This document shows, one piece after another, positions 1-64,000 of a stretch of DNA of 64,000 bases. This DNA comes from an uncultured delta proteobacterium (lineage in GTDB: Bacteria; Desulfobacterota; Desulfobacteria; Desulfobacterales; SG8-13). The translations under genes and the position numbers were made by a program. The stretch covers positions 62,001-126,000 of the forward strand of contig CAWKCK010000001.1 of the NCBI GenBank assembly GCA_963848135.1. The letters are read 5' to 3'. The notes beneath the pieces were generated by a model. That model was not told the DNA's origin and did not search any database. It saw only the letters and a program-made list of their open reading frames with translations. Position 1 is the stretch's first letter; each line of letters begins with the position of its first letter.

Positions 1-2
1 AG

Positions 3-2177
3 GCTGCAGAATTGGATACACCCGGCGATTGGTGTATGGTCAATAACTTCAAGGACGTGTATCGGCCCAAGGCGATCATGCTTCCGGCCGGTAACACGTT
101 CAAGTTCAGCCGGCGTATGAACCGGTTCATCGAAGATCTTCAGATCCGGCTGCCGAAAGAGTTCGAGGGCAAATCTTACCAGGACAAATTGGCCGAAATC
201 AAGAACCGTCTGTCCGTCCAGAAGCAGGAGCATTTCGAGCGGCTCAATCAGTTGGCAAAGAGTAAAAACCTGGTGATTCATCGCTCGACGTCGGGGTATC
301 AGACCATACCGGCCGATGGAGACAAACCGATGGCGCCGGAGGACTTCGCTAAACTGCCCAATGAAAAGCAGAAAGCCATAGAGGAGACTGCCAAGGGACT
401 TCAGTCCGAGATAACCAATACCCTGAGAGACGTCGGCAAGATAAACTATGCCGGACAAAAAGAGATCGAAAAGCTCATGGCTGATGTCGCCCTCTTCGTT
501 GTGGAGGAAAGACTCGATCTGATCCGAGAGGACTACACTGACTTCAAGGAAGTAGTGAATTATCTGGACGAAGTTCAATCAAATATCGTTGAAAACGTCG
601 AAGACTTTCTCAAACCGGCCGAAAGTCCCGGGCCGGCCGCTGACGGCCCGACGCCCATGGGAACGGGCTCGACCTTCAAACAGTACCAGGTAAACATTCT
701 GGCCGACCGCAAGTCGCTCAAAGGGGCTCCGGTCGTTTTCGAACCCAATCCGACCTACATGAACGTTTTCGGTCAAATCGAAAAGCGGGCCTTTATGGGG
801 GCCATTACGACCGATTTTACGATGGTCCAGGCCGGTTCACTGTTGCAGGCCAATGGCGGGTTTCTCATTATGGAAATTGAGTCGGTATTGATGAACCCGA
901 TGGTATGGGACGCCTTGAAAAGGGCGCTGCAGAACAAGCAACTGTCCATCGAAGACCCGCCCAACGCCATCGGTTACAGTTCCGGAACGCTCAGACCGCA
1001 GCCGATTCCTCTGGAAGTTAAGGTTATACTGTTGGGCAACTACCAGACGTTTCAGATGCTTCAGAATTTCGACTCTAAATTCAACAAGATCTTCAATGTG
1101 CGCGCCGATTTCGATTATGAAACCGAACGATCACCGGAGACGATGCAACAGTATGCGCGTTTTATCGCCCGGGTATGCACCGAAGAAAAATTAAGGCCTT
1201 TTGCGCCCGAAGCCGTTGCCGCTATCGTCGAATACGGTGAAAAATTTATCGCCAGTAAAAAGAAGTTGTCTCTGCGTTTCGGACAGATCGTAAACATTAT
1301 CAAGGAGGCCGATCATTGGGCCGGTCAGGATGGCGAGGCCACGGTTGTGACCGAGACCCACATCATCAAGGCATTTAACGAACACCGGTTTCGCTACAAT
1401 CTCTATGAAGAAAAAATGCAGGAGTCTTATGTTGATGACACCATTATGATCGACGTGAGTGGAGAGGTTGCCGGTCAGGTCAATGCTCTGGCCGTATATC
1501 AGATGGGAGACTTCTTTTTCGGCCGTCCGTCCCGGATCACGGCCGAAACGTTTATGGGGAAAAACGGCGTGATAAACATCGAGCGCGAGGCCCGGCTCAG
1601 CGGCAGTACCCATGACAAGGGCGTGCTGATCCTGTCGGGATACCTTGGGCGTACATTTGCCCAGAAATTTCCTCTCAACCTATCAATCAGCATCACTTTC
1701 GAGCAGAATTACAGTGGTATTGACGGCGACAGTGCGTCATCGACGGAGCTGTACGCGATCCTGTCCAGTCTGTCCGGAATGCCCATTCGCCAGGGCATCG
1801 CGGTAACAGGGTCCGTCAACCAGAAAGGCCGGGTGCAGGCCATCGGCGGCGTCAATTATAAAATTGAGGGTTTTTTTGATGTCTGTGAGGCCAAGGGTTT
1901 GAACGGAAAACAAGGTGTCATTATACCACAGGCCAACGTCCAAAACCTGATGTTGAAGCGCGAGGTTATCGACGCGGTTCAACGCGGGCAGTTTCACATT
2001 TACCGGGTCGCTTCCATCGAGGAAGGTATTGAAGTGCTGACCGGGGTGACGGCCGGGGTGCCCGACAATAAAGGCGTGTATCCGGATGGTACCGTATTCG
2101 GTGCTGTTCAAAAGAAGCTCAGCGTTTATATAAAGCAGGCCTATAAGCTCAAGAAGAAATACGAGGAGATCGATTGA
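3..2177 (+). CDS. Lon-like ATP-dependent protease (LonB/LonC type, AAA plus Lon protease domain), 5'-partial
   Basis: Frame is open from the window edge. Lon Ser-Lys dyad context DGDSASS...IGGVNYKIEGFF; AAA-region motifs GSLLQANGG and ADFDYE. Confidence 0.9.
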   Translation, partial: AAELDTPGDWCMVNNFKDVYRPKAIMLPAGNTFKFSRRMNRFIEDLQIRLPKEFEGKSYQDKLAEIKNRLSVQKQEHFERLNQLAKSKNLVIHRSTSGYQTIPADGDKPMAPEDFAKLPNEKQKAIEETAKGLQSEITNTLRDVGKINYAGQKEIEKLMADVALFVVEERLDLIREDYTDFKEVVNYLDEVQSNIVENVEDFLKPAESPGPAADGPTPMGTGSTFKQYQVNILADRKSLKGAPVVFEPNPTYMNVFGQIEKRAFMGAITTDFTMVQAGSLLQANGGFLIMEIESVLMNPMVWDALKRALQNKQLSIEDPPNAIGYSSGTLRPQPIPLEVKVILLGNYQTFQMLQNFDSKFNKIFNVRADFDYETERSPETMQQYARFIARVCTEEKLRPFAPEAVAAIVEYGEKFIASKKKLSLRFGQIVNIIKEADHWAGQDGEATVVTETHIIKAFNEHRFRYNLYEEKMQESYVDDTIMIDVSGEVAGQVNALAVYQMGDFFFGRPSRITAETFMGKNGVINIEREARLSGSTHDKGVLILSGYLGRTFAQKFPLNLSISITFEQNYSGIDGDSASSTELYAILSSLSGMPIRQGIAVTGSVNQKGRVQAIGGVNYKIEGFFDVCEAKGLNGKQGVIIPQANVQNLMLKREVIDAVQRGQFHIYRVASIEEGIEVLTGVTAGVPDNKGVYPDGTVFGAVQKKLSVYIKQAYKLKKKYEEID

Positions 2178-2186
2178 GGCATAGTA

Positions 2187-2759
2187 TTATTCTATTTGTT
2201 TAAGAAGCCACGCCATGTTCTGTCCCAGTGTTCGCATAGTGCCTTGAGCCTCTTCGTCCTTTTCGACGTCACCCTTTTCGTGACCAAAGCCCATATTCCA
2301 ATAATCCGAGCCCGGTACGATCATCTGGCTAATGAAGAAAAAATTATTCAATGAAGCGAAAGTGTGGCTGGCCCCGCCCCGGCGGGCAACAACCACTGAG
2401 GCCCCCAGCTTGCGGCGGAACATGGCATTATTAGCGATGGCTGTCATGCCGGCGCGATCGATTAAAGCTTTGATTTGAGGCGTTACATCTGAAAAGTAAA
2501 CCGGGGAGGCGAGAATGATCGCGTCCGCGGTGAGCATCTTTTCAATGCATTCATTTAAATCATCTTTTTTCACCGCGCAGCGCTGATCTTTATTTTCAAA
2601 ACATTTGTAACAGGCAATGCAGCCGTTGATCTGCTTGCCTTTCATTTGGTAGAGCTCAGTTTCGATGCCTTCCTTTTCCAGTTCATCAAAAACCCAGCGA
2701 GCCATAATGGCTGTATTGCCGTCTTTGCGAGCGCTGCCGTTGAATGCGATAGCTTTCAT
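2187..2759 (-). CDS. Iron-sulfur flavoprotein / NADPH-dependent FMN reductase family
   Basis: N-terminus MKAIAFNGSARKDGNT, Cys cluster CIACYKC-x7-C, ASPVYF. Start placed at the internal ATG at 2759. Confidence 0.9.
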   Translation of the reverse strand: MKAIAFNGSARKDGNTAIMARWVFDELEKEGIETELYQMKGKQINGCIACYKCFENKDQRCAVKKDDLNECIEKMLTADAIILASPVYFSDVTPQIKALIDRAGMTAIANNAMFRRKLGASVVVARRGGASHTFASLNNFFFISQMIVPGSDYWNMGFGHEKGDVEKDEEAQGTMRTLGQNMAWLLKQIE

Positions 2760-2829
2760 TTTCTTTCCTTTCTTGATTCGATCAACATTACAAATGGAGC
2801 AAGTCCTTTTTTGGGCCAGCAAGCACTGG

Positions 2830-3861
2830 TTAATATCCCGCCCGAACAGCCTCGGAAATAGCTTTGAGGTTTTCAAGCGGGGTTTCCAATGGAATGGCGC
2901 ACTCGGGCCCGACGATGTTCACCCCGGACTCGATGGCGTAGCGGGCCTGCTTGTAGACATCTCCAGGCGTACCCATGAACAGCACATTGGCGTTGTCAAT
3001 ATTACCCACCAGGGAGATGCGATCACCTACCCGGTCCACCGCTTCTTTGGCGTCGAGTTGCCACTCGAAATGGTAGGCGTCGAAACCGGCATCCGCAAAC
3101 ATCTCAATGCGATCCTTGCAGTTGCCACAAACGTGCAGGATCAGGGGCCCGCCGATCTCTGAAGTTATGATTTTATGCCGGGGCTGGAGGTATTCCTCGT
3201 AAACCATAGCGCTGACCAGGTCGCCGGTAGCGTGATCCGCCAAAACCACGATATCGGCCCCGGCCTGAAACTGGGCTCGCGCAAACTTGATGGGGATTTC
3301 CATGACTTGGTCCAACATGCAGTTTACCCTGTCCTTGGCCTCGGTATCCCGAATACCCCGGCCCACCTGCATGAGAAAATTCTCCACCCCGGCCAAATGA
3401 TAACTGATGGTCCAGGGCCCCATGACTTTACCCACTACGGCCACCTGATCGCCCACTTGGCGTTTAAGTATCGACAATGCATCGAGCACCACTCTCATAG
3501 AAGGTTTTTCAAGGAGGTCGTGGGGAATCTCCACGTTATGAAAGTCTTTGTAGGGAGATTCCTTTACGTCGGGCATCATGTCGCGGTGGCCCCAATGAAC
3601 TTGGCAACCCAAAGCCTCGCTTTCCTGCTGGACGCTGAACTCGGGCATCACCGTATCGAAGCCAGCCACCTCGTATCCGGTGAGGGCCAGGTCGGCCATG
3701 GCTCTTGCATCCAGGTGGGCCTCGGGAAAGCCTACACCGGCCGCATCCATTAGACCATGGCAGACGATGGAGGTGGGGTTGCCGGCTGGCGGTCTCTCTC
3801 CCCGCCGTCCCCCGTAAAGGGCCGACATGATCAAATTATGAGGTGTGTTTTTCATGTCCAA
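2830..3861 (-). CDS. MtaA/CmuA-family methylcobamide methyltransferase (uroporphyrinogen decarboxylase superfamily)
   Basis: FPEAH, ESEALGC, GPWT, and the zinc-ligand pattern LHVCG ... GPECAIP. Confidence 0.85.
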   Translation of the reverse strand: MDMKNTPHNLIMSALYGGRRGERPPAGNPTSIVCHGLMDAAGVGFPEAHLDARAMADLALTGYEVAGFDTVMPEFSVQQESEALGCQVHWGHRDMMPDVKESPYKDFHNVEIPHDLLEKPSMRVVLDALSILKRQVGDQVAVVGKVMGPWTISYHLAGVENFLMQVGRGIRDTEAKDRVNCMLDQVMEIPIKFARAQFQAGADIVVLADHATGDLVSAMVYEEYLQPRHKIITSEIGGPLILHVCGNCKDRIEMFADAGFDAYHFEWQLDAKEAVDRVGDRISLVGNIDNANVLFMGTPGDVYKQARYAIESGVNIVGPECAIPLETPLENLKAISEAVRAGY

Positions 3862-4005
3862 CCAAAATCGTCAGGGTTGTAAATATCATGCGAAACACGC
3901 GGCGTTTCGCCTCAACTTGGGTTGCTCTACGTTGGGCAGCATTCTAATGCCTAACTAGTCACAATGCAAAGCGGTTTCTTTTTCTGAAAGCTTTTCGGCT
4001 CTGTA

Positions 4006-4348
4006 TCATCCCATCCAGGCCAACGACTGTGGGTCCACCTTTCCCGCCAACCAAAATAGCAGCATTCCCACGACCACCGTTCCACCCAACGATCGCGTCC
4101 ACCAGGCAAAAGCAAACGTCGGCAGGGCCACCCACAACTCAGGCCGCAGAAAGTCGAGATATCTTAGGCTCCCCGTTGAGGATCAAGGCCGGCAGCAGTA
4201 AAGCGCTGAGAATGGCTGCCGGTATCAGTTCCAGCCATTGGACGAACCATTCCGGGAGGGAACGCCGGGAGAGATAGTGCAGGGGCAGCCAGCGGGGCAG
4301 GTAGGTCACCAGGCCCATCCCCAGGAGTAGTAGCAGATAATCAGCCAT
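4006..4348 (-). CDS. azlD: AzlD-family branched-chain amino acid exporter small subunit (apparent +1 frameshift near 4165)
   Basis: GMGLVTYLPRWLP and IPAAILSALL. Removing one base restores EPRYLDFLRPELWVALPTFAFAWWTRSLGGTVVVGM up to TGA at 4006. Overlaps the azlC stop. Confidence 0.8.
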
Positions 4349-5060
4349 TGTCCAAATTACTTCTCATCACTTTCCGTTGGATGATTACCCCCACTGTGGA
4401 GGCAGCTATTGAAGCGATGACGATATAGGTATTGCCTGGAATTATCAGGGCCAGTCCCACAGCAGTAATGCCCGCGACCACAGCAGTTAACAAGTGAATC
4501 GGTTTTCTGATCTGGTAGATGAGAAGGCAGATGAACATGGCGATGAGGGCATAATCGATGCCCAACGCCCCTTCAGGGATGAAGCGACCACCGATGCCGC
4601 CTGCCACGGTACTGATGCACCATGTCAGGTTGGCAGCCTGGTTAACCATCAGGGCCCGGGGCAGACTCCAGGTACGTTCATTGAACCGCGGTAGATTGAC
4701 GGCAAAGCTTTCGTCCGTTACGCCATAGGCGTACAAAGCGAGCAATCCCCGGTGGGCGGCTCGCAAATAGACAGCCAAGGCCGAGCTCATCAGCACATGG
4801 CGTAAATTGACCACAAAGGTGGTGGTAATGATGGCCGGCGCCGATGCCCCACCAGCCAGCATGGAGACGGCAATGAATTGGGAGCTCCCGGCAAAGACCA
4901 TGATAGACATCAGGCCGATCTGGAGGGGTGTGAGCCCCGCCTTCTGGGCCAAAACCCCGAATGCCATGCCGATGGGAAGGTAACCCAGGCAGATGGGCCA
5001 TCCGGCGCTCAACCCCTCTTTGAAGATTGTTGACCTGGCAGCAGATGAAGGGGGCGCCAT
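4341..5060 (-). CDS. azlC: AzlC-family branched-chain amino acid exporter
   Basis: PICLGYLPIGMAFG, FAGSSQF, VNLRH and TDESFA motifs. GGAGG upstream of ATG 5060. Confidence 0.9.
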   Translation of the reverse strand: MAPPSSAARSTIFKEGLSAGWPICLGYLPIGMAFGVLAQKAGLTPLQIGLMSIMVFAGSSQFIAVSMLAGGASAPAIITTTFVVNLRHVLMSSALAVYLRAAHRGLLALYAYGVTDESFAVNLPRFNERTWSLPRALMVNQAANLTWCISTVAGGIGGRFIPEGALGIDYALIAMFICLLIYQIRKPIHLLTAVVAGITAVGLALIIPGNTYIVIASIAASTVGVIIQRKVMRSNLDNG

Positions 5061-5288
5061 ACTCCATAACCTCCAACGAATATTAACCGGCTTTAAACCG
5101 TTTCCAATGTGCTGTTGCCAATAATTTTCACGGCTTCTTCTACAGTGCAAGAAAAGGATCAAACCACGGGCGTAAACATAGACTCGTTCTTAGCTTTTTG
5201 CAAATTTATTTTATTTAAAACAATAAATATCGAACATCTTGCATAGTGACATAAAATATGCGATTTTTTACCAAGTTATACTGGTACT

Positions 5289-5759
5289 ATGAATATGAAT
5301 GCAAAGGTTTTGCAAATGACCAAAATAGACGACTACGACCGGAAGATTATTGCCGCATTACAAGCCAACGGCAGACTTTCCAACATTGATGTTTCTGGAC
5401 TGGTGAACCTGTCCCATTCAAGCTGTTCAAGACGTATTGCTCGACTTGAACGGGAGGGCGTCATCGTAGGGTATCGTGCCCTGACGGATCGACAAAAACT
5501 CGGATTTTCCGTTCGTGCGTATTGTGGTGTGATTCGTGAAGCCGACGTAGGTTGGGAAGAGGTCGCGCACAATCTTGCAAAAATAGAGGGTGTCGTCAGC
5601 GTATTTGCGGTGTCCGGCGAAGTTGACTTGATGCTCGAAATCGTTGCGCGGGACATGCAGCATTACTCTCAAGTCGTTCTTCAGGATGTGTTCAACTCGA
5701 AAGGAGTGAATGCCACGCGTAGTTCTTTCGTACTTGAGGAAGTAAAATCGATCTATTGA
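5289..5759 (+). CDS. Lrp/AsnC-family transcriptional regulator
   Basis: DDYDRKIIAALQANGRLSN HTH and VSGEVDLML. Divergent from azlCD. Confidence 0.92.
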   Translation: MNMNAKVLQMTKIDDYDRKIIAALQANGRLSNIDVSGLVNLSHSSCSRRIARLEREGVIVGYRALTDRQKLGFSVRAYCGVIREADVGWEEVAHNLAKIEGVVSVFAVSGEVDLMLEIVARDMQHYSQVVLQDVFNSKGVNATRSSFVLEEVKSIY

Positions 5760-5856
5760 GCCTTAGCTTGCATGTTTTTTACTTTAAATTCATTGGAAAG
5801 GGGACCATGCACTATTGCCAATGGTCCTTAGTCATACTTCAGGAATAACAATACAG

Positions 5857-6579
5857 ATGAATGATTCAGAGAAAATGCCGGATACTACGATCAACAGTAT
5901 AAGAATGGAATTCGTTTTGATTCAATCGGGTTCCTACAGAATGGGCGGGGACAAGAAACTTGAACAGGCAGAGGATCATGAAAATCCACGACACTTTGTT
6001 AAATTCAGCAAAGCATTTTTTATAGGAAAATATGAGGTAACTCAAGCGCAGTGGTCTGCGATAATGGACAATAACCCAAGTGAATTTAAGGAAGACACAA
6101 GACCAGTGGAAAGGGTTTCATGGAATGATGTGCAAGCGTTTATCCTCAAGCTTAACACTAAAGAAGAAACCAATAAATATCGTCTTCCCACCGAAGCTGA
6201 ATGGGAATATGCGGCAAGGGCTGGCTCAGAGAGTTCTTATACTTGTGGCAGTGCTACTAATATATTAAGCCAATACGCCTGGTACAGGAATAATTCAGGA
6301 GGTGAAACCCATCCAGTCGGTCAATTAATTCCAAATGCCTGGGGCCTTTATGACATGCATGGAAACGTGCATGAATGGTGTCAGGACTGGTTTGATAGGA
6401 AATATTATGCTCAAAGTCCCTCTAATGATCCTTTAGGCCCTCCAGAAGGATTGGCCAAGGCCTTACGGGGGGGCGACTGGGGAAGTGAGGCCTGGTATTG
6501 CAGGTGTGCATCTCGCAGCCTCAGTTCACCGGACCGCCGCAGCGATCGGCTGGGTTTTCGCTTGGTCAGAATGGTTTAG
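5857..6579 (+). CDS. FGE-sulfatase (SUMF1-like) domain protein
   Basis: YEVTQAQW, PVERVSWND, RLPTEAEWEYAAR, NAWGLYDMHGNVHEW, RGG and GFRL motifs. Start uncertain (5815-5875). Confidence 0.88.
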   Translation: MNDSEKMPDTTINSIRMEFVLIQSGSYRMGGDKKLEQAEDHENPRHFVKFSKAFFIGKYEVTQAQWSAIMDNNPSEFKEDTRPVERVSWNDVQAFILKLNTKEETNKYRLPTEAEWEYAARAGSESSYTCGSATNILSQYAWYRNNSGGETHPVGQLIPNAWGLYDMHGNVHEWCQDWFDRKYYAQSPSNDPLGPPEGLAKALRGGDWGSEAWYCRCASRSLSSPDRRSDRLGFRLVRMV

Positions 6580-6813
6580 AGAAAACCTCCCCGCGTTGCA
6601 GCGGAAATCAATTTAGTAAACCCAGACGAATAAAGCAGGTTTTGATTTTTCACATGCAATTGGTAGATCCTGTCTCGCCAGACAATCCCATTAATTGTCA
6701 TCCGTGAATTAATTCAGATAGATTGATCTTATCTTGATCAAAAGCGAAGAAGGCCAACCACAACATCTGGTAGTTGGCCTTCTTTGTTTCGAAGATCTTA
6801 AAAGTTTCGCTTA

Positions 6814-6852
6814 ATAGCAGCAGGCGTGAGTCGGTCAGGCCTTGTGTTTTGT
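6814..6852. repeat. 39-bp direct repeat, copy 1 (copy 2 at 8511-8549)
   Basis: ATAGCAGCAGGCGTGAGTCGGTCAGGCCTTGTGTTTTGT, 36/39 identical to 8511-8549. Confidence 0.85.
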
Positions 6853-6979
6853 TGGATATATAAGACATCAGATATATCAGGGCGTCTGTTTGGCAGTTCA
6901 TTTGAAACATTTAGTTCAGATCTGCCTGAAAGGTGGTGCGGAGCTGGGAGGAGCCCCCCCCCGGTCCTCGATTAGCCAA

Positions 6980-7342
6980 TTAGAACTCATACTCTCTAAC
7001 AATAAATGCCGACGACTTTGAGTGATCGATAAAAGAACCTTCATCTTCTAGCAACTCAGAACTCAATTGTTGTCCCTCCGGCGAACTCATTGCCTCCGTT
7101 AGATCTTCTTCTGAATCAAACCAGACCTCTGCTACGCCATCATATTCGGGAAGCATACCTCTCGAACTTTTCATCCCTTCGTTTAAAGGCGTGTCAACAG
7201 TATGAGATTGTACATATCTCTTTGCCCTCATGGTGCCAGCATTTTTCATAAAGAAAGGGCCATGATTATTCTTCCAATAGTCTTGAAACTGTTCACGGGT
7301 CATTCCTGGGTGGCGGTGTAAACACATTACTAATTTTATCAT
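6980..7342 (-). CDS. EthD-family dimeric alpha-beta barrel protein
   Basis: MIKL...RHPGMTREQFQDYW..NHGP, YDGVAEVWF, DEGSFID. Confidence 0.85.
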   Translation of the reverse strand: MIKLVMCLHRHPGMTREQFQDYWKNNHGPFFMKNAGTMRAKRYVQSHTVDTPLNEGMKSSRGMLPEYDGVAEVWFDSEEDLTEAMSSPEGQQLSSELLEDEGSFIDHSKSSAFIVREYEF

Positions 7343-7409
7343 TCTGTATTCCCCTTTATTGGGTTAGATTTATCATAGAAGCGCTGTTCCACCAATTTGT
7401 GTTCAGACT

Positions 7410-8181
7410 TCAGAACTTACCGTTGTCGTTCTTCCATTCGGTGCGCGGGGGAATTGCTTCGGTAGTGTCCCAGTGCTCCACAAGCTTACCGTTAGCTACA
7501 CGAAATAGATCATAAAAGGAGCTGTGCACACCATTGCGGAATCCTTCACTAACACAAAGCAGGAAATTTCCCTCTGCGAGTAGGCGATGCATTCTGCTGT
7601 ATTGGATCAAGTGTTTGCCGTTAGAGGCAGTCTCTGCCTAGCGCTGATCGTAGTGCTGACAGACCGTCAGACATGAGCGGATTATGTTCCGTGTAGCCCT
7701 CTGCATCTATGTAATGTTCCAACCTATCAAGTTGACAATTGATAAGAACTTCATCGACGAAAGATCTGACGAGTTCTCGATTCACTTCAGTTTTGCCAAG
7801 ATCGGTTACTTCAGTTGGCCCATCAATCATGGTGTGACCGGAAGGATTGGGGCTGATGTGTTTATGTTGCAGGTTGTCCCAATGTTCAACGGCCAAACCA
7901 TCCTCAAAACGGAAGACTTCGAAGCCGATTTCTAATACGTTGAAGTCGTAATCGGTGTGGGCAAAGACATAGTCACCATCCTCGAATATTCGCACGATAT
8001 TGACGCGGGGAGTGGTTTGCGATAGCCGTTTAAATAGTTCCGCCAAGCCTTCGCTCCCCTCACGAGTCAGAGGGTTGTGTTGAATGTACTCATCTTCATT
8101 GACCACAGTTACGGATTCCGGGTCACCTGTTTCAATACCTTTTAATAACTTGCGGATCTGATCTTTTTTTTTCGAAATCAT
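7410..8181 (-). CDS. Tandem SnoaL/NTF2-like domain protein (apparent +1 frameshift near 7637)
   Basis: Two repeats of YIQHNP/YTEHNP ... FR..DG/NG..VEHWD. ORFs 7621-8181 and 7410-7610 join after removing one base. Confidence 0.8.
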
Positions 8182-8510
8182 GGATTGTTACACTTCCTCT
8201 TGTAAAAGCTAACACCAATATCGCATAGACGACTATTTTAGGCAAAAAGCGCCGAAAGCAAATAAATATAGGCGTATGATAATTACATTTCAAAATATAA
8301 CAAGCAGCGGAATTTCGATTCTGAGAACAGGCAAAAATACCATTTTCGAACGATGCTCTGATTACAGATTCAGTGAGGCCATATGGAACTTCTGGGACAG
8401 GTCAATGCTCATGACACCTTGCCACAGGCACAACTATCGGAAATCATACCACCTGTTACGATATGATTTGGCTATCATAGGCTTTTCAATGATTCCGAAA
8501 CTTGCGTTAG

Positions 8511-8549
8511 ATAGCAGCAGGTGTGAGTCGGTCAGACCTTATGTTTTGT
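8511..8549. repeat. 39-bp direct repeat, copy 2
   Basis: Matches 6814-6852 at 36/39. Confidence 0.85.
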
Positions 8550-8604
8550 ATACAGTATCTGCACTTTTTAGGGGTCAAATATTTTGCATATACGTTGGAG
8601 TTAT

Positions 8605-8665
8605 CGGTAACGCTCACATCAGCGGCCTGGCGTTAACCAGGTCCGATTGCATTTGCTTGTTATGT
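8605..8665 (-). other. Integron attC-like recombination site
   Basis: Minus strand reads ACATAAC-AAGCAAATGCAATCGGAC...GCCGCTGATGTGAGC-GTTACCG: AAC/GTT cores and imperfect dyad, 61 bp. Confidence 0.65.
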
Positions 8666-8851
8666 GGCAAGTGAACATCGATCGAGTATAACCGCTAGTA
8701 GCTAAAAGCGGATCCACAAATTTATTGCTTGAGCCGCAGACAACGGCCATGAAAGGACACCCAGATATACAGGTGCTATATAAGTATTCTGCATAAAAGC
8801 GCAGCTATGAATACGAAGACTACCGAACACACAGCCTGATACTAGAAACGA

Positions 8852-10105
8852 TTACCCTGTCCCCAATCGTTCTTTATTACTGGCAAATTTCACTAATGGG
8901 CCAATTGTAAGCCCTTGTACAATAATCGAAAACGCCACCACAATATAAGTTACCGTAAGCAAAACATTCCGCACCTCACCGGGTGGTAGCGACAAAGCTA
9001 ATGCCACCGAAATACCGCCACGCAAACCTCCCCATGTCAGTATCGTTACTACCATCGGGCTAAACTCGCGGTATCGACGCATAATACCGACAGGCACCCC
9101 CACAGAAACCAACCTGGCAAGAAGAATTAACGGTATCATTAGAACACCAGCCCACAGATAAGCCTGCTGATAGCTGAGCACCAAAACCTCCATGCCAATC
9201 AACACAAACAATACCGCGTTTAAAACTTCATCCACCAGCACCCAAAAATTGTCCAGATGTTCACGGGTTTTATCAGACATCGCAAATTTACGCCCGTGAT
9301 TGCCGATCAGTAAGCCTGCAACTACAATCGCAATCGGTGCTGAAATATGCAACCACTCAGCCAGGGTATAACCACCCATCGTTAGGGCCAGCGTGATGAG
9401 CACTTCCACTGTATAATCGTCCACCTGCTTCAGCATCCAGTAAGCAAGGATACCTATGCCAAACCCAAAAACCACGCCGCCGACAACTTCCTGAGCAAAT
9501 AATCCAGCAATCGATAATACCGTGACATCATGCTCACCGGTTGCAAAACTCAACAGAACCACAAACACAACAACAGCAACACCATCGTTAAATAATGATT
9601 CACCCACAATCTTGGTTTCTAATGTTTTAGCTGCACCCGCCTGTTTAAGAATACCCAGCACAGCGATAGGATCAGTCGGCGAAACCAGGGCACCAAATAA
9701 TAGACAATAGATGAGCGGAACCTCAAGGCCGAATAAACTAAAAACTCCATAAGCCATGTATCCAATTATAAAAGTAGCGCCCAGCACACCAACCGTCGCC
9801 AGAATAGTTATCACCCAACGCTGCCTGGCAAGGTCGGCCAGGTTGACATGCAGCGCACCTGCAAATAGCAATAAACTCAACATGCCGTGTAACAAAGTCT
9901 CATCAAAATCTATCGACGCGAGTAACACGGCCACATCCTCTTTTAAACCCAACGACAACGGGCCAAGTAGTAACAAGGCCAAAGATGCGAGCATAGCGAT
10001 CAGCATCAAACCAATAGCAGCGGGTAATTTAAGAAAGCGATAATTGATAAAACTGAAAACAGCAGAGAGAGAAATTAAAATGGCAAGAATGTGGAAAAGT
10101 TTCAT
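8852..10105 (-). CDS. Na+/H+ antiporter, CPA1/NhaP family
   Basis: Highly hydrophobic; SPTDPIAV, GESLFNDG and WGGLRGGISVALAL motifs. Confidence 0.93.
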   Translation of the reverse strand: MKLFHILAILISLSAVFSFINYRFLKLPAAIGLMLIAMLASLALLLLGPLSLGLKEDVAVLLASIDFDETLLHGMLSLLLFAGALHVNLADLARQRWVITILATVGVLGATFIIGYMAYGVFSLFGLEVPLIYCLLFGALVSPTDPIAVLGILKQAGAAKTLETKIVGESLFNDGVAVVVFVVLLSFATGEHDVTVLSIAGLFAQEVVGGVVFGFGIGILAYWMLKQVDDYTVEVLITLALTMGGYTLAEWLHISAPIAIVVAGLLIGNHGRKFAMSDKTREHLDNFWVLVDEVLNAVLFVLIGMEVLVLSYQQAYLWAGVLMIPLILLARLVSVGVPVGIMRRYREFSPMVVTILTWGGLRGGISVALALSLPPGEVRNVLLTVTYIVVAFSIIVQGLTIGPLVKFASNKERLGTG

Positions 10106-10961
10106 AAATAAAATTAGTAAATATCAGTATTTTAATCAAATGACTACAGAACAATAGTGGTCAATTCCCGATTGTTTCATCTGAAGCATCGCTTTTATTC
10201 CAGCTTGCCACAAGCTCTCGGTTTTGATCCCATTCTTTTTCTTTATTGATTGGGCAAGTAATTTGTCTTTGGCTCTGTTACACAAGATCGTATCCAAAAA
10301 AAAACTAATTGTGGCAGGTAACACAGATTAGCTGGTTCTCAGAGTCCCGGTTGGGTCGTTGTCCGCCGCTAGTAGTCAGATTCTGAGGGTCTGCTTTGGG
10401 CCAGTTTAAAGTTGTTGGATTTTTCTGAATACGTGCCACATAACAGGTATTGGGCGGAATCTATTTTATTCAATATGACAGAATCATCTATATTTAATAA
10501 AATAGAAAATTGGTTTGACAATCCCCCGCCATAGTTAAAGGCATTTGTCGGTCCTCCACAATCAGACTTTCTTGCCAGTACCTGGATTTTCAGATTCTGA
10601 GGTTTTTCTATGGATATTTTCTGGCTATCCCAAGTCAATGAAGTATACACACAGTTGCGATTAATAGCAGCTGGTTTCAGTTCACCCAAACGACTGATAC
10701 GTTGGAGTCATTCCCGGTATTGGGAGCCATATTTTAATAGCTATGACCATAATACTTCTCCAGTACCACAAAACCGTTTCGATTGATAATATCACCATGC
10801 TTTTCTAATTGGATAGTCTATCTCGTCTTGTTTACCGGTATTATTAGATGCATAATTCAGAGCATAGACGAATAGTTGACTGGCAACTTTTTCTGGTTGT
10901 TCCATTTATAGAGAAACTGAACACTTTAAAGGTAAGCGGTGATAAATTTGTCTAGTACAAT

Positions 10962-12281
10962 CTACTTAGTACCATCATCCAAAAGTAATAAAAGTGGCGC
11001 GGAAATTGTCTGTCCAATGTTTGTAACAGGACCAATTCTATCTCTTGTCACCTCTACCTGTTTACCAGTCTTCAGGGTCACGGAAGGCAAGGCCGGATTG
11101 GTGGGGTAGACGGTCACACTGCCTCTGTAGCAGGCGGCGGAAGTCACATCTGTATCCGGATTATGACCGACCGCGAAATCATTTTCAGCAACGGAACTGA
11201 CCTTTGCCGTATCGGTTTCAATATCCAGGGCGAGATCCGCATACGCTGGTTTAAAACGACCGCCTCCTGATTGCAGCCCCATGCTTATATGGTTGTTGGC
11301 GTCTCCTTGATATAAATTCGATAGAACGTAACCACATATCGTAGGATCCTTTTTAGCTACTAATAAGGCAAGAACTAATTTTTGTTGGTACTTGTGAGAT
11401 AGCTTTTCTTCATAAATAACATCGAGCATAAAATACACTCTTTGAAGGCAGTCATAGGAAATCCTGACTTTGGATTTGGGGTTCATTTCGATCCGATCTG
11501 ACTCCTCTATAGGTTCGCCACAACCACTCGATGCCACCGCCACATCCCGATCAAATACCTGCAGCGACTGACTACATTGTGGCAGCGGCACATCGTTGAC
11601 CTTTACCTCTTCCGATCCCGTATTTGTTAGGATAAACCCTTCCTCACTGGCCGTGCCCGGTTCATAAATATATTGCACCGAGCAGGCAGGACAGTTCCAG
11701 AGTCCTGCGCTGATTTCAATCCGACCACCGGCGGTGACAACGGGGACTTCAAAATTGACTGTTGCCGTATCTAAAATATAATCTAAGTTGGTCGCTGCTA
11801 TCGAATCTCCCGAAAGAGTCACCCCATCTGCATGGTACTGATATTGTATTCCAGCGTTCCATCCACCAGAATGTGGAGAAACATAACCGCTGCCTTCAGT
11901 TGTCGCATTTAGCGTAATTGTTTCTCCCGCGATCATCTGGGCCGGTGGTTTGTCAAACCTTGCAATAAAGGTTGCATCGAAATACAAATAGTCGTGGTCA
12001 ACAGACTTGTTGCGGTGGGTAATGCTCCCGTCCGTAACGGTATACAGTTCATACTTGCCGAGGTACCGCGGTTCAGAATAATATTCAGGGTCTCCAACAC
12101 CGCCAATAAATTCGGTGCGTGCATTATTCGGATTCACTCTGGTATCAGTCAACACCCAAACCTCGGCAGATTCAGCCGACGGTACCGTGCTCATCCCCAA
12201 AAACAGAAGCGCACAGAACAAAGTTACTATAAGCCTCGATCCTGATGTCAGTTCAGCTATCCATACATTCAATATCTTCAT
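10962..12281 (-). CDS. Exported hypothetical protein with C-terminal FecR-like region and terminal PLLLLLDD motif
   Basis: Signal-peptide-like N-terminus. The segment DIETDTAKV...DFAV...CYRGSVTV...VTLKTGKQVEV resembles FecR. AGGAG RBS. Confidence 0.7.
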   Translation of the reverse strand: MKILNVWIAELTSGSRLIVTLFCALLFLGMSTVPSAESAEVWVLTDTRVNPNNARTEFIGGVGDPEYYSEPRYLGKYELYTVTDGSITHRNKSVDHDYLYFDATFIARFDKPPAQMIAGETITLNATTEGSGYVSPHSGGWNAGIQYQYHADGVTLSGDSIAATNLDYILDTATVNFEVPVVTAGGRIEISAGLWNCPACSVQYIYEPGTASEEGFILTNTGSEEVKVNDVPLPQCSQSLQVFDRDVAVASSGCGEPIEESDRIEMNPKSKVRISYDCLQRVYFMLDVIYEEKLSHKYQQKLVLALLVAKKDPTICGYVLSNLYQGDANNHISMGLQSGGGRFKPAYADLALDIETDTAKVSSVAENDFAVGHNPDTDVTSAACYRGSVTVYPTNPALPSVTLKTGKQVEVTRDRIGPVTNIGQTISAPLLLLLDDGTK

Positions 12282-12303
12282 TTGTATTCTCCTTGCCTAT
12301 ACT

Positions 12304-13560
12304 TCAGTTCTGATAGCATATTTCCGCATTAGGCCAAGTTGCATGTAACAAATTAAGAATCGAGTCTTTTGCTTGAGCTGTAAATTGCGCTTCTGGACAC
12401 ATAGGGATGCCTGATACTCCAAATACATGAAATTTTGTCTGACCAAACTGCCATAATCCATAATGCAGATGCGAAGATTCATTGAACATCTTCAAGTAGC
12501 CAATGGTATCGCCTTGAGTAATTGTATCACCCAGAGTGACGGAGATATTATCCAATTGATCTTGTCCGGCTTGTGTATTTATCGACATGGTATTAAACGC
12601 GTATTTAGTCGTTAGCGGAATAAAATAACCACCGTCATCGGGATCTACCACATACTCATCACAGGCAATGGATACTTCCACCTGCCAGGTGTCGTCCGTG
12701 GCTGTCTGTTGTAACTGAACAACATCGACCATCCCAGAACAAGCCGACTGAACACCTGCAAGATCATCTTTTGGGTAGATATCTATACCGTCATTCGCAT
12801 AGTCCCAGGGAGAAAAACTATATTGAGAACTAAAGCCGGTTGTAATTTTCGCCATCTCCGACTCACTGGAATAAGGGGCGACGAACAATGGTGGCAATAC
12901 ATCATCGCTATTACACATAATGACATCCTGGTGAGCAACCGCAATCAAATTCATAATAGAATCACGTGCTGCCTGAGTAAAATACGGTTCGGGACAAATT
13001 GGTATGGCGTTTTTATATAATGTAAAGTGCACATGAGCTTTTTCCGGATTCGCAGCCGAATATAGATAGCCGATAATCTCGCCTTGCGCTACCAACTGCC
13101 CTTCTATAACCAAAATGTTATTGTACTGAGTCTGTCCGGTATTCGGTGCCTGGTTTTCAAAGTTATAGCCGATAGTATAAGTAGAATCGCAGTCAATCAG
13201 CACCATTACTTGATCATCGAACGTGTAAATCTTTTTAACTCTCCCGGCACATGCCGACTGATATGCTTTGAGGTTGCCATCGGGATCAACATCCAATCCA
13301 TCATGGATTCTTCCCCAGGGTTCATCGCTGTATTGTGCATTAAAAAAATCGTTTATCTCGCGCATGTCAGAAACACTTGCATACGGGGTAACCAGGTTAA
13401 CCGCTTTTGTCTCTCCCTGTTGATTTTTGTCGTCCAATAATAGTAACAACCAAGGGGTGCTTTTTGTTTCCCCAATAGCAAAAGGGCATGGGAATATGAA
13501 GATAATAACAAATAAATAGGGTAGATATTTTTTGAATAGTGCACTGGAATTTATCTTCAT
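12304..13560 (-). CDS. Exported protein with two tandem M23/LytM peptidase-like domains
   Basis: HDGLD...HVHF and NDGID...HLHY; clear internal duplication; signal peptide; GAGGTG RBS. Confidence 0.75.
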   Translation of the reverse strand: MKINSSALFKKYLPYLFVIIFIFPCPFAIGETKSTPWLLLLLDDKNQQGETKAVNLVTPYASVSDMREINDFFNAQYSDEPWGRIHDGLDVDPDGNLKAYQSACAGRVKKIYTFDDQVMVLIDCDSTYTIGYNFENQAPNTGQTQYNNILVIEGQLVAQGEIIGYLYSAANPEKAHVHFTLYKNAIPICPEPYFTQAARDSIMNLIAVAHQDVIMCNSDDVLPPLFVAPYSSESEMAKITTGFSSQYSFSPWDYANDGIDIYPKDDLAGVQSACSGMVDVVQLQQTATDDTWQVEVSIACDEYVVDPDDGGYFIPLTTKYAFNTMSINTQAGQDQLDNISVTLGDTITQGDTIGYLKMFNESSHLHYGLWQFGQTKFHVFGVSGIPMCPEAQFTAQAKDSILNLLHATWPNAEICYQN

Positions 13561-13579
13561 ATCAATCACCTCTCTCAAT

Positions 13580-13619
13580 AAAAAAAGGCTGAACTACCCC
13601 CACTGGGCGGCTCAGCCTT
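13580..13619 (-). terminator. Intrinsic terminator in the leader of the M23-like gene
   Basis: AAGGCTGAGCCGCCC pairs with GGGTAGTTCAGCCTT, followed by a T tract, about 20 nt before the start codon. Confidence 0.8.
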
Positions 13620-13678
13620 CTGAATATGTAACAGACTTCATACCCCATCCTCCCTCTTTGATGGGTTTGCCTGTTCAG
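13600..13678 (-). promoter_or_regulatory. c-di-GMP-I (GEMM-I)-like riboswitch aptamer candidate, divergent
   Basis: GGCAAACCCATC...GATGGGG-TATGAAG...GGCTGAGCCGCC. The 3' end overlaps the terminator stem. Confidence 0.6.
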
Positions 13679-13774
13679 ATCATTTTCGTGAGTTTATTAT
13701 AAATTCTACCTATCACTACAGTTTGGTTTGTCAATTGCCACAGGGTGGTACTCGATGCATTTATTTTTGTTAAT

Positions 13775-13809
13775 ATCTGCATAATCGCAACAGTTCAGAT
13801 ACGTACAGA
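13775..13809. repeat. 35-bp direct repeat, copy 1 (copy 2 at 17924-17958)
   Basis: ATCTGCATAATCGCAACAGTTCAGATACGTACAGA, 32/35 identical to copy 2. Confidence 0.8.
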
Positions 13810-13924
13810 TGAAATCACAAAAAATCTGCCATTTTAAAAAGTTAAAAATAGCTTGCCAATCTCGTAACTGTCGAAAATGGCGTTGAAACTGCATATACGA
13901 TCTGAGTATCATCGGTTTCGAGGC

Positions 13925-14179
13925 TCAAGTTTTCGAGTCGAGAATGTGCAAGAAGGCTTCGAGAAAAGCCATAGCTGCAAAAAATAAGAACATCCATATA
14001 GGGATTATCATCACCCACGCTAAAGATACAACAGTCCTAAACGCGTCTTCATTGATGCCTTGGAGAAACCACAAACTGGGAACCTGGTAAAACAAGTAAA
14101 CACTACCAGCACCGGATCCGAAAAAGAAGGATATAGCCAGGCATCGATACATTTTTGACCTGTTAAAGATGAATTTCAT
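13925..14179 (-). CDS. Small hypothetical membrane protein (two hydrophobic segments)
   Basis: 84-aa ORF with two TM-like stretches; no family recognised. Confidence 0.4.
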   Translation of the reverse strand: MKFIFNRSKMYRCLAISFFFGSGAGSVYLFYQVPSLWFLQGINEDAFRTVVSLAWVMIIPIWMFLFFAAMAFLEAFLHILDSKT

Positions 14180-14566
14180 TGCTACACGGCTATTTCATAA
14201 AAATTACCTTTTCACGTCCGTTGGAATGGGCAGCTTTTTTGAAAATCATTAAGCAAATAACACTCTGGAATACTAATAGATTGAGACTATATCGATATTA
14301 TTGGGGAGGTCAATACTCAGGACAGCTTGCCAAAAGCACAATCTCTTGAAATCACGTTAAATATCAGGATACCGTTTGGCTAAATTCAGGAAATTCGCCG
14401 GATAATAGGTTCAGGATCATAGCAGATAACGCCTGGTCACCCATCCGGTTGATAGGTTGGAGGTACCAGTAACATAGCAATTAATAGACGGCACCAAGCG
14501 GAGTAAGCGCCAGTGAAGCTCAGCTTCATGCCGTCCGAGTAAAATTGCCCTATTCTATTGTTTTCC

Positions 14567-15031
14567 TTATTGCTTGTGTTCTGGATAATAAGATAACAGG
14601 GCCTCAATGCTTTCTTTTAGGTTTTTCGCGTATTTCATATCAGCGTTTTGTTTGGCCTCCATTGCTGCAATAATTACCGCATGGTGCTTTGATAAACGTT
14701 CAGCATAATCTTCTTGACTCGGTTTGACCCGTTGCGTCAAAAAGTAGTCGCTGATTGTAGAGATGATCTGCTGGGCATGTTTTTCTTTATTCATCACCCA
14801 ACGAACCAATTGGTTTTGAGATTGCGCATCAGACTTGCCTGCCAACTCAGCAATCAACTTAGCTGATTTATCTACGGTAGTGGCATCTTCAAGCATCGAT
14901 TGAACACGTGCGTGGTCATCATAGATTCCACATGGAATCTGGCAGTGGGCATGCACTGGGTGCTGCAAAAACAGAACAGATCCGAATACTGTGAAGGTAA
15001 TTAAAATCATTACCTTTTTGAGGTTTTCCAT
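14567..15031 (-). CDS. sodN: Nickel superoxide dismutase precursor
   Basis: Ni-hook HCQIPCGIYD directly after a hydrophobic leader; NQLVRWV..KEKHA and DYFLTQR; GGAGG RBS. Confidence 0.92.
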   Translation of the reverse strand: MENLKKVMILITFTVFGSVLFLQHPVHAHCQIPCGIYDDHARVQSMLEDATTVDKSAKLIAELAGKSDAQSQNQLVRWVMNKEKHAQQIISTISDYFLTQRVKPSQEDYAERLSKHHAVIIAAMEAKQNADMKYAKNLKESIEALLSYYPEHKQ

Positions 15032-15434
15032 CTTTTATTCCTCCGTTGTTTGATTTAAATTAGTAAAATTGACCTCTACAGAAATGAGGTGCGCAACAGC
15101 AGCTCTAAATAAAATGGTTTTCAGAAATGAAAAAGACTTGGGTCCGGTGGTGAAAGGAATTGATACGTTTGGAGCAAAAAGATGCCACATTGTGTCAACA
15201 TGGGCCACATCCTGTTTGGGGCAGGCATATGGTTGAAATGTTTGGGTGTGAATAGATTCCTGCAGTTATTGAAATTGAGTATACATTGAGAATAGGTTAA
15301 ATCTGTGGCGCCAGTCAAGACTCAAACTTGCTTGTCACAGGTTCAACTATTGGTAAGCACTCAATCTGTAACGATACCATCTGGCTATCTCAACCGAATC
15401 GACCATATGATAGCTCAAAGGTCATAGCAGATAC

Positions 15435-15505
15435 ATTTAACGCTGGAACTGTGACGCGGGAGCCGCGCAGGCGTTTCCCGTCGATTCTCCAGCGACTTGT
15501 TATGT
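15435..15505 (-). other. Integron attC-like recombination site
   Basis: Minus strand reads ACATAAC-AAGTCGCTGGAGAATCGAC...GTCACAGTTCCAGC-GTTAAAT, 71 bp, downstream of the methyltransferase gene. Confidence 0.7.
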
Positions 15506-15587
15506 GCATTTTTTTGCACCGGGAGCACGTTTTTGGAAGAATATCAAAAGAACCGTAAAGATACCTTCGACCGATTCAGATTCGCCC

Positions 15588-16223
15588 TCAACACACACGG
15601 TACACATACACCCGGTGAAACAGATCCGGGTTTTCCAGCGGCAGCCCCGGAAACTTTTTGGTTTTCTCCGTTAGCTGCCATTTACCATCATTTTCCAGGG
15701 TTTCGAACTTTTCTTTATACCCTTTCGGCGCATAGACATCTTCCAATAGGCTGAAAAAAATATAGCCACCCGGGCACAACACACGCACCAACTCATCGAA
15801 GGCACTTGCTGGTGCATGGCCCGCGGTGAAGACCCCGATGGACTGACAAGCGCCGAAATGATCGGAAGGAAAATCCAGCTTCTCGCCGAGAATCATTTGA
15901 TGAAGATCCGTATAAATTTTGCGTTCGCGGGCCTTCTTCAGCATACCCGTGGACAAATCTACACCGGCCTGTCCCCGGTACCCCAGCGCATCGAGGACAG
16001 CCCCCATCAATCCCGTTCCTGCGCCGGCATCGAGTATCGGTGTAGTCTCTGGCATCACGTATTTTCCAAACAGGCCCGCTGCAACGGCCGGAATCTGATA
16101 ACCGAATGCAGTGACATGCTCGTCGTATTTTCCAGCCCACAGATCGTAGGCCTCCTTCAAATCACGGTTATCTTTGGCAGAATACACTTTCTGTAAATAA
16201 GCACTGCTTTCTTCTGTTACCAT
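15588..16223 (-). CDS. Class I SAM-dependent methyltransferase
   Basis: ILDAGAGTG, GVDLS.GML, GVFTAGHAP. Confidence 0.9.
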   Translation of the reverse strand: MVTEESSAYLQKVYSAKDNRDLKEAYDLWAGKYDEHVTAFGYQIPAVAAGLFGKYVMPETTPILDAGAGTGLMGAVLDALGYRGQAGVDLSTGMLKKARERKIYTDLHQMILGEKLDFPSDHFGACQSIGVFTAGHAPASAFDELVRVLCPGGYIFFSLLEDVYAPKGYKEKFETLENDGKWQLTEKTKKFPGLPLENPDLFHRVYVYRVC

Positions 16224-16604
16224 TCAATCGTCTCCTTGTTTTTCCTCTTATTTGCCATTAAAAATATTTCTCATTGTCAATCCCCACATGGCAGCATCAT
16301 TTTCACAGAAAAATTCAAATAGAGACACATTACTCTGAAAATTGCAGTAATTTAGATTATACGAACACTAATAGAGCATCTTTTTGCTCTTATTCGCATT
16401 ATTATAGTGCAGCATATAATAACGGAAAATAATTATTTTGAGACACTTTTTGAAATTGTAACATCTTGCCATTCCCGTAACTATTAAAAATGGCTTTAAA
16501 ACTGAATATAAGATCTGCCTATCGCAACTGAACAATATCAGAGAGTAATGGGACTGGCGGTAAATTGGACTGCAGATGGTAGCTTAAGAATCCCTGGTGC
16601 CACC

Positions 16605-17630
16605 TTATCCCCGGGTCTTAGCCGTTTCCACCATGGCCTGGATGTTTACCGGAGGGCAGATAGCAGGTATGATACAGCCGCCACTTACCATCAATCCCCC
16701 GTCTCGACCTGCCTTATCGATCACCTCCCGGGTTGCATCTTTCACTTCCTCAGGGCTGCCCATAGCTAAGAGACTCGTGCTGACATTGCCCATCAGGCAG
16801 TATCGCGGCCCCAATAATTTCCGCGCCGCTTCAAAATCTACCCCTTCATCGAGACTCAAACAATTCACTCCAGTTTCGGCAAAACTTTCGAGCCGGTCAG
16901 AATTGTCACCGCAAACGTGCATGATGGTTTTTATCCCTGTGGGTTTGACGAGGTTGACTAAGCGTGAGGTCAGTGGCTTCCCCCATTCTTCCCAATGTTT
17001 TTTAGAGATGGCATCCCCAGAGCTGCTCGGGTCGGAGATGAAAAGGATATCTACTCCTGTGCTGATAATGGCCACAGCATAGACAATGAGACTGCTCAAA
17101 GCAATTTCGCAGAGCTTGCGAAGGGATTCAGGCGCTTTGTACAAGTCTCGCATCGCGTCTTCGGAACCCCGTAGCATGCTAACGTGCCTGAATGGGGCCT
17201 GTATGTAACCGATAACCGGAACTTGGTGTTTAAACCGATTTTTCAGTCTCCGCATTCCTTCCAGGATCAGGCTCAGCCTTTGATTCTGATACGGATCGAA
17301 AAGTTTCAAACGAGATAAATCAGATTCGTAGTTTTGTACCGCTGGGATTTCCACTGACGGCGGGTGCCCACGGGAAATTTTGAGTACTGACCCCATGGCC
17401 TCGGATTCGGAATGACAGGCGAACATATCCCAAACGCAATCATAGCCGAACTTATCGACAGCATAGGTTTGGGCATAGACATGCCTTTCAACACTTTCTA
17501 GCTCATCGATCAAGTCAAAACCAGCCTGATTGCTGCACCACTCACGAGCCATAAGTACAACAGGAGGATAGTCTGGCCGTTTACCATTCAACACTCCCAT
17601 AACCCTATCATATGCATTCATATTGTCCAT
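16605..17630 (-). CDS. Uroporphyrinogen decarboxylase superfamily / MtaA-like methyltransferase
   Basis: ESEAMGS, APF, MHVCG, GNV, SGGCII. Confidence 0.85.
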   Translation of the reverse strand: MDNMNAYDRVMGVLNGKRPDYPPVVLMAREWCSNQAGFDLIDELESVERHVYAQTYAVDKFGYDCVWDMFACHSESEAMGSVLKISRGHPPSVEIPAVQNYESDLSRLKLFDPYQNQRLSLILEGMRRLKNRFKHQVPVIGYIQAPFRHVSMLRGSEDAMRDLYKAPESLRKLCEIALSSLIVYAVAIISTGVDILFISDPSSSGDAISKKHWEEWGKPLTSRLVNLVKPTGIKTIMHVCGDNSDRLESFAETGVNCLSLDEGVDFEAARKLLGPRYCLMGNVSTSLLAMGSPEEVKDATREVIDKAGRDGGLMVSGGCIIPAICPPVNIQAMVETAKTRG

Positions 17631-17923
17631 CGCATTCTTCCTTGTCGGATGCGCCCTTTGGTTGAATCAGCAAAGGATGTCTTATAAATATTTTATGAAA
17701 AGTGCAGGATATATTGGCCGTTGCCTTTCAACCGAGCTCTAAAATAAGTATTACCGTGCTGATGTGATTACATATTAATTTTATACAAGAAAACATATAT
17801 AAATCTCGGCGTAGATCAGCATTATTGTTTTTATCGTTACATAAAACCAATCAGTAGAGTTGAACGATCGGTTTATAAATCAGATGAAAATCGTGTTTTA
17901 TGCGTTAAAGGTTTCGTTCTGGT

Positions 17924-17958
17924 ATCAGCATAATCGCAAAATTTCAGATACGTACAGA
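17924..17958. repeat. 35-bp direct repeat, copy 2
   Basis: Matches 13775-13809 at 32/35. Confidence 0.8.
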
Positions 17959-18189
17959 GTATCACACGAAAACCGGTGCTATGGAAATTAAACCTTGCTT
18001 GCCATTATTTTGACCTGATGCCAACTCCGGAGCACCCCAAGATGTTGTGGTCAGCGGAGAATCTGCGAAACTTATGATATCATATCATAATCTGCAGATT
18101 GGTTAGCATTTCAAACTGAACAGGTATAATTACAAACCGTCCTACATGGATACTGAGATTGAGACATTGCCTTTTTCCCCGACCTGGGG

Positions 18190-19194
18190 TCACACCCATA
18201 AATCGGTGCTCAGATATTTCAGGCCGGAATCGCAGATCATGACGACAACGGTCAACCCCACGAATCGGCTCTCGAGTAGCGCCAATGCCGCCGCTACATT
18301 GGCACCGGAGGAAAATCCTGCAAAAATCCCTTCCTCCCGGGCCAGACGACGTGCGGTTTCAACGGCTTGCTGGTCCGATACCTGCAGATAACCATCAACG
18401 TGCTCCGGTTTCAGGAGCGGCAGGTCGGGCATGGCATAACCGCCGCCCTGGATGCGGTGATTCGGCCGGATAACCCGTTGGCCGGCAAGGAGCGCTGCCC
18501 CGGCAGGCTCGACGATGAAGCAGTCGATTTCCGGGCGATATGTCTTGAAGGCCGCTGCGCATCCGGCAAACGTGCCGCCAGTGCCGACAAAATCACAGAA
18601 GGCGTCGATGCTGCCGCCGCTTTGCCGGATGATTTCGGGACCGGTATGCAGGTAATGCGCGCGGAAATTGCCTTGCAGTCGAAACTGGTCCGCCCGGAAG
18701 GCCTGTCGTTCTTCCACAATTCTGCGGGTTTCCTGTTCCACCAACGCCAGGTCGCCACCGGATACCTGGCCGGGAGCGGATTCGGGCAACTGGTCCACCA
18801 GGACGACCTCGGCTCCCAAGGCGGACATCATTCGGGCCCTTTCGGACGAGTTGCCCCGGGACATGACAGCCACGAAGGGGTATCTTTTGATCCCGCAGAC
18901 GATGGCCAGGCCGGTACCGGTGTTGCCGCTGGTGAGTTCAACCACGGTCTGATCGGGCATCAAATCACCGGATTCTTCCCCGTCTTCGATGATCTGGCGG
19001 GCGATACGGTCTTTTTTTGAAAATCCAGGATTCAGGTATTCCAGTTTGGCAAGAATCCGGCCCTGAATCCCCCGGGTCAACCGGTTGAGTTCCACAAGGG
19101 GGGTGTCTCCGATGGCTTCGACCGCTGAGGGTAACACGGTGTCGTGGGCGGCGGTTGCGGGGGCGCTGTTTTCCGGATTGTTATTTTTTGTCAT
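18190..19194 (-). CDS. PLP-dependent cysteine synthase family protein
   Basis: IGDTPLV, KLEYLNPGFSKKDR, TSGNTG, GTGGT, DSGLKYLST. Start uncertain (19194 or 19260). Confidence 0.9.
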   Translation of the reverse strand: MTKNNNPENSAPATAAHDTVLPSAVEAIGDTPLVELNRLTRGIQGRILAKLEYLNPGFSKKDRIARQIIEDGEESGDLMPDQTVVELTSGNTGTGLAIVCGIKRYPFVAVMSRGNSSERARMMSALGAEVVLVDQLPESAPGQVSGGDLALVEQETRRIVEERQAFRADQFRLQGNFRAHYLHTGPEIIRQSGGSIDAFCDFVGTGGTFAGCAAAFKTYRPEIDCFIVEPAGAALLAGQRVIRPNHRIQGGGYAMPDLPLLKPEHVDGYLQVSDQQAVETARRLAREEGIFAGFSSGANVAAALALLESRFVGLTVVVMICDSGLKYLSTDLWV

Positions 19195-19491
19195 TCGGGG
19201 ACCGTTCTTTTTGGATGCTTTTTTACGTCCCGCAGACGAATTCATCGGTGTCCATTCCAAAGTCTGCCTTTATAAACCCCTATTAATTGTCAGCTCCACA
19301 GCGTAGTACAATTCTATTATTTTAGAGGATGTCGAAAAATAGGATATAAAAAAAATATTTTCAGATCATTGCCAATATTCATATTAAAAGTTTTAACTTC
19401 AGCAGCCCCAAGTGTTTTGGCCAGCATAGATGATGCGTAAGCTGTGACTAAATACCGTTATCGCAAAGCAATTCATATAAGGGAGGAATGG

Positions 19492-21453
19492 TTATAGCTC
19501 CGATATATCCAGCCATACAGACTGGTAACCATTTAAAAAAAGGTCACTAAATGAAGAAAGAATTTCACCGTTCAGCAAATTAGCAACCGTTCTTTTCACA
19601 CCGCACGCTTCTAAATGAGAGGCATCCAGTTTCTGGATTTTTTCTGAAAAGTTATTTATAACTAAAATTTTTTGGCTGTTATAAGCACGAATGTATCCGA
19701 ACAGGTGAGCATTGCCGGTATGGATAACCTCCATTCCTCCGTTTTTAAAGGCGGGTAATTTTTTACGCAAATTGAGTAGTTTGACCATTTCATGAAAGAA
19801 TCGCCATTCGAGCGTGTCCTGATCAGATAGCTCATCGCGGGCTTCCCACCTTTTCCTGGACCGGTGGACCCATCGGCTATCATTTACTTTGGTAGGATCA
19901 GTAAGGTACGTATAATCATTCAGCATACCCCATTCATCTCCAATATATATCAGCGGTATACCGCCAATGCTAACCTGAATACTTCTCAAAAGGTTGATCC
20001 GGCGAACAGCCATCTCGATCAATTCATTATCCTTCTTTTCAATAGCTTCCTCGAGTCCTGCAAGAGATGATAATGTTCCGGAGATACGAACATCCCCTGT
20101 ATCGGCATTGAATTGGAAAGGCACTCCCTTAGCGAAAGAACCTGGAAAATCGCCTGTGTAAAATCTATTAAGAAATCTGCGGTGGCCGGCTGGATCAATG
20201 CCGACATTTCGAGCGTCTTGATCGTCAAAAGTCCACCCGATATCGTCATGGCACCGAACATAATTCACCCATTGACAACCCGCGGGTATTCGATACCGAT
20301 TTCTCATTGAATGCTCAAGAAGCTTAACCTCCCGGGTTGCCAGCGATTCCCAAAGCAGCGCCATGAGCAAGGGATTGTAGGACAATTGGCACTCTTCAAA
20401 GTCAATATACCGAATTACCTCATCGGGCTCGACGATGGCTTCTGATTTAAATAGTAAACATGGTGCTGCTATTCTTGCAATTGCATTAAAAGCTCGGATG
20501 ATTGTATGCGCTTCTGGTTGATTTTCACAATTTGTCTCGAGTTTTTTCCAGATAAAGGCTACAGCGTCCAATCTCAACACTTCAACCCCTCGGTTAGCAA
20601 GAAAGAGCATTTCCTCTATCATGGAGCAAAACACTTCAGGGTTTGAGTAATTCAAATCCCACTGATAGCTGTTAAAGGTGGTCCAAACCCATCTCTTAAG
20701 ATCCTCACGCCACGTAAAACTTCCCCTCCTTACTGTTGGAAATATATCTCTGAGATATCTTTGGTATTGGTCTGGCAATGCCCGATCAGGAAATGTCAAG
20801 TAATAGGCCATAAAATCAGGGTCACCGGATTTGGCCTTTTTGGCCCATAGGTGCTCATCAGAAGTATGGTTGAATACAAAATCTAACGCCAGGCTGATTC
20901 CTTCTTTACGGAGTTGAATTGACAATTTGTAAAGATCATCCATTGTGCCAATGTCAGGATTAATCGCGCGATAGTCGCTTACAGCATAACCACCGTCGTT
21001 GTCGCCTCGGGGAACTGCAAATAGCGGCATGAGATGAAGATAGGTTAGTCCAAGCTTCTTGAAGTAGGGAATATGATCAACGAGTTTGGCAAGGTTATCG
21101 CTGAATAGATCAACGTACAATACACCGCCAGACATTTTTTCCGACTCAAACCAGTAAGGATCGGCCTGGCGTCTACTATCAAGGGATTTTAATTCTTCTG
21201 GTCTCTGTAACCAATATTGCACCATTAAATGTAAAACGCACTCGAGTGTATAAAAAAAATCAAATTGCCACCCGTATAAATCAAACAGATTAACGAACAG
21301 CCGTTGCCACTCTTTTCCCAGTCTGTCTTGAAATTTACGCCATTCTTGGGGTATTTGCTGGAGTTCTTCTCTAAATTCTTTTTCTATCTTCGGAAGAATG
21401 CGCTTTAAAGATTTGAAAGCCTTTTCCGTTTTCCAATCGTATCCAGTTATCAT
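19492..21453 (-). CDS. ams: Amylosucrase (GH13)
   Basis: DGGYAVSDY, DFVFNHTS, RLDAVAFIWK, FKSEAIV, YVRCHDDIGW, DSRWVHR. Confidence 0.9.
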   Translation of the reverse strand: MITGYDWKTEKAFKSLKRILPKIEKEFREELQQIPQEWRKFQDRLGKEWQRLFVNLFDLYGWQFDFFYTLECVLHLMVQYWLQRPEELKSLDSRRQADPYWFESEKMSGGVLYVDLFSDNLAKLVDHIPYFKKLGLTYLHLMPLFAVPRGDNDGGYAVSDYRAINPDIGTMDDLYKLSIQLRKEGISLALDFVFNHTSDEHLWAKKAKSGDPDFMAYYLTFPDRALPDQYQRYLRDIFPTVRRGSFTWREDLKRWVWTTFNSYQWDLNYSNPEVFCSMIEEMLFLANRGVEVLRLDAVAFIWKKLETNCENQPEAHTIIRAFNAIARIAAPCLLFKSEAIVEPDEVIRYIDFEECQLSYNPLLMALLWESLATREVKLLEHSMRNRYRIPAGCQWVNYVRCHDDIGWTFDDQDARNVGIDPAGHRRFLNRFYTGDFPGSFAKGVPFQFNADTGDVRISGTLSSLAGLEEAIEKKDNELIEMAVRRINLLRSIQVSIGGIPLIYIGDEWGMLNDYTYLTDPTKVNDSRWVHRSRKRWEARDELSDQDTLEWRFFHEMVKLLNLRKKLPAFKNGGMEVIHTGNAHLFGYIRAYNSQKILVINNFSEKIQKLDASHLEACGVKRTVANLLNGEILSSFSDLFLNGYQSVWLDISEL

Positions 21454-21560
21454 ATCCTCACATTCCTGCTTTGAAAAAAATTCTCAATAGCTCGTTAAGA
21501 TAAAAATAGTCAAGGGTTTTAGGATGTTTATTGGGTTTCGGATTAATTTTTTGGTGTGGA

Positions 21561-21619
21561 ATTCCAGTTTGGCAAGAATCCGGCCCTGAATCCCCCGGGT
21601 CAGCCGGGTTAGTTCCACA
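21561..21619 (-). repeat. 59-bp duplicated fragment of the cysteine synthase family gene (19038-19096)
   Basis: 56/59 identical; encodes VELTRLTRGIQGRILAKLE versus VELNRLTRGIQGRILAKLE. Confidence 0.9.
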
Positions 21620-21809
21620 TACGGTATAAATCCGGCGCTGCCCTTCCAAAGCAATCACGCTGTTTGACAAACGTTTCGTCTGAGGGTAAAAACTCATGCA
21701 GGTCCCTGCGTCCGGTACCTGCAGTTCTCTTAAAGCCTTGTTTGCGAAAATCCTCCGCACCTTTCGTTAACATTAATTTCAAATTGTACTGCAACTGGAA
21801 GGAGAATTC

Positions 21810-22709
21810 GTGATCCTTGTGATCGGAGAGATTCTGTTCGATATTTTCGAGAAATCCAAACGCCTTGGGGGAGCACCCTTCAATTTTGCCTACCACTTGA
21901 AACAGTCCGGTTTCCCGGTGCGGTTTATCTCCAGAATCGGCAAGGATGATAACGGCCGGGAAATCCTGAACCGAATCAAGGAGTTCGGATTCGATCCCGG
22001 CGACATTCAACTGGACGATGCCCATCCCACCGGAACCGTGCAGGTGCAAGTGGATAAGAACGGAGTTCCTGAATTTGACATTATTTCCGATGTTGCCTAC
22101 GATTATATTGAGCTCAAGCCGGAAGCCTATGCGGACCATCTCCTAAACGCCGAACTCGTTTATTTCGGAACGCTGATTCAAAGAACGGATCCGGCATTCA
22201 AGCAAATACAACAGTTCCTTCACCGCAAACAAGCCGGCACGGTGTCCTTCTACGACATCAATCTTCGCCGCGACTGCTATTCGGACGAGGTAATCGAAAG
22301 TTCCTTATACAAAACGGACATTCTCAAGCTCAACACGGATGAGTTGCGGGAATGCAAGCGCATCACCGGACTTGATCATGACGAGCCTTCCTTTATCCGC
22401 CATATGATGACTCAGTATTCGCTGCACACCGTAGCATTGACCAAGGGGGACGCTGGGAGTGAATTACATACGACAGAAGGCGTCCGTCGTGCCGCACCGG
22501 AACCTGCAGAGTTCATGGTCGATACGGTGGGGGCCGGAGATGCATACGCCGCCATGCTTGCTGCTGGTATATTAAAGAAATGGTCACCGCAGAAGATGCT
22601 CTCGCTGGCTACCGCGTTCGCATCACGCATCTGCACCATTGAGGGCGCCCTTCCGGATTCGGCCGAATTTTACGAGCCAATCCGAAAGCAGATCAGAAAC
22701 GGAGAATGA
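21810..22709 (+). CDS. PfkB-family carbohydrate kinase, probable fructokinase
   Basis: GGAPFNFA, DINLR and DTVGAGDAY; sucrose-cluster context. Confidence 0.88.
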   Translation: MILVIGEILFDIFEKSKRLGGAPFNFAYHLKQSGFPVRFISRIGKDDNGREILNRIKEFGFDPGDIQLDDAHPTGTVQVQVDKNGVPEFDIISDVAYDYIELKPEAYADHLLNAELVYFGTLIQRTDPAFKQIQQFLHRKQAGTVSFYDINLRRDCYSDEVIESSLYKTDILKLNTDELRECKRITGLDHDEPSFIRHMMTQYSLHTVALTKGDAGSELHTTEGVRRAAPEPAEFMVDTVGAGDAYAAMLAAGILKKWSPQKMLSLATAFASRICTIEGALPDSAEFYEPIRKQIRNGE

Positions 22710-22710
22710 C

Positions 22711-24907
22711 ATGCCATCGAACGGATTGCATATTCAACTGTTCAGCATTCACGGTCTGCTGCGCGCAGAAAATATGGAACTCGGCCGGAATGCGGACACC
22801 GGTGGGCAGGTCAAGTACGTGGTCGAGTTGGCAAAAGCGCTCGAGCAGCGCGAAGATGTGCAGCTGGTGGAACTGTTCACACGACTGATCTCTGACAAAA
22901 CCGTTTCCGAAGATTACGCCCAATCCATCGAAAAGGTAAGCGACAAGTTTCGCATCGTGCGAATTCAATGCGGCGGAAGGAAATACATTCGCAAGGAATT
23001 GTTATGGCCGCATCTGGATGAATACGTCGACAAAACCATCAAGTACATCAAGCGGCAGAAACGCATTCCCGATATCGTACACGGCCATTATCCGGATGCC
23101 GGCTATGTGGCCACGCTTCTGAGCGAATTTTTCGGTCTGCCAATGGTTTACACCGGCCATTCACTGGGCCGTTCGAAGCTGAGTCGCCTCTTAAACGACG
23201 GCATGACGGAGAAGGAGATCACCAAGAAATATAAAATCGACCATCGCATCCGAATGGAGGAAGAGATACTGAAGAAAGCCGATTTGGTGGTGACCAGTAC
23301 GAACCAGGAAATCAAGGAGCAGTACGGCCAGTACGATAACAAGGATATTCCCACCTTCAAGGTCATCCCTCCGGGCTTGGATATTGACAAGTTCTACCCT
23401 TATTATCATGATGCCCTTGCCGGATTCCGAGAAAAGTGAAACGGAAATGTACGCCCAGGCGTCGGTTTTGGAGGAACTTCATCGGTTTTTTAAACAGCCG
23501 GACAAACCACTGATACTTTCTTTATGCCGCCCGGACAAACGCAAGAACATCGCCGGACTCATTAAAGCATACGGTGAAGATTTGGAACTGCAATCCATGG
23601 CCAATTTGGCTGTGGTTGCCGGAATTCGCAAAGACATTTCCGAAATGGAAGATAACGAGCGCGATGTTCTGACGGAAATCCTGTTGCTGATGGATAAATA
23701 CGATCTGTACGGCAAAATCGCCATTCCCAAAAAACACGATTTCGAATACGAAGTACCGGAACTGTATCGCATCGCGGCGGAAAAGCGTGGCGTGTTCGTC
23801 AACTCCGCGCTCACCGAACCCTTTGGCATTACCCTGATCGAGTCGGCCGCCTGCGGTCTTCCGATCATCGCACCCAATGACGGGGGAGCGATGGACACCA
23901 TCAAGAATTGTGAATGCGGACTTCTAGTGGATACGACCGATACCGAAGCCATCGCCGCAGCCGTCAAACAGCTTATCGTCGACGGAGAAAAGTGGAAGCA
24001 GTATTCCAAAGCTGGGATTATGAACATCCGCAAGCATTATACCTGGGAGAGCCACGCCGCCAGGTATATGAAAGAAGTCAAGCGAGTGGTCGACAAATTC
24101 TATACAACCAAAATGAAAGTGGCCGTCCCCTCGGATGCCATCGGAAGGCGATTGGCAAAGCTCAACTATTTCCTCATCACAGACATCGACAACACCCTCA
24201 TCGGTGATGAAAATAGCCAATTGACCACATTACTTCAACTGTTGAAGCAGCATCGAGACTATATCGGTTTCGGCGTGGCCACCGGCCGCACCATCGAGTC
24301 GACCATAGCACAACTGGAAAAATTTGACGTTCATGCCCCCGACGTCATTATATCCTCAGTGGGATCGGAAATCTATTACGGGAAGAACATTCAATACGGA
24401 AGGGGCTGGGACGCCCACATCTCGGCCCAATGGAATCGGCAAAAGATCGTCCGGTTGCTCAAAGGATTTTCGTTCTTGACCTACCAGAAAGAAGACACCC
24501 AACGGCGTTTCAAGGTCAGCTACAACATGAAACCCGGCAAAGATCGCCTTGCCATGATTCACGATCAGCTTCTGCGCAACAAGTGCCGCTACAGCCTGAT
24601 CTATTCCCACAGCAAGTATCTGGATATACTGCCCTACCGGGCCTCGAAAGGGAAGGCCATCCGCTATCTCAGTTACAAATGGGAAATTCCGCTGGCAAAC
24701 TTTCTCGTCTGCGGCGATTCGGGCAACGACGAAGAAATGCTGCGGGGCGAACCCAAAGCTGTTGTGGTGGGCAACTACAGCTCGGAACTCAAATCTCTTA
24801 AAGGGCTTCGGAATATCTATTTCGCAAAACAAAAATATGCTCGTGGAATTCTCGAAGCGATCGAACACTATAATTTTATCGAAAAAGCTCAACCCAAGGT
24901 GGACTGA
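22711..24907 (+). CDS. sps: Sucrose-phosphate synthase with C-terminal HAD (SPP-like) domain (apparent +1 frameshift near 23415)
   Basis: GRNADTGGQVKYVVEL, HGHY, TGHSLG, EPFGITLIE; HAD motifs TDIDNTL and GDSGNDEEML. The two ORFs join after removing one C. Confidence 0.9.
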
Positions 24908-24909
24908 CA

Positions 24910-27327
24910 ATGGAAAACTTGCTGAACAGCCTGATTGCCGAAGAAGATCACAAAGATTTTAAAGAGTTGATCTCCTTTATATCCGGATCGGGAACCGACA
25001 TCGTACTCCGAAACGGGATTCTCCAGCTTTTTCGTGATTATTGTGACAAACATGAAAGACCGGCACCTTTGTTGGAAAGCTCTTCCATCTTCGCCTTTTT
25101 GAAAAAGGCCCAGGAACTGTTCATCGTCGAGAGTCACCTGGCGCTTATGCACCGCTACGCTATGGCCAAATACCGATTTTACATCATTCGAAATGATGGG
25201 GAGTACATCGAGGAGACAACGCTTGACAGTTACCTCAACCTGAGAGATTACTACGCCCGGCAGATGAAATCGAACGGTCTCCGGCTTCGCCTTGACTTCA
25301 TGCCTTTCTACGACTTTACGCCTACCATTCGTGATATTCGTTCGGTGGGTAACGGCATTCGTTTTCTGAACCGCTACATGAGCAGCAACATTTTCAGCCG
25401 CTCTCGGGAGTGGATCGAAAAATCATTTAAGTTCATCAAGATGCACCAGTACAACGGGCAGCAATTGTTAGTAAATGGCGCCATTCTCAATGATCCCACA
25501 ATCTTCCTCAAAGAAGTCGAAAAGGTTTTGGACTGGCTCGAAGCGGAGCATTTCGAGGCCCCTTATTCCAACGTGGAAGCACGCATGAAAAAGTCCGGCT
25601 TCGAGGTCGGCTGGGGCAACACGGTGGGACGGATCCGGGAAACCATGCAAATACTGCTGGCGCTGGTGGGAGAGCCGACGGATGAGTTGTTGGAGACATT
25701 CATATCACGGGTTCCGATGCCGCTCATCTCCAAGGTCGCCATCATCTCTCCCCATGGATGGTTTGGACAGACCAATGCGCTGGGAAAACCGGATACCGGT
25801 GGGCAGGTCATCTACATCCTGGATCAAGTCCGCGCCCTGGAGAAGCATTTGAAGAAGGAGCTGCGCCTGACTGGATTGGAAATCGATCCGCAAATTATCG
25901 TTTTGACCCGATTGATTCCGGAGGCGGCGGACACCACCTGCAACCAGCGGCTCGAGAAAATATTTCACACGGAAAACGGGTGGATTTTACGGGTACCGTT
26001 TCGCGACAACCACTACAACGTAGTCAAAAACTGGGTGTCACGATTCAAAATATGGCCTTACTTGGAAACCTTTGCCGAAGATGCTTCAACTGAGTTGCTC
26101 GGTGAATTTCAGGGGCGCCCCGACCTTATCATTGGCAACTATTCGGATGGCAACCTTGTGGCCTCCCTTCTTTCAGACAAGTTCGACGTAATCCAATGCA
26201 CTATCGCCCATGCCCTTGAAAAAACAAAGTACGCTTTTTCGGATTTGCACTGGCAGGAACTCGAAAGCGATTATCACTTTTCCCTCCAGTATACCGCGGA
26301 CATCTTCTCCATGAACAAATCCGATTTCATAATCACCAGTACCCTGCAGGAGATCATTGGAACCGAAGACACCATGGGCCAATATGAATCGTATCAGTTC
26401 TTCAGCCTGCCGCAGCTGTATCAGGTTGTTAGCGGGATAAACCTTTTCGCACCCAAGTTTAACGTCATTCCGCCAGGCGTGGATGAAGAACTCTATTTTC
26501 CCTATTTCGAACATGAGAAACGTATTCAGAACAAGCGAAAGCAGTGGGAGGGGCGTTTATTTACCGATGAATCAGATGACATATTCGGAAAACTCGACAA
26601 TCCTGATAAACCGTCGATCTTCACCATGGCCCGCTTTGACAAGATCAAGAACATTACCGGTCTTATCCATGCCTTCGGCATGAGCAAGAAACTGCAGCAA
26701 TTCTACAATCTGGTGTTTGCCGCCGGTACCATCCATGTCGATAAGTCCGGCGACATCGAGGAAAGAAATGAAATTACTAAGGCGTACGATCTCATCGAGC
26801 GCTTCAATTTACACGGCAAGGTACGCTGGCTGCCGAGCATCAACAAGCTCGACACCGGTGAGGTGTACCGGATTATTGCCGACCGCAAAGGCCTATTCGT
26901 TCAACCGGCGCTTTTCGAGGCTTTTGGCCTCACCATTATCGAGGCCATGGCCACCGGTCTTCCCACCTTCGCACCGAAATTCGGTGGACCGCTGGAGATT
27001 ATCGAATACGGCAAAAGCGGATTTTTGATGAATACCAGCAAGCCAGAATTGATTGGGGCAAGCCTGGAAGAATTCGCCGACAATTATCAAAAGAACGGAG
27101 ATTTGTGGAAATCGATCTCCGAAAACGGCATCGAGCGTGTGCAGAAACACTTCAACTGGAAAACCTATAGCCGGCGCCTGATAAACTTAACCAAGCTCTA
27201 CGGTTACTGGCGATACACCGTTTCCGGTAAGGGTATGATGGAAATGGATCGATATTGTGACGTTCTCTATCACTTTCTGATTAAAGAAAAAGCGGCCAAA
27301 ATCGATAAAACCGACGCATCCTATTAA
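24910..27327 (+). CDS. sus: Sucrose synthase
   Basis: GNGIRFLNR, SPHGWFGQ..LGKPDTGGQVIYILDQVRALE, GNYSDGN, HALEKTKY, FEAFGLT. Confidence 0.95.
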   Translation: MENLLNSLIAEEDHKDFKELISFISGSGTDIVLRNGILQLFRDYCDKHERPAPLLESSSIFAFLKKAQELFIVESHLALMHRYAMAKYRFYIIRNDGEYIEETTLDSYLNLRDYYARQMKSNGLRLRLDFMPFYDFTPTIRDIRSVGNGIRFLNRYMSSNIFSRSREWIEKSFKFIKMHQYNGQQLLVNGAILNDPTIFLKEVEKVLDWLEAEHFEAPYSNVEARMKKSGFEVGWGNTVGRIRETMQILLALVGEPTDELLETFISRVPMPLISKVAIISPHGWFGQTNALGKPDTGGQVIYILDQVRALEKHLKKELRLTGLEIDPQIIVLTRLIPEAADTTCNQRLEKIFHTENGWILRVPFRDNHYNVVKNWVSRFKIWPYLETFAEDASTELLGEFQGRPDLIIGNYSDGNLVASLLSDKFDVIQCTIAHALEKTKYAFSDLHWQELESDYHFSLQYTADIFSMNKSDFIITSTLQEIIGTEDTMGQYESYQFFSLPQLYQVVSGINLFAPKFNVIPPGVDEELYFPYFEHEKRIQNKRKQWEGRLFTDESDDIFGKLDNPDKPSIFTMARFDKIKNITGLIHAFGMSKKLQQFYNLVFAAGTIHVDKSGDIEERNEITKAYDLIERFNLHGKVRWLPSINKLDTGEVYRIIADRKGLFVQPALFEAFGLTIIEAMATGLPTFAPKFGGPLEIIEYGKSGFLMNTSKPELIGASLEEFADNYQKNGDLWKSISENGIERVQKHFNWKTYSRRLINLTKLYGYWRYTVSGKGMMEMDRYCDVLYHFLIKEKAAKIDKTDASY

Positions 27328-27353
27328 ATCAAGGTTGCTGCAGGCAGCACGAT

Positions 27354-28037
27354 TTAATTCGGTAGGGCCACCAATAGGTCGCCGTCCTTCTGGACTTTTA
27401 CAGCGAAAGGGATGCGATCGATATCAAGGGCGATGTCAAGATCGCGCGGGTCGAAATGAGGTTTCTCCGGATCCCTGAATTTGATCGAATCGCAGGAGGA
27501 AAGCAGCAGGGACCGTATGGCCGCCGGGTCAGATTTTTCACCGCGCAGCAGGTTTCGAAGGTAGAGTGCGCAGAGCTCGTCTTCTTCGCTCCGTTCCTGG
27601 CCGCCGGTTCCCATGGCAACCAGGGAAACCTCCGCCGGACCGGTAGCAAGTATGGACCGGACCGTGGCGGCTGCGTTGACCAAAGCCGCAACATACAGAG
27701 TTGCGTTTGCTCGTGCCGCTGCTGCGCCTTTGGTCCCCGCGCTGGTTGACTGCGCCAGAATTTTACCGCGCACCTTTGCCTGGGAGAGATCATGCGGTGA
27801 GTTGCCGAAGTCGAATCCGGGAACCTTGACGCCGCCGATTTCTCCAAAACACATATGGCATAGCCCATTTTGGCGCAGGTCCAGAGCTTTTTGAGGATGG
27901 TCCACCAAGATAATGCGTGCCGCGCCGGCGTGCAGTGCGATAGCGGCAGTCGTGAAGGCCCGGTAAACATCGATGATGACAACCGTGCCGGTGGCCTGTC
28001 GCGCGCCTTCCAACAGGCTGAGCAGGCGAATAAACAT
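27354..28037 (-). CDS. comB: ComB-family 2-phosphosulfolactate phosphatase
   Basis: IIDVYRAFTT, GEIGG..GFDFGNSP, EEDELCA. Confidence 0.85.
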   Translation of the reverse strand: MFIRLLSLLEGARQATGTVVIIDVYRAFTTAAIALHAGAARIILVDHPQKALDLRQNGLCHMCFGEIGGVKVPGFDFGNSPHDLSQAKVRGKILAQSTSAGTKGAAAARANATLYVAALVNAAATVRSILATGPAEVSLVAMGTGGQERSEEDELCALYLRNLLRGEKSDPAAIRSLLLSSCDSIKFRDPEKPHFDPRDLDIALDIDRIPFAVKVQKDGDLLVALPN

Positions 28038-28040
28038 GAT

Positions 28041-29009
28041 TTAATAGCCTCGTTGAAAATCGACCCGGTGCAACAGGGGGTTGCCGACGATAAAACGACG
28101 GTAGTTTTCGGCGAAGATACCCACGATATCGGATGGGAAACTGTATCCTGAAATGTGAGGTGTAATATATACATTGGGCAAAGACCAGAGCGGGCTTTCC
28201 TGCGGTAGCGGCTCCTTTTCGAAAACATCCAGGACGGCGCCACCGATTCGCCCGCTTTGCAGCGCCCGTATCAGGGCATTCTCCGAAACAACACTGCCCC
28301 GTCCGATGTTTATTAGAACCGCGGTCGCCTTCATGGCCGCAAACGCTGCGTCGTCAAATTTGTGAAACGTGTCCGGGGTGCTCGGAAGCGTGTTTATTAT
28401 GTAATCCGGAAGGGCCAGAAATTCCTTGAAACCGTCCTCGGAAAACACCTGTTCGGCCTCAGGGATACTCACTCCGGTTTTTTTGTAGCCCCAAACGCGC
28501 ATTCCGAAATGGTTGGCGGTTTGAGCAATGTGTCTTCCAATCGATCCGATGCCGCAAATACCGAGAAGGCGACCTTTGAGGCTTTTGTAAGGGATCTTCT
28601 GCCAGATTCGAAGGTGTTGATTTCGGTATAGATCGAAAGCATGGCGCTCGAGTGCCACCATGTAGCTGAAGACATATTCACTCATGAACGGCCCGAAAAC
28701 ATTTTTTACACCACTGAGAATATAATCGGTTCGTGCCTGCGGAGGGATAAGGGCCTCGACGCCGGCAAAGGTTGATTGAACCCACAAAAGTTTTGGCGCC
28801 TGGTCAATCACGGGTGCGATGCGTTTCGGTTCGCCAAGAATGATCGTGCAATCTTTTGCGAGGACAAGGGCTTTCTCGGCCGACTCGACGGCGTTGATAT
28901 AGAGATCCGGCAAAGCCAGCGCTTTAATCAACCCCTCGTAAACAGCGGCATCACGGGATATTATCAGGAGCCTGTTTTTGGTTTTCATGTGTTGAGGTTG
29001 TCCCCTCAT
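28041..29009 (-). CDS. D-2-hydroxyacid dehydrogenase
   Basis: GIGSIG, INIGRG, LDVFEKEPLP, ITPHISG. Confidence 0.92.
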   Translation of the reverse strand: MRGQPQHMKTKNRLLIISRDAAVYEGLIKALALPDLYINAVESAEKALVLAKDCTIILGEPKRIAPVIDQAPKLLWVQSTFAGVEALIPPQARTDYILSGVKNVFGPFMSEYVFSYMVALERHAFDLYRNQHLRIWQKIPYKSLKGRLLGICGIGSIGRHIAQTANHFGMRVWGYKKTGVSIPEAEQVFSEDGFKEFLALPDYIINTLPSTPDTFHKFDDAAFAAMKATAVLINIGRGSVVSENALIRALQSGRIGGAVLDVFEKEPLPQESPLWSLPNVYITPHISGYSFPSDIVGIFAENYRRFIVGNPLLHRVDFQRGY

Positions 29010-29392
29010 TTCTTTTTATTTTTCAACAAAGCGTCCAGGCCGGCGAACGGTTTATGGGTGGATGCCGGTTCCGATCCTTCTCCCGGCGCGGGCGCCTCGG
29101 ACCATTCTGCTGCCAAATAGCGGGCGTGTTCGTTCTCGTGGCAATACAGGCACAGCAATTCCCAGTTGCTGCCGTCCGGGGGGTTGTTGTCGTGGTTGTG
29201 GTCCTTGTGATGGACTGTGAGTTCTCGGAGCCGCTTACCCTCAAATTCACGCCCGCACCGCGCACAGATCCAGGGGTATAACTTCAGTGCTTTTTCACGG
29301 TATGTGTTTTCCCGTTGTTCGCGGCTGCGCCGGGCATCGGAGATGATTTGGGCCATCCTGTCGTTTCCCGGTTGTGTTTTTTTGGTTACCAT
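29006..29392 (-). CDS. yajD: YajD-family HNH nuclease
   Basis: YREKALKLYPWICARCGREF, TVHHKDHNHDNNPPDGSNWELLCLYCHENEH. Confidence 0.9.
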   Translation of the reverse strand: MVTKKTQPGNDRMAQIISDARRSREQRENTYREKALKLYPWICARCGREFEGKRLRELTVHHKDHNHDNNPPDGSNWELLCLYCHENEHARYLAAEWSEAPAPGEGSEPASTHKPFAGLDALLKNKKK

Positions 29393-29486
29393 GTGTTTTC
29401 TTTCCGGCATGCTGCTATTGGATAGAAACCCCCACATTTTATCGAGGACGACTGCCCGGCAGCCGTTGCATCTGCACGGGAAATAT

Positions 29487-29801
29487 TCAAGGGCCGGTTT
29501 CGATGACCTGGCGAATGTTATCGACCGTGACCGGAACTTCCAAGTAAAGAATGTCGGGCGCCTCTCCGTATTTTTCCGTCACCATTGCCTTCCATTCGGG
29601 CGTGTAGCAGGCGGCGGCATCCGCTTTCGATTTCCACAGATAAATGCCACCGGAACGATCTCCCGATTCGGTTATGAAGTAATGCTTGCGTATCAAACCG
29701 GGCTTGTTGAGATACCGGGGCGCCGTTGACGTGAACACTTCCGATGCCTGGCTGACACTCCAATTTTTCTTCAGTTTGAATGTAACAATGGCAATAATCA
29801 C
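29487..29801 (-). CDS. YdhR-like monooxygenase / dimeric alpha-beta barrel protein
   Basis: TAPRY..PGLIRKHY and GGIYLWKS; AAGGAGG before GTG 29801. Confidence 0.75.
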   Translation of the reverse strand: MIIAIVTFKLKKNWSVSQASEVFTSTAPRYLNKPGLIRKHYFITESGDRSGGIYLWKSKADAAACYTPEWKAMVTEKYGEAPDILYLEVPVTVDNIRQVIETGP

Positions 29802-30258
29802 AAGAACCTCCTTTTGCAACCGTATAATCTTTCCCCGGGGGTCCGGGTCGTATGTGGTCGTCTCCGGTCTTTCTCCGGCTTGATTTAACAGCCTGTTGAA
29901 TATTGACTTTCTGACTTCCACCAGTGCAATGATGATATCATTGCCCATCCAATTCATAAATGATATTTTTATTCAATTCTTGAAATAGGCTGGGCGGCTT
30001 TGCGAACTGAATTGCATCTGGGTTCAAAATGGTTATCGTTCGACAAATCTACCGGATAACCGTTTAGTATTCCGAGACGATTATTGTCTTTCGTTCTTGA
30101 CAGTTATGGAACACCTTCGTTATTTATAAAAACCGGGTAATTATCGTCCCCGGTTACGCGTTCGGCCGGCGGCGGAAACGATGGCGGCGGGTGCCCTGGC
30201 TTATACGCGCCGGCTCTGCCGCCGTTACATCAATAATAGATATTTCGAAAAGAACATC

Positions 30259-31020
30259 ATGAAAGAGCAGATTCATTTCAACAACCAATGGGGAGAAAAG
30301 CTGGCGGGTACGCTGCATATTCCGAAGACATCCGAAGGACGCGGAGTGGTCCTGGGACACTGTTTTACTTGCTCGCGACACACGGGTATCCTGCGGCAAC
30401 TGGCCGATGACCTGAGTCGGGAGGGTTTCATCTGCCTGCGTTTCGATTTTTCCGGCAATGGACAAAGCGACGGCGATTTTACCGCGTCGACATACAGCAA
30501 ACAAATTTCCGAAATGCAGACGGCGGTTGAACTTCTCGAAGGCCGGGGTGCGGATTGGATCGGTGTTGCCGGTCACAGCATGGGGGGGCTGATATCCTTC
30601 CTCACCGGGATCCGGACCGACAGCGTCAAGGCCGTCTGTGCGTTAGCAAGCCGTCTGACGGGCATTCGCGCGACGCATTTCCTGAGCCGGGAGCAACAAA
30701 GCACCCTGAAACATACCGGAGAAGTTTTCTTCAACAGCCGTGGGCGATCACTCAAGCTGACCGGCGCGTTCTTTGCGGACGCCGACAACTTTAATCCGGT
30801 CGATCTCATCAAAACCTTTCACAAACCGCTGTTGGTTGTTCACGGGGACATGGATGAGATCATACCGGTAGAAGAGGCCTATAAGGTAAAGGATTTGAGC
30901 AGCGAAAGAGTGGATTTGGCGATCGTGCCGAATGCGGATCACATGTTCAGCCAGGAGGAAGACCGACGGGACATATCGCAAATTGCCGTGAGCTGGTTTA
31001 AAGAGCAGAGTGAGTCATAA
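30259..31020 (+). CDS. Alpha/beta hydrolase
   Basis: HCFTC, RFDFSGNGQS, GHSMGG, HGDMD, ADHMF. Confidence 0.9.
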   Translation: MKEQIHFNNQWGEKLAGTLHIPKTSEGRGVVLGHCFTCSRHTGILRQLADDLSREGFICLRFDFSGNGQSDGDFTASTYSKQISEMQTAVELLEGRGADWIGVAGHSMGGLISFLTGIRTDSVKAVCALASRLTGIRATHFLSREQQSTLKHTGEVFFNSRGRSLKLTGAFFADADNFNPVDLIKTFHKPLLVVHGDMDEIIPVEEAYKVKDLSSERVDLAIVPNADHMFSQEEDRRDISQIAVSWFKEQSES

Positions 31021-31049
31021 CCCGAAAATTTTCCTGAAGGGATTGTCAT

Positions 31050-33782
31050 ATGGATGGGTTCGAGACCTTTAACGCGGAATATATTGACGAGCAATACCGG
31101 CGCTGGAAAGCTGCGCCAGGATCGGTTTCCAGAGACTGGCAAAATTTTTTTAAAGGATTCGAGATCGCTTATGACCAGGCCCCTGTCATTGCCGGCGTTT
31201 TAAACCAGGATCAGGTGCTCAAACAGAGCCGGGTGATGGCGTTGAAACACCGCTACCGCGAACTCGGTCACCTGCTGGCCTGTATGGATCCTCTGGCCGC
31301 TTGTCCAACCGATCACCCACTGCTCAGCCTGGAAACTTTCGGCCTCTCTTTGGAGGATCTGGAACAGGAATTCTTCACCCATCAGTTGGATGGAGAGAAA
31401 AAAGCCCCTCTTAAAGACATACTCAGAAATCTCAAAGAAACATACAGTCGATCCGTCGGTGTCGAATACATGCACCTGCAGGACCCGGACGAACGCCACT
31501 GGTTGCAGGAGCGCATGGAGCCGGTTCAGAACCGGACACCGTTGGATGCATCGGAGAAATGGCATGTATTGAAACAACTGACCCAATCCACCCTGTTCGA
31601 GGAGTTTCTCAACCGAAAGTACGTTGGCGTGACCCGTTTTTCACTCGAAGGCGGCGACGCTGTCATACCATTGTTGGGTGCCTTGACGGTGCGGGCCGCC
31701 GACCAGGGCACCCGGGAGATTATCCTGGGTATGGCCCACAGAGGTCGACTGAACGTTCAGGCGCATATTCTGCAGAAATCATACTACGACATCTTCTCCG
31801 AGTTCGAAAGCTGTTATGATCCCGAGAACTTGATCGGTGCCGGCGATGTGAAGTACCACAACGGATTTCTTGCCGACATCGAAACGGCCAAAGGGCACCC
31901 CCTCAGGCTTTACCTGGTCAACAATCCCAGTCATCTGGAAGCGGTCAATCCGGTCGTGGAGGGTTTTGCAAAGGCGCGGCAGGACATTCTGGGCGATGCT
32001 GACGGCCGTCAGGTACTGCCGGTTCTGATTCACGGTGATGCGGCGTTCGCCGGCCAGGGTCTCGTTATGGAAACCCTCAACATGTCGCAGCTTGACGGTT
32101 ACCGCACCGGCGGAACCGTGCACCTCATCATAAACAACCAGATCGGTTATACCACCCTTCCTAAGGACGCGCGGTCAACCCGCTATTCTACCGATGTGGC
32201 TAAAATGATTTTGGCGCCGATTTTTCATGTACATGGGGAGGACCCTGAAGCCGTGGTGCACGTCAGCCGGTTGGCGGCGGACTATCGGATGACTTTCATG
32301 AAAGACGTTGTCATCGATATTGTCTGTTACCGGCGGTACGGTCACAACGAAGGTGATGAGCCCTATTTCACCCAACCGCTCATGTATGAGCGCATACGGG
32401 AACGTCCTTCGCTCAATCGGATTTATGCCGACCGGCTTATGGAAGAGGGTCTGGTAGAGAAGTCGCAGCTCGATGAAATCGAAAAAACGATATCCGATCG
32501 ACTGGTGTCTGATTTCGAAGAGGTTCACGGCAGTGCCTGCCCGTTTCCACAGGATCGGTTTTACGAAAACTGGGACGGTTTAACCGGTCGTTACACCCAC
32601 ACCCCGTTGAAAACAGGTGTCGCAAAGAACACCCTGATCGGCCTGGCAAGCAAGCTCGGCCACTACCCGCCTAAATTTAACCTGTTTCCGAAACTGAAGC
32701 GGCAACTTGCCAAACGGCTCGAAAACGTCGAGAGTGGCGATGGGATTGACTGGGCCACTGCCGAAGCCTTGGCTTTTGCATCACTTTTGGTTGAGGGCTT
32801 TCCCGTCAGGCTCAGTGGTCAGGACAGCGCACGCGGCACATTCAGCCAGCGCCACAGTGTTCTCGTGGATACTAAAACAGGTGAACACTATACGCCCCTC
32901 AATCATCTAGATGATTCCCAGGCACTTTACACAGTTTACAACAGTCCGCTGGCCGAGGCGAGCGTATTGGGTTTCGATTATGGTTATTCCCTGGCCCGGC
33001 CTGAAGGGTTGACACTCTGGGAAGCCCAGTTCGGTGACTTTGTCAACAATGCCCAGGCCGTGGTCGATCTCTTTATTGCCAGTGGTGAAGCCAAGTGGCA
33101 GCGGTTGAGCGGATTGGTGCTTTTGCTGCCCCACGGGATGGAGGGCTTGGGACCGGAACATTCCAGCGCCCGCTTGGAGCGTTTTCTGCAATTGTGTGCC
33201 GTAGACAACATGCAGGTTTGCAACCCAACCACACCGGCCCAGTATTTTCATTTGTTGCGGCGCCAGGTCAAACGGACTTTTCGTAAACCACTGGTGACCA
33301 TGACGCCCAAAAGCCTCCTGCGGCACCCCCTGGCAGTGTCGGTCCTCAAGGATCTTTCGACCGGTGCTTTCGCGGAGGTCCTGGACGATGCGGCCGCGTA
33401 CAAGAAGGCGACGCGCGTTCTGCTGTGCTGTGGTAAAATTCATTACGGACTGTTGCAACGGCGGGTGGACCTTAAGCGCAAGAACACCGCTGTGCTGCGT
33501 CTCGAACAACTTTATCCGGTCCCGGCCAAACAGCTAAAGACGATTGTTAGCCGCTACAAACAGGCCAAAGAATGGCGCTGGGTGCAGGAGGAGCCGGAAA
33601 ACATGGGTGCATGGCAATTTATTCGTCCGCACCTGGAAAAGATTATCGGTCACCAGGTGGCCTATATCGGTCGGCCGGGGGCCGCCAGTCCGGCAACCGG
33701 ATTTCCGGCTATCTACAGACAGCAACAGGAAGCCATTCTGGAGCAGGCATTGGGTTCCGATCCTAACGGCAGCGTGAGCTAA
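31050..33782 (+). CDS. sucA: 2-oxoglutarate dehydrogenase E1
   Basis: GMAHRGRLN, GDVKYH, HGDAAFAGQG, WEAQFGDF, GPEHSSARLERFLQL. Confidence 0.96.
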   Translation: MDGFETFNAEYIDEQYRRWKAAPGSVSRDWQNFFKGFEIAYDQAPVIAGVLNQDQVLKQSRVMALKHRYRELGHLLACMDPLAACPTDHPLLSLETFGLSLEDLEQEFFTHQLDGEKKAPLKDILRNLKETYSRSVGVEYMHLQDPDERHWLQERMEPVQNRTPLDASEKWHVLKQLTQSTLFEEFLNRKYVGVTRFSLEGGDAVIPLLGALTVRAADQGTREIILGMAHRGRLNVQAHILQKSYYDIFSEFESCYDPENLIGAGDVKYHNGFLADIETAKGHPLRLYLVNNPSHLEAVNPVVEGFAKARQDILGDADGRQVLPVLIHGDAAFAGQGLVMETLNMSQLDGYRTGGTVHLIINNQIGYTTLPKDARSTRYSTDVAKMILAPIFHVHGEDPEAVVHVSRLAADYRMTFMKDVVIDIVCYRRYGHNEGDEPYFTQPLMYERIRERPSLNRIYADRLMEEGLVEKSQLDEIEKTISDRLVSDFEEVHGSACPFPQDRFYENWDGLTGRYTHTPLKTGVAKNTLIGLASKLGHYPPKFNLFPKLKRQLAKRLENVESGDGIDWATAEALAFASLLVEGFPVRLSGQDSARGTFSQRHSVLVDTKTGEHYTPLNHLDDSQALYTVYNSPLAEASVLGFDYGYSLARPEGLTLWEAQFGDFVNNAQAVVDLFIASGEAKWQRLSGLVLLLPHGMEGLGPEHSSARLERFLQLCAVDNMQVCNPTTPAQYFHLLRRQVKRTFRKPLVTMTPKSLLRHPLAVSVLKDLSTGAFAEVLDDAAAYKKATRVLLCCGKIHYGLLQRRVDLKRKNTAVLRLEQLYPVPAKQLKTIVSRYKQAKEWRWVQEEPENMGAWQFIRPHLEKIIGHQVAYIGRPGAASPATGFPAIYRQQQEAILEQALGSDPNGSVS

Positions 33783-33896
33783 TTCTGTGCGCGAGGCAGA
33801 ATGCCGAAGGCTCAGAAGAAGCCATCACGGGCCGTAGATCGCCCCAAAGTTTCATTTGCTTTCAGCCGTGAACGTTGACTTTTTTAAGGAGAAATT

Positions 33897-35210
33897 ATGC
33901 TGGTTGAAATTAAAGTTCCCAGTGTGGGAGAATCGGTAACCGAAGCGATATTGGCCGAATGGTTCAAGAAAGACGGCGATCCGGTGCGAAAAGGCGAGGC
34001 GCTGTATGTGCTCGAAACCGACAAGGTCACTCTGGAAGTGGAGGCTGAAGCGGACGGCGTGCTCAAGATCGGTGTGGCCGAGGGCGAAACGGTGGCTATC
34101 GGGGCTGTTGTCGGAACCATTGACACCGCGGCGGAAACAGGTGCTGCCCCTGATCGCGAACCTGACAGCCAAGACGCAGCCCCTGCGGCGGCGCCTCAAG
34201 CGCCAAAGGCCGCTGCGGTTGAGGCGCCGGCGGCGCCGCCGGATTTGGAAAAGCCACCGGTAAATAGAGAGCCGGTGCCGCCGGTAGCGGAACACGCCGG
34301 TGAGTTACCCCCGGATGTGGTCCTATCACCGGCAGTGCGGCGGCTGGTCAAGGAAAAAGGCATCGATGTCCAGGCGTTGAGTGGGACCGGACCTGGCGGC
34401 CGCATCACCAAGGGCGATGTGGTCCTGTACCTTGAGACCCGCGAGACCGTGAAAGCCGCCCCGGGGGGCGGGGAATTGACCGATCCCGCGGTCGAAGCAC
34501 CGGTGACGGGTAGCGAAACCTCCCGCAAACCGATGACCCCCATCCGCCAGCGCATCGCTGCCCGTTTGTTGGAGGCCCGCCAAAATACAGCGATGCTGAC
34601 GACGTTCAACGACATCGATATGAGCCGGGTGATGTCGATCCGTTCGCGATACAAGGAGGTTTTTCAGAAAAAATACGACGTATCCCTCGGCTTCATGTCT
34701 TTTTTCATCAAGGCCAGTGTCGAGGCACTCAAGGAAACGCCGGAAATCAATGCGTTTATCGACGGCAAAGAAATCGTTTACAATCATCGGTATCATATCG
34801 GCGTGGCCATCGGCACCGGGCGAGGCCTGGTGGTGCCGGTGATCCGTAATGCCGAAACACTCGGTTTGGCCCAAATGGAAAAGGCCATCGTGGGTTATGT
34901 CAACAAGATCAAGGATAACCGGCTGGACCTGGCCGACCTGGAAGGCGGTACATTCACGATTACCAACGGCGGAGTATTCGGCTCGCTGCTGAGCACGCCG
35001 ATCTTGAATACGCCGCAGAGTGGCATTCTCGGTATGCACCGGATTGAGAAACGGCCGATCGTAGTGGACGACGAGATCGTCGTGCGGCCCATGATGTATG
35101 TGGCGCTCAGTTACGACCACCGCATCGTGGATGGTCGTGAGGCCGTGACTTTCTTGCGGCGCATCAAAGAATTCGTTGAAAACCCGGAACGCATGCTAAT
35201 GGAGATCTAA
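33897..35210 (+). CDS. sucB: Dihydrolipoamide succinyltransferase E2
   Basis: Lipoyl motif ETDKV, GTGPGGRITK, SYDHRIVDG. Confidence 0.96.
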   Translation: MLVEIKVPSVGESVTEAILAEWFKKDGDPVRKGEALYVLETDKVTLEVEAEADGVLKIGVAEGETVAIGAVVGTIDTAAETGAAPDREPDSQDAAPAAAPQAPKAAAVEAPAAPPDLEKPPVNREPVPPVAEHAGELPPDVVLSPAVRRLVKEKGIDVQALSGTGPGGRITKGDVVLYLETRETVKAAPGGGELTDPAVEAPVTGSETSRKPMTPIRQRIAARLLEARQNTAMLTTFNDIDMSRVMSIRSRYKEVFQKKYDVSLGFMSFFIKASVEALKETPEINAFIDGKEIVYNHRYHIGVAIGTGRGLVVPVIRNAETLGLAQMEKAIVGYVNKIKDNRLDLADLEGGTFTITNGGVFGSLLSTPILNTPQSGILGMHRIEKRPIVVDDEIVVRPMMYVALSYDHRIVDGREAVTFLRRIKEFVENPERMLMEI

Positions 35211-35212
35211 TT

Positions 35213-36604
35213 ATGGCCCGAAAAGAGCAATACGACCTGGTTGTCGTCGGTGGTGGCCCCGGCGGGTACGTGGCGGCCGCACACGCGGCCCAGCTGGGAA
35301 TGAAAGTCGCCTGTGTGGAAAAAGAATCCCGCCTGGGGGGAGTCTGCCTGCGGGTGGGCTGTATTCCGAGCAAGGCGCTGCTCGACTCCAGTGAATTCTA
35401 CCACATGGCCCGGGAGAAATTTGTCGAGCACGGCATCAAAACCGGGAAGGTTTCTTTAGACCTGGCGGCCATGATGGCCCGTAAAGACAAGGTGGTGGAA
35501 GAGCTAACGGACAATGTGAAGCGGTTACTCGAGCGCAACAAGATCCAGATCATACAGGGCACCGGGAGCCTGGCGGGCGAAAATCTGGTCGAAGTGATAG
35601 ATAATGATGGTAAAAAGCAATCGATTCAGGCCGGATCGATTCTCCTGGCCACCGGAAGTGAACCGGTTTCGGTTCCGGGATTGGATTTCGACGGGAAGCA
35701 TATCCTGAGTTCGACCGAGGCCTTGAAGTTGAGCGCTGTTCCCAAAAAGCTTGGTGTGGTCGGCGGCGGATACATTGGTTTGGAGCTGGGTTCGGTCTGG
35801 ATGCGGTTGGGTTCTAAAGTGACTGTTATCGAAATGTTACCCGGTATCGCCACGGGCCTGGACGGCCAGGTGGGACGGACCCTGCAGCGTATCCTGAAAA
35901 AGCAGGGTTTCGAATTCCGCTTGAAAACCAAGGTCACCGGCGCAGCCGTGACCGCCAAGAAGGTCACTGTTTCTATTGAAACCGACGGCAAGAAAGAGAA
36001 GCTAGCGTTCGACCGTCTTCTTGTGGCTGTTGGGCGTCGACCGCTGACCAAGGGACTGAATCTGGAAGAAATCGGTGTGGATACCGATGAGAAGACCGGG
36101 CAGGTCATTGTCGACGAAAGTTACCGCACCAGTGTCAAGAGCATCTATGCCATCGGTGACCTGATTGCCGGTCCCATGCTGGCTCACAAGGCCTCGGCCG
36201 AAGGCATTGCCGCGGTGGAATGTATGGCCGGAAAACCCGGCGAAGTGAATTACGATGCAATACCAGCCATCATTTACACCTGGCCGGAGGTGGCCGCTGT
36301 CGGTCTTACAGAAGAACAGGTCAAGGAGAGAAAGATTCCTTACCGGACCGGCAATTATCCTTTTACCGGTGTCGGGCGGGCACGCTGCCTCGGAGAAACC
36401 GAGGGCCTTGTCAAAGTGATCGCCCACAAAAAAACCGATCGCATCCTGGGTGTCCACATCATTGGGGCCCGCGCGGCGGATATGATTGCCGAGTGCGTAC
36501 TGGCGGTCGAGTTCGGTGCCAGCAGCGAAGATATTGCCCGCACCGTTCACGGGCATCCGACATTCTCTGAAGCACTCATGGAAGCCGCCATGGCCGTTAA
36601 GTAG
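35213..36604 (+). CDS. lpdA: Dihydrolipoamide dehydrogenase E3
   Basis: GGGPGGY, GGVCLRVGCIPSK, HPTFSE. Confidence 0.96.
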   Translation: MARKEQYDLVVVGGGPGGYVAAAHAAQLGMKVACVEKESRLGGVCLRVGCIPSKALLDSSEFYHMAREKFVEHGIKTGKVSLDLAAMMARKDKVVEELTDNVKRLLERNKIQIIQGTGSLAGENLVEVIDNDGKKQSIQAGSILLATGSEPVSVPGLDFDGKHILSSTEALKLSAVPKKLGVVGGGYIGLELGSVWMRLGSKVTVIEMLPGIATGLDGQVGRTLQRILKKQGFEFRLKTKVTGAAVTAKKVTVSIETDGKKEKLAFDRLLVAVGRRPLTKGLNLEEIGVDTDEKTGQVIVDESYRTSVKSIYAIGDLIAGPMLAHKASAEGIAAVECMAGKPGEVNYDAIPAIIYTWPEVAAVGLTEEQVKERKIPYRTGNYPFTGVGRARCLGETEGLVKVIAHKKTDRILGVHIIGARAADMIAECVLAVEFGASSEDIARTVHGHPTFSEALMEAAMAVK

Positions 36605-36744
36605 TTTCCGTTCAAAAATGGCCCTTTACTACAATTTCGGTGTCAATTAACGGAATTGTTTGTGCGACATACGAGAGTATGCCTCCGCACAATTCCATGA
36701 TTTCCTTGAACTTGAAGAAAATTGCACATTTCTGGATCGGAAAC
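36604..36744. repeat. Short intergenic element with imperfect terminal inverted repeats (MITE/REP-like)
   Basis: GTTTCCGTTCAAAAATG ... CATTTCTGGATCGGAAAC; single copy in the window. Confidence 0.5.
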
Positions 36745-36885
36745 AAATGTGTGCCCATTCAAAAACTGTGGCTGGGGTGCTAAGTTGTTTCAGATGATAT
36801 TTTGGGCTGAAAAATCGGCAAGGGGGTACGCGAAGAACTCTAAGGCGGTATGACGAGCCCGTAAAATTGGGGAGCAGATAACTCT

Positions 36886-36926
36886 AACCGGACGCCGGTA
36901 CTTTTTGAAGTGCCGGTGTCCGGTTT
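36886..36926. terminator. Hairpin terminator between convergent lpdA and cydX
   Basis: AACCGGACGCCGGTAC ... GTGCCGGTGTCCGGTT stem. Confidence 0.7.
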
Positions 36927-36935
36927 ATTTTACCA

Positions 36936-37055
36936 TCATTCCACGGTTTTTTCCTTTTCCGGCCCCAGCATCTCTTCAGCTTCCATCCACATGACGTTGA
37001 TAATGCCGAAGGCACAGGCTAGTAAAACCCCCAGAATCCACGAAAAATACCACAT
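36936..37055 (-). CDS. cydX: Cytochrome bd oxidase small subunit CydX (39 aa, absent from the ORF track)
   Basis: MWYFSWILGVLLACAFGIINVMWME; GAGGTG RBS; directly after cydB. Confidence 0.92.
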   Translation of the reverse strand: MWYFSWILGVLLACAFGIINVMWMEAEEMLGPEKEKTVE

Positions 37056-37085
37056 AGAACACCTCTCTTTCTATCGTCTTCGGTC

Positions 37086-38237
37086 TTAATATGCCGTGTG
37101 CGTCTCTTCGCGAATTTTTTCTTCCGTCACCTTTCCGCGCATGACGCGATAGACCCAGCTGGTGTATGCCAGAACAATGGGCAGGAAGACCACAACGGCA
37201 ACAAACATCAAATTTAACGTCCGGTGGCTGGATGTGGCGTCAAAAGCTGTCAGGCCACTGCTTGGAACGGTGCTCGACGGCATGATGAACGGAAACATGG
37301 ACAGTGTGGCCGTCAATATAACACCGGCCAAAGCGGCGCTGCTGAATATGAAAGCAATACCCGGTCGGTTGGCCCGGGACATCAGGAGTGCCAGGATGCC
37401 GCCGGCGAACGCTAAGATCGGCGCCAGTATCATCCACGGGTAAGCCGAATAATTTCCCATCCAGGCACCGACCGCGATCTCAACCGTTTTGTCCAGGGGC
37501 GTCATAACGCCACCGGGATCCGGTGCGGAAACGATGCGGTATCCCTCGAATCCGTAGGCCTGCCAGATGCCGGCCAGGGCAAAGGTGACCATGAAGATAA
37601 GACTGAAGGCGAGAACCGCTTTCTTCGCACGGTGGTAAATCTCCCCCTCGGTGCGAATCTGCAGATAGACCGCCCCATGCATGATCAGCATCGAGAGACT
37701 CACAACACCGGCCAACAGAGCGAAGGGGTTGATCACCAGTCCCCAGAAGCTTCCGGTGTAAAAGGGCCGCATAAAATCGTCCAAGTGGAACGGAACCCCT
37801 TGCAGCAGATTGCCGAAAGCCACGCCGAAGACCAGCGCCGGCACGAGGCCGCCGATAAACAGACCCCAATCCCAGGCTTTGCGCCACCGCGGATCCTCTA
37901 CCTTGCTGCGGTAATCGAATCCCACCGGGCGAAAAAACAGGGCAAAGAGCACCAGTAGCAAGGCCCAGTAAAACCCGGAAAATGCGGCCGCGTAAACGAA
38001 CGGCCAGGCGGCGAATATGGCACCGCCAGCGGTGATGAACCAGACTTGGTTTCCTTCCCAGGTCGCACCGATGGAGTTGATCACGACACGTCGCTGATCG
38101 TCGTTTTTACCCACAAACGGTAGGAGGACGCCGATCCCCAGGTCGAATCCGTCCATGATGGCAAAACCGATTAAAAGCGTACAAACAAGCAGCCACCAGA
38201 TGACTTTCAATGTGTAATAGTCCAATAATATCGGCAT
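37086..38237 (-). CDS. cydB: Cytochrome bd oxidase subunit II
   Basis: DGFDLGIG, WEGNQVW, FFRPVGFDYRSK. Confidence 0.96.
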   Translation of the reverse strand: MPILLDYYTLKVIWWLLVCTLLIGFAIMDGFDLGIGVLLPFVGKNDDQRRVVINSIGATWEGNQVWFITAGGAIFAAWPFVYAAAFSGFYWALLLVLFALFFRPVGFDYRSKVEDPRWRKAWDWGLFIGGLVPALVFGVAFGNLLQGVPFHLDDFMRPFYTGSFWGLVINPFALLAGVVSLSMLIMHGAVYLQIRTEGEIYHRAKKAVLAFSLIFMVTFALAGIWQAYGFEGYRIVSAPDPGGVMTPLDKTVEIAVGAWMGNYSAYPWMILAPILAFAGGILALLMSRANRPGIAFIFSSAALAGVILTATLSMFPFIMPSSTVPSSGLTAFDATSSHRTLNLMFVAVVVFLPIVLAYTSWVYRVMRGKVTEEKIREETHTAY

Positions 38238-38264
38238 GGTTAATTCTCCTTAAAAGTTCCGTAT

Positions 38265-39840
38265 TCAAGCGATCGTCCCGGTCGGTTCTTCCTGTTCTAA
38301 ATGGTAGCGGCCCGTATGCAGGCTGCTGGGGCCGATACGCACGAACTTCACCATCAGGTAAAGTTCAGCAATCAGAAAGATCGTATAGAGACCGACGAGC
38401 GCCAGTATACTGCCGATTAAATCTCCTGTGGTCAGGGACGATACCGACAAAAAGGTCGGCAAAACATCGCCGATACTCCAGGGCTGCCGCCCATACTCGG
38501 CCACGAACCACCCGGCCCAGATGGCCAACCAGGGCAGTGGAAGGCTGTACAATAGCGTTTTGAGCAGCCAGCGCTTCTCCTCGAAGACACGCTTGGCGCA
38601 ATAGTAAAATGAAATGCCGATCAAGAACAGAAGGTAAAATCCGATACCGACCATGAAGCGGAAAGTCCAGAACATCAATCCCACGTGCGGGATTGTTCCC
38701 CGGGCAGCCAATTGAATCTGCTCCTCGCTCGCATCCACCACCTTTGAGGTGTAGCGCTTCAAAAGTAAACCGTAACCGAGATTCTCGGCAACGGATTTGA
38801 ACCGACCGGCCGTTTCTTCAGAACTGTCACCGGCCCGTATTTGTTCGAGCAAGCCGTATGCCGTCATACCCTGGCGGATTCGGACCTCATTTTCGGCAAT
38901 CAGATCTTTGATACCGGGAATGGGTTCGTCCAGGGATCGGGTCACGATGATGCTCCCCAGCCATGGAATTTTTATGGCCCCGTGGGTTTTCTGGGCCTCC
39001 TGGTCGGGGAAACCGAAAAGGGTGAAAGAGCTGGGCGTCGGATCTGTTTCCCAGTGGGCTTCCATGGCGGCGAGCTTGACTTTCTGAACCTGGCCGGTGA
39101 CAAAACCACTCTGGTCACCGAGGACGATGACCGACAATATCGACGCCAGGCCGAATCCCGTTGCCACGGCAAAGGAACGCCGGGCAAAGGCAAGATCCCT
39201 GCCCTTAAGAAGGTACAAGGCGCTGATACCCAATACAAACAGCGATGCTGCGACATACCCGGCACCCACACGTGTGGACGAACTTGACTTGGGCCACCGG
39301 GTTGAAAAACAGCTCTGCGAAACTCGCCAGTTCCATGCGCATGGTTTCGGGGTTGAATACGGCCCCAGCCGGAAAGTTCATCCAGCCGTTGGCCACCAGA
39401 ATCCAGAGGGCCGAGAGGTTGGATCCCAAAGCTACCAGGAAAGTGGCCGTTAGGTGGCCGCGTTTGCTCAACCGGTCCCAACCGAAAAAGAAAAGGCCTA
39501 CAAAGGTGGATTCCAGGAAAAAGGCCATGAGGCCCTCGATGGCCAGCGGCGCACCAAAAATATCGCCGACATAATGCGAGTAGTAAGCCCAGTTGGTGCC
39601 GAACTGAAATTCCATGGTCAGGCCGGTGGTGACGCCCAGCGCAAAATTAATGCCGAAAAGTTTGCCCCAGAAACGGGTCATATCCTTGTATATCTCTTTG
39701 CCGGTCATAACGTAGACCGATTCCATGATGAAGAGAATCCAGGACAACCCGAGGGTCAATGGCACGAAAATGAAGTGGTACATTGCCGTCAAGGCAAATT
39801 GCCAACGTGACAGGTCGACGAACAAGTCGGAGAATGGCAT
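38265..39840 (-). CDS. cydA: Cytochrome bd oxidase subunit I, long Q-loop (apparent +1 frameshift near 39270)
   Basis: [38 protein letters not shown]. The two ORFs join as KFVHTVGAGY. Confidence 0.93.
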
Positions 39841-40326
39841 GGTGATAACTCCTTTTACCGACGATTAACGGTGCAAAAATCGGTGGACGGTTAAACCTGG
39901 TTTGAACGATTGTCGCGTTTGCCGCAGATGGAAGTAAAGATGACGGTTCGCTATAGTTGAGCATGCGAAACGACATCTAACACCTTAGATGAGGAAAGGC
40001 CGACAATCCCGAAGGGTTTCAAAGTTTAAAGATCGTTACTGATGGTATTTTCCCGAATAGCCGGGAATCCCGTTCTTTTAACAATTTGAAACACGCCGTT
40101 TAGGTGTTATTATGTGCGCAATCAGGCAATCGGCTGCAAGGCGATACCATATGTCCCGAAGGATTGATATTGGCAACCGGTTATTCGGGTCGGCCAGGGT
40201 GTTGGAAAAAACGATGGTATTTGCCAAATCCCGTGCACATTATGGTACTTTGGCCATTTGCAGGTGCCTGTTCATTATTGTGATGAATCCCTAATATACG
40301 AATCTCCCCCTGTCAACGATTTTGCC

Positions 40327-42117
40327 ATGGATTCGCCCCGTAAACCGAGCGACAAAAAAAACTTGCGTTGGCTGTTAAAAAGCGCTCGACCGGCACGAAC
40401 CTGGGTACTGTTGTCGGTGGGACTGGGACTATGCAGCGGCCTGCTTCTGGTGGTCCAGGCCGGGTTTATGGCCCGTATTATCCAGGCCGTGTTCATCGAT
40501 CGGGTGCCGCGCCAGCTGTTGACGACACTTTTTGTGTGGCTGGCAATGGTGATCGTTGTCAGGGCAGCGCTGGCATGGGGGCGAGAAATCGCCGGTTTTC
40601 AAGCCGGTGCCCGTGTGCGCGAAGAGATTCGCATGGCTCTTTTAAGAAGGTTCGTCGAGCTCGGTCCGTCCTACACAGACCGGCAAAGAACTGGCGACCT
40701 GGCCAGCATCGTGCTGGAGCAAGTCGAAGGCCTGCACGATTTTTTCGCTCACTATCTACCGCAATTGGCTCTGGCCGTTTTGATCCCGGCCGCCATTCTT
40801 GCTTTTGTTTTCCCCCTCAGCTGGATTGCCGGTCTGCTGCTGCTGGGTACCGCTCCATTGATTCCTCTGTTCATGATCCTGGTGGGTATGGGCGCCGAAA
40901 GCATCAGCCAGCGCAATTTTCAGGCCCTGGCGCGCCTGAGTGCGCATTTCCTCGATACGCTCCAGGGCTTGGCCACCCTGAAACTTTTCAACCAAAGCCA
41001 AAGTGAAGGTGCCAAAATAGCCAAAACTTCAGCGGCGTATCGCCGTCATACCATGCGGGTACTGCGGGTGGCATTCCTCTCATCAGCGGTGCTGGAGTTT
41101 TTCAGTGCCGTGGCCATTGCCCTGGTGGCCGTCTATCTCGGTATGCATTACCTTGGCTACTTGCCGTTTGGTGATTACGGCCGCCCGCTTGACCTTGCCG
41201 GCGGGTTCTTCATTCTGTTGCTGGCCCCTGATTTCTACCTGCCGTTGCGTGAGTTGGGTACCCATTACCATGCACGGGCGGCGGCGGTAGGGGCCGCCGA
41301 GGGCATTTTAAAGGTGCTTTCGGCCACGGACCCACCGCTGCAAACCGACCGAAATCAGCACCTCCCGGCAGGCCCTATCGGTGTTCGATTCGAGGAGGTG
41401 TCCTTTTCCTATGGTAGCGACCGACAAGCGGTATTCCATGGCATCGGTTTTGAGTTGGCGCCGGGCGAACAGATGGCTCTCGTGGGGGCCAGCGGTGCCG
41501 GCAAGACAACGCTGCTGAATCTCTTAATGGCTTTCGTCGTGCCGAATGCAGGGCAAATTTGGATCAACGATGTTCCCATAGGCAAATTGGAACGTGAGCA
41601 CTTACTCCGCAAAGTGGCCTGGATCGGTCAGCGGCCGGTTCTGTTCCACGGAACGGTGCGGGAAAATATTCTGCTCGGCAGGCCCGACGCCGTTGCAAGC
41701 GAGCTGGAGGACGCCGCTCGGGCAGCGCAGGTGATCGAATTCTGTCGCCACCTCCCCGACGGTTTGGATACCCTGGTGGGCGAGCAGGGATACGGGCTGT
41801 CGCGGGGTCAGGCACAGCGAGTGGCCTTGGCGAGGGCATTTCTCAAAAACGCCCCATTGTTACTGTTGGATGAGCCGACCGCTGGGCTGGACGCCGAAAG
41901 TGAACAGATGGTACTGACGGCGATCGACACGCTTTCCCAGGATCGCACCGTTTTGATGACCACCCATCGTCTGGAGAATTTGCAAAAAGTCGACCGGATC
42001 ATCGTCCTGGCCGATGGCCGCATTGTTGAACAGGGCGTGTATACACAGCTGATGACGGCCGGATCCGCTTTTTACCGTCTGGTGCTACGGGAAAAGGGAG
42101 ACGCGGGTAATGAATGA
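40327..42117 (+). CDS. cydD: Thiol/heme ABC exporter subunit CydD
   Basis: TAPLIPLFMILVG, TMRVLRVAFLSSAVLEFF, Walker A GASGAGKT. Confidence 0.93.
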   Translation: MDSPRKPSDKKNLRWLLKSARPARTWVLLSVGLGLCSGLLLVVQAGFMARIIQAVFIDRVPRQLLTTLFVWLAMVIVVRAALAWGREIAGFQAGARVREEIRMALLRRFVELGPSYTDRQRTGDLASIVLEQVEGLHDFFAHYLPQLALAVLIPAAILAFVFPLSWIAGLLLLGTAPLIPLFMILVGMGAESISQRNFQALARLSAHFLDTLQGLATLKLFNQSQSEGAKIAKTSAAYRRHTMRVLRVAFLSSAVLEFFSAVAIALVAVYLGMHYLGYLPFGDYGRPLDLAGGFFILLLAPDFYLPLRELGTHYHARAAAVGAAEGILKVLSATDPPLQTDRNQHLPAGPIGVRFEEVSFSYGSDRQAVFHGIGFELAPGEQMALVGASGAGKTTLLNLLMAFVVPNAGQIWINDVPIGKLEREHLLRKVAWIGQRPVLFHGTVRENILLGRPDAVASELEDAARAAQVIEFCRHLPDGLDTLVGEQGYGLSRGQAQRVALARAFLKNAPLLLLDEPTAGLDAESEQMVLTAIDTLSQDRTVLMTTHRLENLQKVDRIIVLADGRIVEQGVYTQLMTAGSAFYRLVLREKGDAGNE

Positions 42118-43867
42118 TCGCACGTCGGTTTTAAGGCCTTTTATCCGCCTGCTTACCGGGCACTGGAAGCGGATGGCGGCCGGCACGCTGTTCGGTTTGA
42201 TTACCCTTACGTCCGCTGTGGGGTTGATGGCACTGTCGGGATGGTTTCTGTCGGCCGCCGCTCATGCCGGGCTGACCCTGGCGACAGCGCAGCGGTTCAA
42301 CTATTTCTTTCCCAGCATCGGTTTAAGGATATTCGCCATTTCCCGCACCTTGGGCCGCTATGTCGAACGCATCGTTTCACATGATGCCACCTTCCGCATG
42401 CTGGAGAGCTTGAGAGTTTGGTTTTACGCGCGCATTGAACCCCTCGCACCGGCCCGGTTAATGAAGTATCGCAGCGGTGACATCCTCAACCGCATCGTGG
42501 CCGATATAGACGCTCTGGACAACCTTTACTTGCGGGTATTATCGCCCTTCCTGGCGGCCTGCGGATTGGCCGTCCTTCTGACAGTGTTTTTATATGCCTA
42601 TGCACCTAATATTGCCCTGGCCACACTCGGTTTCATGTTTATTGCCGGGGTTGCACTGCCGGCAGCCGCCGGAGTGATGGGCGCTTCCGACGGGCGAAAA
42701 TTGGCCCAGTTAACAGCCCAGATGCGGATGCACGTCGTCGAGGGCGTCCAGGGGTTGTCGGAACTGTTGGTGTATGGTCGCAACCGCGCATATCTGGATC
42801 AAATCCGGCAGGATAACAGGGCTCTGCTGGCGGCGCAGCGGCGCATGAGCCATATGCGCGGCATTTGTACCGCTGGGATCGTTATTTTGTCCGGGATAGC
42901 GGTCCTGACGGCTTTGTACCTGGGGGCGGCCCTGGTGAACGGAGGTTTTCTGCCAGGCGCCAACCTGGCCATGATTTCACTGGCAGTTCTGGCGGCTTTC
43001 GATGCCATGATGCCTTTGCCGCTGGCTTTCCAGTACCTCGGGCGCACCCGGGAAGCGGGGCGGCGGTTGTTGGATGTCGTCGGGATCCTGCCGGCGGTGT
43101 CATTCCCGACGCAGTCCATCGGTCGACCGGCGGACCGGTTCGATATTTCCTTTGATCGGGTCAGCTTTCGGTACACTGACCTTGCGCCATTCGCCTTAGA
43201 GGATGTCGATTTTAGGGTGCCTGCCGGACAACGCGTTGCTCTTATCGGTCAAACCGGTGCCGGAAAGTCGACCTTGGCCTACCTGCTGGCCCGGTTTTGG
43301 GATCCTACCACCGGAACCATCTCCATTGGCTCGAAAGACATTCGCGATTTCAGTGAAGACGATCTGAGACGCAATGTTTCCATGGTATCACAGCAGGCGC
43401 ACTTATTTTCCGCCAGTGTGCGGAGTAACCTGCTCATTGGACGTCCGGCCGCTGATGACAGCGACCTGTGGCGGGCTTTGGAATCCGTCCGCCTGGACGA
43501 TTTCATCCGATCGCTGCCCCAGGGACTCGACACATGGGTCGGAGAATCCGGTCGCCTGATATCAGGCGGACAGGCCAGACGCCTGGCGATAGCCCGGACC
43601 ATTCTTCGCGATGCACCGATTTGGATCCTGGACGAACCGACCGAAGGACTCGATAGAGTGACCGAAAGACTCGTCCTCGAGACACTTTTCGACATTACCT
43701 GCGATAAAACCGTTTTGCTTATCACCCATCGACTGGTGGACCTCGACCGTATGAACCGGATTCTGGTTATGGAAAACGGCCGGATTATCGAACAAGGGAC
43801 CCATGCGGAGCTCCTGAATGGTCGCACCCGCTATGCTTCTTTGTGTGAGGGTACAGTATTGACCTGA
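42110..43867 (+). CDS. cydC: Thiol/heme ABC exporter subunit CydC
   Basis: LSGWFL, RYVERIVSHDATFR, DEPTEGLD. Confidence 0.93.
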   Translation: MNDRTSVLRPFIRLLTGHWKRMAAGTLFGLITLTSAVGLMALSGWFLSAAAHAGLTLATAQRFNYFFPSIGLRIFAISRTLGRYVERIVSHDATFRMLESLRVWFYARIEPLAPARLMKYRSGDILNRIVADIDALDNLYLRVLSPFLAACGLAVLLTVFLYAYAPNIALATLGFMFIAGVALPAAAGVMGASDGRKLAQLTAQMRMHVVEGVQGLSELLVYGRNRAYLDQIRQDNRALLAAQRRMSHMRGICTAGIVILSGIAVLTALYLGAALVNGGFLPGANLAMISLAVLAAFDAMMPLPLAFQYLGRTREAGRRLLDVVGILPAVSFPTQSIGRPADRFDISFDRVSFRYTDLAPFALEDVDFRVPAGQRVALIGQTGAGKSTLAYLLARFWDPTTGTISIGSKDIRDFSEDDLRRNVSMVSQQAHLFSASVRSNLLIGRPAADDSDLWRALESVRLDDFIRSLPQGLDTWVGESGRLISGGQARRLAIARTILRDAPIWILDEPTEGLDRVTERLVLETLFDITCDKTVLLITHRLVDLDRMNRILVMENGRIIEQGTHAELLNGRTRYASLCEGTVLT

Positions 43868-44004
43868 ACCCTTCCCATCTGGAGGAGGAGCCGGAGAGGA
43901 TTAACCGATGCGGGAAAATGAGGTCAACACGAGTAAACTCGAAATTCGAATATCGAAACCCGAATGTTAAATGGCATTTTCGGTCCCAATCAGGATAAAG
44001 AGGA

Positions 44005-44556
44005 ATGAAACCACGAATGGAGAACAAAACCATGGAATCTAAGCTGCAGCGGATTAAGATGGTTCTTATGGATGTGGACGGCGTGATGACCGGCGGGGAG
44101 ATCATCTATACCGCCTCCGGAGACGAACTCAAGGTATTTAACATTCACGACGGAATGGGCATTACCCTCGCCCGCATGGCCGGTTTGAAAACCGGCATCA
44201 TTACTGGCCGGATGTCGGAGATGGTTCGTCGCCGGACGGAAGAACTCAAGTTCGATGTGGTCGTCCAGGGCCGGGTGCACAAACTGGCCGCTTATGAAGA
44301 CATACGGGAACAATTCCGGTTACATGACGAGGAAATCGCTTATATCGGGGATGATCTCGTTGACCTGTGCATCCTTACACGGGTGGGTTTCAGCGTGGCC
44401 GTGGCCGATGCCCGCGAAGCGGTCACTGCCGCCTGCGACTACGTGACAGCGGCCGGCGGTGGACGCGGTGCCGTGCGCGAGGTGATCGACTTGATTCTCC
44501 AGGGTCAGGGCAAGCTCGAGAATCTGGTGGCGCAGCTGAAGCGCGGGAAGGAATGA
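44005..44556 (+). CDS. kdsC: KDO-8-phosphate phosphatase (HAD)
   Basis: MDVDGVMT, FNIHDGMG, YIGDDLVD, GGRGAVRE. Confidence 0.9.
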   Translation: MKPRMENKTMESKLQRIKMVLMDVDGVMTGGEIIYTASGDELKVFNIHDGMGITLARMAGLKTGIITGRMSEMVRRRTEELKFDVVVQGRVHKLAAYEDIREQFRLHDEEIAYIGDDLVDLCILTRVGFSVAVADAREAVTAACDYVTAAGGGRGAVREVIDLILQGQGKLENLVAQLKRGKE

Positions 44557-44814
44557 TACGGCTTGCGCTAAGCGAGTGCCATTTGACAGAAGGGTTAGTG
44601 ATCCGCCGGCTTTATCGTCTAAGGTACGCGATGCCGAAAAATTCTTATGAAACGTTCGGGTTGAGGCTTACCGATCGCATAATATCGAGATAGATATCGG
44701 CTGCCGAACAGACCTGTTGAAAAGAAATTGATTCTTCCTGGGAATGGTCCTGCGCCAGCTTTCCGGGCCCAAGAATGACCGGTTAACTGACCTTTTATCT
44801 GATTTCAAGGGGTG

Positions 44815-45741
44815 CTACTCATCGATAAAAAGGTCAGTGCTGATGTAGCGCTCGCCGGTACTGGGCAAGATGACGACGATATTCTTGCCGCCGGCATCCG
44901 GCCGCTTGGCGACTTCCAGGGCCGCCCGAACCGCAGCTCCCGATGAAATTCCGCACAGGATGCCTTCTTCCTTGGCCACAAGGCGCGCGGTTTCGAAAGC
45001 CTCTTCGTTTGATACCTGAATCACCTCGTCCAGAAGGTCTCTCACCAGCACTTCCGGAATAAAGCCCGCCCCGATGCCCTGGATCTTATGCGGACCTTTT
45101 TGGCCCCCGGAAAGCACCGGTGAACCTGTCGGTTCGACGGCGACGGCCTTGAACGAGCGTTTGCGCTGCTTGATCACCTGAGCCACCCCGGTTATAGTGC
45201 CGCCGGTTCCTACGCCGGCCACCAGGAAATCCACTTGGCCTTCCGTGTCGTACCAGATTTCCTCGGCCGTCGTTTCACGATGAACGCGAGGGTTGGCAGG
45301 ATTGGCAAACTGGTTCGGCATGTAGCCGGTCTTTTCCGAGGCGAGAATTTCTTGGGCCTTTTCGATAGCGCCTTTCATCCCTTCAGCGCCTGGCGTGAGC
45401 ACCAGCTGGGCGCCTAAATGTTTCAACAGTTTGCGTCTTTCGATACTCATAGTATCAGGCATGGTGAGGCACAGGCGGTAATTGCGGGCGGCGCAGATAA
45501 AGGCCAGGGCGATTCCAGTATTGCCGCTTGTGGGTTCGACAATGAGGGTCTCGGGCGTTATCAGACCCTCCCGCTCAGCCGCATCAATCATTGAGGTCGC
45601 TATGCGGTCCTTGATGCTGCCGAGAGGGTTGAAAAATTCGAGTTTGGCGAAAATATCGGCGTCGAGCCCGGCAGCCACTCGATTGAGGCGGACCAGCGGG
45701 GTCGCCCCTATGGTGCTTCCAATGTTGTTGAAATATCTCAT
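44815..45741 (-). CDS. cysK: Cysteine synthase A
   Basis: [27 protein letters not shown]. Confidence 0.95.
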
Positions 45742-45763
45742 GGGGATCTCCTTAATTGCCTGG

Positions 45764-46714
45764 TTAGCGGAAACGCTGCTGCTGCGGTTCCATGATCACC
45801 TTGGTGTCCGGCGGTATGGAACGGGTGATCCACACATTGCCGCCGATGACCGAACGGGCGCCGATGACTGTTTCGCCCCCGAGGATCGTCGCTCCCGAGT
45901 AGATGATGACGTCATCCTCTATGGTCGGATGGCGTTTCTTTCCGCGGAGTTTTTCACCGGCATCCTTGGGCAGTGATAGCGCCCCGAGGGTGACACCCTG
46001 GTATATCCGCACATCGCGACCGATCTCGGTGGTTTCCCCCACCACGATGCCGGTGCCATGGTCAATGCAAAAACGATCACTGATTTTGGCGCCGGGATGA
46101 ATATCGATGCCGGTGATGTTGTGGGCGTGCTCGCTCATGATACGGGGCAGGAGCGGAACCCCGAGATCATATAGCCTGTGAGCCACCCGGTAGACCGTGA
46201 TGGCGAATATCCCCGGGTAGCTGAAAATGATTTCGTCGGTGCTCTTGGCTGCCGGGTCGCCGTCATAGGCCGCCTGGATGTCGGTGGCTAGCGTTCGGCG
46301 GATGGCCGGAATCTCATCGAGCAGGGCCAGGGCGACCTCGTGACCGCGGTCCCGACACTCGCTGCAGGGCTGATCGTAGCGGAAGCAATCGTGGCGAATG
46401 CTCAGACTTACCTGTTCGGAGATCATGTCGAATAGGACCGAGACCGCCTGTCCTAAGTAGTACTTCAGGTTAACCGGATCGAGTTTTTCCCTGGTGAAGT
46501 ATCCCGGAAACAGCACTTCGCGGAATTTTTCAATAATATCGATGACCGATTGTTTGGAGGGAATCGGTTCGTAATCGACGTGGGTGTAGCCTTCATTTCC
46601 GAAGCAGCTGGTGATTATCTTTTCGGCGATGGCCGGCAACCGATCCCTCAGACGTGAATCTGCGGCAGCTTCCATTTTGCAAGAGGCCTCGCTGTGTTCC
46701 TTTGGACTGCCCAT
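45764..46714 (-). CDS. cysE: Serine O-acetyltransferase (EpsC-like long form)
   Basis: [35 protein letters not shown]. Confidence 0.92.
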
Positions 46715-47006
46715 TTCATGATCTCCCTATTGGCGGATCGTATTCAAGCATTTCAACGGTTTGATGTTAAACGTAAAGCAGGGCCCGGACCTTGTCAAAA
46801 CGGACCACCTGTGTCTCTCCGCGAATGGGGTGTTTAATTTTCAAAATTACACACTTGTGTGTATTTATTTCCCCGGCCCGGCTTTGTATGGTAATTTACC
46901 ATCTGGTCCCAGGAAGTCGGTGCTCGCAGGGGTTCGGGCCGCCGACAGGCGCCCCGGCTAAGATAATGACACCCCGCCGCATCCCATTCACCAAGGAATC
47001 CTGCTG

Positions 47007-47585
47007 ATGAAGAAAAAATATATTATCGGTGCGCTCCTCGTTCTCCTGGGAGTCATGATTTCTTTTCCCCTCTTCAGCATGACTTACTATACCATGGTAC
47101 GAACCTCCACACCGGATTTCTGCGCTTCCTGTCACGAGATCAAACCGGCGGTGAGGGCATGGCACGCCTCGACTCACGCCAACAACGGTGCCGGCGTGGT
47201 GGTGGACTGCATGGATTGCCATCTTCCGGCTCCTCAAAACACCTTCGATTTTCTTTTCGCCAAGACATATCACGGCATCAAGGACGTTGCGCTTCACTTT
47301 ATGGGCGGGGAGTATGACCGTGAAAAAGCCCGCAACGCCGCTTATGCCGCTTTCGAGAATTCCGAGTGTCAAAAATGTCACCGTAACATTCTTTACATGC
47401 CCCAGAGTCGGGGAGCCATGCGGGCCCACCGGTCAGTACTTTACGCCCGACCGGGGTATGAGCTGAAGTGCGTCGATTGCCACTACGACCTGGTTCATAA
47501 CGACAAGACTTCGGTCATGTTCCGCCAGTATCGCGAGGTACCGTACCAGGCCAAGGGCCTTAAACCAGAAAAACTCGGTTACTAA
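47007..47585 (+). CDS. NapC/NirT-family membrane tetraheme cytochrome c
   Basis: N-terminal TM helix, TSTPDFCASCH, four CxxCH motifs. Confidence 0.92.
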   Translation: MKKKYIIGALLVLLGVMISFPLFSMTYYTMVRTSTPDFCASCHEIKPAVRAWHASTHANNGAGVVVDCMDCHLPAPQNTFDFLFAKTYHGIKDVALHFMGGEYDREKARNAAYAAFENSECQKCHRNILYMPQSRGAMRAHRSVLYARPGYELKCVDCHYDLVHNDKTSVMFRQYREVPYQAKGLKPEKLGY

Positions 47586-47617
47586 TAATTGGGTAAGTCC
47601 CTATTTCGAAAGGAGTT

Positions 47618-49030
47618 GTGCCAATGAGGAGAGTATCGTTCCTGCCAGCAATCGGACTGCTACTTGTTGGATTGCTTCTTTACGGCGGTTTTTCGGCAGT
47701 CAATGCTCAGCAGCCGAATTTCCCCGTCGTGAAGGAGTTTCGCATCGAACGCAGTATTCCCCCCCAGGCCGTGGCTTGTATCGAATGCCACCGGGCAACC
47801 ACACCGGGCATATTCGCGGACTGGGCCATGAGTCGGCATGCCAATGCCAATATCACGTGTTTGGATTGCCACCTGGTTCAACCCGGGGAAGAAGACATCG
47901 CCAGAGGGCACGAGAAATACTACGGTCGTTCGGACCTGCCGTACGGCGAAAGTAAATACAAAGTACCGATTGCCTCTATTGTCACCCCCAAGGATTGCTC
48001 GCGCTGCCATCCCGATGAAGCGACCCAATACAGCCGCTCCAAGCACGCCAATACTCTCGAGATCATATGGAAAATCGATCCTTGGCTCAACAAAGGTATG
48101 AACTCCGACAACGAGCGTAAAACCGGTTGTTTCAACTGCCACGGTACGGTGATCACACTCGATGACAAAGGCAATATTGACCCGGCCACCTGGCCGAATG
48201 CCGGTGTGGGGCGACTCAATGTGGACGGCAGCAAGGGGTCGTGTACCTCGTGTCACACCCGCCACCGTTTCTCCATTGCCGAGGCCCGCATGCCGGAAGC
48301 CTGTGACCAATGCCACCTTGGCCCGGATCACCCGCAAATAGAGATCTATAACGAATCCAAGCACGGCACCATGTACCATGCCTACAAGGACGAATATAAT
48401 TTCAAGGCGGCCGCCGGAACGTGGACCGCTGGCGTCGACTATCGCGCGCCGACCTGTGCGGCATGCCACATGTCCGGTTCGGGCAAGGTCATGGGGTCCC
48501 ACGATGTGACCGAACGGCTGTCCTGGGAGACCCAGGCGCCTCTGACCGTGCGGCCGCAGGATTTCAAACCCTTCCCGGCCAAAACCGACTGGCAGACGGA
48601 ACGGGAGAAAATGAAAAACGTTTGCCGCCAGTGCCACGGAGATTCCTGGATCAACGATTTCTACGATGGCTTTGACGAGGCAGTGAAAGAGTACAACGAT
48701 GTCTACTTCAAACCGGCGAAGGCCACCTTGGATGAGCTTTATGAAAAAGGGTTGCTGAGCAAGGAGAAGTTCTTCGACGAACACCTGGAAGTGGAATACT
48801 ATGAACTATGGCATCACGAGGGACGCCGGGCGCGGATGGGTGCCATGATGATGGCCCCCGACTACGCCTGGTGGCACGGTTTCTATGAATGCAAGCTCCG
48901 TTTCAATGCCTATATGGAAGCTGCGGATCACCTGATCAAGACCGGCGAAAAGGCCTACATCTATCCGAATTTCCCCAATGCGACGGGATCGACCCAGCGT
49001 CCCGAAAAAATCTTCGGGCCGCAACAGTAA
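47618..49030 (+). CDS. Octaheme cytochrome c, hydroxylamine oxidoreductase (HAO) family
   Basis: Signal peptide, eight CxxCH motifs, CHTRHRFS, CHLGPDHPQIEIYNESKHG, MAPDYAWWHG. Confidence 0.9.
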   Translation: MPMRRVSFLPAIGLLLVGLLLYGGFSAVNAQQPNFPVVKEFRIERSIPPQAVACIECHRATTPGIFADWAMSRHANANITCLDCHLVQPGEEDIARGHEKYYGRSDLPYGESKYKVPIASIVTPKDCSRCHPDEATQYSRSKHANTLEIIWKIDPWLNKGMNSDNERKTGCFNCHGTVITLDDKGNIDPATWPNAGVGRLNVDGSKGSCTSCHTRHRFSIAEARMPEACDQCHLGPDHPQIEIYNESKHGTMYHAYKDEYNFKAAAGTWTAGVDYRAPTCAACHMSGSGKVMGSHDVTERLSWETQAPLTVRPQDFKPFPAKTDWQTEREKMKNVCRQCHGDSWINDFYDGFDEAVKEYNDVYFKPAKATLDELYEKGLLSKEKFFDEHLEVEYYELWHHEGRRARMGAMMMAPDYAWWHGFYECKLRFNAYMEAADHLIKTGEKAYIYPNFPNATGSTQRPEKIFGPQQ

Positions 49031-49058
49031 GTCATATATTCCCATTTTGGCCAACTCT

Positions 49059-49095
49059 AAACCCCGCTGCGTGTATACACGCAGCGGGGTTTTTT
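49059..49095 (+). terminator. Terminator built on a perfect 34-bp palindrome
   Basis: AAACCCCGCTGCGTGTA|TACACGCAGCGGGGTTT plus T tail, after the HAO-family gene. Confidence 0.85.
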
Positions 49096-49289
49096 CTAAG
49101 CGCCCGTCCGTAAATGCCTTCTTGGCGATCTGGTTGCAGCCTTTTAGATGACTTTTCCCCGCGGAACCATATTGTATTTACGAATGGAACACTCAGTTGC
49201 CCACCTATCATTGTTGGATATGCCCGACCGCAATCAGATGTTCCCAAATTTTTCAAATTTCATGAAAAATGTTCACTAAAAATGCGGCT

Positions 49290-49847
49290 TTAGGGTTCCA
49301 ACCATACTGTGTGAATATCGTTTACACTCTCCTTGACCGAACGGAGTGCGTATCGCAGACGGGTGTACATCAGGGCCAGGCCAATGATTTCAGATAGCAT
49401 CATCAAGGAATCCAGGTCACTTACCGAGAGATTCCAGACCGCATGATGATAGAGACGCAAGGCGCCGATTACCCGGCCGTGCAGCTTGATGGGGAGCGAA
49501 ACGATGGCCCGAACGCCTTCGGCTTTGGCTTCCTGCGGATACTGCAACAGATCAGAGCGGGTGATGTCACTCACAACAATCGGTTCGCCCTTGACGGTGC
49601 GGGCAATACTTTTGGCAGTCAACACCGGGCCCTTGTTGACATAGCTGACGCTGAGTCCGAAGGTTCCCAGAATTTCCAGTTCTTCGGTTTCGTGGTTCAA
49701 GGCAAAGATACTGCAGCCTTTGATCTCGAGCGCGGCGACCAGAAGCTGGGAAAGGTGGCCGGTCATCAATTCCAGGTTATCAGATCGCGCAATCGCTCGG
49801 GTAACCACCTTGAAAAGATCGATATCAAATTTTTCTACCTTACCCAT
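49290..49847 (-). CDS. Stand-alone GAF-domain protein
   Basis: KGCSIF, GLSVSYVNKGP, EAKAEGVRAIVSLP, IGALRLY; GGAGG RBS. Confidence 0.85.
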   Translation of the reverse strand: MGKVEKFDIDLFKVVTRAIARSDNLELMTGHLSQLLVAALEIKGCSIFALNHETEELEILGTFGLSVSYVNKGPVLTAKSIARTVKGEPIVVSDITRSDLLQYPQEAKAEGVRAIVSLPIKLHGRVIGALRLYHHAVWNLSVSDLDSLMMLSEIIGLALMYTRLRYALRSVKESVNDIHTVWLEP

Positions 49848-49905
49848 GGGACACCTCCTCTATTAAAATATGGAAAAGAGGTTTGCTTTTCGGATGCCGT
49901 CAGTG

Positions 49906-50370
49906 TCAACATACGATACAGACAGTTGCATTCCGCAAGGCGGCGATGACTTTGGTGTGGACGCTGCCCGAAAAGAAGCGACCGATTTTCCCGGCTTTTC
50001 GGTTCAAAACCAGGAAGCTGAACTTTTCACCCCTGTGGAGGTCGATGATTTCGCCGGCAATTTCTTTTTTGCGGGGTTTGAACGTCGATTTTACCCTCTC
50101 TGCACCGAAACCTTTTTCAACGAGTTCTTCTTTGATTTCCTGAAACGTCATTTCAAGTTCGGACAATTTCTGGTTGAGATACGAGAAACTTTCTTTCAGT
50201 CTTCCCGTAACCGTCTCATTGCTGATGTCAACTGTCGGCAGAGGGGTGTACGAGTGGAAGAGCGTCACCTCGACATCTTCACGATGAGCAAAGGTGCGAA
50301 TGGTGAACTCCAGGGCTTTACGGTCGGACGCTGTAAAATTATACGGGAGTAGTAATTTTTGTGCGGCCAT
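49906..50370 (-). CDS. Universal stress protein (UspA domain)
   Basis: KLLLPYNFT...KALEF, VTLFH, FFSGSVHTKVI. Confidence 0.8.
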   Translation of the reverse strand: MAAQKLLLPYNFTASDRKALEFTIRTFAHREDVEVTLFHSYTPLPTVDISNETVTGRLKESFSYLNQKLSELEMTFQEIKEELVEKGFGAERVKSTFKPRKKEIAGEIIDLHRGEKFSFLVLNRKAGKIGRFFSGSVHTKVIAALRNATVCIVC

Positions 50371-50898
50371 TCTGCCCTCCTTTCGGTTGCGTAATTTTTG
50401 GAACCGATTCAGGGTGTCTCAAATCTAATAATTTGATACCCGCTTCAGGAATATCGGTTTTATCACATCAAAGGCACTTGCCTTGAATCTGCGGGGACCG
50501 TGACAATCGCGCAAACAAGCTGGCGATAAAGATCGGACGATGGTCCGTTTAAAAAAGAAGCGTGTATCCGGTGGGAATCGTGATTGCTTCAAAAAGTCTC
50601 AGCGGGGCGCGAAATGTATGATCGCTTTAAAAATTTAAACTCGAACCGAATGGAGGCCTGTTTTGTCGATTAAGAATAACGGGGCAGCAGCGGATAGCAG
50701 GTGAAAAGGGCGCCGGTCATCGGGAGAGATGTCAGTGGGGAGAACATCCACCTTCTACCAAGCTGCCACGGTGATGCCGATGCTGTCAAGAAAATTTTAC
50801 CTGCCAGAGGCCATTCGTGCGTCCCGATAAAATTCATGACATCTTTCCGGCAAATGAATAAGAAGAAAAAATACCAATCGGTCTCGTATACGGGTTGA

Positions 50899-52278
50899 TC
50901 AACCGCCCCTTTTGATATCGATCGGTGTAATGCCGTGTTTTTTCATCCGTTTCCAGATCGTTACGCGGCTGACGCCCAGGTTGCGGGCGGCTTCCGACTG
51001 GTTGCCGCCGGCTTTCCGGAGGGCATCGAGAAGTTGTTCCTTCTCCTGTTCATCGGCAACACCGCCCCTGATGGCAGCCGGTTCCCGGCATTCACGTTCA
51101 GTGCCTGAAATTTTCGGCGGCAGGTGCTGACGGCCGATCCCGCCTGTCGCGCAGAGCACGAACGCATACTCGACCGCGTTACGAAGCTCGCGCACGTTAC
51201 CGGGCCAACGGTATGTGGTCAGTTTTTCGAGAGCCTCCGGCGACAGCCCTAAAATTTTTTTGCCGGTTTTCTGATTGTTACTGCGAATGAAGCTCTGAAC
51301 GATTATGGGGATGTCTTCTTTGCGGTTCCTCAGCGGCGGACAATTGAGAGGAAAGACGTTAATCCGGAAATAGAGATCTTCCCTGAACGCGCCTTGGTCG
51401 ATCAGTTTCTCTAAATTTTTGTTGGTTGCTGAAATGATGCGGACATCTATTTTTATGGGCGTGTGGTCACCCACCCGCTCAATCTCCTTTTCCTCCAAGA
51501 CCCGTAGCAGTTTTACCTGGGTCACCAGGGGGATGTCTCCGATTTCATCCAGGAAAATCGTACCCCCGTGGGCGGCCTCAAAACGGCCAATTCGGGTACG
51601 TTCCGCGCCGGTGTAAGCACCTCTGGTATGGCCGAAAAGCTCGCTCTCCAGCAGGTTTTCGTTCAGCGCCGCGCAGTTGACCTTTATGAACGGCTCGTTG
51701 CGCCGCTGTCCGGCCTCATGAACGGCACGGGCCACCAGTTCCTTGCCGGTGCCGCTCTCCCCGTGGATCATCACCGGTGATTCGGTCTGGGCAACGTTGT
51801 CGATGAGCTCGTAAAGATCCTGCATGGCCGGGGATCTGCCAAGGATGCCATGGTACCCCTCCTCCATGTGTAGCGTTTTGCGAAGGGTGACGATTTCCTG
51901 CTGCTGGCGGACAATCTGTGACATGTCCGTGAGCGTTTCGATCGCCCCGATGACCCTGCCGTCTTTGTCCTTCAGAATTGTGGCATTCTTGATGATGTTG
52001 ACTGCCCGATGATCCTTGTGCGTGATCAGGCATTTTTTTGCGCGCACATCGCCGCGGGCATAAAGGCCGCACCATTTTTCGGCGGGCCCTTTGCCGAAGA
52101 TTTCACAGCCCGTGCAATCCAGAATACGGCACGATTTTCCGATGAGTTCTTTGGCGCGGTATCCGGTCATCCGCTCAGCGGATGGGTTGACGGCGATGAC
52201 TTTGCCGCTGGGATCGACAACCAGAACGCCGTCCATGAGAGTCTCGAAGATTGTTTTCCAGTGTTTTGAAAGATCCAT
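50899..52278 (-). CDS. Sigma-54-dependent activator (PAS-AAA-HTH)
   Basis: PAS domain with three Cys (CRILDCTGC), GESGTGKE, ESELFGH..GAYTGA, WPGNVREL, Fis-type HTH. Start uncertain (52278-52329). Confidence 0.95.
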   Translation of the reverse strand: MDLSKHWKTIFETLMDGVLVVDPSGKVIAVNPSAERMTGYRAKELIGKSCRILDCTGCEIFGKGPAEKWCGLYARGDVRAKKCLITHKDHRAVNIIKNATILKDKDGRVIGAIETLTDMSQIVRQQQEIVTLRKTLHMEEGYHGILGRSPAMQDLYELIDNVAQTESPVMIHGESGTGKELVARAVHEAGQRRNEPFIKVNCAALNENLLESELFGHTRGAYTGAERTRIGRFEAAHGGTIFLDEIGDIPLVTQVKLLRVLEEKEIERVGDHTPIKIDVRIISATNKNLEKLIDQGAFREDLYFRINVFPLNCPPLRNRKEDIPIIVQSFIRSNNQKTGKKILGLSPEALEKLTTYRWPGNVRELRNAVEYAFVLCATGGIGRQHLPPKISGTERECREPAAIRGGVADEQEKEQLLDALRKAGGNQSEAARNLGVSRVTIWKRMKKHGITPIDIKRGG

Positions 52279-52343
52279 GTCGATTCCGTTTTTTGTAGAC
52301 GATGAGGCGACTTGGTGACGACGGTTCAATGTGTAACTGTTAA

Positions 52344-52359
52344 GTTAACACCTGTTAAC
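52344..52359. promoter_or_regulatory. Candidate upstream activator site 1 (GTTAAC-N4-GTTAAC)
   Basis: GTTAACACCTGTTAAC, the exact reverse complement of 53549-53564. Confidence 0.75.
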
Positions 52360-52445
52360 ATAGTGCCCTGCCGACCTACGTGCAAGGTTTTTCTTTAAAA
52401 TCATTTTTGTATTTATTTTAGGCTGTTATCATTTTGACCAGGATG

Positions 52446-52461
52446 TGGCACGCTTGTTGCT
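52446..52461 (+). promoter_or_regulatory. Sigma-54 -24/-12 promoter 1
   Basis: TGGCACGCTTGTTGCT fits TGGCAC-N5-TTGC. Confidence 0.85.
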
Positions 52462-52529
52462 CAGTTTTCTGAGAGCGTCTCATCATCAGGGCTTGAAGGT
52501 CAGTAACACCACAACAGGATAGGTGGGAA

Positions 52530-52820
52530 ATTATCATACAAAAGGCAGCCATACTCGTCAGCAACGCCGCGCGGTTGCAAGAAGGGCTGCTTGCCGGAAA
52601 ATCACTCACCCTCGATGGCATGCATGTTCAAATCGTGCTGGCCGATTCAACAACGAACCCGGCTGATATCGATATAGACGCCATCTTTGATCAAGGATCC
52701 CGGGAGGCCCTGCGCTTCACCAACCGCATGGATATTGCCGACCGGATTGGTTTTCAACATGCCACGCTCACGCAGATCGCGAGCATTCTCAAAGATGCCG
52801 ATGTGGTCATTCCTTTTTAA
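52530..52820 (+). CDS. DsrE/DsrF-fold small protein; start codon unclear
   Basis: Open frame KAAILVSNAARLQEGL...DADVVIPF. A GTG at 52523 is one base out of frame. Confidence 0.55.
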   Translation: MIIQKAAILVSNAARLQEGLLAGKSLTLDGMHVQIVLADSTTNPADIDIDAIFDQGSREALRFTNRMDIADRIGFQHATLTQIASILKDADVVIPF

Positions 52821-52829
52821 AAGATGAAC

Positions 52830-52989
52830 GTAAGCATTCACAGGGCACCGCATCTGCTTTGTTGTCGGACACTTGAAGTACAAGAAATTACGTCTGCGCA
52901 CCCGACGCCTTGCATCTGCGTCACCCTGTAAATGCTTACAAATAGGTGACTTGATGCACATTGGACGTTGCAACCCTGAGAGCGGCTAC
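52830..52989. mobile_element. MITE (IS66-like ends), copy 1, with 8-bp target duplication AGATGAAC
   Basis: Ends GTAAGCATTCACAGGG and CCCTGAGAGCGGCTAC. AGATGAAC at 52822-52829 and 52990-52997. Second copy at 60819. Confidence 0.85.
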
Positions 52990-52991
52990 AG

Positions 52992-53180
52992 ATGAACAAG
53001 CTTTTACATATTCTGAGATCGGAACCGAGCGATACCGTTCGGGAGCTCATCGAGGCCATGTCCGGGGACGAGGGGGTCACTGTTGCCGTATTGTATCCGG
53101 ATGATATCGCTCGGGCCCCGATTAACTGGCAGCGTCTGGTCGACGATATATTTGCCAGCGAAAAAGTTATCTGTTGGTAA
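52992..53180 (+). CDS. DsrH/TusB-like small protein
   Basis: MNKLLHILRSEP...INWQRLVDDIFASEKVICW; size and C-terminus resemble DsrH-like proteins. Confidence 0.6.
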   Translation: MNKLLHILRSEPSDTVRELIEAMSGDEGVTVAVLYPDDIARAPINWQRLVDDIFASEKVICW

Positions 53181-53232
53181 TCGAACTGGTTACGCAATCC
53201 GCTCGTATGTCATTTATACTGCAAAAAATATT

Positions 53233-53529
53233 ATGGAAAAACTCGGGATTCTGATTAATTCTACCGCCCACGTCCAAGCGGCCATTCAGCTGGCCTGTGC
53301 GGCCAGGGAAACGGGCAAGACCGTCGAGATTTTTCTGGCTGCCCGAGGGGTTCGAATCCTGGAAAACATGAATGTCAGCCATCTTTCCACGATTGGCCCG
53401 GTGTGGGTCTGTTCAGCCAGTTTCGAGGCCCTGGGGACCGGCCACGCGCTGCCGCTGGCGTGTCGCCTGGTGCCACCGGAAAATTTGGCGGAATTTCTCC
53501 GTTCGTGTGACCGTCACGTGGTCTTTTAA
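53233..53529 (+). CDS. DsrE/TusD-like protein
   Basis: MEKLGILI, AARETGKTVEIFL...GVRIL, Cys in VWVCSAS, C-terminal DRHVVF. Confidence 0.7.
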   Translation: MEKLGILINSTAHVQAAIQLACAARETGKTVEIFLAARGVRILENMNVSHLSTIGPVWVCSASFEALGTGHALPLACRLVPPENLAEFLRSCDRHVVF

Positions 53530-53548
53530 CCTGGGATGAAATTAACAA

Positions 53549-53564
53549 GTTAACAGGTGTTAAC
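53549..53564. promoter_or_regulatory. Candidate upstream activator site 2
   Basis: GTTAACAGGTGTTAAC, about 90 bp before promoter 2. Confidence 0.75.
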
Positions 53565-53652
53565 ACTCCCGGCGGCAATGCCGGGCGAGCAGAAATTGAA
53601 TAAAACATATTGTTTCAGGTTGTTAGGAAAGAATGAGACGCGTTCGCCATTA

Positions 53653-53668
53653 TGGCACATGGGTTGCA
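53653..53668 (+). promoter_or_regulatory. Sigma-54 -24/-12 promoter 2
   Basis: TGGCACATGGGTTGCA fits TGGCAC-N5-TTGC. Confidence 0.85.
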
Positions 53669-53769
53669 CTACATACCGAAACATATACAAAGATCGCTGT
53701 CCGCCGCGACAGCCCGGAATGTTAATAGCTCATAGAATAAAGCACCCAATAAGAAAGGAGTTCGTAACA

Positions 53770-54111
53770 ATGAAGAGGATGTTGATGTTTTTTCTGGCCG
53801 CCGTTATTTCAGTCAGTTTTGTCGGTGCCGCCGTGGCGATCGAGCAGGGCAATAAGCGCAAAGGAAAGTATATCTACCGCAAGGTCTACAAGGCCTGTAA
53901 CGAGCGTGGTGAGGTCGATACGCCCAAGCCGCCCTTGAACCCGGATGCCAAGACCCAGGCCCAGTGGACCCAGGTGTTCGAGCAAGGAAAATTCGACGAA
54001 TTCGGTTGTAAACAGGAATGGGACCAGCTCTCCGAAGAAGATAAATCAAATATTTATACCTATCTATACGCGCATGCCTCCGATTCCCCGACACCTTTGA
54101 AATGCAAGTAA
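53770..54111 (+). CDS. Exported cytochrome-c-like small protein without a CxxCH motif
   Basis: AAGGAG RBS, signal peptide, GNKRKGKYIY class-I cytochrome-like start, YKACN where CxxCH is expected, C-terminal PLKCK. Confidence 0.7.
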   Translation: MKRMLMFFLAAVISVSFVGAAVAIEQGNKRKGKYIYRKVYKACNERGEVDTPKPPLNPDAKTQAQWTQVFEQGKFDEFGCKQEWDQLSEEDKSNIYTYLYAHASDSPTPLKCK

Positions 54112-54180
54112 AGGCATGTAGCAACTTTAGCCAAATGGATTCTGCGCCAACCGAAACCTAACCCAATAAATGGAGGAAGC

Positions 54181-55319
54181 ATGAAAGTCCGTAAACCGAA
54201 TTTACTGATTGTATTGACGAGCCTGGTTCTGGCAGCCGCGCTGGTTGGTTGCTCATCCACACCGAAGGCCGAACCGCAAGCGGCAGCGGCGCCGCAGTTC
54301 GAGAAATACCATGACATCGTCGACGTGAAATTTGTGATGGACTACGTCACCGTGCCGATGGCTGAGGATGTGATGATCATCGATGCCCGTCCCAAGCGGG
54401 CCAAATACGATAAGGGCCACATTCCGGGCGCTGTGAGCATTCCTGACAGCCAATTCGACAAAATGGTTGACCAACTGCCCGCAAACAAAGATGCTTTGCT
54501 GATTTACTACTGCGGCGGCCTGAAATGCCCCTTGAGCCACAAGTCCGCTTTCAAGGCCGAGAAACTGGGTTACACCAACGTTAAAGTATTTGCCGAAGGC
54601 TTTCCGAAATATATGAAAGTTGCCGGCAATTACCCTGCCGTTTCCGTCGAGTGGGTCAAAGCCGAATTGGACAAGGGTGCAGACATCGTCGTAATCGATG
54701 CCCGCCCGAAAAAAAAGAAGTACGACAAGGGTCACATTCCGGGCGCCATCAGCATTCCGGACAGCCAGTTCGCGAAATACACGGATCAGCTGCCGGCTGA
54801 CAAAAGCAAAACCCTGGTGTTCTACTGCGGCGGTTTTAAATGCCCGCTGAGTCACAAATCCGCTAAAAAAGCGCTCGAAATGGGGTACACAAGCGTAAAA
54901 GTATTCGATGCCGGGTATCCCGGCCTGGGTGGCGTATGCCGGCAAGGACAGCACGGTTAAGGCCACCGCCATCAAATCCGGCGGCGAGGAAGGCAGCATC
55001 GACAACGACCTGTTCACCAAGATCGTCAAAGAGGACCCCTCCAGCATCTACATCATTGACGTCAGGGACCCGGCCGAGTTTGCCACCGGCAGCTTTAAGA
55101 CCGCCAAAGAATATTCCGGTGGATCAACTCGAAGCCAAAATACCGAGTCTGCCCGCCACCAAGCCGATTGTGTTTGTTTGCGGAACAGGCGCGCGAAGTG
55201 GTGAAGCCTACTACATGGTTCAAGACGTCAGGCCGGAACTGAAGGAAGTCTACTACGTGGAAGCGGAGATTGCCTTCAGTAAGGACGGATCCTTCAAACT
55301 GACCAAGATCGCGCAGTAA
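54181..55319 (+). CDS. Triple-rhodanese-domain lipoprotein (apparent +1 frameshifts near 54920 and 55107)
   Basis: Lipobox LVGC. Two similar domains IDARP...GHIPGA...YCGGxKCPLSHK, and a third IDVRD...FVCGTGAR. Three ORF pieces join to about 378 aa. Confidence 0.88.
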
Positions 55320-55338
55320 TTTTGTAGAATCAACCAAC

Positions 55339-55374
55339 CGTGCGGCCGAATTGCCGGCCGCACGAATTCTTTTT
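55339..55374 (+). terminator. Intra-operon hairpin with T-rich tail
   Basis: CGTGCGGCCG-AATTGC-CGGCCGCACG followed by AATTCTTTTT. Confidence 0.6.
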
Positions 55375-55404
55375 ACTTTCGGAAGAAACCCCCGGGAGAG
55401 TCTG

Positions 55405-57036
55405 ATGAAATCTGCGAAATACGTTTACTTCACCCTCACACTCTGCAGCCTGCTGTCGTTGCTGGTCGTCGGGCCGTCATTTGTTACTGCCGGGGAAGAG
55501 GAAACCGAAAATGCCCCCGGTCGGGTGATGGCCCGTCAAGCCACCAAGGAGAAACAACTGTGGATCACGGCCGATCATTCCAAGCATGAGGCCTTGAAGA
55601 AGACCTTTGCCAGTGGACCGGAAATTACCAAGGCATGCCTGTCCTGCCATTCCGAAGCCGAAGCACAATTTCACAAAACCATTCATTGGAAGTGGATGGT
55701 ACCGGGGACTGAAGACAGTGATCAGGTTGGCAAGGCCGGTTATTCGCTAAACAATTTCTGCATATCCACCAACAAAAACGCGGACAACAGCTGCCTGGCC
55801 TGCCACCCGGGCTGGGGTACGTCCACCGAGGCCATCAATTGCCTGGTCTGCCACGGTCAGCAAACCATCAATTGGGACGAGGCCTTTGAGGACATGCAGT
55901 TCTTTATGAGTGAGGCCGAAGAGGACGAGGAGTCCAAAGAGATGGCCGAGGACCTCCAGACCCAGATTCAGAGCGCCGTTCAGGCCGTGGGGCGACCCAC
56001 TCGCAAGAATTGTGGCTCCTGTCATTTTTACGGCGGGGGGGGTGACGGTGTGAAGCACGGCGATTTGGATTCGTCGTTGACCAAACCCAACAAAGCCTTG
56101 GATGTGCATATGGGTGTCGATGGCCAGAACTTTGACTGCGTTCGCTGCCATACCACCCAGCTCCATAACATTGCCGGGCGGATGTACACGGCGCCGGCCT
56201 ATACCGAGCGCAAGAGTTTGATCGAGGACGACCTGACCGCTAAGATTACCTGTGAATCCTGTCACAGCGCGACACCGCATGAAAGCGGGCACAAAGCCAA
56301 TGATCACACTGACAAGGTGGCCTGTCAAACCTGCCACATCCCAACCCTTGCCCGGGTAAATCCGACCAAGATGTCCTGGGACTGGTCCCAGGCCGGTAAG
56401 AAAAAAGACGGTAAACCATACAAAACCAAGGACGAATTCGGAAAATATGACTACATGTCCATCAAGGGTCAAATGAAATGGGCCAAGAACGTTCAGCCTG
56501 AGTATTTCTGGTTCAACGGGTCGATTGCTTCGAGGTCCACCAGGGATACCATCGATCCCAGCCAGGCGGTAGCCGTCAGTGAGCCGGCCGGCAACCGGCA
56601 AGACCCGAACGCCCGTATTTTCCCCTTTAAAATACACCGCGGTGTACAGCCGTATGACAAGGTGCATAAAACACTGCTGGCACCCCTTCTTTCCGGTGAT
56701 GACGGCTACTGGAAAACACTCGACTGGGACCGGGCCCTGACCAAGGGGCAGGAATCTCTCGGTCTGCCGTTTTCCGGGGAGTTTGATTTCGTTGAGACCA
56801 CATACGTGTTTCCATCTACCCACATGGTGGCGCCCAAAGACACCGTGGTTTCTTGCAGTGAGTGCCACGTCGGCGAGGGCGGCCGAATGGAAAAACTGAC
56901 CGGTTTTTATATGCCGGGCAGGGACAAGTGGCGGCTTATCGATACCATGGGTTGGGTACTGGTACTCGGATCGCTTCTGGGTGTCGTCCTGCACGGATTG
57001 GGCCGCGTGTTCACCAACGGCAGGAAGGAGAAATAG
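55405..57036 (+). CDS. Octaheme tetrathionate reductase (Otr)-family cytochrome c with C-terminal membrane anchor
   Basis: TADHSK, eight CxxCH motifs, NNFC, GGGGDGVKHGDLDSSL, PTKMSWDWS, C-terminal TM helix. Confidence 0.9.
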   Translation: MKSAKYVYFTLTLCSLLSLLVVGPSFVTAGEEETENAPGRVMARQATKEKQLWITADHSKHEALKKTFASGPEITKACLSCHSEAEAQFHKTIHWKWMVPGTEDSDQVGKAGYSLNNFCISTNKNADNSCLACHPGWGTSTEAINCLVCHGQQTINWDEAFEDMQFFMSEAEEDEESKEMAEDLQTQIQSAVQAVGRPTRKNCGSCHFYGGGGDGVKHGDLDSSLTKPNKALDVHMGVDGQNFDCVRCHTTQLHNIAGRMYTAPAYTERKSLIEDDLTAKITCESCHSATPHESGHKANDHTDKVACQTCHIPTLARVNPTKMSWDWSQAGKKKDGKPYKTKDEFGKYDYMSIKGQMKWAKNVQPEYFWFNGSIASRSTRDTIDPSQAVAVSEPAGNRQDPNARIFPFKIHRGVQPYDKVHKTLLAPLLSGDDGYWKTLDWDRALTKGQESLGLPFSGEFDFVETTYVFPSTHMVAPKDTVVSCSECHVGEGGRMEKLTGFYMPGRDKWRLIDTMGWVLVLGSLLGVVLHGLGRVFTNGRKEK

Positions 57037-57038
57037 CC

Positions 57039-57713
57039 ATGGAACGCAAGAGAATGGTCAACATATATCTTTACACCCGTTATGAGCGTTTCTGGCACTG
57101 GCTGCAGAGCGCGATCATCATTCTGTTGTTGATCACCGGTTTTGAAGTTCACAGCAGCTTCAGCCTCATGGGTTTTCGATCTGCTGTGAATATTCACAAC
57201 TATGTCGGACTTGGGTGGCTGATCCTTTTCGCGTTTTTCGTTTTCTGGGTCTTGACCACCGGCGAGTGGCGTCAGTACGTTCCCACCACCCGTAAGATGC
57301 TCCTGGTGGTCCGTTACTATAGCTACGGGATTTTCCGCGGTGAACCGCACCCGGTTCCCAAGCGCAAAGAGGCCAAGCACAACCCCCTGCAGCGATTGGT
57401 CTATCTGTCTCTGGCGGCCCTGCTGCTGCCGATTCAGATGGTTTCCGGCTTTCTCTACTGGAGCTACAATTCCTGGCAGGGTTGGGGGCTGGATTGGTTG
57501 TCGCTGCAAGTCGTCGCGATGGTTCACATGGCTGGGGCATTCGCCATTCTTTCCTTTCTTGTCGTACACCTCTATATGATTACCACCGGGCACACGATTT
57601 CCGCCCACACCCGGGCCATGATCACCGGCTGGGAAGAAGTGGGTGAGGACACACAAATTGAGGACTGGGAACAAAAGGTCCGCAAGGGCACGGAACCGCA
57701 GCCGGCCAATTGA
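57039..57713 (+). CDS. Di-heme cytochrome b membrane subunit (PhsC/FdnI/HyaC-like)
   Basis: ERFWHW, IHNY, HNPLQRL, VHM...VHLY; four TM segments. Confidence 0.9.
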   Translation: MERKRMVNIYLYTRYERFWHWLQSAIIILLLITGFEVHSSFSLMGFRSAVNIHNYVGLGWLILFAFFVFWVLTTGEWRQYVPTTRKMLLVVRYYSYGIFRGEPHPVPKRKEAKHNPLQRLVYLSLAALLLPIQMVSGFLYWSYNSWQGWGLDWLSLQVVAMVHMAGAFAILSFLVVHLYMITTGHTISAHTRAMITGWEEVGEDTQIEDWEQKVRKGTEPQPAN

Positions 57714-57796
57714 TTATATAGCGATTTGGTAAATTTCGTTCGGCTCGAGATAAAGTTTAATATTATTTATGGGCTATTCGTAAATTTTAGAGTTTG

Positions 57797-57888
57797 GAAT
57801 GCGGAATTTGGATTTAAGGAATTCTGTCTGATTTATTAAGGAAAGAGCGAAGCGATACCGCGAATCCAAAATCCAAAATCCAAAATCA
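57797..57888. repeat. Degenerate short tandem repeats in inverted arrangement
   Basis: TTTGGAATGCGGAATTTGGATTT ... AATCCAAAATCCAAAATCCAAAATC. Confidence 0.55.
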
Positions 57889-57989
57889 AGGATATGCTGT
57901 GGGTAACGGAATATTATTCTGATACCCATTATACAAAGGCGGTATCGACAGCCGATCTCGCTGTCGTATTTTCTGATCCGCACCTCCTG

Positions 57990-58023
57990 AAACAGCCCCG
58001 GGCGATTCCGCCGGGGCTGTTTT
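57990..58023. terminator. Hairpin terminator downstream of the otr operon
   Basis: AAACAGCCCCGG ... CCGGGGCTGTTTT. Confidence 0.8.
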
Positions 58024-58278
58024 AATTTTATAACCGCTTTTCCCTCGCAAGAAATGCTGTTTTCAATTTTATACCAGAGTATTGATTACCGGCTGTGAAT
58101 ACGGTATGAATCGAAATCCCGTATAATGACAGCAGAATGCTGATAAAACGCACCCAACCGACCTTTCGAGGGAATCGTGGACGGAATCGTTCAAATGAAT
58201 AGCCGCATACGACAGGGAGAGGGCCGCGTGGATCTAAGTTCAACTTTGATGAATGTTTTATGAAGAGGAGGCTACCCG

Positions 58279-58740
58279 ATGAACTTTGAATCGATCGAGG
58301 AGATTCTGGAATTCGCCATTGAAAAGGAAAAAGAAGCGGCGGCTTTCTACGATGAAGTGGCCCAGCAGGAAGCTTTCAGCGGGACCAAGAAAACTTTCCA
58401 GGAATTTGCGGCCGAGGAGCGCAAACACCAGGCCATGCTGGAAGACTTCGAAGGCAACAAGTTGAAGATTAAAACTTACACGCTCAAGTGGGTTCCGGAT
58501 ATGAAGCGCAGTGATTACATGGTGGAGATGAAGTATGAAAAGGGGATGCACTATGCGGATATCGTCCGCCTGGCCATGAAGCGCGAAGAGGCGGCCCTGG
58601 CCCTTTACAACGAGATGCAAAGAAAGACCGACAAAGAGGAGTACATCCGGCTGTTTAAGATTCTGGCCCAGGAAGAAGCCAAGCACAAGCAGTATTTGGA
58701 AACCATATATGACGACTTCATGGCCGAGCAAGGGGATTAG
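58279..58740 (+). CDS. Rubrerythrin/ferritin-like diiron protein
   Basis: AIEKEKEAAAFY, EERKH, AMKREE, EEAKH. Confidence 0.9.
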   Translation: MNFESIEEILEFAIEKEKEAAAFYDEVAQQEAFSGTKKTFQEFAAEERKHQAMLEDFEGNKLKIKTYTLKWVPDMKRSDYMVEMKYEKGMHYADIVRLAMKREEAALALYNEMQRKTDKEEYIRLFKILAQEEAKHKQYLETIYDDFMAEQGD

Positions 58741-58763
58741 GCCGAAAAATACGACTCACCGAC

Positions 58764-60140
58764 ATGCAAAACTCAGGAGGGATATCTCCGATAGGTGATC
58801 TCAAGGTGTTCCAGCTGCGCTACCCCTTGATGGTGCTCATTGTTGGTGCGGCCGCCCTGTTTTTGGCAGGGGCCATGTCGATCCCTTTCTTCTTTGAATC
58901 ACCTTCCCTGTGGTACAAGTTCGGCTTTGCCAAAGTCCTGTTGCGGAGCGGTAAAGTATTCGGCATGGCTGCCGCGACACTGCTTTTTTTCCAAATGATC
59001 CTGGTTGGCCGCCTTAAGGTGTTGGACCGGGTCTTTTCACTACCCGGTTTGGTCCGCACCCACCGAATTAACGCCATCGCCATCCTTCTGCTGGCATTGT
59101 TACACCCCCTATTCGTTCTGACTTCAGAGAACAAATTGACCATCCCACTGGAGATACGTTACTGGCCGGAGTGGGTCGGCGTTAGCCTACTGGTTGTCAT
59201 CGTTATCCAATTCTCGTCGAGCCAATGGCGTAATGCCTTGCGAATTAATTATCATCGCTGGCTTTTACTGCATCGTTGCGTCGGCGTCTTGATCATTTGT
59301 CTCGTGACCCTTCACATCCTGTTTGTCAGTGAAACCTTTTCCGAAAAGGGTTTTCCCCGTGACGCGGTTATCCTATCGGCTGTTCTTCTCGTTTTATTGT
59401 GGCTGTGGATCCGTTCAGGCTGGCTGCGCGCAAGAAAAAGGCCTTTTAGCGTGACCCGGGTTGCACCCGAGGGCATTAGCAGCGTCAATATCGAACTGAG
59501 CCCGGTTGATAAACGGCCGTTTCGATATGTTCCGGGCCAGTTCGTCATCGTGTCCTTTCAGTCAAAGCACATTTCCCCAGAGCCGCACCCATTTACGCTT
59601 TCATCGACACCAACCCGTCCGGAAAACCTGCAGTTGACCGTGCGGACCAATGGAGATTGGACCCGACACGTCGCCCGGATTGCCGTGGGGGAACGGGTCT
59701 ATGTTCAAGGCCCGTTCGGACGGTTCAGCCATGTGTTTACCGATCCGGCACGCGAGATCATCATGATCGCCGGCGGTATCGGTATCACCCCCATGTTGAG
59801 TATGATGCGCTTCATGGCCGATCGGCAGGATCAGCGTGTCATAACCCTGATCTGGAGCAATCGATCCCGGGAACATATGGTCTACCCGGACGAACTGAAC
59901 GAATTGGGGGAGAATTTGACAGGATTTCGATCAGAACTTATTTTTACCGGTAATTCAGATGAGTGGCTTTCCAGCGAGGGCCTGAATCTGGACAAACTGC
60001 AATCGATGCTTCAAGGATTCAGCCGCCATGCATCAGTCTTCGTGTGCGGCCCGGAACAAATGATGAAACAGATTAAAAGCGACCTAAAGCGAATCGGTTT
60101 CGAACCTCGCTCGATCCGCACGGAAACTTTCGGCTTCTGA
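58764..60140 (+). CDS. Ferric-reductase-like membrane domain fused to FAD/NAD(P)-binding FNR domain
   Basis: TM helices with His residues; HPFTLSS, GPFG, AGGIGITP, VCGP, ETF. Confidence 0.88.
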   Translation: MQNSGGISPIGDLKVFQLRYPLMVLIVGAAALFLAGAMSIPFFFESPSLWYKFGFAKVLLRSGKVFGMAAATLLFFQMILVGRLKVLDRVFSLPGLVRTHRINAIAILLLALLHPLFVLTSENKLTIPLEIRYWPEWVGVSLLVVIVIQFSSSQWRNALRINYHRWLLLHRCVGVLIICLVTLHILFVSETFSEKGFPRDAVILSAVLLVLLWLWIRSGWLRARKRPFSVTRVAPEGISSVNIELSPVDKRPFRYVPGQFVIVSFQSKHISPEPHPFTLSSTPTRPENLQLTVRTNGDWTRHVARIAVGERVYVQGPFGRFSHVFTDPAREIIMIAGGIGITPMLSMMRFMADRQDQRVITLIWSNRSREHMVYPDELNELGENLTGFRSELIFTGNSDEWLSSEGLNLDKLQSMLQGFSRHASVFVCGPEQMMKQIKSDLKRIGFEPRSIRTETFGF

Positions 60141-60169
60141 CAGCAAACCAAAATAAAAATGGTGTCCAT

Positions 60170-60767
60170 ATGAAATTAGATATTAAACGAATGACAGTTT
60201 TGTTGGTACTTATGGTTCTTATCTCGCCGGCGCATGCCGCTGGCCCCGAATGGAAACTCGATCCCTCTCACTCTGGGATCTTTTTCGAGATTGATCATAT
60301 CTACTCTGCCACACGGGGTTATTTCGAGAAGTTCAACGGTAAGGTAATTTTCACCCCCGACAACCTGGGCGGAAGCAGTTTTGACTTTAAGGTTGAGGTG
60401 AAAAGTATCAATACCGGGAACAGCAAGCGCGACGGCCATCTCCAAACCGAGGAATTTTTTGACGCCAAGAAATTTCCGGCTATGACCTTTAAAAGTGTCG
60501 CCGTCAAAAAGGTTGAGGGTGATCAATACATGCGTCGAGGGCACAATGACCATCAAGGACGTCAGCAAGAACCTTTCGGTTCCGTTTACCTTCTACGGGG
60601 TAAAGCCCCATCCATTCGATGAAAAAAGCGAAGTGGCCGGTTTCGAAGCCCGCATGACCATCGACCGACTGGAGTACAACGTCGGTAGCGGCAAATACTA
60701 CGAAATGGGAGTGGTGGGCAAAGACGTGGATGTTCTCATTTCGTTCGAAGCGACCCGAAAAAAATGA
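60170..60767 (+). CDS. YceI-family periplasmic protein (apparent +1 frameshift near 60532)
   Basis: Signal peptide, WKLDPSHS, SINTGNSKRDGHL, FPAMTFKS; continues VEGTMTIKDV...IDRLEY in the shifted frame. Confidence 0.88.
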
Positions 60768-60818
60768 TCATTGTGCCTTGATCTAGTGATCCAGAAGGTT
60801 ACCCACCACCGATCGCGG

Positions 60819-60976
60819 GTAAGCATTCACAGGGCACCGCATCTGCTTTGTTGTCGGGCACTTGAAGTACAAAAGTACGTCTGCGCGCCCGACGCCTTGC
60901 ATCTGCGGCACCCTGTAAACGCTTACTATTCTGCGGTCTTAAGCACATTCGATGTTGCAACCCTGTGAACCGATAC
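60819..60976. mobile_element. MITE (IS66-like ends), copy 2
   Basis: Ends GTAAGCATTCACAGGG and CCCTGTGAACCGATAC; flanked by GATCGCGG and AATCGCGG (7/8 match). Confidence 0.85.
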
Positions 60977-61215
60977 AATCGCGGTGGTGGGTACGGAATG
61001 ATCACTTCATCATGAAATCCATAGATAACTGGTGGACAGCCTTAATATAACGGGGTAGTTTTTACAAGAAACGTCTTTGAAAATCGAAGGTAAGGCCCCG
61101 TCGGGATTGTCGACAACCTGGTCGATTCTCACTTTACCTCACCGGAGGTGCTTACGAGGATCTGATTGTCAAATCATCAAATTATTTTCGCGGCCGTATA
61201 ACCAACTTGACAGCT

Positions 61216-61536
61216 TCAATCGACATACACGACCACATATTGGTTATTGTAAGGTTGGTAATACGTTCCTCCACATTGGTGCAGTGTCGTCCCTTCGATG
61301 ACCACGGTCGTGCAACCCATTGGCAGCGTCGCCATGTATATCGTCGATCGACGGATAGTCCGCCGCGTCGTCCGGCGGGCCACACCGGCGACACTTCCGG
61401 GTGTCGCCGGCCTGCCGATTCGTGCTTCAGCGTCGCTGAGTGTTCTCAAGCCGGGCAGGGGGGCATCGACCACGAGGCCAACCCCAATCACACAACAGAC
61501 CAGCAAAATATTTCGCATCTTCGTATGAATTTTCAT
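61216..61536 (-). CDS. Small exported basic hypothetical protein
   Basis: GGAGG RBS; AEARIGRPATPGSVAGVARRTTRR; two Cys; start overlaps the upstream stop. Confidence 0.7.
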   Translation of the reverse strand: MKIHTKMRNILLVCCVIGVGLVVDAPLPGLRTLSDAEARIGRPATPGSVAGVARRTTRRTIRRSTIYMATLPMGCTTVVIEGTTLHQCGGTYYQPYNNQYVVVYVD

Positions 61537-62405
61537 TAGTTACCCTCCTTTATTTCAAGCTCTCCGTTTTCACCGACATGCACAGCTTCAAGCTTTTTCG
61601 CCCCTTTCGGTACCTTGAAATCGAATTGACCGGGTTTGATCTTGGGTGCCGTATTCCATTCATGGAACCGAATGGCATATTGCGGTGCGCCGGTCATCCA
61701 CTTAGTGGTGATGATGTATTTCATCGGCAGGGGATCGCCCTCGGCGTTGATCCACAGTTGCCAGTCCACCTGAGCTTCTCGAAATGTCAGGTAGTGGCAT
61801 TCCACGCCGTTGACATACGCCGTGCCCAGATAGGCACTGCTCACGACGCCCTCGGACAGTCTCGTAAAAGCGTCTGTATTGAGAAGATCGGCACCCGGCG
61901 TATCCAGCCCGATCGCATGGTGCAGGTTTTCAATGGCCGTGTCAGTGGTGCCGGGGCTATCCATCTGATAATAAACGTTGAGGTTCCGGCCGTAAATCGT
62001 CAAAAGCTTGCCGTCAAAGATGAGTTCCACATCCGCGATGGCGCCTTGTCGATTGATATAGAGATTGCCGGGGCGCTTCAATATAATGTCTGCTGAACTG
62101 CTGAACTGAAGTTTCTGACCCTCCAGATCGATAATCTCTTTGTCAATGTCTGCTTTCGCACTAAATGAGGACAAATTACCCATAAAGACAGACATCGACC
62201 GCAGGATCTTGCCGGCCTCCGGGTCCATGAGATCGGCGCCCATTGCCTGTCCGGATAAAAAGCCAATCAGCACAATTCCTGCGAGCAGGACACGCAAACT
62301 GATGACCTGCCTGAATAATGTGCTACGCGCGAAGACAGGTACCTTTACTATTCCCTGCGGATTTATTCGAAATAACTGCCTGCTCTGCATTTTTCTTTGA
62401 CTCAT
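61536..62405 (-). CDS. DUF2092-family periplasmic protein
   Basis: GQKLQF, FDGKLLT, PGADLL, VDWQLWI...PLPMKYIIT. Start uncertain. Confidence 0.82.
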   Translation of the reverse strand: MSQRKMQSRQLFRINPQGIVKVPVFARSTLFRQVISLRVLLAGIVLIGFLSGQAMGADLMDPEAGKILRSMSVFMGNLSSFSAKADIDKEIIDLEGQKLQFSSSADIILKRPGNLYINRQGAIADVELIFDGKLLTIYGRNLNVYYQMDSPGTTDTAIENLHHAIGLDTPGADLLNTDAFTRLSEGVVSSAYLGTAYVNGVECHYLTFREAQVDWQLWINAEGDPLPMKYIITTKWMTGAPQYAIRFHEWNTAPKIKPGQFDFKVPKGAKKLEAVHVGENGELEIKEGN

Positions 62406-62834
62406 GAATAACCCCCTTTTCGATGATCTCATCCAAGATTTTTTTCTGACGTCAATGCATCGTTGGAACGTTTGAGTTCGGCTATCTCGCGTTTCAATTT
62501 GGCAACCGTTGTATTCAACGATTCAATTTCAGTGTTCATAGGCATTGGTGACACCTTAAAGAGTTAATCAATTGAGAAATCGCCGGGATAGATTCAACCA
62601 TACTGATTATAGTCGCCAATTTCAATAATGGGAATTTTTTTCACTGGTGGAACCGATGCATGGGCCATGCTGACCGAAATGTACTGGAATCAGTGCAAAA
62701 TGAGGTCGTAGTGATGTGCTTGTCAATTTTGCGAAGGATGTGCTATCACCGGATTCGTAGACACTGACTTTCAATATAGTTCATCCCCAATCGCGGCTGA
62801 ATATTGGCCACATTAAGGAGAGCAGTTTTAACTG

Positions 62835-64000
62835 ATGAAAAAAACGACCCTATATCTGTGGTTCATCCCTTTGGCTGTATTTTTTGCCGCGTTTCCAGCC
62901 ATGGCAGACTGGATCAACCTTTCTGGGGCCCAGAGTGCTGCCAATATTACGGAGATTTATGTCGAAGACGACCATGTGCGGGTGGTCTTGGAGGTTTATG
63001 TTAACGACATCGACAAGTTTATCGATCTCTTGCCGGACGAATGGCTTCAGCAGTCGAAGGTGAAGCCGCCCCCGATCCAGGAGCGGATGCGGCGGTTTTC
63101 CACTGACGGATTTCAAGTCATCCTCGGCGATCAACAGCGGTTGATGGCCGAAATGAAGCTGGTGGAGCCGCGCCTGCGCACAGATCGCCCCAATCCCTTT
63201 GCCGGCTCTATCAATCCTTACACCCGGCAGCCGATTCCCGGCCCACCCGAAGACAAACGCGTTCTCTACGTCGAACTGGTGTATCCGTTCGAGACCAAGC
63301 CCCGGGAAATCACTTTTGTCCCGCCCCTTGAACCCGGCGGAAAATCCGCCGTTCCCATCGGTTTTATCGCCTACCATAAAGGTGTCCCCATTGTCGACTA
63401 CCGATACCTTTCAGAACCGGCCAAACTGCACCTTGACTGGCAGGATCCCTGGTACAGCCGGTTCGAAAAAAAGGCCTTCCAACGCTGGCAGCAATCCGGG
63501 GTCATGACCTTTCTGTACATCGAACCTTTCGAAGTGCGGCATGAAACCCTTGTGCGGGTCAAGGACGTTGCGGCCTGGATCGATCTGGGTCTGCGCGGTG
63601 AGGAATATATCGAAACAGACGAATTCGAACCGCTCAAAAAGAGAATCGGGGATTTTCTATTGCAGCACAGCAATGTGTTGATCGACGGGCAGTCACTGCG
63701 GCCAATTTTGGATCGTACCAGTTTCGTCAAATACACGATGACTCGGACATTTTTCATCGATCAACCTGAGCGGATGCCCCTTAATACTGCCATGGTCGGC
63801 GTGATTGTCACCTACCTGACAAAAGAAATTCCTCAAAAAGTGACGGTGAACTGGGATTTATTTTCAGATAAGGTCCAAAAAGTGCCGACAAATGCCGTTG
63901 ACCCGGCCGGGCCGTTTCCCTCCTATGTCACCCCCGAAGACAACCTGTTCGTTTGGAACAATTTCCTGAAGACCTATCAGATGCCTACAGTGGCCGCGGT
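62835..64000 (+). CDS. Exported hypothetical protein, 3'-partial (absent from the ORF track because it has no stop)
   Basis: AAGGAG upstream; MKKTTLYLWFIPLAVFFAAFPAMA-DWINLSGAQSAANITEIY; frame appears open to the window end. Confidence 0.8.
   Translation, partial: MKKTTLYLWFIPLAVFFAAFPAMADWINLSGAQSAANITEIYVEDDHVRVVLEVYVNDIDKFIDLLPDEWLQQSKVKPPPIQERMRRFSTDGFQVILGDQQRLMAEMKLVEPRLRTDRPNPFAGSINPYTRQPIPGPPEDKRVLYVELVYPFETKPREITFVPPLEPGGKSAVPIGFIAYHKGVPIVDYRYLSEPAKLHLDWQDPWYSRFEKKAFQRWQQSGVMTFLYIEPFEVRHETLVRVKDVAAWIDLGLRGEEYIETDEFEPLKKRIGDFLLQHSNVLIDGQSLRPILDRTSFVKYTMTRTFFIDQPERMPLNTAMVGVIVTYLTKEIPQKVTVNWDLFSDKVQKVPTNAVDPAGPFPSYVTPEDNLFVWNNFLKTYQMPTVAA

Follow-up and report, generated by a model that had tools for sequence, protein, structure and literature searches.

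The best substrates of purified Otr proteins are nitrite and hydroxylamine; activity on tetrathionate is very low (PMC12949373, PMC4484225). Deletion of otr in Shewanella ANA-3 leaves tetrathionate use unchanged and gives a hint of sulfite reduction (PMC12949373), and in sediment otr transcripts rise 36-fold with tetrathionate (PMC8528874). A Lys and a Cys have been named at the Otr catalytic heme (bioRxiv 2023.04.20.537704), and a published list of GenBank-annotated selenoproteins already includes Sec-type Otr (PMC13188914). MccSep is a polysulfide reductase with a proven Sec/Cys/heme mechanism; it also reduces selenite, and its Sec-type nucleophile chemistry has no action on sulfite (PMC13510729). 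DsrEFH type II delivers sulfur to DsrC in one direction only, and a part in sulfide oxidation downstream of an SQR has been proposed for it (PMC13293266). OrpR is an Fe-S PAS sigma-54 activator (PMC8359166).

The window is the whole 64,000-nucleotide stretch analysed here, from an uncultured member of the Desulfobacterales. The locus at 50899-57713 is best explained as a Desulfobacterales sigma-54 cassette in reduced form, one that handles sulfur compounds at intermediate oxidation state. At its core stand a PAS activator with five Cys, an Otr octaheme anchored in the membrane and a cytochrome b with four His. On balance, Otr and cytochrome b would together reduce thiosulfate or polysulfide in the periplasm, fed by quinol and without molybdenum, and the cassette core is best explained as a counterpart of PhsABC/PsrABC that lacks molybdenum. 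Among sulfate-reducer relatives, this regulated gene set ties the eight-heme Otr to sulfur carriers, and the replacement of Otr by a PhsA-like enzyme points to sulfur-bond chemistry. Literature searches returned no publication on the Otr cassette; the DsrEFH type II trio is itself a published protein family, and no paper was found on the cassette joining the trio to Otr.

Activator, enhancers and promoters

50899..52278, minus strand: sigma-54 activator (PAS-AAA+-HTH), 459 aa; Pfam PAS, Sigma54_activat and HTH_8
52344..52359, no strand: enhancer 1, GTTAAC-ACCT-GTTAAC, predicted activator binding site
52446..52461, plus strand: sigma-54 promoter 1, TGGCAC-N5-TTGCT, -24/-12 match 12/12
53549..53564, no strand: enhancer 2, GTTAAC-AGGT-GTTAAC, same GTTAAC-N4-GTTAAC pattern
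53653..53668, plus strand: sigma-54 promoter 2, TGGCAC-N5-TTGCA, -24/-12 match 11/12

The first-pass annotation described a Cys-containing PAS activator divergent from two sigma-54 units, and this layout is confirmed, with both -24/-12 sites and the activator's three domains. Of 48 related activators, 47-48 retain each of the five PAS cysteines (Cys50/55/58/70/83, spaced C-x4-C-x2-C-x11-C-x12-C), and the domain is a probable Fe-S or metal/persulfide sensor. Promoters 1 and 2 are the only -24/-12 sites scoring at least 10 within 45-62 kb, and promoter 1 has a counterpart in relatives carrying unit 1. The GTTAAC-N4-GTTAAC enhancer is present in 31 of 43 related promoters, as compared to 0.17 in shuffles. 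Its presence upstream of both promoters supports the proposed co-regulation of the two units: one activator with a dedicated enhancer is predicted to drive both.

Unit 1: a partly decaying sulfur-carrier trio

52536..52820, plus strand: DsrF type II-like gene, 94 codons, no Cys, dN/dS about 0.45
52828..52935, no strand: REP-like palindromic repeat, 108 bp, inserted between the first two small genes
52992..53180, plus strand: DsrH type II-like gene, 62 aa, dN/dS about 0.09, still well conserved
53233..53529, plus strand: DsrE type II-like gene, 98 aa, dN/dS about 0.32

The three small genes had been read as DsrF-, DsrH- and DsrE-like. Their homology to DsrEFH type II stands, but only the last gene passes Pfam DsrE (PF02635, 25.9 bits; cut-off 22.7). 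All three genes are recovered in 24 of 30 loci by profiles built from this trio together with its neighbours; several of these loci are ordered yeeE-tusA-E-F-H, and they come from across the phylum. Cys60 of the DsrE-like protein is invariant (12/12) and would be the sulfur-carrying Cys, its position suggesting a match to Cys67 of DsrE type II.

In the window genome, the DsrE- and DsrF-like genes evolve under relaxed selection, and the unit is partly decaying. The start codon of the DsrF-like gene is ATA, where three close relatives (L003, L004, L007) have ATG. The repeat beside it has 44 near-full copies genome-wide, and depth is high at that stretch. Neither tusA nor yeeE adjoins the trio: tusA sits elsewhere in the genome, YeeE has no match in the 98.65% complete genome, and the DUF3373 porin of related cassettes is not found in it. 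The earlier description of the locus as self-contained was therefore too strong. The core genes have dN/dS values of 0.07-0.09. With porin and YeeE lost and DsrE/F eroding, what still works here is probably the proposed periplasmic reductase.

Unit 2: exported proteins, Otr and cytochrome b

53770..54111, plus strand: class I cytochrome c relic, exported, 113 aa, without CxxCH
54181..55319, plus strand: rhodanese lipoprotein (LVG-C24), three domains, with two C-x4-C loops and one single-Cys CGTGARS loop
55339..55364, plus strand: 10-bp GC stem-loop between rhodanese and otr
55405..57036, plus strand: Otr-family octaheme cytochrome c, 543 aa, with signal peptide and C-terminal membrane helix
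57039..57713, plus strand: four-helix di-heme cytochrome b, PF01292, predicted quinone-reactive anchor

Judged from their sequences, Otr is exported and membrane-anchored beside the di-heme cytochrome b, and the rhodanese lipoprotein and cytochrome relic are co-exported. The absence of a molybdopterin subunit, predicted in the first-pass annotation, is confirmed across 50899-57713.

The first protein of the unit had been called an exported cytochrome-like protein. Export holds, but YKACN stands where some homologs have CxxCH, and the protein cannot bind heme c in the usual way. None of its best 120 homologs has CxxCH, and 12 of these 120 keep the His; more distant copies carry CxxCH in 18 of 60. 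Cys43/80/112 are invariant. The fold assignment is weak: in a model with pLDDT 80, nearly all top fold rows are class I cytochromes (Foldseek E 1.1), VIA gives Z 4.9 and rmsd 3.0 over 61 aligned positions, and PF13442 matches at E 0.005. The family occurs in 98 of 201 genomes of the order.

The triple-rhodanese lipoprotein has its three domains and is intact in relatives; the window copy is broken by two frameshifts, with extra single bases near 54919-54922 and near 55109. These are most likely assembly errors, since near-identical contigs from all 4 runs compared have neither extra base and L004, L005 and L007 encode a single 378-aa frame. Positions 116 and 221, the second Cys of each C-x4-C loop, are TGA in 12/41 and 8/41 homologs, respectively, and a G-loop (SECIS-like) hairpin lies 15-18 nt after every TGA in rhodanese and Otr homologs. 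Among NCBIfam models, that of the selenoprotein TsoB fits the rhodanese best (99 bits; cut-off 805). Many relatives also have stem-loops in the rhodanese-otr gap, differing in sequence (counted without a shuffle control).

Otr itself scores 531.9 bits to TIGR04315 (cut-off 375), with eight CxxCH motifs (78, 130, 146, 203, 245, 283, 307, 484) and a C-terminal hydrophobic segment at 511-529, in agreement with the anchored octaheme first proposed. K110 and C119 are invariant in 59/59. Among 90 matches, position 119 (codon at 55759-55761) is Cys in 81 and TGA in 9, with no other residue. In the alignment to 1SP3, C119 pairs with the NNFC Cys, and HMMER sets K110 one column off the GK lysine. We take K110 and C119 to be the Lys ligand and the Cys at catalytic heme II, the ligation being predicted. 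The cytochrome b, likewise upheld, has four hydrophobic segments and four His kept in 60/60 homologs; its nearest NCBIfam model is PhsC (113.7 bits, under the cut-off of 204).

Related cassettes

Related loci are kin, not independent. The first-pass annotation had suggested cluster conservation as a check. Within one Otr clade, the cytochrome relic, rhodanese, Otr and cytochrome b are indeed kept together (33-34 of 34-37); the DsrEFH-like unit is accessory, present in 13 of 67 Otr loci. Outside the clade, at 50-61.5% identity, the same activator governs Otr and cytochrome b with rhodanese in 1/29 and a DsrE-like gene in 1/26, which counts against the preferred reading. A full cassette, porin-yeeE-tusA-F-H-E-cytochrome-(rhodanese)-otr-cytochrome b, occurs in 11 of 60 related loci and also in L064 and L130.

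In 60 loci chosen via the small cytochrome, Otr is the next enzyme after 40 of the 42 heme-less copies; of the 18 copies with CxxCH, 12 are followed by a PhsA-like molybdoenzyme and 3 by Otr. Half of the PhsA-like loci (6/12) are without an upstream Otr, and five loci (L206, L207, L216, L220, L223) read (porin)-cytochrome-PhsA-like-Fe-S-rhodanese, with no Otr within the fetched stretch. The best model for the L206 enzyme is PhsA (562 bits; cut-off 694), and an Fe-S subunit and FdnI-type cytochrome b follow; below that cut-off, the function of the swapped-in protein is a predicted one. Activators of PhsA-like cassettes keep the five Cys, have 1-2 GTWWAC half-sites and fall at three places within a 35-member activator clade (FastTree). 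Seven loci carry both enzymes, so Otr and the PhsA-like protein are not strictly exclusive.

Proposed reaction and alternatives

If the Otr-cytochrome b pair reduces thiosulfate or polysulfide, the reaction likely involves: oxidation of menaquinol at cytochrome b; electron transfer along the Otr heme chain as far as the catalytic heme, with its Lys ligand; and cleavage of the S-S bond, assisted by Otr Cys119 (Sec in some homologs), to give sulfide, plus sulfite with thiosulfate. The rhodanese loops may bind sulfane sulfur and hand it to Otr, as Sud, a rhodanese helper, presents it to Psr. In the full cassette, the DUF3373 porin would let substrate in, and YeeE-TusA-DsrEFH type II would bring part of the sulfur to DsrC for the oxidative half of disproportionation. 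Counted for the reductase are the PhsA-like swap, the full-cassette fusion, Sec at Otr 119 and in the rhodanese, the MccSep mechanism, the rise of otr transcripts with tetrathionate, the core dN/dS, and the DsrA, DsrD, AprA and SelA of the host. The substrate preference of purified Otr proteins and the otr deletion in ANA-3 count against it.

A broader proposal, offered tentatively and fairly unlikely as a whole, makes the cassette a single-regulon sulfur disproportionation engine of Desulfobacterales. Here, Otr (heme plus Cys/Sec), interchangeable with PhsAB, would perform the periplasmic S-S step; porin, YeeE, TusA and DsrEFH would route sulfur to DsrC; the selenium nucleophile would have shifted from Otr to the rhodanese; and the heme-less cytochrome c would be a cysteine carrier or structural subunit. 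If true, this would assign Otr its physiological job and fill in a missing disproportionation branch for as many as roughly half of the genomes in the order.

Electrons could also flow the other way. Transfer from sulfide to menaquinone is downhill and would charge the membrane via the four-helix cytochrome b. With these favourable energetics, Otr-cytochrome b might be a heme-based sulfide:quinone oxidoreductase making rhodanese-bound sulfane sulfur, which YeeE-TusA-DsrEFH type II would pass to DsrC and reversed DsrAB, with nitrate (NarG, encoded in the genome) or oxygen as sink. The one-way transfer described for DsrEFH type II and the complete YeeE-TusA-DsrFHE set within the otr operon of those 11/60 loci fit this direction. 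We consider it unlikely, given a genome without YeeE, erosion of DsrE/F beside strongly conserved Otr and rhodanese, the rarity of the trio among Otr loci, and a swapped-in enzyme that best matches PhsA, a reductase family.

The in vitro substrates of Otr raise a nitrogen-oxide alternative: a quinol-linked nitrite, hydroxylamine or NO reductase for ammonification or detoxification, with the sulfur genes as passengers of an Fe-S-PAS-sensed redox-stress regulon. The genome has NarG, and neither NrfA nor NapA is found in it above cut-off; it thus needs a nitrite sink, which counts against the preferred reading. Many loci also have activator, otr and cytochrome b without sulfur genes. Near the cluster lie a rubrerythrin gene and, at 47007-49030, a NapC and Hao-like octaheme pair without a sigma-54 site scoring at least 10. 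Their proximity is in keeping with nitrogen chemistry, but the pair, with its other promoter type, offers an alternative nitrite sink. The presence of Sec both at Otr position 119 and within the rhodanese loops suggests thiol chemistry, and the operon neighbours are YeeE, TusA, DsrE-like, rhodanese or PhsA-like, with no nitrogen-oxide gene seen among them. The nitrogen-oxide reductase is judged very unlikely: YeeE-TusA-DsrEFH in the cassette, the PhsA-like swap and Sec at the active-site Cys favour the sulfur role first proposed over a purely nitrogen one.

The prospects are similarly slim for a non-respiratory periplasmic thiol/selenol-disulfide reducing chain, in which Otr would re-reduce the rhodanese C-x4-C/U loops and the targets would be organic disulfides, selenite, tellurite or over-persulfidated envelope proteins. 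The loops do look like redox-active dithiol sites, and the TsoB match, the three invariant Cys of the heme-less cytochrome and selenite reduction by MccSep agree with such a chain, which leaves the YeeE-TusA-DsrEFH fusion, the porin and the PhsA-like swap unexplained. Least likely is a periplasmic sulfite reductase or scavenger like SirA/MccA, clearing sulfite from rhodanese or Phs thiosulfate cleavage: slight sulfite build-up in an ANA-3 ttr-otr mutant led its authors to propose sulfite reduction (PMC12949373), and the seven loci with both enzymes fit a two-step thiosulfate-to-sulfide chain, but the host already has DsrAB, MccSep chemistry is inactive on sulfite (PMC13510729) and most cassettes have Otr without Phs.

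The thiosulfate or polysulfide reductase would operate in a genome that has DsrA, DsrD, AprA and SelA. A Sec-type MccSep is encoded away from the window (contig C17, the only NF040886 match above cut-off in the genome), and the genome also has a PhsA-like gene (500 bits); these could already do the job proposed for Otr.

Comparison with known systems

Like OrpR (DVU2106; PMC8359166), the activator is a PAS-AAA+-HTH protein with conserved PAS Cys, divergent from its target promoters. The OrpR triad C52/C61/C65 (C-x8-C-x3-C) is replaced by five Cys at other spacing, the OrpR site GGGCGYRTTTTGCGCCC differs from GTTAAC-N4-GTTAAC, and the targets differ too. The trio resembles the YTD cluster (Plum-Jensen et al. 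2026, PMC13293266; Novak et al. 2026, PMC12998232) in its three small genes and one conserved DsrE Cys. As described in the available portions of those papers, which hold no mention of an Otr or octaheme beside it, the YTD cluster has adjoining tusA/yeeE, whereas the window trio has neither, is ordered F-H-E and shows relaxed DsrE/F selection.

MccSep (ExtKL) of Geobacter sulfurreducens shares multiheme and Cys/Sec chemistry on S-S bonds (PMC13510729), and the ext cluster likewise includes a lipoprotein resembling rhodanese (ExtH) together with a porin (ExtI). MccSep is a pentaheme family unrelated to Otr, however, and the window Otr is not an NF040886 match; to the ExtH model NF040901, the window rhodanese piece scores 31.7 bits and the intact L007 protein 41.3, short of the cut-off of 200. 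PhsABC/PsrABC follow the same plan: an enzyme in the periplasm, a cytochrome b that reacts with quinone, and a rhodanese as helper. They and TtrABC use molybdopterin and Fe-S subunits; neither kind of subunit is encoded at 50899-57713, where the catalytic centre would instead be heme plus Cys/Sec.

The only PDB match of the window Otr, by sequence (E 1.6e-96) and fold, is Shewanella oneidensis Otr (1SP3), which shares the eight CxxCH and the conserved catalytic-heme Lys and Cys. The Shewanella enzyme is soluble and probably receives its electrons from CymA by way of STC (PMC4484225, PMC12949373). In contrast, the window Otr has a membrane helix and its own cytochrome b, rhodanese lipoprotein, heme-less cytochrome and sigma-54 activator.

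Composition of the cassette

The host genome (6.03 Mb, 18 contigs, 98.65% complete), in which the window lies on contig C1, encodes DsrA, DsrD, AprA and SelA, each scoring over its family cut-off; the closest relatives with a name are delta-proteobacteria of Desulfobacterales type. The cassette and the features that surround it in the window are:

45764-46714, minus: serine acetyltransferase-like gene, upstream of the cluster
47007-49030, plus: NapC/NirT tetraheme, then a Hao-like cytochrome with eight CxxCH motifs (PF13447)
50899-57713: PAS-AAA+-HTH activator (minus) and seven genes (plus)
52446: sigma-54 promoter
52828-52935: palindromic, REP-like repeat of 108 bp
52992-53180, plus: DsrH-like gene
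53653: sigma-54 promoter
57835-57900: short repeat of ATCCAAA type after the cytochrome b gene; five weaker copies lie elsewhere
58279-60140, plus: rubrerythrin-like gene and ferric-reductase-like membrane FAD/NAD protein, after the cluster
60170-60767, plus: YceI-family gene split by a frameshift, probably another assembly indel

The serine acetyltransferase-like observation recurs at five related loci (L037, L039, L040, L042 and L049), and in L042 and L049 the activator-otr unit has cysK-cysE-like genes as its immediate neighbours. Only in close relatives do the rubrerythrin-like and ferric-reductase-like genes remain next to otr. Contigs of RNA runs X11 and X18 span all four unit-2 genes (small cytochrome, rhodanese, otr and cytochrome b); contigs as such cannot indicate transcription or its level, and the absence of long pieces across unit 1 carries no weight as evidence.

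The first-pass annotation had proposed a membrane-anchored octaheme of the Otr family and a di-heme cytochrome b, and both assignments hold. The octaheme scores 531.9 against TIGR04315 (cut-off 375), with eight CxxCH motifs and a C-terminal membrane segment, and Shewanella 1SP3 is its sole PDB match. In the cytochrome b there are four hydrophobic segments, and 60/60 homologs retain its four His. The heme-free predicted model of Otr is middling (pLDDT 69) and yielded no active-site distances. Complex prediction of Otr residues 56-505 with the intact rhodanese of locus L007 scored 0.00 twice, which is evidence for neither outcome.

The 113-aa exported protein, described earlier as cytochrome-like, carries YKACN at the expected position of the heme motif. 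Its 120 best homologs include none with CxxCH and 118 with exactly three mature Cys. Because CxxCH does occur in 18 of 60 more distant copies, and because fold searches of the model returned only weak class I cytochrome matches, the protein is likely a cytochrome relic. The family was detected in 98 of 201 genomes of the order.

The window rhodanese gene carries two single-base insertions. A true pseudogene was rejected, since the insertions are absent from the contigs of 4/4 runs and three of the four closest relatives have the gene as a single frame of 378 aa (L003 is broken differently). On this sequence comparison, the gene is treated as putatively intact.

The three small DsrF-, DsrH- and DsrE-like proteins also proved correctly named. 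Profile searches with the trio, covering 151 genomes, pointed to yeeE-tusA-E-F-H arrangements, identified as DsrEFH type II in the accessible text of PMC13293266, and make the three proteins homologs of the YTD cluster (yeeE-tusA-DsrEFH type II genes). Pfam and NCBIfam gave no match for the DsrF- and DsrH-like proteins. The window order is F-H-E, and the F-like gene has ATA as its start codon and is followed by the REP-like repeat, of which the genome holds 44 near-full copies (91-96% identity among those shown). In comparison with three relatives, F has a dN/dS of 0.45 and E of 0.32, whereas H and all eight other genes tested lie at 0.05-0.09; selection is relaxed on E and F, but their partner, the DsrH-like gene, remains under strong purifying selection (0.09). 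A second DsrEFH type II-like trio of the host, in E-F-H order (G000:C5:503653-504626; L097), has neither tusA nor yeeE beside it.

A conserved core with clade-specific additions

Co-conservation was scored for 84 Otr matches from other genomes, drawn from sets of 79 and 10 loci; six matches shorter than 380 residues were dropped, and each feature was counted only at loci with enough flank. At Otr identities of at least 61.5%, these loci, which are kin and not independent samples, contain cytochrome b in 33/34, rhodanese in 34/37, the small cytochrome in 34/36, the activator in 20/27, the trio in 12/33 and DUF3373 in 5/27. At 50-61.5% identity, the corresponding counts are 29/30 for cytochrome b, 17/24 for the activator, 1/29 for rhodanese and 1/26 for the trio.

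Because their co-occurrence holds in both identity bands, activator, otr and cytochrome b form the core. Rhodanese and the small cytochrome mark one Otr clade (44 rows, support 100, FastTree). The trio is optional at Otr loci. The expectation that the whole module would be co-conserved is thereby narrowed: it applies to the core throughout, to rhodanese and small cytochrome within a single clade, and not to the trio. At one locus (L083:6409-8115), the gene directly upstream of otr encodes a flavoprotein of 568 aa that includes a rhodanese domain; from its motif, we take it to be CoA-persulfide-reductase-like.

Promoters, enhancer and activator

The two predicted sigma-54 units are borne out by the promoters at 52446 and 53653, the only sites matching at least 10/12 within 45-62 kb. 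Approximately 100 bases upstream of each lies GTTAAC-N4-GTTAAC. Of 43 related promoters, 31 have at least two GTWWAC half-sites upstream (shuffles: mean 0.17, maximum 3); these 43 promoters come from 34 of 40 rows, the uncounted ones being L050, the second copy in L005 and four rows that lack a site. Among 367 sigma-54-like sites in the host genome, the GTTAAC pair occurs at these two only; as the motif was derived from those two sites, the count says just that no other site shares it. Where a relative carries the trio, there are usually two promoters or a single long operon; where it does not, there is one promoter. A sigma-70 promoter scan found 10 sites against a shuffle mean of 6.5, which is the chance level.

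The five cysteines of the PAS domain persist in 47-48 of 48 related activators, and the domain is a putative Fe-S or persulfide sensor. The Cys pattern presumably resembles the C-x2-C-x11-C motif of NreB, a likeness for which the literature search found no paper. Membership in OrpR was ruled out by different Cys spacing and binding site, as far as these are given in the accessible text of PMC8359166.

The host has two further five-Cys PAS activators. One (G000:C3:255784-259400; L090) is transcribed divergently from the gene of a remote Otr-like protein (641 aa, ten CxxCH), which at 298.9 bits stays under the TIGR04315 cut-off; a nine-heme lipoprotein is encoded nearby. The other (G000:C7:129576-130970; L098) is split over two ORFs and precedes genes for one TAT-type Fe-S protein and two membrane proteins.

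Selenium forms of Otr and rhodanese

Otr position 119, at the catalytic heme, is Cys in 81 of 90 sequences and TGA in nine (three of the 90 are from the host genome). In rhodanese, TGA takes the place of the second Cys in loop 1 (12/41) and in loop 2 (8/41), but never of the first loop Cys or the domain-3 Cys. Every TGA codon is followed 15-18 bases downstream by a G-loop hairpin, and these hairpins are more stable than those after Cys codons (nominal P 0.001-0.009, inflated by kinship). Gene callers split the Sec forms of both proteins at TGA. The window's own proteins have Cys and no Sec.

Rhodanese does not lie directly upstream of any of the nine Sec-type Otr, and Sec occurs in 0/38 of the closest Otr, which do have it there; this exclusion is suggestive only, because it involves a single clade. 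Sec-type Otr is listed as GenBank-annotated in the accessible text of PMC13188914, and our literature search found no study of it. At L005:12857-14518, a second otr, with TGA in place of the active-site Cys codon, lies in tandem immediately behind the Cys-type copy; each copy has its own cytochrome b. The host also has an MccSep/ExtKL homolog with an in-frame TGA (G000:C17:1115340-1116482; L095, L099), which stands alone, without ext cluster genes.

A larger cassette and a PhsA-like replacement

Sixty of 115 small-cytochrome matches were fetched, being strong and with usable flanks; they were chosen without regard to Otr and partly overlap the Otr set. In 11 of the 60 loci, the activator is followed by porin-yeeE-tusA-F-H-E-cytochrome-(rhodanese)-otr-cytochrome b, and L064 and L130 are alike. 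YeeE and TusA are named by best NCBIfam matches below cut-off and DUF3373 by Pfam; the accessible text of PMC4827864 lists DUF3373 with a putative porin family. The window cassette is without porin, yeeE and tusA, and the host genome has no YeeE or DUF3373 match.

The next enzyme after a heme-less cytochrome is Otr in 40/42 loci. After a CxxCH cytochrome, it is a PhsA-like molybdoenzyme in 12/18 and Otr in 3/18. Five loci have the order (porin)-cytochrome-PhsA-like-Fe-S-rhodanese, with no Otr within the fetched stretch. For the enzyme of L206, the best model is PhsA (562 bits, cut-off 694); an FdnI-type cytochrome b and an Fe-S subunit accompany it. The anchor appears to be swapped along with the enzyme, because the window cytochrome b and its counterpart in the Phs-type cassette are distant from each other (24.6 bits). 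Activators of PhsA-like loci keep the five Cys, with one or two half-sites, and fall at three places inside the Otr-linked activator clade in a FastTree phylogeny with many inner forks open.

Against strict equivalence of the two enzymes, the PhsA-like gene is preceded by an NrfD-linked Otr at six loci, and both enzymes occur in L214. Otr and a molybdoenzyme share one operon in L091, L092, L205, L215, L217, L219, L221 and L222. The order in L091:3281-12222 is Fe-S protein, NrfD-like/Otr fusion (1092 aa, 12 CxxCH), CxxCH cytochrome, PhsA-like enzyme, Fe-S subunit and TGA-type rhodanese.

Proposed function and alternatives

The most likely reading, which we hold to be somewhat more probable than not, is that a quinol-fed Otr-cytochrome b pair reduces an S-S bond. 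Electrons would pass from menaquinol through cytochrome b to the Otr hemes, and from these, at Cys119, to the S-S bond in thiosulfate or polysulfide; rhodanese would catch the sulfur. As acceptors, thiosulfate and polysulfide have potentials below that of menaquinol; Salmonella PhsABC draws on the proton motive force via a cytochrome b of similar type. Operation of the cassette in the oxidative, SQR-like direction is unlikely. That a heme with Cys or Sec is able to reduce polysulfide is proven for MccSep (accessible text of PMC13510729).

Counted against S-S bond reduction are the in vitro preference of Otr enzymes for nitrite and a 2026 Shewanella otr deletion, which left tetrathionate use unaffected, so excluding tetrathionate respiration there, and hinted at sulfite (both in the accessible text of PMC12949373). 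The host's possession of NarG without NrfA, of its own MccSep and of another PhsA-like gene is counted likewise. Reduction of nitrite or NO by the cassette is quite improbable. The NapC/Hao-like pair is a candidate nitrite reductase for this host. A thiol/selenol repair or detoxification chain is as doubtful as nitrite or NO reduction, and sulfite reduction is the least probable.

Relationship to known systems

Every part of the cassette is a member of a known family; in a literature search that covered mostly open-access papers, no description of the cassette, enhancer or swap was found. What Otr acts on in nature has been under debate since 2004. According to the accessible text of PMC12998232 and PMC13490349, the enzymes of sulfur disproportionation likewise await assignment. 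Concrete handles are a single catalytic Cys, a single enhancer, a single activator and cultured Desulfosarcina species with cassette parts. Among these, Desulfosarcina widdelii possesses the heme-less cytochrome and appears in PMC13293266 as a reducer of thiosulfate and S0 that has YeeE-TusA-DsrEFH type II, and D. variabilis encodes an Otr of 70% identity. If S-S bond reduction is the true function, many sediment-metagenome otr genes scored as nitrite or tetrathionate reductases would represent a molybdenum-free thiosulfate/polysulfide step. The cassette links Otr to YTD/DsrEFH type II genes, and under the same regulator a PhsA-like enzyme replaces Otr.
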